64,000 nt of DNA from contig NC_068986.1 of NCBI RefSeq assembly GCF_001194135.2, forward strand, positions 30,736,451 through 30,800,450, written 5' to 3'. Shown one piece after another: positions 1-64,000 of the stretch. Below the pieces are notes generated by a model, which searched no databases, was not told where the DNA came from, and was given only the letters and a program-made list of their open reading frames with translations. The translations under genes were made by a program, and so were the position numbers. How positions within the stretch are numbered: the stretch's first letter is position 1; every line of letters starts with the position of its first letter. The DNA is from Octopus bimaculoides. Taxonomy: Eukaryota.

Positions 1-838
1 AGAAATTATTATTTGTTAAAGTGTATGTGTAAATGTTGGTTAAATACCAATTGTATGAAAAATGTAATTTTATGAACATGCAAAGAAAACAATCTGCCAA
101 AAACAAAAAGTTATATTAGGTTTGTTTTTTTTTTAATGTCTTTGCATTTATCAAAAATTATTCTCGTTTTTATCAGCCTATGGAATAAATCATTAATGTG
201 ATCTTTTATTTTTAACGACGGCCTGATCCTCTGTTTACTGATATTACTAGATTTTTTTTTTTTTTTTTTTATATACATCATATACATATATGCACAACAA
301 TTTAAATGGTGCCACATAAATGTCATTGCTGGTAAGACTTTTATACTCTCTCACTCTGTCACATCCGAACTCACTCCTAATAATGAATCACTGCAGCCCG
401 TATCAGAAATACAGGCATGGAGTTCTCTATATAATAGAGTAAAAAAAAAATAATTAAATAAAGGAAATGCTCACCAGTAAAATATACTATTTTGAATAAT
501 TAAGATGTGGTGTAAATCATTACAGTAATCAAAATAATTGAATCTGCTGGAATTTCAGATTCAGTCCACCGTTTGTCTAGCAATGGAGTGTGCCTGCATG
601 TACGTACGTATGTATGTGAGTGTGTGCATGTGCGTGTTCATACATCTGAGAGAATGTACTCCAACCGACTGACACACTGTATCAGTTTTTATAAATAAAT
701 TTGTACAAAATGTCTTGTGATGATTTCTAATATAAAAAGAAAAAAATAAATAAAAGCATTTTAAGGTTAATCACATTGTTCGCTTTCATTTAAGGAATAT
801 TTTTTCTTGTGTTCTGTCTCTTTCTCTGTAAAAGCTTA

Positions 839-960
839 TACAGGGTGTTCAAAAAGTGAATTTTTTTTCATCCTGCCCATCACCATGGCGCGACTTCAAG
901 AGTTTTTCGGTGAATGGATTATTTCAAAGGGATTTTGGCCACTAAGATCACCAGTTTCTA
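839..960 (+). mobile_element. Tiny Tc1/mariner relic
   Basis: TACAGGGTGTTCAAAAAGT TIR-like end joined to LQEFFGEWIISKGFWPLRSP (WPPRSPDL-like). Confidence 0.6.
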
Positions 961-1943
961 TTCCCAAGATATATATATATATATGAGTGGTTGGCGTTAG
1001 GAAGGGCATCCAGCTGTAGAAACTCTGCCAAATTAGATTGGAGCCTGGTGTTGCCATCCGGTTTCACCAGTCCTCAGTCAAATTGTCCAACCTACACTAG
1101 CATGGAAAGCGGACGTTAAACGACGATGATGATGATGATGATGATGATATAATATAAATGCACAAAAATATATATATATACAATAGTCGAGTACCTTGTT
1201 GCTGGGTAATTTTCACAATAGAATGCCTTGGTGGACTTTTGGAATAGCATACCCATATAAGTGGGATTTTCTGTTTTGATGGAGGGGTTTCAAATTTTTC
1301 TCTCTATACCCCTGCAGATGATGGGTGGGGGAAGCTTTTTATGAAAAAATTTTGGAAAATTTGATTCTTCTCCCACTGGACTTTTTTACGTATATTTTTC
1401 AAACCTCCTCCCTAACTCGGTACCAATTTTGGCTTTTTTTTTTTTCTTTTGCACTGTACACAAGAAAAACTGTATTGGTTTAAAAAAAAAAGGAATTTTG
1501 GGAAATCAACGATCACCATTACAACCACCACCACTTTTATTTTCAAATAGAAAATTAAACACAATTCAAAAACAATAGATCATAGTTTTAAAATACAGAT
1601 AGTCCAAATCTATAATTTGTTTCCTTTTATAATTGTAAAATAATTTTCAGACAGAAAGGTGTATGATTTGAGGAAGATATAGCTGTTGTTTGCAGCACAT
1701 TGTACAGCCACCTAGCACCTTACTCGCTTCTTTGTCACTCTGACGTATTGATATTTTTCTCCCCATAAACACATCTTATGGAATGATAATGCAGAAGTAA
1801 CTGCTTAGATTTTTTTTAAATCACTCTGTTGCCCTAATGAAATTCCTTACACATGTTCATACACTGTAAGCAATGTACATATACAGAGTGAGAGAGAAAG
1901 TGAAAAATGAAAGAGATATACAAATAAAGAGATTCGAGTGAGA

Positions 1944-2343
1944 TCGTTGCCAGTGCCACTGGACTGGCTGCTATGCAGGACACGAAACTTGGCTTGTGAA
2001 GACCTGTTGGGGCAAGCAAAATCGTGACGGCACCTGTGCCCAGCGTCGCCTTCCTGGCACGTGCAAAGACATTTGAGCGAGATCGTTGCCAGTGCCGCTG
2101 GACTGGCTCCTGTGCAGGTGGCACGTAAAATACACCATTTTGAGCATTGCCAGTACCGTCTGACTGGCCTTCATGCTGGTGGCACGTAAAAGCACCCACT
2201 ACACTCTCGGAGTGGTTGGCGTTAGGAAGGGCATCCAGCTGTAGAAACTCTGCCAAATCAGATTGGAGCCTGGTGTAGCCATCTGGTTCACCAGTCCTCA
2301 GTCAAATCGTCCAACCCATGCTAGCATGGAAAGCAGACGTTAA
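1944..2343 (+). mobile_element. (GAT)n-tailed retroposon/SINE (family A)
   Basis: Core agtggttggcgttaggaagggcatccagctgtagaaactctgcc..ccaacccatgctagcatggaaagc.gacgttaaacgatgatgatg, with a repeated 5' unit gagatcgttgccagtgcc. Other copies: 987-1148, 19320-19564, 32690-32890 (-), 34590-34740 (-), 50350-50567, 63750-64000 (-). Confidence 0.85.
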
Positions 2344-2777
2344 NNNNNNNNNNNNNNNNNNNNNNNNNNNNNNNNNNNNNNNNNNNNNNNNNNNNNNNNN
2401 NNNNNNNNNNNNNNNNNNNNNNNNNNNNNNNNNNNNNNNNNNNNNNNNNNNNNNNNNNNNNNNNNNNNNNNNNNNNNNNNNNNNNNNNNNNNNNNNNNNN
2501 NNNNNNNNNNNNNNNNNNNNNNNNNNNNNNNNNNNNNNNNNNNNNNNNNNNNNNNNNNNNNNNNNNNNNNNNNNNNNNNNNNNNNNNNNNNNNNNNNNNN
2601 NNNNNNNNNNNNNNNNNNNNNNNNNNNNNNNNNNNNNNNNNNNNNNNNNNNNNNNNNNNNNNNNNNNNNNNNNNNNNNNNNNNNNNNNNNNNNNNNNNNN
2701 NNNNNNNNNNNNNNNNNNNNNNNNNNNNNNNNNNNNNNNNNNNNNNNNNNNNNNNNNNNNNNNNNNNNNNNNNNNNT

Positions 2778-3030
2778 TTATGGACAACCTTCTCTTCAAG
2801 ATGGATTTCAAAAATCAAATTTGCTTTTCTCAACAACACACTTACATAACCACGCGTGTAAGAGGCATAGTGACGGATACCTTTGTATCTGACCAGGGGT
2901 TAGTTAACTTTTTATGTTACCACCTTAGTAGTAAGATCAGGCTGGAGAAGAGGTACCTGTCACGAGACAGATTCATGAGAAGATGGAAGCCAGTGGCGAG
3001 GAAGCTGGGAGTGTTTGGCACCAGGTAAGT
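2778..3030 (+). mobile_element. Probable 3' end of an L1/Tx1-like LINE ORF2
   Basis: RGIVTDTFVSDQGLVNFLCYHLSSKIRLEKRYLSRDRFMRRW resembles the C-termini of Tx1-type ORF2. Recalled similarity only. Confidence 0.45.
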
Positions 3031-5608
3031 GGAAGCCAAAAGCAAGGGGTCTACCCTGGTGGTCTGATGCCTATCTTTCAGGAAAGCCATTACAAATTGC
3101 ATCTGTAATGAGCAATGCTTTAATCGAACATTGGGAATATAATCAAATTATTATTGTATATTTAAGATTGTAAATATTTAATCAATACAGCTACTTCACC
3201 CCTTTTATGTTTGTTTGTCCCCTCTTTGTAATGCCTTTATGGCAAATATTTATGAAATAAAGTAGCTTGTTTCCAAACCACATGGTTCCGGGTTCAGTCC
3301 CACTGTGTGGCAACTTGGGCAACTGTTTTCTACTATAGCCTCAGGCCAAACTAAGACTTGTAAGTGGATTTGGTAAGCGGAAACTGAAAGAAGCCCATCA
3401 TATATGTATATATATATATAAGTACATATGTGTCTGTGTTTATTCCTCCCAACATTGCTTGACAACCATTGACGGTGGTGTGTTTACGTCCCTGTAACCT
3501 AGCAGTTCAGCAAAAAAGACTGCTATAATAAGAACTAGATTTACAAAGAANNNNNNNNNNGTCCAACCCATGCTAGCATGGAAAGCAGACGTTAAACGAT
3601 GATGATGAAGTGAATATTTGTGAATTTGGTATATTGATATAGTTTGTCATGTTTAATCTGACTCTGATTCATTTATTCTAGAAAAATTTGAGAAAAATGT
3701 TACAGAGGTTTAAAGTTTGATCGTTTTTACCCAATCAAGACAATAGGATTTGTGCATGATAGCAGACATTAGAAGACAAAGTTTTAAACAAAAATGAAAG
3801 CAACTGCATGCCATATGAAGAGAGTGGGGGAGCAGCATGTGTGAGAGACAATACATATACAGAGAGAACGTGATCTATAAGTTGAGTTATTTCTCATGGC
3901 AAATTTTTTTTTTTTTTTTTTNNNNNNNNNNNNNNNNNNNNNNNNNNNNNNNNNNNNNNNNNNNNNNNNNNNNNNNNNNNNNNNNNNNNNNNNNNNNNNN
4001 NNNNNNNNNNNNNNNNNNNNNNNNNNNNNNNNNNNNNNNNNNNNNNNNNNNNNNNNNNNNNNNNNNNNNNNNNNNNNNNNNNNNNNNNNNNNNNNNNNNN
4101 NNNNNNNNNNNNNNNNNNNNNNNNNNNNNNNNNNNNNNNNNNNNNNNNNNNNNNNNNNNNNNNNNNNNNNNNNNNNNNNNNNNNNNNNNNNNNNNNNNNN
4201 NNNNNNNNNNNNNNNNNNNNNNNNNNNNNNNNNNNNNNNNNNNNNNNNNNNNNNNNNNNNNNNNNNNNNNNNNNNNNNNNNNNNNNNNNNNNNNNNNNNN
4301 NNNNNNNNNNNNNNNNNNNNNNNNNNNNNNNNNNNNNNNNNNNNNNNNNNNNNNNNNNNNNNNNNNNNNNNNNNNNNNNNNNNNNNNNNNNNNNNNNNNN
4401 NNNNNNNNNNNNNNNNNNNNNNNNNNNNNNNNNNNNNNNNNNNNNNNNNNNNNNNNNNNNNNNNNNNNNNNNNNNNNNNNNNNNNNNNNNNNNNNNNNNN
4501 NNNNNNNNNNNNNNNNNNNNNNNNNNNNNNNNNNNNNNNNNNNNNNNNNNNNNNNNNNNNNNNNNNNNNNNNNNNNNNNNNNNNNNNNNNNNNNNNNNNN
4601 NNNNNNNNNNNNNNNNNNNNNNNNNNNNNNNNNNNNNNNNNNNNNNNNNNNNNNNNNNNNNNNNNNNNNNNNNNNNNNNNNNNNNNNNNNNNNNNNNNNN
4701 NNNNNNNNNNNNNNNNNNNNNNNNNNNNNNNNNNNNNNNNNNNNNNNNNNNNNNNNNNNNNNNNNNNNNNNNNNNNNNNNNTACATATGTGTCTGTGTTT
4801 ATTCCTCCCAACATTGCTTGACAACCATTGACGGTGGTGTGTTTACGTCCCTGTAACCTAGCAGTTCAGCAAAAAAGACTGCTATAATAAGAACTAGATT
4901 TACAAAGAATAAGTCCTGGGGTCAATTTTTTAGACTAAAGGTGGTGCTCCAGCATGCCCGCAATCAAATGACTGAAACAAATAAAAGCATAAAAGAGTTT
5001 GATCAATTTTATAATTTTACAACCATTTGAATGCATTGCGAAAGAATTCTTTATTATTAAACAAAAATAATTTTTTTAAAAGCAATATTATTTTCTTTAA
5101 TTATATTTACCAATAATAATAATTGCATGATGATTTTTTTCTCTTTTCATTTTTTTCTTTTTTTTTGAAAGAATGTAGATTTGTATAATTTCCACTAGAT
5201 TTCAGTGGCTTGGTACAGTTGAGAAATAATTAAATAATTTCAGACCCAATAGAAGCCTTACACGTAAAATGGCCATTCCTTAGAATGCTTCCCATTTTGA
5301 TGCTAGCAACATTTTAGATTAATATTGCCCAATACACAAAGGAGTCAGATCTGTTTTAGTATCATACCCAATTTCCATCACTCAGTTTTTTTGTTTTTTT
5401 CAAATATTAAACAGATTTCATCCCACTTACACTTTCTTGAGAGGGATGAAATTAGTTCTGATGTTTTATATCCATTGGAGTCTTTTGCATCGTATAACAT
5501 GAGCCAAATATGGTCCATTATATTTTTTTATATATATATTTATTTTATTTTATTTTTTTTTTATATATAAAATTAGATATTTTGGTCTTCCTTTTTCGTT
5601 CATCAAGG

Positions 5609-18610
<13,002 letters not shown>

Positions 18611-18782
18611 CTTTGCGGTAAAGCAAATAGTAGAAAAAACTTCAGATTGGAACTTGTTTTGGTAAATGAATCGAAAAAAAGACCACGTTAATGTTTTTAA
18701 AAAACGTGCAAAAATCCGAAAAGTCAAAAGAAAATAAAATAATATTAACTATTGAAGAGTTACCACCCTTGAACCATCGAAG

Positions 18783-18819
18783 ACTTCCGGTTAACCACGT
18801 GAAATTCTCTTCCGGAAGA
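18783..18819. promoter_or_regulatory. METTL9 proximal promoter motifs (ETS, E-box)
   Basis: ACTTCCGG 18783-90, CACGTG 18796-801 and palindromic TCTTCCGGAAGA 18808-19, about 180-210 bp upstream of the METTL9 ATG. Confidence 0.5.
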
Positions 18820-19114
18820 TTATGGTTTAAATCGCAGACAGGAAAGTTTGCTGATAATAATCCTTGAACTCAAACATACACACATAAATATATTATCATC
18901 TTAGCATATTGTTGTTACTTAGATTTTAGAGTTACACTATTCGTGAACATCGATAACAACAATGTGATATTTCAAATTTTAATGAAATATACAAATTCTA
19001 CTGCATAGTACCATTTTCTCTTACATGAGACGTTGGGACTCACAGAGGGGATGACGGGACCGAGACTCCTAGCGGTTTGCTGTGCTTGAAAAGACACTTC
19101 AACCGAAGTAAAAG

Positions 19115-19278
19115 CGGTAATTTTTCAGATTAACACCCGCACGATCTTCACTAGGGTTTTAGGGTTACAGTTACGGTTAGGGACGGAATTCCCTAACCCT
19201 AACCTTAAAACTAACCCTGACCCTAAAACCCTAACCTCCTAAGGAAGATCGTGCGGGTGTTAATCTGAAAAATTACCG
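19115..19278. mobile_element. MITE with perfect 35-bp TIRs and a telomere-like core
   Basis: 19115-19149 is the exact reverse complement of 19244-19278. A 6-bp direct repeat TAAAAG flanks it (19109-14, 19279-84). The core has TTAGGG-like repeats facing CCCTAA-like repeats. Confidence 0.85.
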
Positions 19279-21027
19279 TAAAAGCGTTGTTGTCCTTGTC
19301 CCCTGCATTCCTCGCCAGCTGAGCATTCATAATTTTGTGTGCTGGTGTCACGTAAAAAGCACCCATACCAGTGCCACGTAAAACCCGTGCCAGTGTTGCG
19401 TAAAAGGCAACCAGTACAATCTGTAAAGTGGTTAGCATTAGGAAGGGCGCCCAGCCGTAGAAACCATGCCAAAACAAAGAGCCTGGGCAGCTGTTCCACC
19501 GGCCATCTCCTGTCAAGTCATCCAACCCCATGCCAGCATGGAAAGCAGACGTTAAATGATGATGGCGTGTGTGTGTGTATAAGCAGTTACTCCTACTGGA
19601 GTTAACTGTTCTATGCGAGAGGATGGAAGAGGCTCAAGCGAGAAAAAGAACCGAGTAGCAGAAGTTTGTGGAGGACTGCTGTAAGAATGAGTGACATTTG
19701 CAGGTTGTGTTCTGAGTGATGCCTATGGAACTCTGGGTATTTCAGAAGCTGCTGCTACAGAAAGTAACATGGAGGGGATCAAATCTAGAACACTGTAGCT
19801 CTGTAGCAAACTTCTTGACCACACAATCTTATTGGTTTGTGACTTGATTGATCACCTCTAGATTACCACTTATTTATATAGTTATCACAAAGGCTGTCTT
19901 CTGTCTTCCTCTAGTTTCAAAATATGTTACAGCAAATGAAATAAGTAACACTCAGAGCTAGTTAATTTCTTGCAATATACTATGGTTTTAGCAGGATTTA
20001 ATACTGACAAGTGACTTTAACAAGATAGCTTCATGATAGCTTTTTGTTAGGAAATATAGAGATAATTTTTGTAACATTGTATCAAGAGATTGCTTGATGT
20101 TTAACTCTTAAATAGCAAGAAAGGGTTGCATGAATGTATCTACCAAATGGGCAGATGATATTTAACTCTCTTAGATTATATAAAGACAAAAAGGCAATAA
20201 AATCATTTGAACATGAATTTATTTAAGACATTCACATTTTGTTGTCAAAAGAATGGAGAAATGGAGAAAAACTGGTGCACTTTTTCATTCAAAGTTAATT
20301 GAAGCTTCACTTCCTCCTGTGCTCTTTGGAGCATCAGCATCATCATCTACTTCATCTGATTATAAAGGAAAACCAGAAAAAAACCTTCATCACTGTATTA
20401 ATTTTCCGTTTGTGACTTGGCTTCCCCCATTGATAAGGCTCACTTATGTTTAGGTGCATTTGATGAAGGAGACACTTTGGCATCAATAGATGATGGCTCT
20501 ATCCATGTAAATTTCTTGCAACATCAATTGATGACATCTGCTATAAAATATATTCAAGTTACAGTTTATGGGAATTCAGAGTAATACTGTCATTGCAGTA
20601 TGAAAGGATCTTATGTACAAGAATGACTTAGTTTTACAACTGTATACACTTTCTCAATATCTGGTGACAAGAGTCAGGGTTTGAAGGGGAACATCCTGAC
20701 TCCATTGTGAACATAACTGAAACCATCTTGTTAGATGAAATGTAGGCTTTCAACAGTTGTGTGTACAAACATCTCATCACTCTCACACTCAACAATGCAA
20801 CAATTGGCTTATTGGACATTCTTTGGACTTTTATATGTCCAGTTAGGCAATTGGCCATGAGTATATTACAATATTCATTTGTGTATAAGATGCACTTTTT
20901 TTCCTTGTAAAACATGATTATGTGATTTCCACAATACTGGCACTACATCAAATGTATTTATATGTATTACACTGATAAAGTTCAAAATTCACTTTTGAAT
21001 TTGCTTTGTTGCATTAGTATGCAATTG

Positions 21028-21680
21028 GGATCTTGTTCAAAACGGGGGCACCAGTATTTTCTTAACGAAACACTTTGAAACTTGGGACACTGGTAGAATG
21101 TGTCATATAAAACATCTTTTACTCTTAGTCTTCTTAACAAAAAAACGTACATCGCAACTTATTTCATGTTCAAGTTGTCATATTTCTGTAATTTCAACCA
21201 ATCACTGACGTCTATTCAGTTGAATAGAGTTACTGCTGGCCGGTCATAAAAATGTTATTCCCTGTGACATATTTCATCCGGTTTAATCGTAATTTATACG
21301 CATATATTGTTTATATAATAAATTACGCTGTGCATATCTATGTGTGTAACAATTTTAGAGTTCGGATTCTAGAGTTAGGGTTAGTTTTAGGGTTAGGGTT
21401 AGGGTTAACAGTCTAGTTAAGGTTAGGGTTAGAACTAACGGGGATTAATACGATATACACCGTTACAGCGCTAACTGTTTTCAACTGAATAGACGTCAGT
21501 GATTAGTAGAAATTATCGAAATAAGACAATTTTTTACATGAAATAAATTCGAATACAAAAATTTTTTTCTGTTCTATAACACAAAATAGATAAGTATACG
21601 AAGTTTGAAAGTCTTTCGGTACCAAAAACACTACATAAAACATAAATGAAAACTGGTGCCCCCCGTTTTGAATAAGATCC
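21028..21680. mobile_element. MITE / non-autonomous DNA transposon with an internal (TTAGGG)n-like tract
   Basis: ~28-bp TIRs GGATCTTGTTCAAAACGGGGGCACCAGT / ACTGGTGCCCCCCGTTTTGAATAAGATCC, an inner inverted pair at ~21200-21230 and ~21478-21505, and TTAGGG-like repeats at 21373-21431. Confidence 0.8.
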
Positions 21681-21870
21681 TGCAACTGCACATTATTTGA
21701 GAACCACAGATATAAGATTTCACTCTGGTACTCACCTCGGTGCATGCTTACTTATAGCAGGAACAGTTGTAAGCTAATGAAAGTGTTTATGTAACTCCTG
21801 TTCTTTTATCATTCTTTACTGATTGATGTTACAATCTGTACTTAGCTGATGCTTTACTGTAAAGTATAAG

Positions 21871-22701
21871 TACAAGGTGGTATCAAAAAGTTCTCGGACT
21901 AGTTCTGGTGCCAAGTGACAACATTGTGTTTACTTTGCAAGTTGTGAGATTTGTGCTTTTGTGATCACATGTATGCTGTAGTCTGCAATTTTGTCATGGA
22001 CAGGAACAAATAGCCAACATGACATTTTACGTTAAACTTGAGAAGTCTGCTACAAAGAGATTGAGCATGCTCTGGCAAGCTTACAGTGATGAGACAATGA
22101 GTCATATGCAATGTTTTGAGCTGCATGGACGCTTCAGATGAGGAATAACGTCCCTGGAAGACAATGAGCATTCTGGAAGGCCTGCCACGAGCGTCATCCC
22201 CAGAAATGTGGTATTGGGCACTGTGAATGTGTCTTCCAGGGCTGGACCATCAATTGGGAGTTCTTCTACTATGTTTTGAAGTGTTTGAGGGAGGAAATTC
22301 AGCAAAAGCAACTGAATCTGTGGTGCACAAAGAATTAGATTCTTCACAACAATGCACCCTATTACCAAGTTCTTCTCATTTGTGAGTTCCTTGCCAAAAG
22401 CAACATGGTATCTCTTCTGCACTTGCCTTATTCGCCAGATTTAGCACTTGCAGACTTCCATATTTTCCCCAAGGTGAAAATGCAGCTCAAAGGTCAAATT
22501 TTAACACTGTTGTTGAGGTCAAGATTGGATCACAGAAGGTCCTTGACTCACTGGAAAATGACTTCCAGGCCGGATTCCAAAATTGGCTGGGATGCTGGGC
22601 AAGGTTACTCTTTTGAAGGAGATGATGTTAAATCTTAGGCAAATAAGTAATTTTTTTATTAAAACATAACTAGCCTGGGAACTTTTTGAAACCACCTCAT
22701 A
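21871..22701 (+). mobile_element. Internally deleted mariner transposon
   Basis: TIRs TACAAGGTGGTATCAAAAAGT / ACTTTTTGAAACCACCTCATA with TA ends. Degraded N-terminal HTH coding (..SLED.E.SGRP-like at ~22150) and C-terminal PYSPDLALADFHIFPKVKMQLKG (WVPHEL/YSPDL family motif). Confidence 0.88.
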
Positions 22702-23081
22702 TATTAGAAGTTATCACTACAACTACATGGAATCATAATATATATTACACACACACACTTTAAAGTCCATTTTCCATGCTGGCATTGGTAGGATGGTTCA
22801 ATAAGAGCTGGCAAGCCAGAGGATTGCATCAGGCTCCAATAAAGAATTATATTTAATTGTTTCACTTTAGGAAACATAAAAACCTTCCCTTACCATCTTC
22901 ATCTTCATTTTATTTTTCTATTTAACAAAGCTATATTTAAAAAATCTCCCACCCCTATCCATCCTTTGTGCAAATGATCTTCAATATATACATGGTCTAT
23001 CAACCATTATTTTTAAACAAAACTCTTCAATCAACCATTGGCAGGAGAAACATGGAAGTTCTTTATTTCATTGATTCTTCG

Positions 23082-23455
23082 TTTACTCTTTAACTTGTTT
23101 CAAGTATTAGACTGCGGCTATGCTGGGGCACCGCCTTGAAGAATATTAGTCGAATAGATTGACCTCAGTACTTTTATTTTTTAAGTTTGGTACTTATTCC
23201 ATTGATTTCTTTTGCCGAACTGCTATGTTACAGGAACATAAACACACCAGCAACAGTTTTCAAACAGGGGTGAAGGACACAAACAGCCACACACACATAC
23301 ATATATATATATGAACAGCTTCTTTCTGTTTCCGTTTACCAAATCCAGTCAAGCCTATAGTAGAAAACACTAGTCCAACCTGCCACACAGTGGGACTGAA
23401 CCTGGAACCATGTGGTTGGGAAGTAAACTTCTTACCAGACAACCACTCCTGCACC
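23082..23455 (-). mobile_element. tRNA-derived SINE family B
   Basis: Reverse complement of the 57271-57667 element from head to tail, about 430 bp upstream of the RPL14 ATG. Confidence 0.8.
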
Positions 23456-23837
23456 TCAACCAATAACAAATATACATTCCCATGTTTTGGAAACAAAAAA
23501 GAACTTCCTCTCTGCAAAAAAAATAAAACAAGAAAAAAAAGTAGATTATTTTAATCAAACAAATAAATTTTGTGCAGTGGTTTATTATCCTGCAAATGGG
23601 GTGCATCACAGCCTGCTTGTGATAAAATTATTTATGCATTTTATATTCATGTTGTCGAACTGTCATTAATAGCAGAAATAGTAGCTAAGTTCATACATGA
23701 AAAAAAAAAAGAAATAATATGGGGATACAACCCACCCCCCTACCTCAATGTATGAGAAACTTTTTGTTGTTCTCTATTAACCATGCAAGGAAAACTTTAT
23801 CCTTAAGTCTAGTCTCGTTTTGAAATTGAAGTAATGA

Positions 23838-23864
23838 GCATGCGCTAAGTGCTACATCCTTTAC
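23838..23864 (+). promoter_or_regulatory. RPL14 TCT-like start and NRF1-like site
   Basis: GCATGCGC at 23838-45, then TCCTTT at 23857-62, about 20 nt before the ATG. Confidence 0.5.
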
Positions 23865-23880
23865 GCGCAGCGGTAACGCC

Positions 23881-26800
23881 ATGGTAAGGAATGTAAAATT
23901 ATTCTGTCGCTAAAATCTGCTGTAAAAAATGGTATTTCATTTCTAAATTAAATTTATTTCTCTTTTGGCTTTAACTGGGGGAACTTAGAACGTTATTCTG
24001 TTATATAAACTTTAGTTTTAATCTTGTGAAATCGTTTAAATTGTGAAATTTATTCCCATCGTTTTTCAACATGGCGTGATAGAAATCTTTCCTAAATGTA
24101 ATCATCCTAACCACGTTTCTCTTTTAATAATTATTATCTTTTTTGTCTCTCACACGATTTCTAATTAGTAAATATGATGGTTCTCCAAAGTCATGAATAT
24201 TTGTTTAAAATCGATGTTTAAAAAAAGATATCCTTTATATGTGAAAATCCTATTTTAAAACCTTCAGCTCTATATCATCATCCACGTGTTATCAACTTTT
24301 CACCCACCACACTCGCTTAACAATCAAGTGAAAGGCTTTTTTTTTTTAAAGTCATATAAAGTTGTTGCTTAATTGTATATTCTAAATTTTTTAATGGCAA
24401 ACCAAAAAAAATTATCTTTATGAATTTAAGCATCGCCTCTCGGTCTGCATTTGTAATTTATCGAGAGTATTTTGGAACAAATGAAATGAGTTTTATTGAT
24501 AATTTCTTGGGGATGGGGTGGGGCTATACGTGCATCTTTTTAGGTGGTTAAATTTTTATTTACAGCTGAAAATCCTGAAAATGTGTAGATTCTTGAAAAA
24601 TATATAAAAAAAAAAAACAGCCGATTATGTGGCATGCTTCGGTAAAAATATATTCAAACGACTCCCTTCTGAACCCTTTCCCTCATCTATGAGGATCCAA
24701 ATCTGCCGACACTAATTAACTAGTTCTTAAGTTCGGATGCGTGGTTAGGGCAGCGGACTCGTGGTCATAGGATCGCGGTTTCGATTCCCAGACCGGACGT
24801 TGTGAGTGTTTATTGAGTGAAAACACCTAAAGCTCCGACGGAATGGCGGCGAACCCTGCTGTACTCTTTCATCACAACTTTCTCTCTTACTTCCTGTTTT
24901 CTGTTGTGCCTGTAATTCAAAGGATCAGCCTTGTCACACTGTGTCAGGCTGAATATCCCCAAGAACTACGTTAAGGGTACACGTGTCTGTGAAGTGCTCA
25001 GCCACTTGCACGTTAATTTCATGAGCAGGCTGTTCCGTTGATCGGATCAACTGGAACCCTCGATGTCGGAGTGTCAACAACAAATTCGGATGCATCCTAG
25101 AACGTAAATAATTCACGCATCCAGGATTAAAAAAACCAGTTACGATCTAAGATCAGAAGTGATGAAATTATAGTGTAAAAGGTTAATACGAAATGCTTTT
25201 ATCCTGAAAGACCGAGCCCTCGTCAGAAAAATGTTATTAATTATGGATTCTAATTTTTAAGAATACTGCATTGCTTGCTATATATATGTTTGAAAATATA
25301 AATCACACGTGCATCGTTTTTTTTTTTAATTCTATAGGTGTTCAATCGGAAATTCGTGGAGGTGGGTCGTGTGGCCTACATCGTTAAAGGTGTAGATTCT
25401 GGGAAATTGTGCGTCATTATCGACGTTATTGACCAAAACAGAGTAAGTTAAAACTTTTTCTGGAGGTACACTCAATGTTTTTAAAATACCAGGTTGTAAT
25501 GTTCTTTTTGTAGTCTGAAAATTGGTTTTCCTGCAGTTTCAAAATTATTGAACATGATGTTAAAATACGGAAGTGGTCTGATTGATAGAGATGACAATTT
25601 TCATTACTGATATCATTAGTTTTGAAACTGAAGGCTACAAAATATAGCAAATTATCTGATAGTTTAATATAGTTTATCGATATATTAGCGCTAACACTCT
25701 ATCAAAGATAATGTTTTGACAGTGTCGTGTTTTATACAGTAATTTATATATACTGGTTTGTTTCCTATTTTCATTTAAGAAACCATGACATTTTGTAAAT
25801 ATGAAATCGTGAACTGAGTTAAACATAGCTGAAAGGATGAATGTGCAAAATGCGTTTGATTTATTCTTTTCAATTAGTAAACTGGAATACAGTTTATGCA
25901 AGATATTAATATCTAGTGAAAAACTTTCCTTATCAACTTATGAGAGTGGAGTGGTTTGTATATGGACACATACAGATATGTGCATAAACATATGTATACC
26001 CCAATAATTGCATAGTGTGGTCCAGATGGACTATATGTAATTTGAACCTTTCCCCCCATGTTTTATTTATTTTTTTACGGAATCCCACGTTTTAGGCTAT
26101 GGAGATTCCGATTCTGAAAGAAATTTTTCAAAATTTTTTTTTTTCAGAATCGGAATCTCCATAGCCTAAAACGTGGGATTCCGTTAAAAAAATTAATAAA
26201 TAAGGGGGGGGAAAGGTTCAGATTACATATAGTCCATCTCTACCGCATAGTGTTATAAAGAAATAAAAATTTACATTGGTTGGGAGTGATGTTGAGATTT
26301 GAGAAACTAGGGGCTGGATTTCACAGAGACAACACAGACCTTTGAATATTTTGTGTATATCATCCTTAATATTTGTCAAGTTTAAGTACCATCCTAATAT
26401 ATGCTTGGCATCTTAGGTATCTGTCTTCCATTATATCCTTGAGTTAAATATATTGTGAATGAGATTTGATGGAGAAAGAAAATCTATCAGACTTGTATGT
26501 TCCTGTGTTTTTATATGTCCTTTGACTTAGTGGCTTATCAAAAAATGATTGATAAAATACCAGACTGCAATAAGTACTGGGGTTGATGTGATTGACTAGA
26601 ACTCTTGAAGGTGGTGTCCCAGTATAACTGCAGTCTAAGAATTGAAGCTAGTAAAACATATAAAAAGAAAACTTTTTTTTAAAAATTTTCTATCTAACCA
26701 TGTTTCATAATTATAGGCTTTGATTGATGGACCATGCAGTGGTGTCTTAAGAAAAGCTATCAATTTCAATAGTGTACATCTGACAAGATTTGTCATCAAG

Positions 26801-29800
26801 ATCAGGCACTCTGCAAGAACCATTGAAGTGAAAAGAGCTTGGGATGCTGCTGACATAACTGGTAAATGGTCTCTGACGAAATGGGCTCAAAAGATTATGG
26901 CAAGAGAAAAGGTTTGTGTTTTCTTTTTTATATTGTGAATTCATTGCATTCAGAACAGATAAACAAGAATTGTTCTCTGGTGTTCCTTTCTTGGGAACCT
27001 TTAAATTTGAGTGGGTTAGCTATATAGAGCTAGAAGTGACCAAGAAATGAGTTGGTGTTAAAAAGATCAATCCACAGGATTCAATCCTTCTGCATGTATG
27101 TTCAAAATGTTATTTGGCTGAAATGTAATTTCATGTAATCTAAGTCTTCAAAGTTTCAAAATTATTGAACATGATGTTAAAAATACGGAAGTGGTCTGAT
27201 TGATAAGGAAGACAATTTTCTTTACTGATATCATTAATTTTGACACTGAAGACTAGAAATATCTGATAAGTAATTTTAATGGTATAATAATTGGCACAAG
27301 CAATGGGAGAAATGTCAAAAAGATTTTGCATCTTAGGTATTGATGATTATAAAAAATATTTTAAAGATAAATAGTGGGGATATCTGTAAGGAAGAAATTT
27401 TTTCATGAAACATTTCTAGTCTAATAATCGCTATCAGAAACGTATAATTTGATGGGGTGTTTCATGTCATTTAGTGAATTAATATGTAACTTTTACATTT
27501 ACTGACTAAATTTCACAGTAATTTAAACCAATTTTGGTTACAATTCTGCAAAGTGTTTATAAAGGTGGTTTTCATTAAAATAATAGATTTTTACACAAGT
27601 AATCAGTAAATCTAGTGTCAGACATTGAAATTTCATTTTTGGCCTATAACTCCCACCCTTTGTTAGCTTCCAGATATTTAGAAAAGAATGGAATAAGAGA
27701 CAAAGCTACATGGTTATGAAACGTATGTTGTTAGCTACACCTGCATCAATTATACACAAACACAAACCCAATTAGAACGTGATGAGAAATGGAAGTGCCG
27801 TCTGAATTTATAAGAGGACAAACCTTCATCTCTGAGTGTCCAATTTGGTGTATACAGAAGGAAATTTTCCTACCTATATATGTCCAGTAGGGGGGGGGGG
27901 ATTACGCGCTATTATATCTTAGAATTGTGTCAAGACCATTATCAGTTTTTCCTTTCTGGTAGGAAGCTAAATATAAGGGGGAAAGGTAAGATGGTAGTGA
28001 TGGGGTTCCAGAGCAAAATCAACAAATAGATGATATAGATTGCAGGTTAATAAGGGTGAGAGGGGAGAGTACAAAAGTGAGGTGTGGCTTGAAGGAAAAT
28101 ATCTGGATGGCAAATATTATGAGCAAGGCTTACGAACAGTGTAGAGGATGAGGAATTATGTTAGGGATGAAGTTGAAATGAGATGCAATCACTATGCTGT
28201 AATTGGTGGTTAGCATTTACTTGCATGACTTCACAGTTGCTTGGAGGATATTTGGTCAGTTCTTAAAGGCTTATTTAATGTTAATTGTGCTCTCTGCATT
28301 TATGTGTGTAGCAGATAAATTTTGTTAGAACATGATGAGACCTGGAAGTGCCGTCTGAACTCTCAGGAAGACGCTTTCAAATCTGAGTCTATATGGCATC
28401 TTTGGTTAATAGCTTGAAGAGGATTAAATGAAAACTACTTTTAGTGTTTTGGTGGTTTAAAAAAAAAAATGTTAATTTTTATAGCTATAACAACAAAAAT
28501 ATAACTAAATATTGCACAGATTTGTAGCTGTTTGAGATACTCATTATGAAGATGGTTTTATTAGTCCCCTCTTTGTTGTAGTTCTTGACTTTGGTTGGTA
28601 CCAATCTGTTCAGCTTTGATATTGAAATGTTAGATTAGCTGAGACATGATGCTCCAGTAATATCTGCTGCACATTGTAAAGCCTGGGTAAAATTTCTGAC
28701 AGTCCAGCACATGCAAGTTGCTGATGGTTAAACAATAATTAATGAAGGAAAAGGACAATAGCACTCATTGCTTATAATATGTATGGATTAGCCATTAAAT
28801 TATATTATGGTAAAAACCTACAAATAATTTTGTTTACATTGTTATATGGCTTGACTATGATTTCCTGTAATTTAAAAGTGTCTTCAATGTTTCAAAATTA
28901 TTGAACATGATGTTAAAAATACGGAAGTGGTCTGATTGATAGAGAAGACAATTTTCTTTACTGATATCATTAATTTTGACACTGAAGACTAGAAATATCT
29001 GATAAGTAATTTTAGGGGTATAATAATTGGCACAAATCACCATCAGAAAGGTATAATTTGGTGGGTGTTTCATGTCATTTAGCGAATTAATATGTAATTT
29101 TTACATTTACTGATTAAATTTCACAGTAATTTAAACCAATTTTAAGAAATTAGTTATAATTTTGGAAAGTGTTAACAAAGATCATTAAAATATATCTTTA
29201 CTCAAGTAACTAGTGAGTCTAGAGTTTTCTCCCTTGTGCAGCGATTTAAATCTAGTGTCGGGCATGTATTTTTGGTTTATCAACATATAATCTCAACCCT
29301 TCAAGATATTTAGAAAGGAAGCTACATGGTTACAAAACAATCTGTGGTCACTTAACCACGCCTACATCTGTTACACACAAACCCAATTAGAGCGTGATGA
29401 GAAATGGAAGTGCCGTCTGAATTCATAAGAAGACAAACCTTCATCTCTGAGTATCTAATTTGGTGTATACAGAGAAAAAATTGTCCTACCTATATATGTC
29501 GGGTGGGGTAGATGGTACCTAGCTATTTTAGAATAGTGTGTCAAGACCATTATCCAAGTTGTGTTTTTTTTTTCTTTCTGATAGGTAGTTAACTATCAGG
29601 GGAAAGGTAAGGTGGTAGTGATGGGGATTCCAGAGCAAAATCAACAAATAGGTGATATGGATTGCAGATCAGGAGTAGGGTGTGGCTAATATGTGGGGAA
29701 TGAAGGGTGAAGGAAAATATCTGGGTGGCAAAAATAATGAGCAAGGCATACGAACAATGTAGAGGATGAGAAATTACATTAGAGATGAAGTTGAAATGAG

Positions 29801-31855
29801 ATGCAATTACTATGCTGTAATTGGTAGTTAGCATTTACTTGCATGACTTCACAGTTGCTTGAAAGATATTTGGTCAGTTCTTAAAGGCTATTTAATATTA
29901 ATTGTGCTCCCTGCATTTATGTGTGTAGCATAAATAAATTTCGTTAGAACATGATGAGACATGGAAGTGCCGTCTGAACTCTCAGGAAGACGCTTTCAAA
30001 TCTGAGTCTATACGGTATCTTTGGTTAATAGTTTGAAGAGGATAGAATGAAAGCAATACTCTTAGCAATTTGGTGTGTTTTGTTTTTATTTTTATAGCTA
30101 TGACTTGATTACTGTTGTTGACAGCAAAAATGTAACTAAGTAATATTGCACAGATTTGTAAATGTTTGATGTACTCATTATGAAGATAGTTTTGTCTCTT
30201 CCTTGTAGTTCTTGACTTTGGCTGGTACCAATCTGTTCAGCTTTGATATTGAAATATGTTAAATTGAGACATCAAATTCCAGTAATATCTGGTACACATT
30301 GTTGGGTAAAACTTTGCATTGGCAATGAAATTATGGATCCTGTTATTCTGCTAGAAACTAGATTACTTTTGTCTATATGGTATGTTTAACAAAAAAAGAT
30401 TTAAAAAGCCAGTATGTACATTTACCTCATAAATGAAATAATGTTGCTGGTGTTTCTACAGTATCATTTTTACAATTTTCACCACTTCCTAGTTAAATCT
30501 TCATAAACGTTCAAATTTTAATTTGGACATTTTCAGTGTTGGAAAGGACAATGTTCTTGGTTCTTCCCTTGTACCAGTTTGTATTTCCTTCATTTCTAAT
30601 TAATACTTCAATACTCTTGCACCATAAGTATTACATTCCATCCTTTCTTGATCTCCATTGCTTCATAACTACTATCAAAGCTTTCCTTATAGTAATTTAG
30701 TGTTAAACTTTAGAACATGAATGTCTATAATTTTGCACCAAATGTTTACAGAGAGCTGCTGACACATGTAGTGAAATAGAAGTGGTTCTGTTAAAAATAT
30801 TTTGAATATTTGTTAATGTGATTTAAAACTAATTAGAACATGATGAAACTTGGAAGTGCCGTCTGAACCAATGTGAAGACAATCTTCAAACCTGAGTAAT
30901 CTTATTAGTGAAGTCATATAACATTTGAAATATCTTTAATGGAGAGTGAAATACTGATAGTCTTGAAATTACAGGTTTTGAAAATCTGGCTCCTTTATAT
31001 GGATGCTGTCTTGAAATTGTGCATTTCCCAGAAATGATCCTCAATGATGGCAACCAGCATTTGGATAGGCTTTTTGAAAATCATGTTGCTGTAACATTGG
31101 TTTTTATCCCTCTCTTTCTCTATAAACAGTTATTGCTAGGATGCATTTAATCTTGTATCTTTCAAATTAGCCAGTTTTTTTTCATTTTACTTTAACCCTT
31201 TCATTACTATATTTATTTTGAGATGCTCTGGGCTTCTTTCAATTATTTTAAATATAACAAAGAATTTAGTAAAATAACTTAGTTATTATTAAGGTAGTGT
31301 TAGGAACATAAATTGTGACTGAGGTTTGGTGGAAGATTTTAATTCTAAATTTATGAAAGCAAGACACTTGTACTACAGAGCCATAGCTAGTTTCAGCCTG
31401 GTTGGTAACGAAAGGGTTAATCATTAGTTATATATGATGCATGGTTATTAAGTCATTTAGAAATCTGGTAACTTCCATATGAAGAAGTGAAATCTAGGGT
31501 CATGTCCTTTTCTTTCTCTTTTGTAGCGAGCAAAGATGACAGATTTTGACCGATTCAAATTGATGCGGGCTAAGCAAGCGGTAAGATAATTATTTTATAC
31601 ACTTCTTTCTTTAGTCTTGGCTACGGGCCAAATGTTAGTGCTTCAAATTTCTCATGTTTCACTGTTTTGTTTCTTAGAATAAATACTATGTATTTTTATA
31701 TTTGTCAAATTTATTCCATTTAATTAATCGAAAAACACTTCTTTTTTCAGAGAAATAGAATTGTTTCTCAAGAATTTAAAAAGCTTAAAAAGAAGCAGAA
31801 GGCTGATAGAAAGCTCAAACTCAAATCTAAGCCCAAAACAGTTGTAAAGCAATAA
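23881..31855 (+). CDS. RPL14: 60S ribosomal protein L14 (eL14), 5 exons, 153 aa
   Basis: Exons 23881-23883 (ATG only, then GTAAGG), 25338-25442, 26717-26911, 31527-31580, 31751-31855, all phase 0 GT-AG. Protein [73 protein letters not shown].. is the eL14 signature. Confidence 0.97.
24735..25080 (+). mobile_element. tRNA-derived SINE in RPL14 intron 1
   Basis: tgcgtggttagggcagcggactc (A box), ggtttcgattccc (B box), then a GC-richer body. It is not a complete tRNA cloverleaf. Confidence 0.65.
25549..25615 (+). ncRNA. U49-like variant box C/D snoRNA, copy 1 (RPL14 intron 2)
   Basis: C-like ATGATGT 25554-60, guide ATACGGAAGTGGT, D' CTGA 25578-81, AGATGAC, D CTGA 25607-10. It has U49 architecture but lacks CC in the guide. 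Confidence 0.65.
26019..26245. mobile_element. Fold-back MITE in RPL14 intron 2
   Basis: ~95-bp near-perfect arms (26024-26116 / 26143-26239), flanked by the direct repeat CATAGTGT (26011-18, 26246-53). Confidence 0.82.
27166..27233 (+). ncRNA. U49-like variant box C/D snoRNA, copy 2 (RPL14 intron 3)
   Basis: ATGATGT 27171-77, ATACGGAAGTGGT, D' 27196-99, GGAAGAC, D 27225-28. Confidence 0.62.
27774..27840 (+). ncRNA. SNORD49: Box C/D snoRNA U49/SNORD49-like, copy 1
   Basis: Box C GTGATGA 27779-85, guide TGGAAGTGCCGT, D' CTGA 27802-05, C'-like AGAGGAC, D CTGA 27832-35. The guide pairs with 28S GUCGGCUCUUCC, with the +5 G opposite the C of CGG[C]UC. Confidence 0.85.
28327..28391 (+). ncRNA. 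SNORD49: Box C/D snoRNA U49/SNORD49-like, copy 2
   Basis: C ATGATGA 28332-38, guide TGGAAGTGCCGT, D' 28355-58, GGAAGAC, D 28383-86, terminal stem TAGA/TCTA. Confidence 0.87.
28902..28969 (+). ncRNA. U49-like variant box C/D snoRNA, copy 3 (RPL14 intron 3)
   Basis: ATGATGT 28907-13, ATACGGAAGTGGT, D' 28932-35, AGAAGAC, D 28961-64. Confidence 0.62.
29389..29455 (+). ncRNA. SNORD49: Box C/D snoRNA U49/SNORD49-like, copy 3
   Basis: C GTGATGA 29394-400, guide TGGAAGTGCCGT, D' 29417-20, AGAAGAC, D 29447-50, terminal stem TTAGA/TCTAA. Confidence 0.87.
29946..30010 (+). ncRNA. SNORD49: Box C/D snoRNA U49/SNORD49-like, copy 4
   Basis: C ATGATGA 29951-57, same guide, D' 29974-77, GGAAGAC, D 30002-05, stem TAGA/TCTA. 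Near-identical to copy 2. Confidence 0.87.
30835..30900 (+). ncRNA. SNORD49: Box C/D snoRNA U49/SNORD49-like, copy 5
   Basis: C ATGATGA 30840-46, same guide, D' 30863-66, TGAAGAC, D 30892-95. It lies outside the tandem duplication and its spacers are diverged while the guide is invariant. Confidence 0.87.
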
Positions 31856-31856
31856 A
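31851..31856 (+). terminator. RPL14 polyadenylation signal overlapping the stop codon
   Basis: CAA TAA A gives AATAAA at 31851-56, followed by a GT/T-rich tract at about 31890-31925. Confidence 0.7.
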
Positions 31857-34800
31857 GTTATATATGTAATAAGTTGCTCTGAATACTTCTGGTGTTTTTT
31901 TTTTGTTTGTTTGTTTTTTTCTTCTTAACTTAATAAATCTAACAAACCACAGTGATAGTGGAGATACAAGTGCATTAGATATTTCTGTGACATTGCAGTT
32001 TCTTATCTTGAAAGCTATATGAATTGTTGTGTTGTTAAGAAACCTGTGCGTGGAGGCTCCTTGTCTTGATGTCACATGACGGTTGTCCATGTGTAACACT
32101 TCAATATAAGTGATGTTCCTTTCTGATCGTCTGTAACAAACAGGTCTGGCGATGGGGAATTACTACTTTGAAGACAGGTGAGAGTTGGTGCCAAGAAGGG
32201 CAATCTGGCTATAGAAAACCTACCTTGAATTCTTTCTAACCCATGCCAACATAAAAGAGTTTAAAACTAGTTTCTATGTCTACGACAACTGTGTCTGGTG
32301 TTACAGAATCCTTTGTAGGTGTCACTACTTGAAAGTGTGTCAATTGTATTAGTATTACATGAGAATCGGCTTCATGGCCTTTGTAGACCTTCCCAGATTG
32401 ATGTGGTCGATATTCTGTTTAAACATTTGTAGTTCAAAGTTGTGGAAGTAATTTCGGGTTTGTACACTTTGGAGAACAGTTTGAAAAGTGACGGGTGAGC
32501 TTGTAGGCCACTGTAGCAATGCTAGAAGCTTGATAGATGTCGGTAGTGTTAGTGGAGAAACCGTCAGTTGGGCCTCTTGGATATGTATCTTCGTGCTACA
32601 CTCGTAGTGTCAGCTAGTGATAAAGACTGAATATTTCTTTGTCATGATGCAGTTTTGATAATGTGAGACATTTTCATTGACTTCATTATCGTTTAACGTC
32701 TGCTTTCCATGCTAGTATGGGTTTGATAAGGTTTCTACAGCTGGAAGCCCTTCCTAATGCCAACCATTCTGATAGTAGTGGGCAATTTTTAAATGCCAGT
32801 CACATGCTTGAATGGTACTTTTTACATGCTGCTAGCACAGGAACCAGTTAGGCAACAATAGCATTGGTCACGCTTGAATGGAGCTTGTTACATGCCATTC
32901 AGGTGGTAGTGGTGTCGGCCTGCTCAACAGGTCTCAAAGCTCAGCATATTGCCTGATGAAGGGGTATTTTTAAACGGGCCTGTTATGCAACATTGGTATC
33001 ACCCACAGCTACAACCTCAATTGGCTTGCTGGGTCTTAAACACAGCATATCTCCAAAGGTCTCAGTCACTTCTCATTGCCTCTGTGACACCCATTGTTCA
33101 AAGGTCATACTTCACCACCTCGTCCAATGTCTTGGGTCTTTCTTTTGCACACCGCATCTGATGCTTCTTAAGTCCAGGGCACTCACTGCTATGTCTGTAC
33201 ACTGACATTACACATCCAGCGAAGCAAGAAGTGATACTGGAAGTCAGAGACATTAAATGTAATTTGTATTACACATGAATAAGATGGTGGGAATAATATG
33301 CCATCAGTTGACCCAATGCATTACTAGTGTAGTTAGCAAGTTATCTTCCAGCTTACACTGGAGTAAGAGGTTCAGAGATGAATGCCATCTATACGAGTGT
33401 AGAATCGGGTAGCAAATGTGTAGACATTTTGGAAAGGAATATTGCTATAAGTTGGTAGAAACTCTCAGAACTACTAATATAAGTTTTGTTTTAATTTAGG
33501 AAGGCTATATAAAACACTTCGTTTAACATTTTTTCACTCATCTGACAAAAATGAGTAATCTTGTTATAGACTGGTGTCCTGTCCAGGGGGAATATACTTT
33601 CCAGACACCAGTAAACTGTTCCTATGAGTATGTGATGCATGAAGGCTGTAAGGTGATTTCTTGGGGTAAAATTGAAAAAAAGGGCTGAAAAATCGACACA
33701 GTTAATAAAATGTCAGATGGTTTTGGACTTAGTTACAACATCCTGCCACTGGAGCTGAGCTTCCATCAGCCTAATTTTGCAGCATTGTCCAAATCCTTGT
33801 GACTGGATATTATAGATGGAAATTAAAAGATGCCTCATATATATATATATGTGCATGTATCCTCATCTAGACAATATGGGAAGATTGTAAATGAGCATCA
33901 TCGTCATACAAGTGGAGGTTGTTCATTTCCAGGCTTTCATGAAAATCATGTCTAGCTATAAGAAAATATCTTGCTTGGAAACAGGTGATGGTTAGCAACA
34001 GAGGAATGGCATCCAGCTGTAGAAAATCTGCCATAAATTCCAACTGATCCATGCAAGTAGGGAAAAGTAGACACCAGATGGTGTCATTTTTATATTCATT
34101 CTTTCATTAGTTGGCTGGTTTCTCATGGTCAAAGATCTTATTTAGAGTTACCACCCTCTTAGGCAGATCAGTGATCTATCTTTTTATATTATCAATATAA
34201 TTTGTATGGCTAAATGTCCTTATTCAACATTTTTAATCTTCAGATGTGGAGAAAATTCAGTTAAACTATTAACTTTTAGACTTTGCAATACAGGTTAAAA
34301 AAGTACTGCTCTATAAGTATCATATTAGAGATTTTTCGATTATGAACTTTACATACTTCAAATCAGGCCTCAGTGCAATATACTGTATAACACATTGTAT
34401 ACCCTAATATTCCCTTGACATGGAGTGTTCTATATCTATATCTTACTTTCAGAGATGAAGAGTATTTTGATTTATAAGTTGCTCTGCACAATGTGGTCCT
34501 TAACCCCTTAGCATTTAAACTAGCCTAATTATTGTACCTGTCTTATGCTCAAACTGGCCTCTCACACCTTTCCCTATAATCATCATTGCTTAACGTCCAC
34601 CTTCTATGCTGGCATGGGTTGGATAGTTTGACCGAGGACTGGCAAGCCAGAAGGCTGTAATGGGTTCCAATCTGATCTAGCAAAGTTTCTACAGCTGGAT
34701 GCCCTTCCTAACGCCAACCACTCCATTAGTGCTTTTCACGTCATTCTAAAAATAAACTATCAAACCATTTTGATTGTTTGCCTAGAAGATAATGCAGGTT

Positions 34801-35961
34801 TAATTCAAAACAATGTGAATAAATATTACATTTGATATTCTTAATGCTAAAGGAATTAGAAAAGTTGACACTTATCAGTCGCAAATTACCTAGCAAAACA
34901 AATTTTGCTCCATCATGTCTTAAAATCGATTGTAACCAATGAAATGTTCTCATGATCAAAATCTTACCAGCACTTTGGACCCCTACCTCTTATATGAATA
35001 AAATTATCAGGTAATTCAATTTCCAACCTTGTAACATTGTAAAATATGACCAATGGTTAAACCTTTTACTACATTGATGTGGTTTCAAAGTTCTTATCTT
35101 CATCTATATATCACCTACCATACATTATTTACACAAATTGATTATATTTCAAGCTGGTATTACAACCCAAATTATTGCACTATTAGAAGAGACAAATCAT
35201 TTCTGACTTCTCCATCTTCAAATTCTGTCACTGGCTCATTTGGTTGAGTATTTCATTTCAATATCTTTGCAATAGTGATCAAAATCTGTAGTGTTAACTT
35301 AATGGCATTGCAGGAGTTAAATGCACAAACCTTGAATAGGAATTAGCTTTGTATATTTTTACTGTTATTCAATAGTAAGTTAATACACCAGCCCAAACTT
35401 CATTAATAGCTTAATGGTTCAATGCAAAGGAAAGGAACGGATTGAAAAAAAAAGTGTTCAATAAACCAGTTAAACGTTAGACTAGTATGTTTAACCAGTA
35501 TATTATTTGGTAACTTGTAAGAAACAAAACTAATTTTGCCTTGTATCCAAACAAAAGCATTCCTTTACCTTAATTTGACAATTTTTCAGACCACATGCAC
35601 AATATCTCATTTACTCGTTTCTATTTCAATTTATTGCAAACAATGTATTCCTTGCAAAGAATACTTCTTCCCAATGAGACTATCATAATTTCGACTTGAT
35701 CCATTCATAATAAAACAATGTGCAGAGTATCAACTGACAGAGGTAGCTAAGAATACTTAATAAAACAGTCGAAACACAATTTGTATTCTACACTTAGCAC
35801 ACATCCCTGGTATGTGTTTCATCTTCACCAATACAGTATCAAACCAGCCATTTTACAAGAGTCAAAATCCAAGAATTCCATTCATCACTGTGAAGAACAT
35901 ATTCAGCATAACCCAATATTTATATAAAAAAAACCACACACACAAATATCAATTTAAAATA

Positions 35962-35967
35962 TTTATT
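35962..35967 (-). terminator. RPL23 polyadenylation signal
   Basis: AATAAA on the minus strand, 9 nt after the TAA stop. Confidence 0.7.
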
Positions 35968-35976
35968 ACAGTGTCT

Positions 35977-38900
35977 TTAAGCAATTGAACTAGCATTTGA
36001 AGCAATACGGGGCCATAAATCTGCACATTCTTTAGCGACTGGTCCTGTGATGGCTGATCCTGAAAAAGAAAAGAAAACATTAACCTAAGTAATTTAATAT
36101 TACAAGTAACATAATCAAACAAACGAGATGTCCTCAGCATCGTAGGCCAACCATTTATAGTCTGATATAATAACGTGAATGACAGCATCACACCTTTTCA
36201 ACTTTACTCCCACAGGCTGTAGCCCAACATATCATACCATTTTCGAATCAGGTTGACTCTGTGAGCAAACTAAAAACATTCTAGGCCAAATCCAGTAATT
36301 TTGGATTCGCAAGATTTCATTATTTCAATTGTTTTTTGTACCATAACAATTTTTATAATCTAAAGGTCAACTCTATGAGTAAATTTAAAACATTCTGGGC
36401 CAAATCTAAACCTGCAATCCTGAAATTTTGGATTCTCAAGTTTTCATTACTGCGATCGTTTTTGGCGATATTCTTAAGTGATTTTCTGTATGATAACAAT
36501 TTTTATAACCTGGAAATAAATTGAGGGAATAATCGAAATTACAAAGTCCAGCAATTAATTTATGTGATTTTTTGCAATGAATATTAACTCTGGAGGAAGC
36601 AATTGCAACAAATTCTCCAAAACAATCCTAACCCAAAATAAGTCAAGGATCTGTTTGCAGATCTTCCCATTTAGGGTCAGTAGCTAGTTACAAATATAGG
36701 GACTAGTAAAACTGGTCATGATGTACCAGAATTAGCATTCTTGCCAGTAAGTTCTAGGAATTTTGTAACAATGATAATATTGTACACCCAGCCAAGCAAG
36801 TTACTTTGCCTACACTCTATTTAAACAAAATCACCAGCCTGATTTTACCAATATAATTACATCCTTGTCATTTTCATGGCAAAAACCTTGTTATGGTGCC
36901 TCATACTAAGAGGATAGAAATCTTTTCAAATAAAAATTTAAACTAAGCCTGTGCTACACATTTTAGAGGCAGTCACCCTTTCATAATTCAAGCAAAAAAC
37001 CACCACCAATAAACCGTTGCCCAAACCAGTTTATCAAAGCAGAGAGTGGGTAACTTTAGAACGGAACATAAACAACAAGTAAACCAAACTTCCAAAAACA
37101 CTTTACTCTGAAAATCAAAGAGGGGTGGGGGAAGAAAAAAAAAACTGTGTTTAATGACACTTTGTCTAACATATGAACCAGGTGATTGAAGAAACATTTA
37201 AAGAAAGAAATTGTATATTAACACTTAATACAAAATTCTAACAGAGATAATATGAAGCAACAAGGAAGTTACCTTTCATTTCCCCTTTATTGTTGACAAT
37301 AACACCAGCATTGTCTTCAAAGTATATAAAAACACCATCTTTTCTCCGTAGTGGTTTCCGTTGCCGAATCACCACAGCTGGCATTACTGAAATCAAAATT
37401 GATAAGAACAATATTATCATGTACATTCTTACAGCGGCAATACAATACTCTCCACCATTAAATTACATTAATTCATGAGCTATTTTCCACTGCCCCTATA
37501 AAACAAACATTCAATAGCCACACTTCATGCTGCATCTTTCTTTGGCATGGTTTTTTATGGCTAGATGCCCTCTTTAAAGCCAACCACACAACAACATATA
37601 CTGGTTGCTTTTTTCATGCCACTGTAAGTAGTAAGACGAGGGGGTATACAGGCTTTTGCTGCAGAGCAACCGCAATTACATTTAGTAGAAAACGAATATG
37701 ATCAGTAGGAGCTGCAAAAATGGGTGATTTCTCAAGGTATAAGGTGAGTAGAATGCAATTAAACATGCAATGTTCAAATAAAGATATAAGCAATGGATTC
37801 AAAGCTGGACTTCAACCACACCAGAGAACTAGTTATAAGTTCTGATCTTAAATGTTATTGGAGTTTATCCAACCCATGCAAGAAGCAAGACTAACCAATG
37901 TCAAGCACTTGGCTTAGTGGGTTTTGATTCACAGACTGGATGGCATGTTGTGTTGAGCAAAATAATTCACTTCACATTGCCATTGTCCACTTAGGTGTCA
38001 AAAATGAGTAATGCTGCAGCCCATTGGCGTCGCGTCCAGGGGGAAATATACACACCATGGAAATTAGCTCTATGAGTCCATATGAACCAGGAAGGAGCTA
38101 ATACTATTTCGGAAGTATAAAACCAAACTACTTGTTGTAGGACGAGAGAGAGAGAGAAAGAAAAAAAAAAAGAACACAATTTAGTCAAGAGAATACAAAA
38201 CCTACCCTTTTTCCGTAACTCTGGTTTGCCTTTTTTTACTGTGGCTACCAACATGTCCCCACATCCTGCAGCAGGTAATCTATTTAAACGTCCTTTAATT
38301 CCACTTACAGCTATTACATAAAGGTTCTTTGCTCCTGCAAATAAACAGACAAAACAAAAGTTTATCAATGAAATTGATATCTCCCCACATATCAACATGA
38401 AGCACGCCCACCCCTTACATTAATTACCAACAAAACGACAATCATTTATATCGGGTATGCCAGGAAAATTAATTCTTCCATTACTTTTCCGCAACATCGA
38501 TTAGTTTTACTATTGTTTCAAATTTTGACACAAGGATGGCAATTTCAAGGGAAGACAGTAGGCCTGTTACATAGACTTACATCTTGACCGACCCCCAAAG
38601 TATAAAATATGCCGACAGCATTTAAACTCAGAACGTAGAGTTCAAATGCCGCCGAAGTTGACCGTCTTGTCATTCATTCTGATGGGGTCCACAATATAAA
38701 CAAAAGTTGAGAACTGAGGTAGATGTAATCTACTTTCCCATCGTCTCAAAATTGCCAGCCTTGTGCTTATGCATTCGTGAACAGTTTCTGTTCTGTGGCG
38801 TGAACGGAGTAATCAAATTATAGTTGCAAATTGGTTCAACAAAAACTGAAACTTACCGGTATTGTCAGCGCAGTTAATGACTGCTCCGACAGGAAGAGCA

Positions 38901-39839
38901 AGAGAGATTTTAAATTTGCCTCCGGCTGTACCACCACGTCCTTTAAGGAATAAATCAATAAATAAACCAGTTACTAAGTTAAAAATGAATACAGAGTTTA
39001 AAAAAACAAATGTAAAAAAAAAAAAAATCGTGTGCGGAACGAAGTTGAAGCAAGATTTTAAAGCTTAGGTTGAATACGCAGCAACACATGGAGATGCGGA
39101 AAATAATTTCCTTTGAGAATGAAAACACTACCTTCAAGATGAAATTATACCATTCAAAAGCTCTACCAAACCCATAAAAATCTATTAGTTTCCTCAAGTA
39201 GAAACCGCTCAACTGATCACAAATATTTCATTAACCAGGGGAGCAACTGGGAGTTTTCACATGATCAGACACATCGGATTCCATTGTATATTGTACACAT
39301 GCATATCATTATAAATGTACATGCTCACGTGTATATATAATTTAAGAGTAAAACTCGCATCTATAATAGATAGCAGTTGATTTAGAAGTATGGGTGTTTT
39401 TTCAGTAATTTTAAATGATGACTTAAACAGGTTTCCTCAATGTATTAACATACTTAGGTAACAAGATACCTCAAAACGAACAGAGTTTTATCTCTACGTG
39501 AGACATTTCAATAGTTATTAATTGCACACATTCTGAACGTTAACAATTTTAATTCAGAATTTCATGCGATTAACTAGATGTAAAAAACCCCGAAGTATTC
39601 GGTTGATCTAGTTGACTTAAATTGGTAAATATAACCAAAGACCTCGTGCACGTATCACGAACGGAAAATTTAAACTTATTTATTTTAACAGTAAAAATCG
39701 GATTAATAATCAATGTAATATTTCATTGATACAACAAATTAATAAGCTAAACATATTTCAAAATAAAAGGATCAATACAAAATAACGATTTATAAAGATT
39801 ATAATTAAAGGAAATTTAACACGTACCTCTCTTAGACAT
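35977..39839 (-). CDS. RPL23: 60S ribosomal protein L23 (uL14), 5 exons, 140 aa
   Basis: Exons (minus): 39839-39827, 38940-38857, 38334-38206, 37386-37273, 36059-35977 (13+84+129+114+83 = 423 nt). Protein [125 protein letters not shown]. Confidence 0.98.
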
Positions 39840-39848
39840 TTTTAAACA

Positions 39849-39880
39849 GGAAAAGGAAGATGGATTAAACGCAAGCGCAG
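39849..39880 (-). promoter_or_regulatory. RPL23 TCT/5'TOP start motif and NRF1-like site
   Basis: The minus strand reads CTTCCTTTTCC (39859-39849) just upstream of the ATG, the pyrimidine start typical of ribosomal protein genes. GCGCTTGCG lies immediately upstream. Confidence 0.7.
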
Positions 39881-40334
39881 AAAATAAAATGTCACCGGAA
39901 GAAGATACTTCACCGATTCAAAACTTGAATTATTTCGAATAACTAAAACTGTAAAATAAAAGACTAGTTTCATTATTAATATTCCTAAAATATTTTATTA
40001 AATGTATTAGAAACATTTCCGCTTTGAATAATATATAAATAATGAATATGTTTACAATTACCATATAAGGTCAGAAAGCACGCTCAGCGTGTCAGATTTT
40101 CACATCGAAACTCTTAGTAGCATAACTATTTAAAAAAAAAAATATTTCACACACTGTTTTATTCAGAATATAAAAAAAAAAAACGAGATTCTAAAAAAGA
40201 AACACAGATAAAATATTTTAAGCTGATAAATTTAATGAGAATAATTGTAAAAAAAGAAGTATTTTTATTTATTTGTTATGATTTGTAATGTGAAGGCGGT
40301 GGTCGAAATGAATTAGTAGAGAATGTGGATCTAA

Positions 40335-40377
40335 CCAATGAAATGTAGCGTTACATGAGTGTTGTGTTGAGTCAGTT
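40335..40377 (+). promoter_or_regulatory. Putative LASP1 core promoter (CCAAT plus Inr TCAGTT)
   Basis: CCAAT 40335-39 and TCAGTT 40372-77, about 270 nt upstream of the LASP ATG. These are short motifs and could be chance. Confidence 0.3.
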
Positions 40378-40642
40378 GCGCTATCTACTAATAATACTAG
40401 CGCTAAAACAACAGCAGCAGTACAACATATCTACTGCTTGCTTTATTACACTACTTAATACTACTACTACTGCTTGATATAGTTGTGTGTAGAGCGAAGC
40501 TTGCATTTATTTGTATTGTTACCTTTCGGAGGGCACCACGCAACGGGAGCAACACTTACTTAAAAACAAACACGACTAGCAACCTAAAACAAAACACAAA
40601 CCCATTCAGAATCTTATTGAAAGAGACAATTGGGGAAGCAAA

Positions 40643-40711
40643 ATGAATAAACGTTGTGGAAGGTGTTCGAAGCCCGTCTATCCTACAGAGGAGTTAAAAT
40701 GCTTAGACAAG
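40643..40711 (+). CDS. LASP1: LIM and SH3 domain protein (LASP1/Lasp family), first coding exon only
   Basis: ATG..AAG|GTAAGT, 69 nt, encoding MNKRCGRCSKPVYPTEELKCLDK. This is the N-terminal LIM half typical of LASP (MNxxCxRCxKxVYPxExxxCLDK) with the intron after LDK. Exon 2 (xWHKxCF..) was not found in the visible sequence to 64000. Confidence 0.85.
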
Positions 40712-43700
40712 GTAAGTTTCTTTCTGCTATGCGTGGGTAGGGTTTTTTTAAAGGTTTTTTTTTCCCTCTTAAAGGGGCAGGGTGTAGATAATTGATTGAT
40801 TAATTAATGATATTCGTTTTCCTCGTCTGAATTTTCTGTGTTTCACTTGGTAGAAAACCAAATAGAAAAGATCTGGTGGGAGTTTCAATAAAAGTAACTG
40901 AAGCGAAAAAGATCATGACTACAACTTTTATTATAGCAGCCTTACAGTTTTCTGAATAGTTTGAGTCATGCGGGGGGAAGAGTGGGGAAATTTATTCTTG
41001 GCTACATACAATCTGTAATTCCTTTTTAAGGGATCTCTTGACTCTTTGGATTATTTGGGTCTACTTTGAATTGGTGTAGATTTCCAAGGTGGGAAAGTTG
41101 TTGTTTTGACTTATATACTTATCGCTACTAGTTTTTATCTCTCTGCTACCTATGATTGTAATAAACTGTACAGTTCATTGCCTTATAAAAATTGATATAT
41201 GATAAATAAAAAAAACTGTTCAGCGAATACTTGTCAAATTGATATGTTATGGGTTTATTAATCCGATATGTCTTAGTGAACATAAACCGGCAGTGACGAA
41301 GGGTTCTTCTGCTCTAAACGTTAGAACTTCTCGTCTTCTTCATGGCATCAAAATTATTTAATCGTTCCAACTATCTGTATTACAATTTGCCGACAGAGAA
41401 CATTGCCAGTTTCTTCAGATTTTACTGGTGGTGTGTAGGCTTCAACACACGAATGGTGTGAGTGTGAATAAATGACATGGTGCTCTGTTAGTTTGGTGTA
41501 TTATAATATGGTCTCGCTACGTTGGCGCTTCTTAGCAACATTACTCACAGAACTCGCCGGTAGCACTGCATTCTGCACACACACGCACTGCACTACAAAT
41601 ATTGCACATTGCGTTACACATGCTATTACTACGTCTACTACTACATAGACTAATATATATATATATATATAAAGTATATNNNNNNNNNNNNNNNNNNNNN
41701 NNNNNNNNNNNNNNNNNNNNNNNNNNNNNNNNNNNNNNNNNNNNNNNNNNNNNNNNTTACCCGAACAAGGGAACCTCTACGTGATCTTTCGACCTACAAG
41801 AATTAGATTCTAAATTTCCTTTAAATTCCACCCTGCCATCTTAGACAAGAATATAATCTAAGTCTACATTGGATAACGTAGTATTAGAATACATGATGTG
41901 CCTGAATAAAAGAGGGGTTGATCATGGCTAAAATGCTTTGATCACAAGTCCTACTTAAGCAAGAATTGTCTAGGGTTAGCATTGTACTATGCAGAGATTT
42001 TGAAAAAGCCGCACACATATTTCGTCTACCTCTTTAACGAGGGCGGGGGAAGGACCTTATATGGTCGTTTGACCTGTTAGAAGTAGCAGTCGATTCTCCT
42101 TAAAATCACACCCTGCCATTTAAAAATAAGAGACGTTTCAATATAGTCCTTGTTATATATAAAGGTTTGAAATAAAAGACGAAATGGTCATGGTTGGAAT
42201 GCCTTTGATGAAGGCTGACTTAGGGTGAAACAATTGCTGCTGCTGCTTCGAATGTTTTTCATCTTCTATCCTCTTGTTCTTCAATCGGGTTAAACTGACA
42301 TTTAAGCAACTACATATGTTTCTTGTAATGTTCATATATATATGTGTGTGTATTTATATATGTGCATATATATGTACATGTATGTATGTATTTATATATA
42401 TATATATGTATGTGTGTGTATATATACCTACACAAGTGTATCTCCTCCCCTTATAACGTATATATGTATAATATATATGTGTATGTGTATATATATATAT
42501 ATATATATATCTCATGTATGCACATATACACACGCAAGTTATCTATATAAATACATACACACATGTATGGATATATAAGTTTTAGAAATATAATTTTGAT
42601 TTTTATATGGAATACTGAATAATTAATAACCGTATCGAGTTGATTTTAATGGAACCCGTTCACTCAAAAAGGCATCATAATGCCTCCTTTTTATTGCAGA
42701 GACGGGGAATGAAAACTATGGATCGTTTTGTTTCATTCATGCCTTTCTCAAGGATAGGAAGAAACGAAACAATATCAACAGATTCTACATAATGTTAAAC
42801 TTTTATCTTTGGCATCAGTCTAGTTCTTTCTCTCTCTCTAGAACTCCTCTCCCCGGGTTCTTTCTACTTAGCCTGCTAAAGACGGCAAGCTGTTTTTTTT
42901 TTCCCCACACCTTTTTTGGGTAGCAGTAAAAAGACCGGCAATTCTTCCTCAGTGGATTCTGCTAGAGTAATATAGAAAGATAGGGGGAAATAGAGAAATC
43001 TTTTCTTTCTATCTTCCTCTATCTCTCTCCTGTCACCAGACGTAGATGTAAGATGAGTGCTATTTGAATAGTTTCGTTCATTCTTAGTTGGAGAGAGAGT
43101 TAGATCATTTCATTTGCCAGTAAAATAGTGTGGGCTTCCTTTTTTTTTTATACTTCTTTCACATTTTTCTTTTATATATTTGTTTTTGCCTTTTTAGGGA
43201 AAAAAATCTTTCTTTTTTTGTTTCATTATTAAACAAATATTTATATACTACTACTAAGGCGTATGTATATGCATGTTANNNNNNNNNNNNNNNNNNNNNN
43301 NNNNNNNNNNNNNNNNNNNNNNNNNNNNNNNNNNNNNNNNNNNNNNTATATAATCTGTAAGTAAGCATGTATTTCTAAGAAAGGTTGTATTGATATTAGT
43401 CACTGTTGAATGAGGAAGATAATAAAAAAGCCGGCTTTTGAAAATTATATATATTCATATATTAAGACCTCTAAGTTAATCAGAATTCACATAATTTATT
43501 CTTTTATCACCTTTTAATTTAGTTTATAAAAGCTTATATATTTTAGTTTGAATCAAGTTTTGTTATACACTTGTCTATTTCTCGAAGTTGGAAGCATTGT
43601 AAAAAAAAAAAAAAAAAAATGAATTCATCACATGAATATGTCTTCAGATGTCGTCGAAAACGGCAATACCATTTACTACTTCAAACTCTTTGTCTGGTAA

Positions 43701-46700
43701 ATCAGAAGTGGGAGAAGATACAGGAGAAAACGAAACTGTACAAAAGGAGAATTGTCATGTTGGAATGATGGTGGTATTCTTGGTGCTCACACAAGTGTCA
43801 GATATGTATTTTAGTTGACAAACCCAGGCTGTTCACGCTCCTTTTGTATATTTCAATACTTAAAAAAAAATAATAAAGTTTATTAATATTTATTATATAA
43901 GATAGGATAAAACGGTTTGAATTCATGTTGACACTAGGTTATACCCTTTCCTTCTTTCAGTTTTCTCTACTGATGTTTTTCTCTTCTTCTCTCTATGGGG
44001 GCCGCTAATTCTGCTGATAGAACAGCAGACAGAAACTAATGTTAGTCATCTGGTATGCCAAAATCCGCCTTTCCCTTCCCTTCTACATTCTCTCAGCGAA
44101 TCTTCTCTCTAGTTTTGTTGTTTTCTTTTATTTCTTTCATAGAAAAATAGGGTGTGTAATCTGTATTATTGGTGTGTATGTGTGTGTGTGGGGTGCGTAT
44201 CAATAAGTAGTAGTATGTACATGTCAGTATTAGATGTGTGCATTTTTTTTCTTTTCTAAAACGATAACGATAATTATTAAACTAATTCTGATATAGCTTA
44301 ATTTGTTCCTTGTTCATTGAGAAATTTTCCCCTTTTTTTTCTCTCCTTTTTATTAAGCCTGACTGCTTTTCCTGTTTATTATCATGCCGCTAATTCGATG
44401 CCTCTATGAACATTCTTGTCTATTCATTTTATCACATTCTCTCCTCCCTCGCTTCATTCTTTGACGATATTTGAACAAAATTCGATCCTTTTTTTGAAGG
44501 TCTATTGCTCGTTGTAAAACACGAGCCACACATCATCTTTTCGATTTGATAACATCTATTCATTTTTCTCTTTTGTCTTTAGAGTTTCCTTTCTCAATTT
44601 CTCTCACAATTTTAGTTGTTAGAGGAATTGAATTTAAAAGTAGGAGAGATGACTTTCGTTTATAAACCGCCCACCCAAAACGCGTATATTCCTTCCGTAA
44701 GGAAACTTGTAACACTTAAGGTATTTTAGCATTAACAAAAAAATCCGGACTATTCCCGGTAGCGGAATTGAGTGGAATGTCCAGGAAGTTATTTATAATG
44801 CAAAATATGTAGCATCAAGGTTAAATGCTCTTTTTGTCTTGTGCAACTTGTGTTGGTGGTTTCTCCCCCCCCCCTCCACTCTTTTCACTTGATTTGGTTC
44901 AATAATATTTCATGTGATGTAACTCTTAACCTTTCGTTGGCATGTGAATCACTTTTTCAATATCTCCTTGTCTGAATAGCAAGCTAACTGTGTACCTGTC
45001 TGAGAGCCATGCTTGAAATGGAATATTGCCAGGATATTGTATACTTTGTACTGCTACCACTCCTGCTTTACATAGGAGTACTACACCGAGTTTATTACCT
45101 AGAGTTTTGTCATACCAACCAATTCATGTATCTATTCTACTAACTTAAACAAAACCTCTCGACCCCGGTGAACGGTCTCTTGTAAGGCAAAATTATATAC
45201 ATGGTCATGAGTGAGCGAACGTAAATGCTTGGTCTTCAAAAATAGGATTTTTTGTCAATGGGTTATTTGTTCGCTTAATTTTAAAGAAGTGAAATGTAAC
45301 GAGAACAATGATGAGGTAAATGAAGTGAGATAGCTACAACTGGGAATCAAAACTGGGTCACAGTCACGGCTTGCAGATGGAGGGGGAGGGGCTTACCCTC
45401 TGCTCAGTCAATAACCTACCCACATAATCTTGCATTCTCTGTTTTTATACATTTTGTTTCACTGTCTTCAATTTATAATTTTGTTTGTTTTGTAAGCTGA
45501 ATTGATTTACTTAAAGGTTACTTATTTTCAACTATTTTCTGTCTCATGAATGTTTTAAATAGGTAATTAGTAGGATAAATTCAATAAGCATTAAAAAGAA
45601 CTTAAATTAGATTCTTTGTATTTTTACTTTCTTATACCATTTATTAAGATTTTTATCAAAATATATTAAGAAAAAGTTTATCTAGAAATGTCTATAACAG
45701 TCAATATAAAAGAACAGTGTATTGATTTCTTTTAAATTTCTGAACTTTCATTTATTTGTGAACCGAGAGAAATGCTTATGCATGTGCATGTGGCCATGTT
45801 TTGCAGTGCAATCTTGAGGTAAAGGAATGGCTAGCCCACAAAAGCTGTCCGGACCAATCTCTTAGGATGTGAAAAGTAGGATTAGAAGGAACATGGGTCC
45901 TTCCATCTATCTGTCTTGAGCATTCGTTTCTTCATTTCAGTCTTTAAAGGAGTCTTGAAACAGTTCAAAATTAGTCGACCCTGGATACATTCATATGCTA
46001 ACAGCTAATCTCTTATTGCAATATCTGCTAAATAAATGCAGAATTTCAAAAGTGTAGAGGTAAGTGGTGTCATCTTAGAAGTATCTTTATGCTTGTATTT
46101 TAAGTGGGCAGGTAGCAACTCAGTATTGTATAGTCACTATAAACATGAGGTACACGAAGATATAGAGAATCTATTTAGATTAACAGATAGCTTAAGTTTT
46201 AGGTATACCAGATGTTCTGAGGTAACTAGCATAAACAGTCAATGGCTGCTTAAGACACCCTACCCACGTTAGTTCTTGCCATCTAGCTGGTGTAATTAAC
46301 ATTAGAAAGGAACTATTATCTTTGTTAGTAGCTGAAGATTTCTTTTGTTTCTTTATGTAAAGTACATTTAGATGAGGATTTGTATAAAGTTTGATATCGT
46401 ATGGCAGTGAAACAGTTGGCTGGGGAGGCAGAATTAGACCACAGTAAACTTTAGAAGTAGATGAACTCAAAATGAGAAGATTGTCTCATAGGAGTGGTGG
46501 CATGAGATCAGAAACAAAGCTGATCTGTAAAACTTTCTAATCCATTCCACTCCACATCTGTACTAAAACAAATTTCAATGTTCAGATGTATTTGTTTATG
46601 AAATATCTTATTTCTAAAGTGTTTGAATTAGTAGTGTTAATTTTGAGAATCGATAACTTTAGTACCAGTAAATTTTTCCTAAAAGTAAAGTTTCTGATAA

Positions 46701-49369
46701 TTGTCACTAGTTTTGGGTGGTAGCCAATGAAATTAATTATTAGATTGTAGAAATACTAATTAAAGTATAATTGATATTTATAATTTGCAGTAGTGAGTAA
46801 AAATTCTCTGACCATGGGTTGTTGAAGAATCACTGAAGGCATGTATATTTATGTATTTTGAATTATTGTAAAAAGAAAAATGTAAATATTATCAGAGACC
46901 TATTTAGAAGCTTAACAGTGCTGTAGGCATTGATGACTAATTTCAGCATATTACTGGTACCTTATCAATCCTGGCTGTTGGAAAGTTACAGTGATCATTG
47001 CAGTAAGGTTTAAACTAAAGAATCTTAGTAAATGATAGTGTAGTACAATATTGAACAATTTAAAGTTTAGCGTGTAGAGGAGGTGAAACTACATTTTCAA
47101 CAGCTTACCATTTCAACTTTACCTTTCAATTTTGGTTATGTTCCAAAGTAAGAAGTTGGTCAAACACCTGTCATTTCTCTTTGCCCTTGCTATCAGTTGT
47201 TTCTAGCACGTGATGTTTAAGATTTATGTCCTGTATACGTCTTATCTAAAGATTTTATTTGAAGTGAAGTCCAATCATAGAAACTACTTTAACTGTATAA
47301 GCTCTAATGGTTTCTCAAATTAGGAACACATGTGATTTTTTTTTTCCAGGTTGAGAAACACCTTGAAAAACTTAGAAAGATACATACTATTTCCAATACC
47401 TATTAGGATTCAACATGCATGCACAATTCTGCAGATTAAACACCTTATCAGTAAATCTAATACTTAATGTAAGTTATTTGAGTAAACTAAGTGTTATCTA
47501 TTTCATTGGTTTATTGCCTTAAATGGTTCTGATTCAATAACCTACTGTTGATCAAAGTTTAAAGTATTAAGAGAATACATATTTTCTTATTAAAAGATTA
47601 TCTTAACTGATTAATTTTATAAGGTTTTTCAGTAAAGTTCTCTATTCAGTGAAGATTGTTAAAGTTTAACAATGTATTTGAATACACCTGATCAAAGTTT
47701 AAAGTTTTATGACAGTATACATTTTCTTGTAAAACATGTCTTGCATGGTCAGTTTTATAATTTGTAGCAATAGGTAAAGTTTTTTGACACAAGAGTTGTT
47801 AGATAGGCTGTTTTATATATCCATGTAATATCAAACGGTTAAATCAGCTTGCCAAATATTATCCGCTTTTGAATTATTTGTAAAGTGAAAATATAAATGT
47901 GACCTAAAACCCATTGAAGCTCAGGTAGCATGTATATTATATATAAATGTGTGTGGTGCAGGCATGCCTGTGTGGATACAGGCTTAAATTTATTACACTG
48001 TGGGCTTGGGTTTTATCTCTATATATCATCATCATCACTTCTTTTTTCCATGCTGGCATGGGTTGGATGGTTCAAGAAGAACAGACAGGCCAGAGGGCTC
48101 CACCAGGTTTTAAGTCCAGAGGGCTCCACCATGGTTTCTCAAGAAGGGGTGAGGAAGTAGGTTTCTTGCTGAAAAAGAGCTACATGACTACCCACCATCA
48201 TCATTTATCTTCTCTGTTCCATGCCAGCATGGGTTGATGGTTTAGAAGGATCTGAAGTCTGCATCATGTCCCAATGTTTACTGCTGAAAGAGGTAGGTGT
48301 GAAGCACAGCAAAATAGCAATAATGATACAGGAGACAGGGGGAGGATGAGAGAGAGATATATGGTTGCATGGGTTGTAAGAGTGTGATGGGGAGAGATAG
48401 GCAAGGAGGCACAAGTGAATGGAGATAGGGAGAAACATAGTGGTGCAAGAAAATAATTTGATGGCTTAGGAGGATAATTGATGTAAAATGTGGGCAGAGT
48501 GGACAGTATTAAGAATGACATATGGGTATCAGGTGAAACAGTTCCAGGTAGTGAGGAAGATAAGTAGTATCAGGGATGAGGTGATGAAGTTGGCAGCTTT
48601 ACTCGCATTTAATTACAGGAGCAGAATACTGCTGTCAGAAATATGATAAGTAGTTGGGACATCTTGAGGAGGAAATTGAGTGAGAGGACACAGTTATGCA
48701 CTCGTATAAACATTGTTTTTCCAAAATGTCTTACAGAGATGGATGGGTCTTCTTGACAACTGCTAATCACCCATCATTCTGGTTCTTTAAATACATGTAT
48801 GTATATATGTATCATGAGCCCTAAGGCTAATCTTGGAGATGCAATTGCACTTTTCATATTGAATGATTGTAAATTCAGTGTTTATTATAATACATTTCAG
48901 TTTCAAAATTTAATGGAATCTACAGGCAGAATTTAATTTTTTTGGTAACACCTGTATGCTAAGAAGTTTGCTTTCCAACCACATGGTTTTGGGTTCAGTC
49001 CCACTGCATGGCACCTTGGGCAAGTGTCTTCTACTATAGCTTTGGGCTGACCAAAGCTTTGTGAATGGATTTGGTAGACAGAAACTGAAAGAAGCCTGTT
49101 GTGTGTGTGTGTGTGCGTGTATATATATATATATATAAATATATATATATANNNNNNNNNNNNNNNNNNNNNNNNNNNNNNNNNNNNNNNNNNNNNGTGT
49201 GTCTGTGTTTGTCCCCCCACTATTGCTTGACAACCGATAGCGGCTCGGCAAAAGAGACTGTCAGAATAAGTACTAGGCTTACAAAGAATAAGTCCTGGGG
49301 TTGATTTGTTTGGCTAAAGGCAGTGCTCCAGCATGGCTGCAGTAAATGACTGAAACAAGTAAAAGAATA

Positions 49370-50290
49370 ATACTCATTCAATGGTTGTTTTCAATTTGTT
49401 GATTTTTGCTGGCTTTGTACAGTAAACTTTAAGTATTCCCATACAATAAGTCAAGTGGTGAGTTCCAGTGAATGTAGAGGGTATTCTACTAAACTTCTTC
49501 ATCTAATCTACTCATTTGGCAAAATTACATCATGATAGGCTTTTACATTACTATGGCTGCTTGCTTGGCAAAATTTCCATCTTGCTGGAAATAAAACTCC
49601 ATACCTTCAAAGTCCTCTTGAATGCTTGGCATGGCAGACTGTCGCAGCAAGTTCATGGCACCAGTCACACTACCACCAAAAAAATGAGGATTCAATGATA
49701 AGCTGTACCATACTGTATGTAACTCCTGGAAAATTAACATGATGTTCTTTCATAAAATGCAGATCCTCAGCTCCCCAGTAGGTGTAATTGGTGCTTAATT
49801 GAGTTATTTAATTTATATGTAGTCTCATCGTTCTGAACAACTTTAGTTGGAAAGTATGCATCTTCTACATGACTTGACAAGTACCATTTGCAAAAGTCCA
49901 CTCTTCAGTTTCGATCATCTTCATTGAGAACATGGACTATTCTTGGAATATAACTTCCCACTGACGATGCTTCAAAATACAATGGATACTTGATTTTGAA
50001 ATTCCTATTTCATGACTCTGGCAATACATTTATTAGTTTACCTCTTCCTGCTTTGTGGGACTCATTGATGCTTTGTTCTTCTGGAATGTTTCATGTGGAC
50101 ATTCTGAACTTTTTCATCTGCTTCAAACTCATCACTAATTTCAGTGATGGTAAGTCATATAAGTGGATCTGTTTGAAACAACACCCCTATCTCCTAAAAT
50201 GTCTTTGCACTTCAACTGTGTTTTCAAACTTCCAGTAACACTAAGATAAATTTCCATTGTTCATCATTTCCCTACATTATTTCTAATGGA
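49370..50290 (-). mobile_element. Degenerate Tc1/mariner-superfamily transposase relic
   Basis: The minus strand encodes ..[18 protein letters not shown].. followed by EYPLHSLEL (EYPPRSPDL-like), plus an N-terminal CYWKFENTVEVQRHF. It is frameshifted and flanked by SINE insertions. Confidence 0.75.
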
Positions 50291-50349
50291 TATCTAGAAA
50301 GAAATGAAAATGAAGTTATTTATTGAAGTGTGTGTGTATGTGTGTGGCT

Positions 50350-50567
50350 GTTGCCAGTACCATGTGACTGGCTCTCGTGCCGGTGGCACGTAAAAGCACC
50401 CACTACACTCTCGGAGTCGTTGGCGTTAGGAAGGGCATCCAGCTGTAGAAACTCTGCCAGATCAGATTGGAGCCTGGTGTAGCCATCCGGTTCACCAGTC
50501 CTCAGTCAAATCATCCAACCCATGCTAGCATGGAAAGCGGACGTTAAACGATGATGATGATGATGAT
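50350..50567 (+). mobile_element. (GAT)n-tailed retroposon family A
   Basis: Near-identical to 2160-2343 and ends in (GAT)n. Confidence 0.85.
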
Positions 50568-53500
50568 ATAATATATAAAACCAATATTGAACACACATAC
50601 ACAAGGTATGTGTTTTGCCAGTTTGTGGGCAGACCATGATTTATAGGCATGAGAGAAAACTTTTTCATGAATACACCTGATGTAAAAACACCTAGAAGTC
50701 ATGGACAAGTGAGATAATTCACACCAGGTCTCATAGCATGGGTAGTAGACTTTTGTATTTCATCATCTTCCTGACTTATCAATACCACTACCCAAAATGA
50801 GGTCAGATGTAAGCTAAATCACTTACTTTGAATTGGTAGCTATTGCTTGCAACCACATACTAGTTCTATAGTATACACTACAGTTTTTTGTCGTCTATGA
50901 CATCACCATAACACCAGAGATAATAATAATGTTATTTGATCCTTGTTCTACAAAAGCAAGAATTGGGATCTTTTAGATATATAAACATATACATATACAC
51001 ATATATTACATACTTGGGTATTATATATTATGAATGTTTAAATATAGCTGCACTAAGAAAAGGTCATCCTCTAGAAATTACCCAAATCGGTGAATGTGCT
51101 CTTGAAAATACAATGACTAATAATTCATAGCTGACACAGAGCTTATAAGAGCAGTGGATATGAATAGTGCTCAGTTTCAATTCGTCAGTCTGACTCAGTT
51201 TTTCTTGATATTGTGTTTGATAAAACAATTCAATGTTATTTTGTAATCATAAATTACATCAAGTATATCTTTTCCATGTAAAATCTCTTTAATATGCCTG
51301 TGTAAGAATTCTTTAATAATTCAGAGGTGATTGGAGTGACAATAATGTTAAAGTCTCAGACTAAATTACATACTAGTGTTTAGTTATAATAGGTATTATA
51401 AACACTAGTTTCAGAGAAAGAACAAAACCATGAATGTCACTGAGCCTGTTGCTTTATTCCATCACAAATTAGTGTTTATCATACCTAAGACCTTAACAGC
51501 TAATAGATATTTAGTTACATTTAGTCATGTTCTGAGTTAAAATCCTTTTGAATCACTTTTACTTTTCATCCCTCCAGTGTCAATGAAATAAATGCCAATA
51601 CTTATACTACGAGATTGATGCATTCCAATATATTTTTACCTTACAAAATGTGTGCCAATTTAAGAAATCATTATGTATTAATTCAGAAAAGAGGGATAAA
51701 AGAAAAATAGTCCTCAATCTTTGACGTTAGATTGAAGCTAGTGGTATGTTCTTTGGCATGTTAATGAAATAATGAGCTACTTCAAGTGCAATTTGCTGTT
51801 GGTATTTAGCATTCTATTTCTATTTTTGAAATATAGAATTAAAATGATTAGAGTGCCAGCTGCTGGTCAAGTGAATAGGGTATTATGTAACCAGTTGAAA
51901 TGCTTGTGGTTCATATCATTTGTGAACAGTTGTAGAATTGAGAAGTTTGCTTTACAACTCAATTGTATTCACTAAGTTCCATTGTGCAGCATCTTGAGAA
52001 AAAGCCCACTACATTAACCTTAAGTCAATGAAAGCCTTGTGAATGAAATTTTGGTGGATGTAAACTTTGTAGAAGCTCACTGAAGGGGCCATTCCTGTTT
52101 TTGGGTGGTAGACTTAATCCTGGTTCTTGGGCACCTTTATCAGAGCAAACTCTGTTGCAAACATTCAGGTCAGGTCTCCAGTTGGAATAACTTGGTCCCT
52201 TCCTGCCACTGGGTCTAGGAAGTTCTGAAAAGAGTTCTGGTTATTATCCTTCTTCTGATGACTGGGCAGTAAAAATAAATATGTAGCTAGCGAAAGCATT
52301 TTACTTGCGTTGCTGTAGTTGAACTAGCCGTAAATAGATACATGTAGTAAATATAGTTTGCTGGCGGAAGCAGTGAAAGAAGTGCATAAGTAATGCTTGA
52401 TTGGTTAGCTGGCAGTTCATCTCTTCCTGTCTGTCTATAGAGTTAAGCACTGGCTGACTGATATGCCTTTGATATTTCATATGGAGATGAAATCTTCACT
52501 GATGTCCCACTTATCTAATGAGTCATAGAACTTGTCATTGTCCAGTTCATTATGATATTAGATATAGGTTTAAATTCATAGCTGTTTCCCCAATAAGGTG
52601 AACTATCGACCTTACAGTATAATACTAGTTCCTCTCGTGATCATATTTCCATTAAAACTTGTTTTACTTTTTTGCATTTGTAACAAGTAACTTAACTTAA
52701 TCTTAATATACCAACACTTCTGTATTTTAGTATACTAATACTTTTTTTATGGTGATGAATTAGCAAATTTATTAAAATGTTGGATAGAATGCCTTGCAAT
52801 ATTTTCAACTGAGTTAAAATCTCCTAAGGTTAACTTTGTAGACACCCTTTCAGGGTCAACAGAAAAACAAAAATACCAATCTTGAGTGATGGATTGTAAG
52901 AACTGTTCAAGGATTGGACAGAGGTGCCTTGTTCTTTCTGGTTCTTTGTGATCTGACAGCAATGGCTATAAGTCTTTAACCTTGTCATTAGACAACATTG
53001 GTGCTATGGACAGGGTGAAGTTGTATACATGAGCAGCTACTAGTCTTCCACAAAAGAAATCTTGCCTAAGTCTATACATTCAGGTCCAGAAACATGGCCA
53101 ATTCTGTTAAACAGAGAGAGGCCTTATAGTATTTAAAAAAATTCTTTTCCCTGTATATGAAAGGTAACGTCAGCCATGATAGGGTTTGAATTCAGTTTAT
53201 TAAATATCATAAAGCCATAACCTAGTCCTTTCTTTACAATTCCCTCTGATCAATAGCAATATTTAATATAAAAGCAGTTACTTAAAAAAAAATTATCCTG
53301 ATTCTTGCTTTTGTAGAACAAGGATAAAATAATAATGTTGTTATCTCTAGTGTTATGGTGATGTCATAGATGATAGAGAACTGCAGTGTATACTATGGAA
53401 CTTTTATGTGGTTGCTCAGCTTGCGAGCAATAGCTCCCAATTCTCTCTCAAATCACACCCATCTTCAAAAAGGAAGAATGCACAAGACAATGTTATTCTA

Positions 53501-55377
53501 GATATACACAGCTGGAACACTTTTCATTATAGACCCTGTTTAATCCCAAGGGGAAATGACAACATTACAGTTAGATCCTCACACATTTGTGCTAAAATCA
53601 TACAGTGAGGGATTTTTATTTTAATAATAATTGTATGCTGAGTCCAACTCAGTAGCTTATTCATCCAGTGGAATAATTTCATTTGTGAAACGTATATGCT
53701 TGTTAAAAAAGTAATATTGCTATCTACCCAGCTTAACTTCTGTACTTGTTACAAGACTGAAATGCTATAAAGCTGACCTCGCTGTTGATTTGAACTTATT
53801 GATAAGATAATGTTCTATGGATGAAAGCCTTTTTTTTTTTTTTTTTTCAAAAAGAGAAAAGCTAGCTTACATTCAGGAATTAGTGTTTTTTTTTGTATTT
53901 TAATGTTTAGACATATTAAATTCTGATTTTGAAATGAAGTATAAAATAGTAGAAAAATTATGGTATTAATATCTGTGAAAGAGATTAGTTACCACTTAAC
54001 ATTTCAGAAGTTAATTTTGTTAATTTCTGTTTCTAAGTTGGGTAGTAATCTTGTTTCTAATATTGTGTGACTAATGTATCAAAAATGAAATTAGTCTATA
54101 TTAATATCAATTGTGCTGTTTGAGTTAGGTTTTTACGAATTCAGAGCTTTCTCTTTTACTTGAAGATTCGTTTTGTAATTCACTACTATGTTTTTTGTTT
54201 TTGATAACTAGTTAAATTCTATGTCTATTGTCTCTCATCTAAAAGGTTTGTTCTATCTTTACTTTCCATAGATTTAAGCAGCAGATAAACAAGCCTTTAT
54301 GGTTTGTTTGCTTGCTTGTTGTTTAATTTACATATATTTTTTTTCCATCAAGGTAAATTACAGTACTTTGTTAAACAATACTTTACAATAGATAAACATG
54401 AACCCGTATTACAGATGTGTTACTTATGGTGTTAAATGTAAACATCTAATCCATTGTCACTAAATAATATTGGCTATTTTCAGTGTGTCTTTCAATTAGA
54501 TCTCCAAATTACTCTAGGATCAGTTATTGAAATATTGGTTAATATAAGATACATTAATAAAATGAATATGAAATTGGCTACTTTTGGAGTGTTGGAATAA
54601 CAAAACAATGTTGAACAAAATATTGTGTAGTATTTATGTCAACTTTACCATGAGAGTTCAAACCCTTCTTTGCTTAACTTTGTCTCATTCTTCCTGAGTT
54701 AATAAAATTCACTCTTGTATTGGGGTTGATTGATCTGGCAATATTCTTCCCTTATAATTTGTGTCCATCTGACAGTGGGATTAACTTAGAATAAAAGATT
54801 GTCTGGCTACTACTGCTCAGTAATTAGCTACTGATGTATGGATTATTGTTGAATAGTTTTACTTAGAGCTGAGTTGATCTGCTCCAATGAACTGCTGACA
54901 TTTTTTTGGTGATTGCTTGGTAGAGATCTTTATCTCCAACAGCAGAGTTGTAAAACATAATTTCGAGAAGATGGGTAACTTATGAACGTGCTGTACAGAT
55001 ATGAAAATGATACTGTAATGCTTCAGCTAGAGTTATATTAATGTCTACTTTATTTTAAAATAGGTAGACTGGTTAACATGGTGTAATCATTGCAAAAGAA
55101 TGACTGGCAAAGAGCTTGTAAACTTATATTAAACAAGAGAGAGATTTCTTACATAGGCATGTGAGCTTGATGCTTCGGTGTTTGAGAGGTGGTGGTTGGT
55201 GGGTGGCAATGGGAAGTTGCTTCATTTATGCCTACTTCATGTGTATTAACTAAGTAGTTGGTTTAAGCTAAAAACTGAAAATGTTTTACACATTCAGTCT
55301 GCCATAAGTTCTTGTTTGTAACTGAACTGGAAAAAATCGAGGTGTGTGTGGGCGTGTGCGTGCGCGTGCGCGTGCGT

Positions 55378-55420
<43 letters not shown>

Positions 55421-55856
55421 NNNNNNNNNNNNNNNNNNNNNNNNNNNNNNNNNNNNNNNNNNNNNNNNNNNNNNNNNNNNNNNNNNNNNNNNNNNNNNNN
55501 NNNNNNNNNNNNNNNNNNNNNNNNNNNNNNNNNNNNNNNNNNNNNNNNNNNNNNNNNNNNNNNNNNNNNNNNNNNNNNNNNNNNNNNNNNNNNNNNNNNN
55601 NNNNNNNNNNNNNNNNNNNNNNNNNNNNNNNNNNNNNNNNNNNNNNNNNNNNNNNNNNNNNNNNNNNNNNNNNNNNNNNNNNNNNNNNNNNNNNNNNNNN
55701 NNNNNNNNNNNNNNNNNNNNNNNNNNNNNNNNNNNNNNNNNNNNNNNNNNNNNNNNNNNNNNNNNNNNNNNNNNNNNNNNNNNNNNNNNNNNNNNNNNNN
55801 NNNNNNNNATTCACACATACAAACTTGCATGCACATACATATAAGATGCACACACA

Positions 55857-56085
55857 AGGCGGCGAGCTGGCAGAAACGTTAGCATGCCGAGCAAAATGCT
55901 TAGCGGTATTTCGTCTGCCGCAACGTTCTGAGTTCAAATTCTGCCGAGGTCGACTTTGCCTTTCCTCCTTTCGGGGTCGATTAAATAAGTACTAGTTACG
56001 CACTGGGGTCAATATAATCGACTTAATCCGTTTGTCTGTCTTTGTTTGTCCCCTCTGTGTGTAGCCCCTTGTGGGTAAAGAAATA
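55857..56085 (+). mobile_element. tRNA-derived SINE with a Meta-domain-like core (family C)
   Basis: Head ggcggcgagctggcagaaacgttagc..gagttcaaattc, core gaggtcgactttgcctttc.tcctttcggggtcga..aagtac. Tandem copies at 13935-14345, partials at 14415-14600, 16320-16410, 38560-38700 (-) and 59170-59340. Confidence 0.8.
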
Positions 56086-57270
56086 ACACCTATAAGATGG
56101 AGTGGTGATATTAAGGACATGGTAGAGTGGACCCTGGCAGAGTATAAGGCTGCTGTATGAGACCTCAAGAACACAGTGAAGAATGGTTGGTGTGTTTGAG
56201 CTCTCTCCCTTTGACTCTCATCTATGAGGTTGTTTATTAATTTAGTTTTTATTGATATTAAGAACAAATAAGTGTTCTCATATAAATCTAAATTGCCAGT
56301 CAGACCTTAGAATATTGGATCTTGTTACTGAGATAACAAAATATCGAGATGTTGTGTAATATATGAGACTGGACTGTGTAATGTATGCCAACAGAGTTGG
56401 GGAAAAATGGACATTAAAATGGTGATGAGGAGGAAGAGTTACACATGAGTAAATTTGAAATTAGTTTTTATTGTAATAAAGATTTTTGTTTGGCATCTGA
56501 ATAAATGGGTTACAAGATTTCTTTTCAATGTAAAAAGAAAAAAAAAAAGTGACTTAAAATTATGAGGTTTTCTTTTTCTCATTGCAAATCGAGTTTTAAT
56601 GTAAAATTTAGGTGTTATTCATTTTGTTTAATAATAAAAAAAGATGTATTGGCATATTGTATATATGTGTTCTGAACTGAGGCAAAAGAGGAGAAATAAT
56701 TAAAACAGTATACTTAAATGTTGAAGTAGTAATTTTAGGACTAAGTTTTGCACACGTGTACCTTGACTTCTTTATATACTAATGGGTATATTTATATACC
56801 CATTAGGTATATAAATATACCTAATAGAGTGGGCAGTATGAGGTATGTGCATTTAAGTATATCCAAAGCAGTCGGTATTGTATATTTAACATTGTAAACA
56901 ACACCACATCCAAATGAACCAGTGAAGGAGCCTCTACATAGTTGCTTACCTTGCTAGAAATAGCTGCCAGATTCCTGAATATCATATACTACCATTTCAA
57001 AAATAGGAAGAATTGTAGTCTTAGTTAAAAAAAAAAACAAAGACAGGGTGGTTATAATTGTATTGCCTTTGATCGTAAGGCTGCTTGATCAGTACAGGTG
57101 TGAAACTGAACACCATCACCACCACTACATCCAGATTATATTTCAATTATACCCAATTTTTGCAGCTTTGTATCAGATGTAAAGGGTAAGCATCCATATG
57201 CTGACAGCAAAAAAATATTTCTCAGGTGCATAACAATTAAGTTTTCACATGCCCACAATAAATATATATA

Positions 57271-57433
57271 GGTGCAGGAGTGGCTGTGTGGTAAGTAGCT
57301 TGCTTACCAACCACATGGTCCCGGGTTCAATCCCACTGTGTGGCATCTTGGGCAAATGTCTTCTACTATAGCCTCGGGCCGACTAAAGCCTTGTGAGTGG
57401 ATTTGGTAGACGGAAACTGAAAGAAGCCCGTCG

Positions 57434-57479
<46 letters not shown>

Positions 57480-57667
57480 ATTGTGTGTCTGTGTTTGTCC
57501 CCTTAGCATTGCTTGACAACCAAGAGTGATGTGTTTACGTCCCCGTAACTTAGCGGTTCGGCAAAAGAGACCGATAGAATAAGTCCTGGGGTCGATTTGC
57601 TCGACTAAAGGCGGTGCTCCAGCATGGCTGCAGTCAAATGACTGAAACAAGTAAAAGAGTAAAGAGA
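57271..57667 (+). mobile_element. tRNA-derived SINE (family B, internal (TA)n/(TG)n), full length
   Basis: A-box TGGCTGTGTGG, B-box GGTTCAATCC, body ttgggcaaatgtcttctactatagc..gaaactgaaagaagcc, tail gactgaaacaagtaaaaga. Other copies: 3255-3550/4782-4995 (+), 6260-6420, 7208-7530 (-), 8851-9010 (-), 10806-11201 (-), 16682-17040 (+), 23082-23455 (-), 48945-49368 (+), 61602-61810 (-). Confidence 0.85.
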
Positions 57668-59066
57668 GTATATATTTAGATATATATATAAATAAAAACC
57701 TCATCAGTAGGGTCATCTAGGACATTGAAGATTGATGTGAGTGGAATGAAAAGAACCAAACAAAGACTCTACCAGCATCATCAATAGCTTTTCCTTCAAT
57801 TTGTCTTTACTGTTGACCTACTTTTCTTGGGTGCCTGACACTTAGTCCTGATACATTGATCTCTATTATTCCCATGCACTTATATCACAACTGTAACTAA
57901 CTAATTACACCTCACTCACTTCTATCTACTGACAAAAGTTAATACCTCTCTCTCTGCAAATATGGGAAATAGAAAAAATAAAATGGATACTTATTGAGAT
58001 CTTAGCTATGAAGACATATCAGTTGTGCTGTAACTAAGCTGCCATTTATATTTTAATTATATATAAACTGTCCAATGACAGCTCCTTGTGTATATCAAGA
58101 ATTACATGATAAAAAATAGATATTGCTTTCACAATGCAAGTTTACAGTTGCTGAATATATAACAGCATGATGTATGAAAAGAACAAACAAAAACATAAAC
58201 AGTAAACAACCGAACAGAAGCCAATGGTTTGATTGTAAATTTCATTTCAGAATATAACTTATATATATATATATATATNNNNNNNNNNNNNNNNNNNNNN
58301 NNNNNNNNNNNNNNNNNNNNNNNNNNNNNNNNNNNNNNNNNNNNNNNNNNNNNNNNNNNNNNNNNNNNNNNNNNNNNNNNNNNNNNNNNNNNNNNNNNNN
58401 NNNNNNNNNNNNNNNNNNNNNNNNNNNNNNNNNNNNNNNNNNNNNNNNNNNNNNNNNNNNNNNNNNNNNNNNNNNNNNNNNNNNNNNNNNNNNNNNNNNN
58501 NNNNNNNNNNNNNNNNNNNNNNNNNNNNNNNNNNNNNNNNNNNNNNNNNNNNNNNNNNNNNNNNNNNNNNNNNNNNNNNNNNNNNNNNNNNNNNNNNNNN
58601 NNNNNNNNNNNNNNNNNNNNNNNNNNNNNNNNNNNNNNNNNNNNNNNNNNNNNNNNNNNNNNNNNNNNNNNNNNNNNNNNNNNNNNNNNNNNNNNNNNNN
58701 NNNNNNNNNNNNNNNNNNNNNNNNNNNNNNNNNNNNNNNNNNNNNNNNNNNNNNNNNNNNNNNNNNNNNNNNNNNNNNNNNNNNNNNNNNNNNNNNNNNN
58801 NNNNNNNNNNNNNNNNNNNNNNNNNNNNNNNNNNNNNNNNNNNNNNNNNNNNNNNNNNNNNNNNNNNNNNNNNNNNNNNNNNNNNNNNNNNNNNNNNNNN
58901 NNNNNNNNNNNNNNNNNNNNNNNNNNNNNNNNNNNNNNNNNNNNNNNNNNNNNNNNNNNNNNNNNNNNNNNNNNNNNNNNNNNNNNNNNNNNNNNNNNNN
59001 NNNNNNNNNNNNNNNNNNNNNNNNNNNNNNNNNNNNNNNNNNNNNATGCTAATCCCTGTATATTTA

Positions 59067-59108
<42 letters not shown>

Positions 59109-62100
59109 ATATATACTTGTTAGCTGCTGCATCATCTGCTTGATATTAAGGCTATGGGATTAGTTACATCATTAGAGCATTGGACAAAATGCTTTGCCTT
59201 TTGGTATTTCTTCTGGTCCTTTATATTCTAAGTTCAGATCTTGCTGCGGTTGGTGCTGCTTTTCATCTCTCTGGTACCAATGACATAAATTACCAGTCAA
59301 GTGCTGGGTTAGTGGCATTGATCAATTCCCTTTCCATAAAAATCCTGCACTTGTGCCAAAATTTGAAATCATCATTATCATCATCATCATCAATGTTGCA
59401 ATTAAAGTTCATTGCCAAAAGCAAATGGAACTTATCACTATTTTGTCCAATAAATATATGCAATAAAACAAAAAAAACAAAAAAACAGTATTTGCTTTGA
59501 AGCACGAACAGAAAGCAATGATGCTTCAATGGCAGTGTAACAGTGGATCTGATAAAAAGCTGTTGATCTTAATGGTTCATAGTTGCAACTATTTTTCCAT
59601 ATGTCGATTAAAAGCCTAGCAGGAATTGCCAGATTGGAGAAAATAGATTTTTATAGATCTGAGAGAAGAGACAGAATAATTTAATGAGTTAAGAGATGAA
59701 GCCATATTTTGTCTTTTGAAGAAAATATTTGTTTAGCACACAAAATATTCTCTGTGTGATTATTTCTTTTAAAGATCAATTTACTCTTAACCCCGAGGAA
59801 AAAGAGTGTTGAATTTATAAAGAATTATGAGCATATATACCTGAATATAGGATTTCCTAGGAAGGAAAACTGTCAATATTATCATAATTTTATATCTTAT
59901 CATTCAGAAATTTTGAACATTTTCCATTTGAAACTGTGTTCAAATTTTGAAGAAATTACCTAAAATAGTTGTAGACAACAATCCTTTTGAATTTAAGTAC
60001 AAAGAGAGGAAAATCAGACACAGAATTTGTGTATCCAACTCAGCTGACTGTCTTTATTTACTTGGCCTTCAATGTAGAAAGCTAATTCCTATATGTTATG
60101 GAGATTTTGGTAATTCTGAGTTTAAAATTATTCAAAAGACAAATGCATGTAAGGTTTTTTTGGGGGGATTGGTGTAGGATGACCAACTTAAAGGGGTTGA
60201 AAATTAACTGCAAAATGTTGACTATTATGCTGGGTTAAATACTAAAGAACAGATTCCACTATTCTGATGTGGGAAAGTAGAGTAGTCAGACATGAAGATT
60301 TTTGAGACTATTATTGAAATAATGTCTGTTCAAACAAGATTTTAGTTTTTTCAATTGATTGAAGAATTAAGAAAAAAATAGAGGTGGGAAGTTTTTAGGC
60401 TCATCATATTGCGTATTGCATAACTTTTGAACTTAAACTATTATAGATTTTGTAAAAATATTTCTGGTTTTGATTTATCTGTATAACTTTGAGAATTTTA
60501 ATTAGATATTCATTTGATAAAATATATGATCATAATGGTTTTAATGTTAAAATTCAGAGTGGCAAAAAATCGTAGTTGTTTGTATGTCAGATCTCAGTGT
60601 TTACTATTTTGTTTGGAGAGATAGATTCCACTGTGATGCTTAAATGTTGGTTATATCAGTGAAAGACTATACAGCTGACATGTACTATAAACTTGACACA
60701 TTTTGCCCATGACACCTCAAATTGATATGTAGTTGTGAAGGTCACAAGTCTAGGAGAGGACTTAACTCATTGTTAGTTACATCATGAACACACTTGTCCA
60801 TGTTTGTCCTAACAGTAGATCATAATGAGAACAAATTGTAAAACTCCGAGCTGAAAACTCTTATATAATGTGATGTAAGAAAGTAGGATTTTATAAAAGT
60901 CATTTTGCAGGCCTTTTATAAACATGTTTGCATGATGGCAAACTGGTAGTCATTAGAGAGTGAAAACCTTGTGGTATTTGTTTAGACTCTCTGCTCAGAT
61001 TTGCCTTTCATTCTTTAGAGCTCAATAAAAAATAGTTATCAGTCCAGAGCAGTGGCTTGACAGAACTGTAACTGTGTTGGACCAGGTGTCTTGTTGTATT
61101 TGTTCTAGCTCTTAGCATTCTGAGTTCATTCCCCCCCCCCCATGACTTACTAGGGTATTACACTTAGTCCATCACCCAGTTTAAGGCCACAATCTGGCAC
61201 TTTCAGTACCTTTAGTGGAGTCTACTTTGTTGCAAGCCATCGGACTAGGTTTTTATCTTGAGGATAACCTACCACCACTTCTACAAGTCTCTGGGGCAAT
61301 GTAAAAAGAAGTGGGCACTGTATTGCCACCTAATTCTTTTATTCTTTTACTAGTTTGTCATTTGACTNNNNNNNNNNNNNNNNNNNNNNNNNNNNNNNNN
61401 NNNNNNNNNNNNNNNNNNNNNNNNNNNNNNNNNNNNNNNNNNNNNNNNNNNNNNNNNNNNNNNNNNNNNNNNNNNNNNNNNNNNNNNNNNNNNNNNNNNN
61501 NNNNNNNNNNNNNNNNNNNNNNNNNNNNNNNNNNNNNNNNNNNNNNNNNNNNNNNNNNNNNNNNNNNNNNNNNNNNNNNNNNNNNNNNNNNNNNNNNNNN
61601 NGGGGGGGACAAACACACAAACACATCTATCTATATATATACATACATACATACAAAGGGCTTCTTTCAGGTTCCATCTACCAAATCAATTCACAAGGCT
61701 TTGGTTAACTGAGGGTTATGATAGAAGACACTTGCTGAAGGTGCCATGCAGTGGGACTGAACCCGGAACCATGTGGTTGGGAAGCAAGCTTCATACCACG
61801 CCTGTGCCTACTTTTCACCTAAGTGAAAGATATACAGGAAAATTAAAGAAAAATGAAGGCCATTGATAATGATGAATGTTTAAATTTGTAGCAAATGAAG
61901 AAGCATTAACTTTTCATTTTATTTGGATTAATTTTCGTGTTTATTTTTGTGTGATTAATTCCTGAAACTGGGAAATTCTTGTTTAGATTAACTTTCATGT
62001 TATATATTTTGTATGATTACTGTCTAAAACTGGGAATTCTTTTATTTTCTAAGAGTATGTCAGACTTTTTTTATCCAGTTATAGATTACAAAATATGTAA

Positions 62101-63749
62101 AGTGAACAGAATCATTCTAGTCTGAATGCAGTCTCGATTTTATAGCCTTTTTTTCTATGGAATAGAGGATATAGCTAAGAGAAAAGATATAGTAAACAAA
62201 AAGAAAAAAAAACCCCGAAAGACACAGTAAAAATCACAATATAAAGTTTGTTAATGCAGATACTGCATAGCATTGTGCGTAATAGAGGATATCATTGCTT
62301 ATCTATACAACAGTATAGTTTTGTGGTTTGAAAGAATGAATTTTTGTTATTATCGTCATTGTTATATGCATTTAGAAAAGCCCTCACAAATGAATCCCTT
62401 TAAACTGATTTATATTTAGTGCATGAATAAAGGACAGCATTTTAGGTCACTTAATTTGGAAAGCATTCAATCTGGTTATTTTTACTTGAAATTAACTTCT
62501 TTCACTTAACTCCTAATAATGAATGAGGGTTGCAGAAAGGTTAAAAAACTATTTGAATGAGTCTGAAATTTAATGCCATTTTTTCCTTATATTAAATTTG
62601 CAGTTATGAAATGGAAATTAAATTTTAAAAAATGTTCATTGAAATATTTATATGTAAAACAACCAGTGGTATATTTTTAAAATTCAAAATATAACTGGTT
62701 TACAGGAGTTAGTCATCGTTGGAAATTGTGTCCATCTGGGGAATTATTTGCTCCACTAACCGCAAACCAGAAGAGAAACCAAGTGTAAGGATGTTATGAT
62801 TTGAGCATCTTTGAAAATGATTGATGGGAGTTTTTCTTTTCTCTTATATCACTGGAAAAAAAAAACACTCGGATAACTGTTTGGATGAGTAACTAAAGTG
62901 AAATTCCACAGATATGTTATTACAAGAATTTGTTGATTACTGTTTCTTCTGTTGAGTCAAAAGGATTGTCATTTCAGCAACTGCCCTTCCATTGATATGA
63001 TGGATTTGCAAAATAGTATCAGATGCCATTATATTTGACCATTTCTTGGATTCATCCTAGTTTTCTTAAGTTTAACCTAAATACCCCATTCTAGGGCTTT
63101 GTTGACACACTTTTTTATTGACTTTATTCATTAACAATTTACATTCTCAATCACTATTCACTGTTGTTTTATATTACTCATTTATAAATTATTTCTGTTT
63201 GTTCCACATAAATCTTCTGGTGTTTAAACAATATATTATCTGTGAAATTCTCAGTTTTTTTTTTACTAGGCTGCCTTACTCTATGTTGACTGTTGCTTCA
63301 ATTCCCAAGTTCATTTAATGTTGTTCCTTGGTGGTATTCAGTAAAAAAAAAAAAGACCTAAGAAATTATCAGACGAGCACATGACACTTTTGTAGATTGG
63401 TAAGCTGAAGAACAAGTGGCATGTTCAGACACCGAATTATGTAAATTTGTACCAACAGAGAGAAACATGCTCGAATATTCTAATAATAATTAAAAAAAAA
63501 AAAAAAATCTCAGAAGATATGGAGTGCTGGCAGAATTAATCTTAGATAAGATGACAATTTCTCTGATGTCTTCACCCATTTATTAGTCTTTCTACATTAG
63601 ATAGTATGGCTAATTGGCAGTTGGAAGCAGATTGTTACCAACATGGTAGGTAGCTTACTTTTGGATTCCATCCAAACTAGAAACTATTGAAGCAGCATTC
63701 TAAATATATGACATTCCCATATTGTTTTAGGCCAACACATCTCGGGTAT

Positions 63750-64000
63750 CATCATCATCATCATCATCATCGTTTAACGTCCGCTTTCCATGCTAGCATG
63801 GGTTGGACGATTTGACTGAGGACTGGTGAAACCGGATGGCAACACCAGGCTCCAGTCTGATTTGGCAGAGTTTCTACAGCTGGATGCCCTTCCTAACGCC
63901 AACCACTCAGAGAGTGTAGTGGGTGCTTTTACGTGTCACCCGCACGAAAACGGCCACGCTCGAAATGGTGTCTTTTATGTGCCACCCGCACAAGCCAGTC
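63750..64000 (-). mobile_element. (GAT)n-tailed retroposon family A, running off the window
   Basis: (CAT)n then cgtttaacgtccgctttccatgctagcatgggttggac.., the reverse complement of family A. Confidence 0.85.

Follow-up and report, generated by a model that had tools for sequence, protein, structure and literature searches.

U49/SNORD49-type box C/D snoRNA candidates in an intron of the octopus RPL14 gene

In the 64-kb window analysed here (the whole 64,000-nucleotide stretch of Octopus bimaculoides DNA), one intron of the ribosomal protein gene RPL14 holds several short units resembling box C/D snoRNAs, which raises the question of whether these belong to the U49/SNORD49 family, which rRNA nucleotide they would modify, and how far their host gene and their number are peculiar to octopus. 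The evidence makes it likely that five of the units belong to the U49/SNORD49 lineage of box C/D snoRNAs, are encoded in the intron and are transcribed within the RPL14 pre-mRNA; the array is a real but fairly ordinary feature. The host gene is demonstrated by its five spliced exons (Table 1), which encode a 153-aa protein with 100% identity to O. bimaculoides RPL14 isoform X2; because the exon model matches this isoform, all five units lie within intron 3 and on the gene's own strand, in agreement with the original prediction of five units in one RPL14 intron. Intron 3 contains seven snoRNA-type units in the order X1, A1, B1, X2, A2, B2 and C, with no annotated exon between them, and the U49-type units (A1 to C) are located 630-3700 nt from its 3' splice site. 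Candidate micro-exons in this intron would use junctions at 27962/27986 or 29584/29607. No tRNA genes were found in the interval 23000-33000, and a synteny check by tblastx found no FAD-oxidase gene upstream of RPL14 in the window.

Table 1. Features of the RPL14 locus, in positions of the window.
Feature	Positions	Strand	Internal elements	Basis or remark
RPL14 coding exon 1	23881..23883	+	ATG only; then GTAAGG	spliced-model identity
RPL14 exon 2	25338..25442	+		spliced-model identity
X0 (intron 2)	25530..25634	+	C box 25554-25560, D' 25578-25581, D box 25607-25610	U49-derived, box C/D-like
RPL14 exon 3	26717..26911	+		spliced-model identity
RPL14 intron 3 (4.6 kb)	26912..31526	+	five U49-type and two X units	GT...AG boundaries
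Tandem duplication (~1.6 kb segment)	27144..30380	+	X-A-B followed by X-A-B; unit C outside	repeat families
X1 (intron 3)	27144..27253	+	C box 27171-27177, D' 27196-27199, D box 27225-27228	
Unit A1	27772..27843	+	C box 27779-27785, guide 27790-27801, D' 27802-27805, D box 27832-27835	
Unit B1	28325..28393	+	C box 28332-28338, guide 28343-28354, D' 28355-28358, D box 28383-28386	
X2 (intron 3)	28880..28989	+	C box 28907-28913, D' 28932-28935, D box 28961-28964	
Unit A2	29387..29458	+	C box 29394-29400, guide 29405-29416, D' 29417-29420, D box 29447-29450	
Unit B2	29944..30012	+	C box 29951-29957, guide 29962-29973, D' 29974-29977, D box 30002-30005	
Unit C	30833..30904	+	C box 30840-30846, guide 30851-30862, D' 30863-30866, D box 30892-30895	
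RPL14 exon 4	31527..31580	+		spliced-model identity
RPL14 exon 5	31751..31855	+	includes stop codon	spliced-model identity

Allowing at most one mismatch, the 12-mer TGGAAGTGCCGT was found at five sites in the window, all on the plus strand and beginning at the first nucleotides of the guides listed in Table 1, compared to 0.05 sites expected from shuffles; none of 100 shuffles gave five. The claim of five box C/D units with an invariant guide was thereby borne out, and the coordinates first given for them (27774-30900) were right to within a few bases. In all five units, a perfect C box (GTGATGA or ATGATGA) lies 4 nt upstream of the guide, a D' box (CTGA) directly follows it on the 3' side, and a second CTGA, the D box, is found 26-27 nt past D', so that both boxes that define the class are present in each. 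The internal pair is completed by a C' box between D' and D, which is degenerate among the five (AGAGGA, GGAAGA, AGAAGA or GTGAAGA). The units are of three types, A, B and C, with differing spacers and unalignable flanks, whereas no variation between types is seen in TTAGAAC, C box, guide, D' or CTGAGT. A terminal stem of 5-7 bp plus a bulge is formed between UUAGAAC and GU(n)UCUAA; in an alignment of 32 family members, which was fitted to the model, changes on both sides were observed in five of five stem pairs, and 80% of cells were paired compared to approximately 30% with slid partners. The internal consensus fold of the octopus units is weak (-5.5 kcal/mol) and shows no covariation.

At 11 of 11 positions, the guide 11-mer GGAAGUGCCGU agrees with the consensus of Rfam SNORD49 (RF00277), and the consensus of Plasmodium snoR28 carries the same 11-mer. 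The original prediction had named the Rfam SNORD49 model as its check and the absence of a match as evidence against it; at the gathering threshold no Rfam match of any kind was found in the whole window, which formally goes against the prediction, and below the threshold SNORD49 matches fall on all five units. In E-value mode these score 25.8 (A1), 20.0 (B1), 25.9 (A2), 18.9 (B2) and 24.1 bits (C), compared to a gathering score of 37 bits. SNORD49 gives the best E-value for each unit, and Plasmodium snoR28 outscores it in bits on four of the five (29.1 bits on unit C), all of these matches being below threshold. The gathering score is an annotation cut-off and not a biological feature, and we take the RF00277 model to be dominated by vertebrate sequences. 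Homology to accepted U49 members was demonstrated independently of the guide search with a covariance model (R1) built from 12 RPL14-intron copies of species other than octopus, among them three copies that clear Rfam's gathering score. Within the window, R1 detected exactly the five units, with scores of 16-33 bits and E-values of 1e-6 to 0.09 (A1 18.1, B1 33.1 with E 1.2e-6, A2 16.1, B2 33.4 with E 1e-6, and C 23.6 bits), and no further match at E-values up to 10. An identity with SNORD65/snR77/snoR77Y was considered and rejected, as snoR77Y reached 21.3 bits compared to its gathering score of 52, and as the duplex of the octopus guide with 18S GCGGUAAUUCC includes a G-A mismatch as well as a G-U wobble at +5.

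Copies of the U49 type were found in RPL14 introns of three Octopus species, the gastropod Babylonia, the chiton Liolophura, the oyster Crassostrea, the brachiopod Lingula, the annelid Owenia, and the insects Drosophila teissieri and Tribolium. None was found in RPL14 of Priapulus, Saccoglossus or one fish, the last two making up the deuterostome sample. Given that copies are present in molluscs of four classes, in a brachiopod and an annelid, and in two insects, RPL14 appears to be an old protostome host, as had been proposed from the octopus locus alone. The link between snoRNA and host gene is an inherited one, with a probable origin in the protostome ancestor. The statement that Drosophila U49 resides in RpL14 introns was likewise confirmed, as two introns of D. 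teissieri RpL14 each contain a single U49-type unit; Tribolium RPL14 also has two units. Of all protostome copies surveyed, only those of Lingula exceed the Rfam SNORD49 gathering score (37.4-40.1 bits), and standard genome annotation would therefore miss the others. Among the papers searched, none names SNORD49 together with RPL14. The octopus locus adds a cephalopod case to the surveyed spiralian and insect cases of a snoRNA kept in one host gene across distant phyla.

In the mechanism that we propose, which follows established box C/D snoRNP behaviour, each unit would bind fibrillarin, Nop56, Nop58 and the 15.5K protein at the kink-turn that boxes C and D make with the short terminal stem, and the snoRNP would then be freed from the excised RPL14 intron. 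The element GGAAGUGCCG beside box D' would pair with 28S rRNA CGGCUCUUCC, and fibrillarin would add a 2'-O-methyl group to the C that pairs with guide nucleotide 5, at the equivalent of human 28S Cm4456. We infer each of these steps, including assembly, release from an intron with several units, the actual target and the methylation itself. Release is the step at which another outcome is conceivable, namely that the units form snoRNPs but, being so many in one intron, mainly give snoRNA-capped long RNAs (sno-lncRNAs) that extend from unit to unit, like the human SNORD49B+49A RNA, instead of or alongside single snoRNAs; we consider this unlikely. Seven snoRNA-type units share one 4.6 kb intron, and their sharing of it, together with the distance of the U49-type units from the 3' splice site, counts against simple release, since such an arrangement in human impedes the freeing of single snoRNAs; when the exon that separates SNORD49B from SNORD49A is skipped in the human host, a sno-lncRNA results and single snoRNAs are hindered (PMC4233243). 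However, the RPL14 introns of Crassostrea (three units), Liolophura (two) and Babylonia (two) also hold several units, and the good conservation of their boxes and guide points to the release of single units in molluscs. Furthermore, processing of intron-internal clusters to single snoRNAs is reported for Drosophila and plants. The guide-altered paralogue X, described below, could act as an end-cap, or could be an orphan with a new target. If sno-lncRNAs were indeed the main products, a ribosomal protein gene would be a source of such transcripts outside mammals.

The octopus U49 units probably direct one 28S methylation, as predicted from the pairing of their guide. The duplex between GGAAGUGCCG and 28S 5'-CGGCUCUUCC-3' spans 10 nt (4 bp, a U-U mismatch and 5 bp), ends at D' and places a C at +5. 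This C lies 42 nt upstream of the A-loop Um/Gm, in a 24-mer (CGAUGUCGGCUCUUCCUAUCAUUG) that is exactly conserved in at least 120 eukaryotic rDNA contigs, and we take it to be human C4456, by a count along the human 28S sequence. Cm4456 (Cm4426) is given as the site of SNORD49A/B (PMC9941101), in accordance with the target first proposed for these units. The U-U mismatch, which had also been pointed out, is present in the octopus duplex, and human SNORD49 shares the U opposite U4457. A shared target of the D-box guide, 28S CUUUGAAGGCC, was rejected, as types B and C pair with it over 8-9 bp and type A over just 6 bp.

The octopus target is less secure than that of other species because the guide lacks the extended GAUA complementarity. 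Guides of the other species clearly prefer the C4456 site (-21.7 to -26.0 kcal/mol), while for the octopus guide the duplex energy (-15.7 kcal/mol) does not set this site apart from two alternatives, 28S GCGGCACAUCU (-15.3 to -17.5 kcal/mol) and the 18S 530-loop GCGGUAAUUCC (-15.0 to -18.8 kcal/mol). It is conceivable, although improbable, that the guide has drifted away to a different target or gained a further one, and that the C4456-equivalent site is unmodified or otherwise guided. The candidates are the 18S 530-loop U, which SNORD65/snR77 targets, and, within 28S GGCGGC*ACAUCU, the C before the asterisk. Besides the nearly equal energies at the three sites and the loss of the GAUA extension, which fixes the 28S site in other species, guide position U6 is mismatched at the C4456 site and paired with A at both alternatives. 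Against such drift, the guide 11-mer is the same as in SNORD49 families with an established target, the 18S pairing suffers from the mismatch and the wobble at the +5 nucleotide noted above, the 28S alternative is mismatched at position 8, and we know of no methylation of either alternative C in human or yeast. The C4456 equivalent is accordingly retained here as the predicted target.

The number of units stems from the combination of old paralogues (A, B and C) with a recent tandem duplication of approximately 1.6 kb inside the intron. Repeat families D1 and D3-D10 recur at a spacing of 1608-1736 nt with 90-97% identity, and the flanks of A1/A2 and of B1/B2 are also 92-95% identical; these pairs are recent duplicates that include their flanks, and their similarity is therefore uninformative with respect to selection. 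Types A, B and C are common to O. vulgaris and O. sinensis and are older than the split between the O. bimaculoides and O. vulgaris lineages. In the three Octopus species, the C box, guide, D', D box and stem are intact in 17 of 17 copies, whose flanks are unalignable. The suggestion of an unusual copy expansion holds in part: Octopus has five to six copies, but the expansion is only moderate, as other spiralians have two to four. Octopus is unusual in stacking its copies within one intron through the ~1.6 kb tandem duplication. It is highly improbable that most or all copies are snoRNA pseudogenes left by segmental duplication, with a functional U49 elsewhere in the genome, since the recent origin of A1/A2 and B1/B2, the degenerate C' boxes, and the evidence from paralogue X that guide loss is possible among copies in this gene are opposed by the age of types A, B and C, the intact elements of all 17 copies and the retention of such copies in RPL14 across phyla.

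Two further observations concern copy turnover at this locus. Amplification has been independent in different Octopus species. In addition, the window contains a U49-derived orphan paralogue with an altered guide, X, which the original prediction overlooked and which is present in three copies; that in intron 2 (X0) has a long external stem. No conserved rRNA site for the D' guide of the X units was found among 120 eukaryotic rDNA contigs, and candidate targets of their D guide (28S GAGGGAAAGUUG and 5.8S UAAUGUGAAUUG) were rejected as weak, G-U-rich or off-register. The stacked units, the amplifications in Octopus and paralogue X form a small natural system for the processing of introns with several snoRNAs in molluscs, for copy turnover and for guide change.

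Compared to human SNORD49A and SNORD49B (RF00277), the octopus units have the same guide 11-mer, including the U opposite U4457, but the human D' box is CAGA and the human guide extends to AUAGGAAG, while the octopus D' is CTGA. Human SNORD49 had been described as residing in a non-coding host; the host is indeed a gene other than RPL14, C17orf76-AS1, which is presumably SNHG29. This gene carries SNORD49B, SNORD49A and SNORD65, and it has also been described as encoding a putative protein (PMC4233243). The human sno-lncRNA that includes SNORD49B and SNORD49A resembles the octopus array in having at least two U49 units in one spliced-out intron, a purely structural analogy. SNORD65/snR77/snoR77Y, which we take to be the guide for 18S Um at human U627, has a guide that is nearly octopus-like (the snoR77Y consensus holds GGAAUUACCGU), and insect RPL14 copies have snoR77Y scores about equal to their SNORD49 scores; a perfect match to 18S GCGGUAAUUCC would require guide nucleotides A5 and U7, whereas the octopus guide has G at both positions. 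The Drosophila RpL14-intron U49 snoRNAs, presumably snoRNA:U49:66Da and 66Db of FlyBase, share the host gene and the D'-guide core with octopus (GAUAGGAAGUGCC in D. teissieri copy a and GAUAGGAAUUGCCGG in copy b), but in the fly a longer guide (GAUAGGAA...) is carried by two copies that lie in separate introns, compared to five copies in one intron with a shorter guide in octopus. RpL14 is also among the snoRNA hosts of D. melanogaster (2026 preprint, PMC13228274). The RPL14-intron copies of Lingula, Liolophura, Babylonia, Crassostrea and Owenia share the host, orientation, box layout and multi-copy arrangement of octopus; their guide, UUGAUAGGAAUUGCCG, has U for G at position 7 and pairs with two central mismatches and 9 extra bp, and their terminal stems of 5-7 bp are cleaner than those of octopus.

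The five U49-type units proposed in the original prediction are real, and its interpretation was essentially correct. Within the 64 kb window there are exactly five copies of the 12-mer TGGAAGTGCCGT, always on the + strand, compared with 0.05 copies expected from dinucleotide-preserving shuffles. In all five units the C box is perfect (GTGATGA or ATGATGA) and a 4-nt spacer separates it from the 12-mer; then come a D' CTGA, a variable spacer, a degenerate, purine-rich C' box (AGAGGA, GGAAGA, AGAAGA or GTGAAGA), ~13 nt of variable sequence and the D box (CTGA). The 5' flank UUAGAAC and the 3' flank GU(n)UCUAA form a bulged terminal stem of 5-7 bp. The exons of RPL14 were located by tblastn with a human RPL14 query, after which splice sites were read by hand; the spliced product (153 aa) matches "60S ribosomal protein L14 isoform X2 [Octopus bimaculoides]" from end to end at 100% identity, and the exon model places all five units within intron 3 (26912-31526) in sense orientation.

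Features of the RPL14 locus in Octopus bimaculoides (window coordinates) and of RPL14 loci from other species (L numbers)
Feature	Position	Strand	12-mer start	UUCA	Location or basis
RPL14 exons (five)	23881-23883, 25338-25442, 26717-26911, 31527-31580, 31751-31855	+			tblastn and splice sites
U49-type unit A1	~27772-27843	+	27790	27825-27828	RPL14 intron 3
U49-type unit B1	~28325-28393	+	28343	28376-28379	RPL14 intron 3
U49-type unit A2	~29387-29458	+	29405	29440-29443	RPL14 intron 3
U49-type unit B2	~29944-30012	+	29962	29995-29998	RPL14 intron 3
U49-type unit C	~30833-30904	+	30851	30885-30888	RPL14 intron 3
X0, box C/D-like unit	25530-25634				RPL14 intron 2
X1, box C/D-like unit	27144-27253				RPL14 intron 3
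X2, box C/D-like unit	28880-28989				RPL14 intron 3
Candidate micro-exons	27963-27985, 29585-29606				Downstream of each A unit
Candidate micro-exon, O. vulgaris	L001 ~12001-12022				
Hairpin	26069-26192				RPL14 intron 2
tRNA-like stretch	24740-24800				RPL14 intron 1
Hybrid units, O. vulgaris (three)	L001 8322-10788				~1.2 kb spacing
Hybrid units, O. sinensis (three)	L002 8198-10630				~1.2 kb spacing
Extra U49-type unit, Liolophura	L004 1972-2053	minus			R1 37.5 bits; inside neighbouring divergently transcribed FAD-oxidase gene
Box C/D candidate, Owenia	L007 6044-6108				Another RPL14 intron
FAD-oxidase gene	First ~2.9 kb of each locus L003-L009				Divergent from RPL14

The units fall below current annotation cut-offs. 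Rfam at gathering thresholds reported nothing in the 64 kb window, so the SNORD49 search named as a check in the original prediction gave no match at that level; in E-value mode, RF00277 (SNORD49), whose gathering score is 37 bits, matched all five units with 25.9, 25.8, 24.1, 20.0 and 18.9 bits (E-values 0.004-0.28 over the 3.3 kb searched), and unit C also matched Plasmodium snoR28 (29.1 bits). The octopus guide 11-mer GGAAGUGCCGU recurs unchanged in the SNORD49 (AUAGGAAGUGCCGUCAGA) and snoR28 consensus sequences. Three further results provide independent support for assignment to the SNORD49 family. The three units in Lingula RPL14 score 37.4-40.1 bits, above the SNORD49 gathering score. 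A covariance model (R1) built from 12 RPL14-intron copies of Babylonia, Liolophura, Lingula and Owenia, with octopus sequence excluded, recovered all five units (33.4, 33.1, 23.6, 18.1 and 16.1 bits; E 1e-6 to 0.09 over 134 kb) and, up to E = 10, no further match in the window. Finally, in a model-fitted alignment of 32 family members, the terminal stem has compensatory changes at 5/5 pairs, and 80% of stem cells are paired versus ~30% with partners slid. By homology, the five units belong to a known snoRNA lineage, of which they are new, currently unannotatable members, and sit in its inherited host gene.

Of the eukaryotic rDNA contigs scanned, at least 120 contain an exact copy of the predicted 28S target string CGATGTCGGCTCTTCCTATCATTG. 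The octopus guide pairs with it through CGGC (positions 2-5) and CUUCC (positions 7-11), flanking a U-U mismatch at position 6, which the original prediction described as kept from human SNORD49A; because the guide 11-mer equals the Rfam consensus, this mismatch characterizes the whole family and is no octopus oddity. The +5 position falls on the C of UCGGC*UC; on the human 28S the A-loop Um/Gm pair (4498/4499) follows this C after 42 nt, making it C4456. Cm4456 (Cm4426) is listed with SNORD49A/SNORD49B (PMC9941101). In other species the guide is extended to (UU)GAUAGGAA, pairing with UUCCUAUC(AA), whereas octopus copies have variable bases there (AAAU, ACCU, ACAU, ACUU), a loss reflected in duplex energies. 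The octopus guide reaches -15.7 kcal/mol at the C4456 site, against -15.3 to -17.5 for 28S GCGGCACAUCU and -15.0 to -18.8 for the 18S 530 loop, while SNORD49 consensus, Lingula, chiton and fly guides clearly prefer the C4456 site (-21.5 to -26.0 kcal/mol). The assignment in octopus therefore relies on homology more than energetics, and we infer on that basis that the units would direct methylation of the C4456-equivalent C, as originally proposed. Separately, 17/17 Octopus U49 copies carry UUCA at positions 4-7 counted upstream from box D, while neighbouring bases vary; this motif could pair with UGGA in its own unit's D' guide, or with 28S UGAA(G), which occurs both in CUUUGAAGGCC and 16 nt beyond the target C on its 3' side.

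The RPL14 loci of further animals were fetched with introns and scanned for U49-type units. All copies lie in intron 3 or its orthologue in O. bimaculoides (5), O. vulgaris (6) and O. sinensis (6). The gastropod Babylonia has 4, shared equally between two introns, and the chiton Liolophura 4, of which introns 1 and 2 hold one each and intron 3 a pair. Of the 4 in Crassostrea, where the boxes are AUGAAGA and CAGA, intron 3 holds three and intron 4 the remaining one. Units occur singly per intron in Lingula (3), Owenia (2), Drosophila teissieri (2) and Tribolium (2). With speed filters off, none was found in the RPL14 loci of Priapulus, Saccoglossus and Betta (a fish), the deuterostome sample comprising two loci. 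The simplest reading is that the U49-RPL14 association predates the spiralian/ecdysozoan split, with loss or non-detection in the priapulid; the location of Drosophila U49 in RpL14 introns, as given in the original prediction, holds at the sequence level, and the idea of RPL14 as an old protostome host is supported by units in mollusc, brachiopod, annelid and insect introns. RpL14 is also named among D. melanogaster snoRNA host genes (2026 preprint, PMC13228274). By contrast, the human SNORD49 host is C17orf76-AS1, which also carries SNORD65 (PMC4233243).

Non-octopus protostome RPL14 introns (L003-L007, L010, L011) carry the guide GAUAGGAAUUGCCG, which differs by one substitution from the SNORD49 guide (GGAAGUGCCG) and likewise by one from that of SNORD65/snR77/snoR77Y (GGAAUUACCG); it is able to pair with 18S GCGGUAAUUCC via G-U wobbles. 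This intermediate guide, together with the shared human host, hints at common ancestry of SNORD49 and SNORD65/snR77 or at dual targeting. The Owenia candidate (ATGATGA...CTGA, 7-bp terminal stem) is unrelated to U49. A FAD_binding_4 + FAD-oxidase_C gene lies head-to-head with RPL14 in gastropod, chiton, oyster, Lingula, Owenia, Priapulus and Saccoglossus; tblastx found none in the octopus window, where the region upstream of RPL14 is 1-23800. The near-perfect hairpin of ~120 nt, which many miRNA models unrelated to each other match below threshold on either strand (e.g., MIR2619, 67 bits vs gathering 113), looks like a MITE-type inverted repeat, not a conserved miRNA. The tRNA-like stretch (..GGTTTCGATTCCC..), in which ARAGORN called no tRNA, suggests a tRNA-derived SINE fragment.

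The order of units in intron 3 is [X1-A1-B1][X2-A2-B2]-C, reflecting tandem duplication of a ~1.6 kb segment (repeat spacings 1608-1736 nt; identity 90-97% including flanks), which makes A1 and A2, like B1 and B2, recent duplicates of each other. The three types themselves (A, B and C) are old; all are found in O. vulgaris and O. sinensis, and their flanks are unalignable with one another. UUAGAAC, C box, guide, D', CUGAGU and the UUCA motif are invariant in 17/17 Octopus copies. Three of the six copies in each of O. vulgaris and O. sinensis are near-identical hybrids (A-type 5' flank, B-type body), an amplification unlike that of O. bimaculoides; amplification thus took place independently in the two lineages, and the array turns over quickly.

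The X units, overlooked in the original prediction, share GAACAUGAUG, GGAAGUG, UCUGA, AGGAAGAC and CUGA with B-type U49 and are enclosed by an external stem of 12-19 bp. Their guide (GGAAGUGGU vs U49 GGAAGUGCCGU) has lost the CCG pairing beside the target C, and X is derived from U49 via guide change. O. vulgaris and O. sinensis have conserved it too (five copies each), and a target scan of eukaryotic rDNA contigs yielded no convincing rRNA site. Since intron 2 of Lingula and chiton holds a normal U49 copy, X0 looks like a guide-altered unit descended from a copy at that position.

The breadth of host conservation, the X paralogue and the multi-unit intron add modest interest. The claim of an unusual copy expansion stands in part: 2-4 copies per RPL14 gene are the norm among surveyed species, and 2 or 3 units share an intron in other molluscs, but Octopus is extreme with 5 or 6 in a single intron, to which X adds two in O. 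bimaculoides and four each in O. vulgaris and O. sinensis. Downstream of the A units, and also in O. vulgaris and O. sinensis, are candidate micro-exons of 22-23 nt with a strong acceptor (12/14 pyrimidines + TAG) and donor (AAG|GTAAG); being frame-shifting, they could act as poison exons or subdivide the intron. Vertebrates typically have one snoRNA per intron, and the departure of the octopus intron from this layout raises the question of processing. The octopus units, presumably expressed and processed, lie 630 to ~3700 nt from the 3' splice site, and at such distances release of inner units would need internal cleavage or unannotated splicing, or else yield sno-lncRNAs. In the human host, when SNORD49B and SNORD49A come to lie within the same intron, a long RNA with snoRNA ends builds up and production of the single snoRNAs is hindered (PMC4233243).

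Follow-up and report, generated by a model that had tools for sequence, protein, structure and literature searches.

Intron 3 of the Octopus bimaculoides gene for the ribosomal protein eL14 (RPL14) contains two short segments, ME1 (23 nt) and ME2 (22 nt), each of which is bounded on the RPL14 sense strand by an acceptor, made of a pyrimidine tract and AG, and by a donor that reads AAG|GTAAG, and is flanked by one U49-A and one U49-B copy of a snoRNA array. We tentatively interpret ME1 and ME2 as cryptic or poison micro-exons of low inclusion, a reading of the DNA sequence that we hold with slightly less than even confidence, and we rank silent pseudo-exons just behind it as nearly as likely.

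In the mechanism that we propose, ME1 and ME2 are two paralogous copies of a single element of about 100 nt, born in the Octopus lineage within the tandem snoRNA unit of RPL14 intron 3. The element consists of full-strength 3′ and 5′ splice sites at a distance of 22–23 nt and, downstream of them, some 60 nt of intron that is conserved. We infer that, in a minority of transcripts, the spliceosome would use this element as a cassette micro-exon, and that skipping would be the default. As the length of neither micro-exon is a multiple of three, inclusion would presumably yield an RPL14 mRNA that is unproductive and carries a premature stop.

Splice signals within the snoRNA array of RPL14

The window, the whole 64 kb stretch of DNA analysed and the reference for all positions given here, covers the O. 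bimaculoides RPL14 gene, whose encoded protein was 100% identical to O. bimaculoides eL14 in a protein search. We located the exons and introns by tblastn with eL14 and read the splice sites from the sequence. Exon 2 (25338..25442, also supported by splice-site scoring), exon 3 (26717..26911), exon 4 (31527..31580, 54 nt) and the coding part of exon 5 (31751..31855, up to and including the TAA stop) lie on the plus strand, as do all features described below. The phase 0 intron 3 (26912..31526) spans 4.6 kb and contains both the snoRNA array and the two micro-exon candidates. For the names “isoform X1/X2” used by NCBI, the simplest source is a pair of alternative exon 1 donors, both ending in ATG, rather than the micro-exons.

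The array in intron 3 comprises seven snoRNA-like genes of the C/D type, of which two are termed snoX and five U49. The gene snoX-1 (27165..27272; C box 27171-27177, D box 27263-27266) belongs to no Rfam family and has copies in O. vulgaris that are 98–99% identical, and snoX-2 (28901..29008) is part of the repeat family D1 and 97% identical to unit 1. The SNORD49-like genes U49-A1 (27775..27837), U49-B1 (28328..28388), U49-A2 (29390..29452), U49-B2 (29947..30007) and U49-C (30836..30897) score 25.8, 20.0, 25.9, 18.9 and 24.1 bits against Rfam SNORD49 (RF00277), short of the 37-bit gathering threshold. In the model alignment they have UGAUGA, CUGA and the exact 12-nt guide GGAAGUGCCGUC upstream of D′, which is exact in U49-A2, and the C/D boxes and the guide are retained in all copies from four octopod species. 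We found no papers on octopus snoRNA host genes in the literature searched.

ME1 (27963..27985) is located 125 nt downstream of U49-A1 and 342 nt upstream of U49-B1, and ME2 (29585..29606) 132 nt downstream of U49-A2 and 340 nt upstream of U49-B2. With its acceptor AG at 27961-27962 and donor GT at 27986-27987, ME1 reads ...tttttcctttctggtag|GAAGCTAAATATAAGGGGGAAAG|gtaaga; ME2, with AG at 29583-29584 and GT at 29607-29608, reads ...ttttttttttctttctgatag|GTAGTTAACTATCAGGGGAAAG|gtaagg. Direct reading and PWM scoring agree on the pyrimidine-tract acceptors and strong AAG|GTAAG donors of the original prediction at both places. Scored with an approximate generic PWM, which is not octopus-trained, acceptor and donor reach 10.0 and 10.2 in ME1 and 11.9 and 11.5 in ME2, compared with 3.8 and 4.0 (AAG|GTTTGT) for exon 3 and 13.5 for the exon 4 acceptor. 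On this generic scale, both micro-exon candidates outscore the true exon 3, their donors are the two best in intron 3, and their splice-site strength is at a functional level in the sense orientation. A scan of both strands of the window (64 kb; 122 kb of sequence) gave no further acceptor-donor pair of at least ME1 quality, 10–60 nt apart, and first-order Markov simulations predicted 0.065 such pairs, 10–30 nt apart, per 61 kb strand.

These signals might nevertheless be unused motifs, that is, a silent pseudo-exon that came about incidentally from an inverted pyrimidine/purine repeat (TTTCTTTCTGATAG ... CTATCAGGGGAAAG), was copied with the snoRNA unit and seems conserved only because of close kinship, an explanation that we judge to have a real but lesser chance of being correct. 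The tract and the exon end can form a hairpin in 4/4 copies, as this explanation would have it, and the exon is very short; exons of 22–23 nt are inefficiently defined. The inverted repeat accounts for the AAAG before the donor, but not for the GTAAG that follows, and a silent pseudo-exon sits poorly with the absence of equally strong pairs from the other 122 kb and their rarity in simulations. As a ribosomal protein gene, RPL14 is presumably very highly transcribed, and complete silence would therefore require active repression of the two best donors of the intron. For the same reason, even inefficient recognition of the micro-exons should leave products.

Conservation and origin of the micro-exon element

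ME1 and ME2 are parts of a tandem duplication with a spacing of 1608–1736 nt, whose copies are 82–97% identical. Because both lie within one tandem duplication, we count them as one event; of the “paired” micro-exons in the original prediction, the presence of two copies was borne out, and their pairing reduces to a single ancestral event. The element recurs as one 22-nt copy each in O. vulgaris (L001:12001-12022) and O. sinensis (L002:11821-11842), so that AG and GT are intact in 4/4 copies from three Octopus species, with lengths of 23, 22, 22, and 22 nt.

We aligned the four sequences (ME1, ME2, O. vulgaris, and O. sinensis) with the coordinates of unit 2 as the reference. The alignment delineates conserved blocks at 27945..28045 and 29566..29667, each comprising the pyrimidine tract, the micro-exon and about 60 nt of downstream intron, the second of which is 88% identical to O. 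vulgaris L001:11942-12093. Among the signal columns, 23/26 are invariant. The invariant share is 70% for the spacers next to them (p = 0.03) and 56% for the spacers as a whole (p = 0.0005), in a test of limited power because the species are close (~84–88% identical in the block). By part, invariance amounts to 88% for the acceptor (−17 to −1), 89% for the donor (−3 to +6), 87% for the following intron (+7 to +60) and 70% for the exon body. Conserved intron just downstream is typical of regulated short exons, and conserved signals around a drifting exon body are what non-coding exons of snoRNA hosts show. The greater conservation of the signals than of the adjoining spacers speaks against silent pseudo-exons. 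On the other side, conservation is fairly high all the way from the micro-exon to U49-B (73% invariant, some blocks exceeding 90%), and the signals are therefore not alone in being conserved.

The distribution of the element is more favorable to silence. In O. vulgaris and O. sinensis, the intron contains ten snoRNA genes alongside a single micro-exon, and three units are U49-A/B hybrids without the micro-exon block; the units that were amplified in these species had the block deleted. The corresponding intron of Argonauta hians holds five U49 copies and no comparable exon or micro-exon element. Apart from the eL14 proteins of O. vulgaris/O. sinensis and Argonauta, the protein search yielded none from other cephalopods, and the comparison of loci was confined to these species.

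The pyrimidine tract with its 3′ splice site is able to pair with the purine-rich end of the micro-exon, and the z-scores of this fold relative to shuffles (−0.5 to −2.8) are not clearly better. We dropped an acceptor-masking hairpin as a conserved structure on account of these z-scores and of the two changes in ME1, which are non-compensatory. Other origins were rejected as well. The block has no further copy in the window, as a transposon might, and exons 2–5 align with it by T-runs only, which disposes of descent from a duplicated boundary of a true exon. Across 27838-28327, Rfam gave no match with E<1 that would indicate a further RNA gene beneath the block or spacer. An H/ACA-like hairpin at ~28180-28235 was rejected because its lower stem (ATGCAA/TTGCAT) is disrupted in O. 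vulgaris, where ACGAAA has no compensating change. We counted the length of 22–23 nt, the possible acceptor-masking hairpin, the absence in Argonauta and the generic PWM against micro-exon use.

Predicted consequences for the RPL14 message and the snoRNAs

In silico, a premature stop appears in all three inclusion combinations and also with the O. vulgaris and O. sinensis copies, in keeping with the frameshift of RPL14 originally predicted. The predicted product with ME1 ends in ...MAREKEAKYKGESEQR*, that with ME2 in ...MAREKVVNYQGKASKDDRF*, and that with both (45 nt) in ...EAKYKGER*, via a TAG at the ME1/ME2 junction. With a single micro-exon the stop falls in exon 4, and its distance upstream of the last exon junction is 41 nt with ME1, 31 nt with ME2 and 72 nt with both. 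According to the mammalian EJC rule, NMD needs a stop more than ~50–55 nt upstream of the last exon junction. The claim that inclusion would trigger NMD therefore agrees with this rule for double inclusion (72 nt) and not for single inclusion. Because the stop then lies only 31–41 nt before the last junction, NMD of the single-inclusion mRNA is doubtful and not assured, although the mammalian rule may not be that of cephalopods. A truncated eL14 with a micro-exon-encoded tail, expected at about third rank, was absent among the top protein-search matches; this fits silent pseudo-exons, and it is weak evidence because gene predictors seldom report NMD isoforms.

A more elaborate function for the micro-exons would be a regulated AS-NMD switch, perhaps autoregulated by eL14, that uncouples snoRNA from eL14 output and yields one snoRNA per lariat. 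We consider it improbable. The frameshift with its premature stop is what such a switch would use, and the conserved flanking intron could house a regulator site. There is a precedent in Caenorhabditis elegans, where unproductive NMD isoforms arise from 8 of 82 ribosomal protein genes, and where L10a autoregulates its own splicing by binding a conserved intronic element (PMC4937301). Alternative splicing and selective NMD are also among the hypotheses for uncoupled abundances of snoRNAs and their host genes (PMC11028025). However, the octopus element occurs only in the genus Octopus, whereas that of L10a is deeply conserved, and EJC-type NMD is doubtful at the single-inclusion distances.

The snoRNA counts also argue against the switch. 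ME1 and ME2 would divide intron 3 into sub-introns with 2, 3, and 2 snoRNA genes, and scanning the window revealed no extra exon candidates separating the remaining snoRNA pairs, including none between U49-B2 and U49-C in the pair scan. Only one in three inter-snoRNA gaps of the repeat unit holds an exon candidate. The proportion is no better in O. vulgaris and O. sinensis, with ten snoRNAs for one micro-exon, or in Argonauta, with five U49 and none. One snoRNA per lariat, the purpose assigned to the micro-exons in the original prediction, is excluded because the snoRNA genes outnumber the sub-introns, and the micro-exon is not needed for snoRNA release. In vertebrates, the optimal position of a C/D snoRNA is ~70–80 nt upstream of the 3′ splice site; the U49 genes are off this optimum, with U49-A 125/132 nt from the micro-exon acceptors and U49-C 629 nt from the acceptor of exon 4. 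In humans, SNORD49A and SNORD49B share a single intron (PMC9622897).

The micro-exons could alternatively serve as a processing waypoint, either by letting intron 3 be removed recursively or in steps via the AG|GT of ME2, or as a toggle. In the toggle, skipping would keep U49-A and U49-B together in one excised intron and give a snoRNA-ended lncRNA of ~615 nt, and use of the micro-exon would part the two snoRNAs. From the sequence features at hand, we find this unlikely. Ligation of exon 3 to ME2 would rebuild AAG|GTAGTT with a score of 5.6, above the 4.0 of the donor that exon 3 itself has; with the O. vulgaris copy the score is 6.1. The U49-A to U49-B interval, the one that such an lncRNA would span, is the best-conserved spacer of the repeat unit, and mammalian sno-lncRNAs arise from two snoRNAs per intron, including in mouse RPL13A (PMC4234469, PMC11028025). 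The AG|GTAGTT noted originally at the ME2 acceptor is indeed present; as a recursive site it fares less well, since only two of the four copies have the motif (ME1 reads AG|GA, −3.8, and O. sinensis AG|AT, −4.7) and the rebuilt donor is weaker than the ME2 donor. With 11.5 against 5.6, the donor-competition model predicts inclusion rather than recursion (PMC8605326). Recursive sites also occur chiefly in long introns (PMC8605326, PMC6110457), and intron 3 has only 4.6 kb.

Combining these ideas, a genus-specific skip/include switch is conceivable, in which skipping would leave snoRNA-ended lncRNAs (27775-28388 and 29390-30007), and inclusion would separate the snoRNAs and render the RPL14 message unproductive. 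We regard it as very improbable; if true, the supply of eL14, that of U49 and a sno-lncRNA would be coupled in an invertebrate.

Relation to known systems

If the micro-exons are spliced at low level, as we tentatively favor, they would show a cephalopod ribosomal protein gene undergoing unproductive splicing, for which we found no report in the literature searched. They would also represent a rare poison exon born in, and copied with, a tandem snoRNA repeat, and a dated, lineage-specific picture of poison-exon birth, present in Octopus and absent in Argonauta. Even if they are silent, octopods routinely crowd 5–10 snoRNA genes of the C/D type into a single intron of a gene that codes for protein.

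The host genes UHG/SNHG1 and GAS5 and the SNORD116 repeat units have short, poorly conserved exons between snoRNA-bearing introns. The octopus unit is like those of such non-coding snoRNA hosts (UHG/SNHG1, GAS5, and the SNORD116 units of SNURF-SNRPN; PMC11028025) in combining a snoRNA with a short exon of conserved signals and drifting body. However, their exons isolate each snoRNA and are constitutively spliced, whereas the octopus unit resides within the intron of a coding gene.

As in AS-NMD of ribosomal protein genes, alternative splicing within the gene would lead to a premature stop, and conserved intron lies beside the alternative site. The known cases use alternative 5′ splice sites, whereas the octopus candidate is a cassette exon of 22–23 nt, restricted to one genus and known from sequence alone; RPL14 is not one of the reported cases. 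Among the sno-lncRNA systems (mouse RPL13A with SNORD33/SNORD34, human SLERT; PMC4234469, PMC11028025), RPL13A offers the closest likeness, as the splicing of an exon decides whether SNORD33 and SNORD34 share one intron and give rise to a sno-lncRNA. The RPL13A exon is coding and rarely skipped, unlike the octopus micro-exon, for which skipping would be the default.

ME2 and its O. vulgaris counterpart share with RS-exons and ratchet points (PMC8605326, PMC6110457) a juxtaposed acceptor and donor (AG|GTAG) ahead of a short exon that has a donor too. However, the octopus motif is not conserved across all copies, the donor rebuilt by ligation is far weaker than that of the exon, and an intron of 4.6 kb is short. 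The human SNORD49A/SNORD49B pair in SNHG29 (PMC9622897) belongs to the same snoRNA family and likewise places paralogues in one intron. Its host is non-coding and has no exon between the pair, whereas octopods use RPL14 and carry 5–6 copies.

The RPL14 gene and its intronic snoRNA genes

The RPL14 gene encodes an eL14 of 153 aa with 100% identity to the Octopus bimaculoides 60S ribosomal protein L14. All coding exons lie on the forward strand: exon 1, whose coding part is the ATG alone (23881-23883), exon 2 (25338-25442), exon 3 (26717-26911), exon 4 (31527-31580), and the coding part of exon 5 (31751-31855). Exon 1 (23881-23933) possesses two alternative donors, each preceded by an ATG, ATG/GTAAGG at 23883/23884 and ATG/GTATTT at 23931/23932 (second ATG, 23929-23931), in agreement with a pair of O. 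sinensis gene calls. Splicing from the second of them would retain a short upstream ORF. These two donors, rather than the micro-exons described below, most simply explain the NCBI names "isoform X1/X2". The GC-richer block at 24700-25110 in intron 1, with a tRNA-like start (gggcagcggactcgtggtcataggatcgcggtttcgattccc), is probably a tRNA-derived SINE; ARAGORN made no tRNA calls there. Several Rfam miRNA-precursor models match a near-perfect palindrome of ~180 nt in intron 2 (26060-26240), all far under gathering (best MIR2619, 67 vs. 113 bits). It resembles an inserted foldback element or MITE more than a miRNA gene. N runs at ~4001-6000 and 58001-60000 (2882 in total) depress the apparent GC content and represent assembly gaps, not biology.

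The phase 0 intron 3 (26912-31526) contains seven C/D-box snoRNA-like genes on the forward strand in the order (snoX, U49-A, [micro-exon], U49-B) twice, followed by U49-C, with a repeat-unit spacing of 1608-1736 nt. The five SNORD49-like genes, U49-A1 (27775-27837), U49-B1 (28328-28388), U49-A2 (29390-29452), U49-B2 (29947-30007), and U49-C (30836-30897), score 18.9-25.9 bits, below the gathering score of 37, have canonical boxes, and match the family guide GGAAGUGCCGUC exactly. The unclassified C/D-box snoRNA-like gene of ~105 nt, termed snoX, has three copies in the window, snoX-1 (27165-27272) and snoX-2 (28901-29008) in intron 3 and a third in intron 2 (25550-25662). It matches no Rfam family, its D' guide ACGGAAGUGGU is similar to the U49 guide, and it shares 98-99% identity with the O. 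vulgaris copies.

One duplicated candidate micro-exon

The positions originally predicted for both elements are exact: ME1 (27963-27985, 23 nt, tttttcctttctggtag/GAAGCTAAATATAAGGGGGAAAG/gtaaga) and ME2 (29585-29606, 22 nt, ttttttttttctttctgatag/GTAGTTAACTATCAGGGGAAAG/gtaagg), both on the forward strand. We scored splice sites with a self-written generic position weight matrix based on textbook frequencies, so the values are approximate and not octopus-trained. The acceptors of ME1 and ME2 score 10.0 and 11.9, and their donors, the two best of intron 3, 10.2 and 11.5. For comparison, the acceptor and donor of the genuine exon 3 reach 3.8 and 4.0, and the exon 4 acceptor 13.5. Apart from ME1 and ME2, neither strand of the window contains an acceptor and a donor 10-60 nt apart that together equal or exceed ME1 in quality. 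The number expected by chance from first-order Markov simulations is 0.065 pairs (spacing 10-30 nt) per 61 kb strand. A chance juxtaposition is therefore unlikely to account for the ancestral element. Their pairing, however, adds no weight, because ME1 and ME2 are paralogues within a single tandem duplication (83% identity over 145 nt). The observation is real and above chance as one duplicated element. No further copy of the block was found in the window, and comparison with real exon boundaries revealed no relation. The pyrimidine tract can pair with the purine-rich exon end in all four copies, including those of two other Octopus species, which might mask the acceptor or signify descent from an inverted repeat. 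Compared with shuffled sequences this fold has no clear advantage (z = -0.5 to -2.8), and the substitutions in ME1 are non-compensatory.

As predicted, inclusion of either micro-exon alone shifts the frame in silico. The ME1 reading (...MAREK-EAKYKGESEQR-stop) ends in exon 4, 41 nt upstream of the exon 4/5 junction, and the ME2 reading (...MAREK-VVNYQGKASKDDRF-stop) 31 nt upstream of it. The accompanying prediction of NMD is not assured for single inclusion under the mammalian rule, which sets a limit of 50-55 nt between stop and last junction. Both micro-exons together add 45 nt in frame, and their AG/GTAG junction creates a stop (AGG TAG) 72 nt upstream of the last junction. None of the database hits was an eL14 with a predicted micro-exon tail, which is weak negative evidence. 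A silent pseudo-exon, the second reading we weighed, is somewhat less probable than the favoured reading given below.

ME2 had also been proposed as a possible recursive splice site. Ligated to exon 3, it would indeed rebuild a donor (AAG/GTAGTT, 5.6), as would the O. vulgaris copy (AAG/GTAGCT, 6.1), both above the natural exon 3 donor (4.0). Rebuilding is impossible for ME1 (AG/GA, -3.8) and the O. sinensis copy (AG/AT, -4.7), and under the donor-competition model the far stronger donor downstream would favour inclusion over recursion (PMC8605326). Because the AG/GT motif is not conserved, we give recursion little weight. A recursive or sno-lncRNA toggle seems improbable.

The element in other octopods

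Three further RPL14 loci served for comparison, from O. vulgaris (L001), O. sinensis (L002), and Argonauta hians (L004). Both Octopus species carry one 22-nt copy between U49-A and U49-B (ttttctttctgatag/GTAGCTAAATATCAGGGGAAAG/gtaagg), with ATAG replacing GTAG in O. sinensis. AG and GT are intact in both, acceptor/donor scores from the generic matrix are 10.9/11.5 and 9.0/11.5, respectively, and inclusion would cause a premature stop in silico. In a four-sequence repeat-unit alignment with gap columns scored as variable, invariant columns make up 94-97% of the snoRNAs, 23/26 of the micro-exon signals (acceptor, -17..-1, plus donor, -3..+6), 87% of the 54 nt downstream of the donor, 70% each of exon body and adjoining spacers, and 56% of all spacers. 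The signals are more conserved than the adjoining spacers (Fisher, p = 0.03) and than all spacers (p = 0.0005), with no significant difference from the exon body. Kept signals and flanking intron around a drifting exon body would be expected for a non-coding spliced exon. With relatives this close and so few sequences, the test is only suggestive. The spacer from micro-exon to U49-B (28090-28330; 29708-29930) shows 93-95% identity between units and exceeds other spacers in conservation in O. vulgaris; an Rfam search of it returned no family, and an H/ACA-like hairpin within it failed the comparative test.

O. vulgaris (L001, 7690-11300) and O. sinensis (L002, 7560-11130) contain three extra intron 3 units, each pairing snoX with a hybrid U49 whose 5' flank is of type A and whose 3' half is of type B. 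This structure is evidence that U49-A and U49-B recombined by unequal crossing-over, which removed the micro-exon block, and that the resulting unit was then amplified. Two O. sinensis snoX copies (ATATCTGTAAT, ATAACTGTAAT) may be decaying, as they have lost the D-box CTGA. In Argonauta, the U49 genes alone align; intron 3 (L004, 6116-11121) holds five near-identical copies with 3' halves unlike the Octopus subtypes. In each lineage the array has undergone independent expansion or homogenisation. The micro-exon block and snoX were undetectable at this locus, as was any micro-exon-like acceptor-donor pair between its U49 copies.

snoRNA counting and the favoured reading

The original prediction saw the micro-exons as a regulated AS-NMD switch yielding one snoRNA per lariat. 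ME1 and ME2 would divide intron 3 into snoX-1 and U49-A1; U49-B1, snoX-2, and U49-A2; and U49-B2 and U49-C (2/3/2), and the remaining inter-snoRNA gaps of the intron contain no exon candidates even at relaxed thresholds. The O. vulgaris and O. sinensis introns carry ten snoRNA genes against one micro-exon, and Argonauta five U49 copies against none. Distances from snoRNA to 3' splice site are far from the vertebrate optimum: 125-132 nt from the U49-A copies to the micro-exon acceptors, 629 nt from U49-C to exon 4, and ~1 kb from the snoX of intron 2 to its acceptor. In humans, SNORD49A and SNORD49B both reside in the same SNHG29 intron, and ~15% of human snoRNAs share an intron with another snoRNA (PMC9622897). 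One snoRNA per lariat is therefore neither achieved nor required in this lineage. This counting contradicts the rationale of the switch, which we regard as unlikely.

Signal strength, rarity, sense orientation, conservation, and a presumably very highly transcribed gene lead us to favour, tentatively and at somewhat less than an even chance, a candidate low-inclusion cryptic or poison micro-exon. If real, it would be young, of datable origin and modestly interesting, and of the same kind as the unproductive splicing known from genes that encode ribosomal proteins or host snoRNAs (PMC4937301, PMC11028025).
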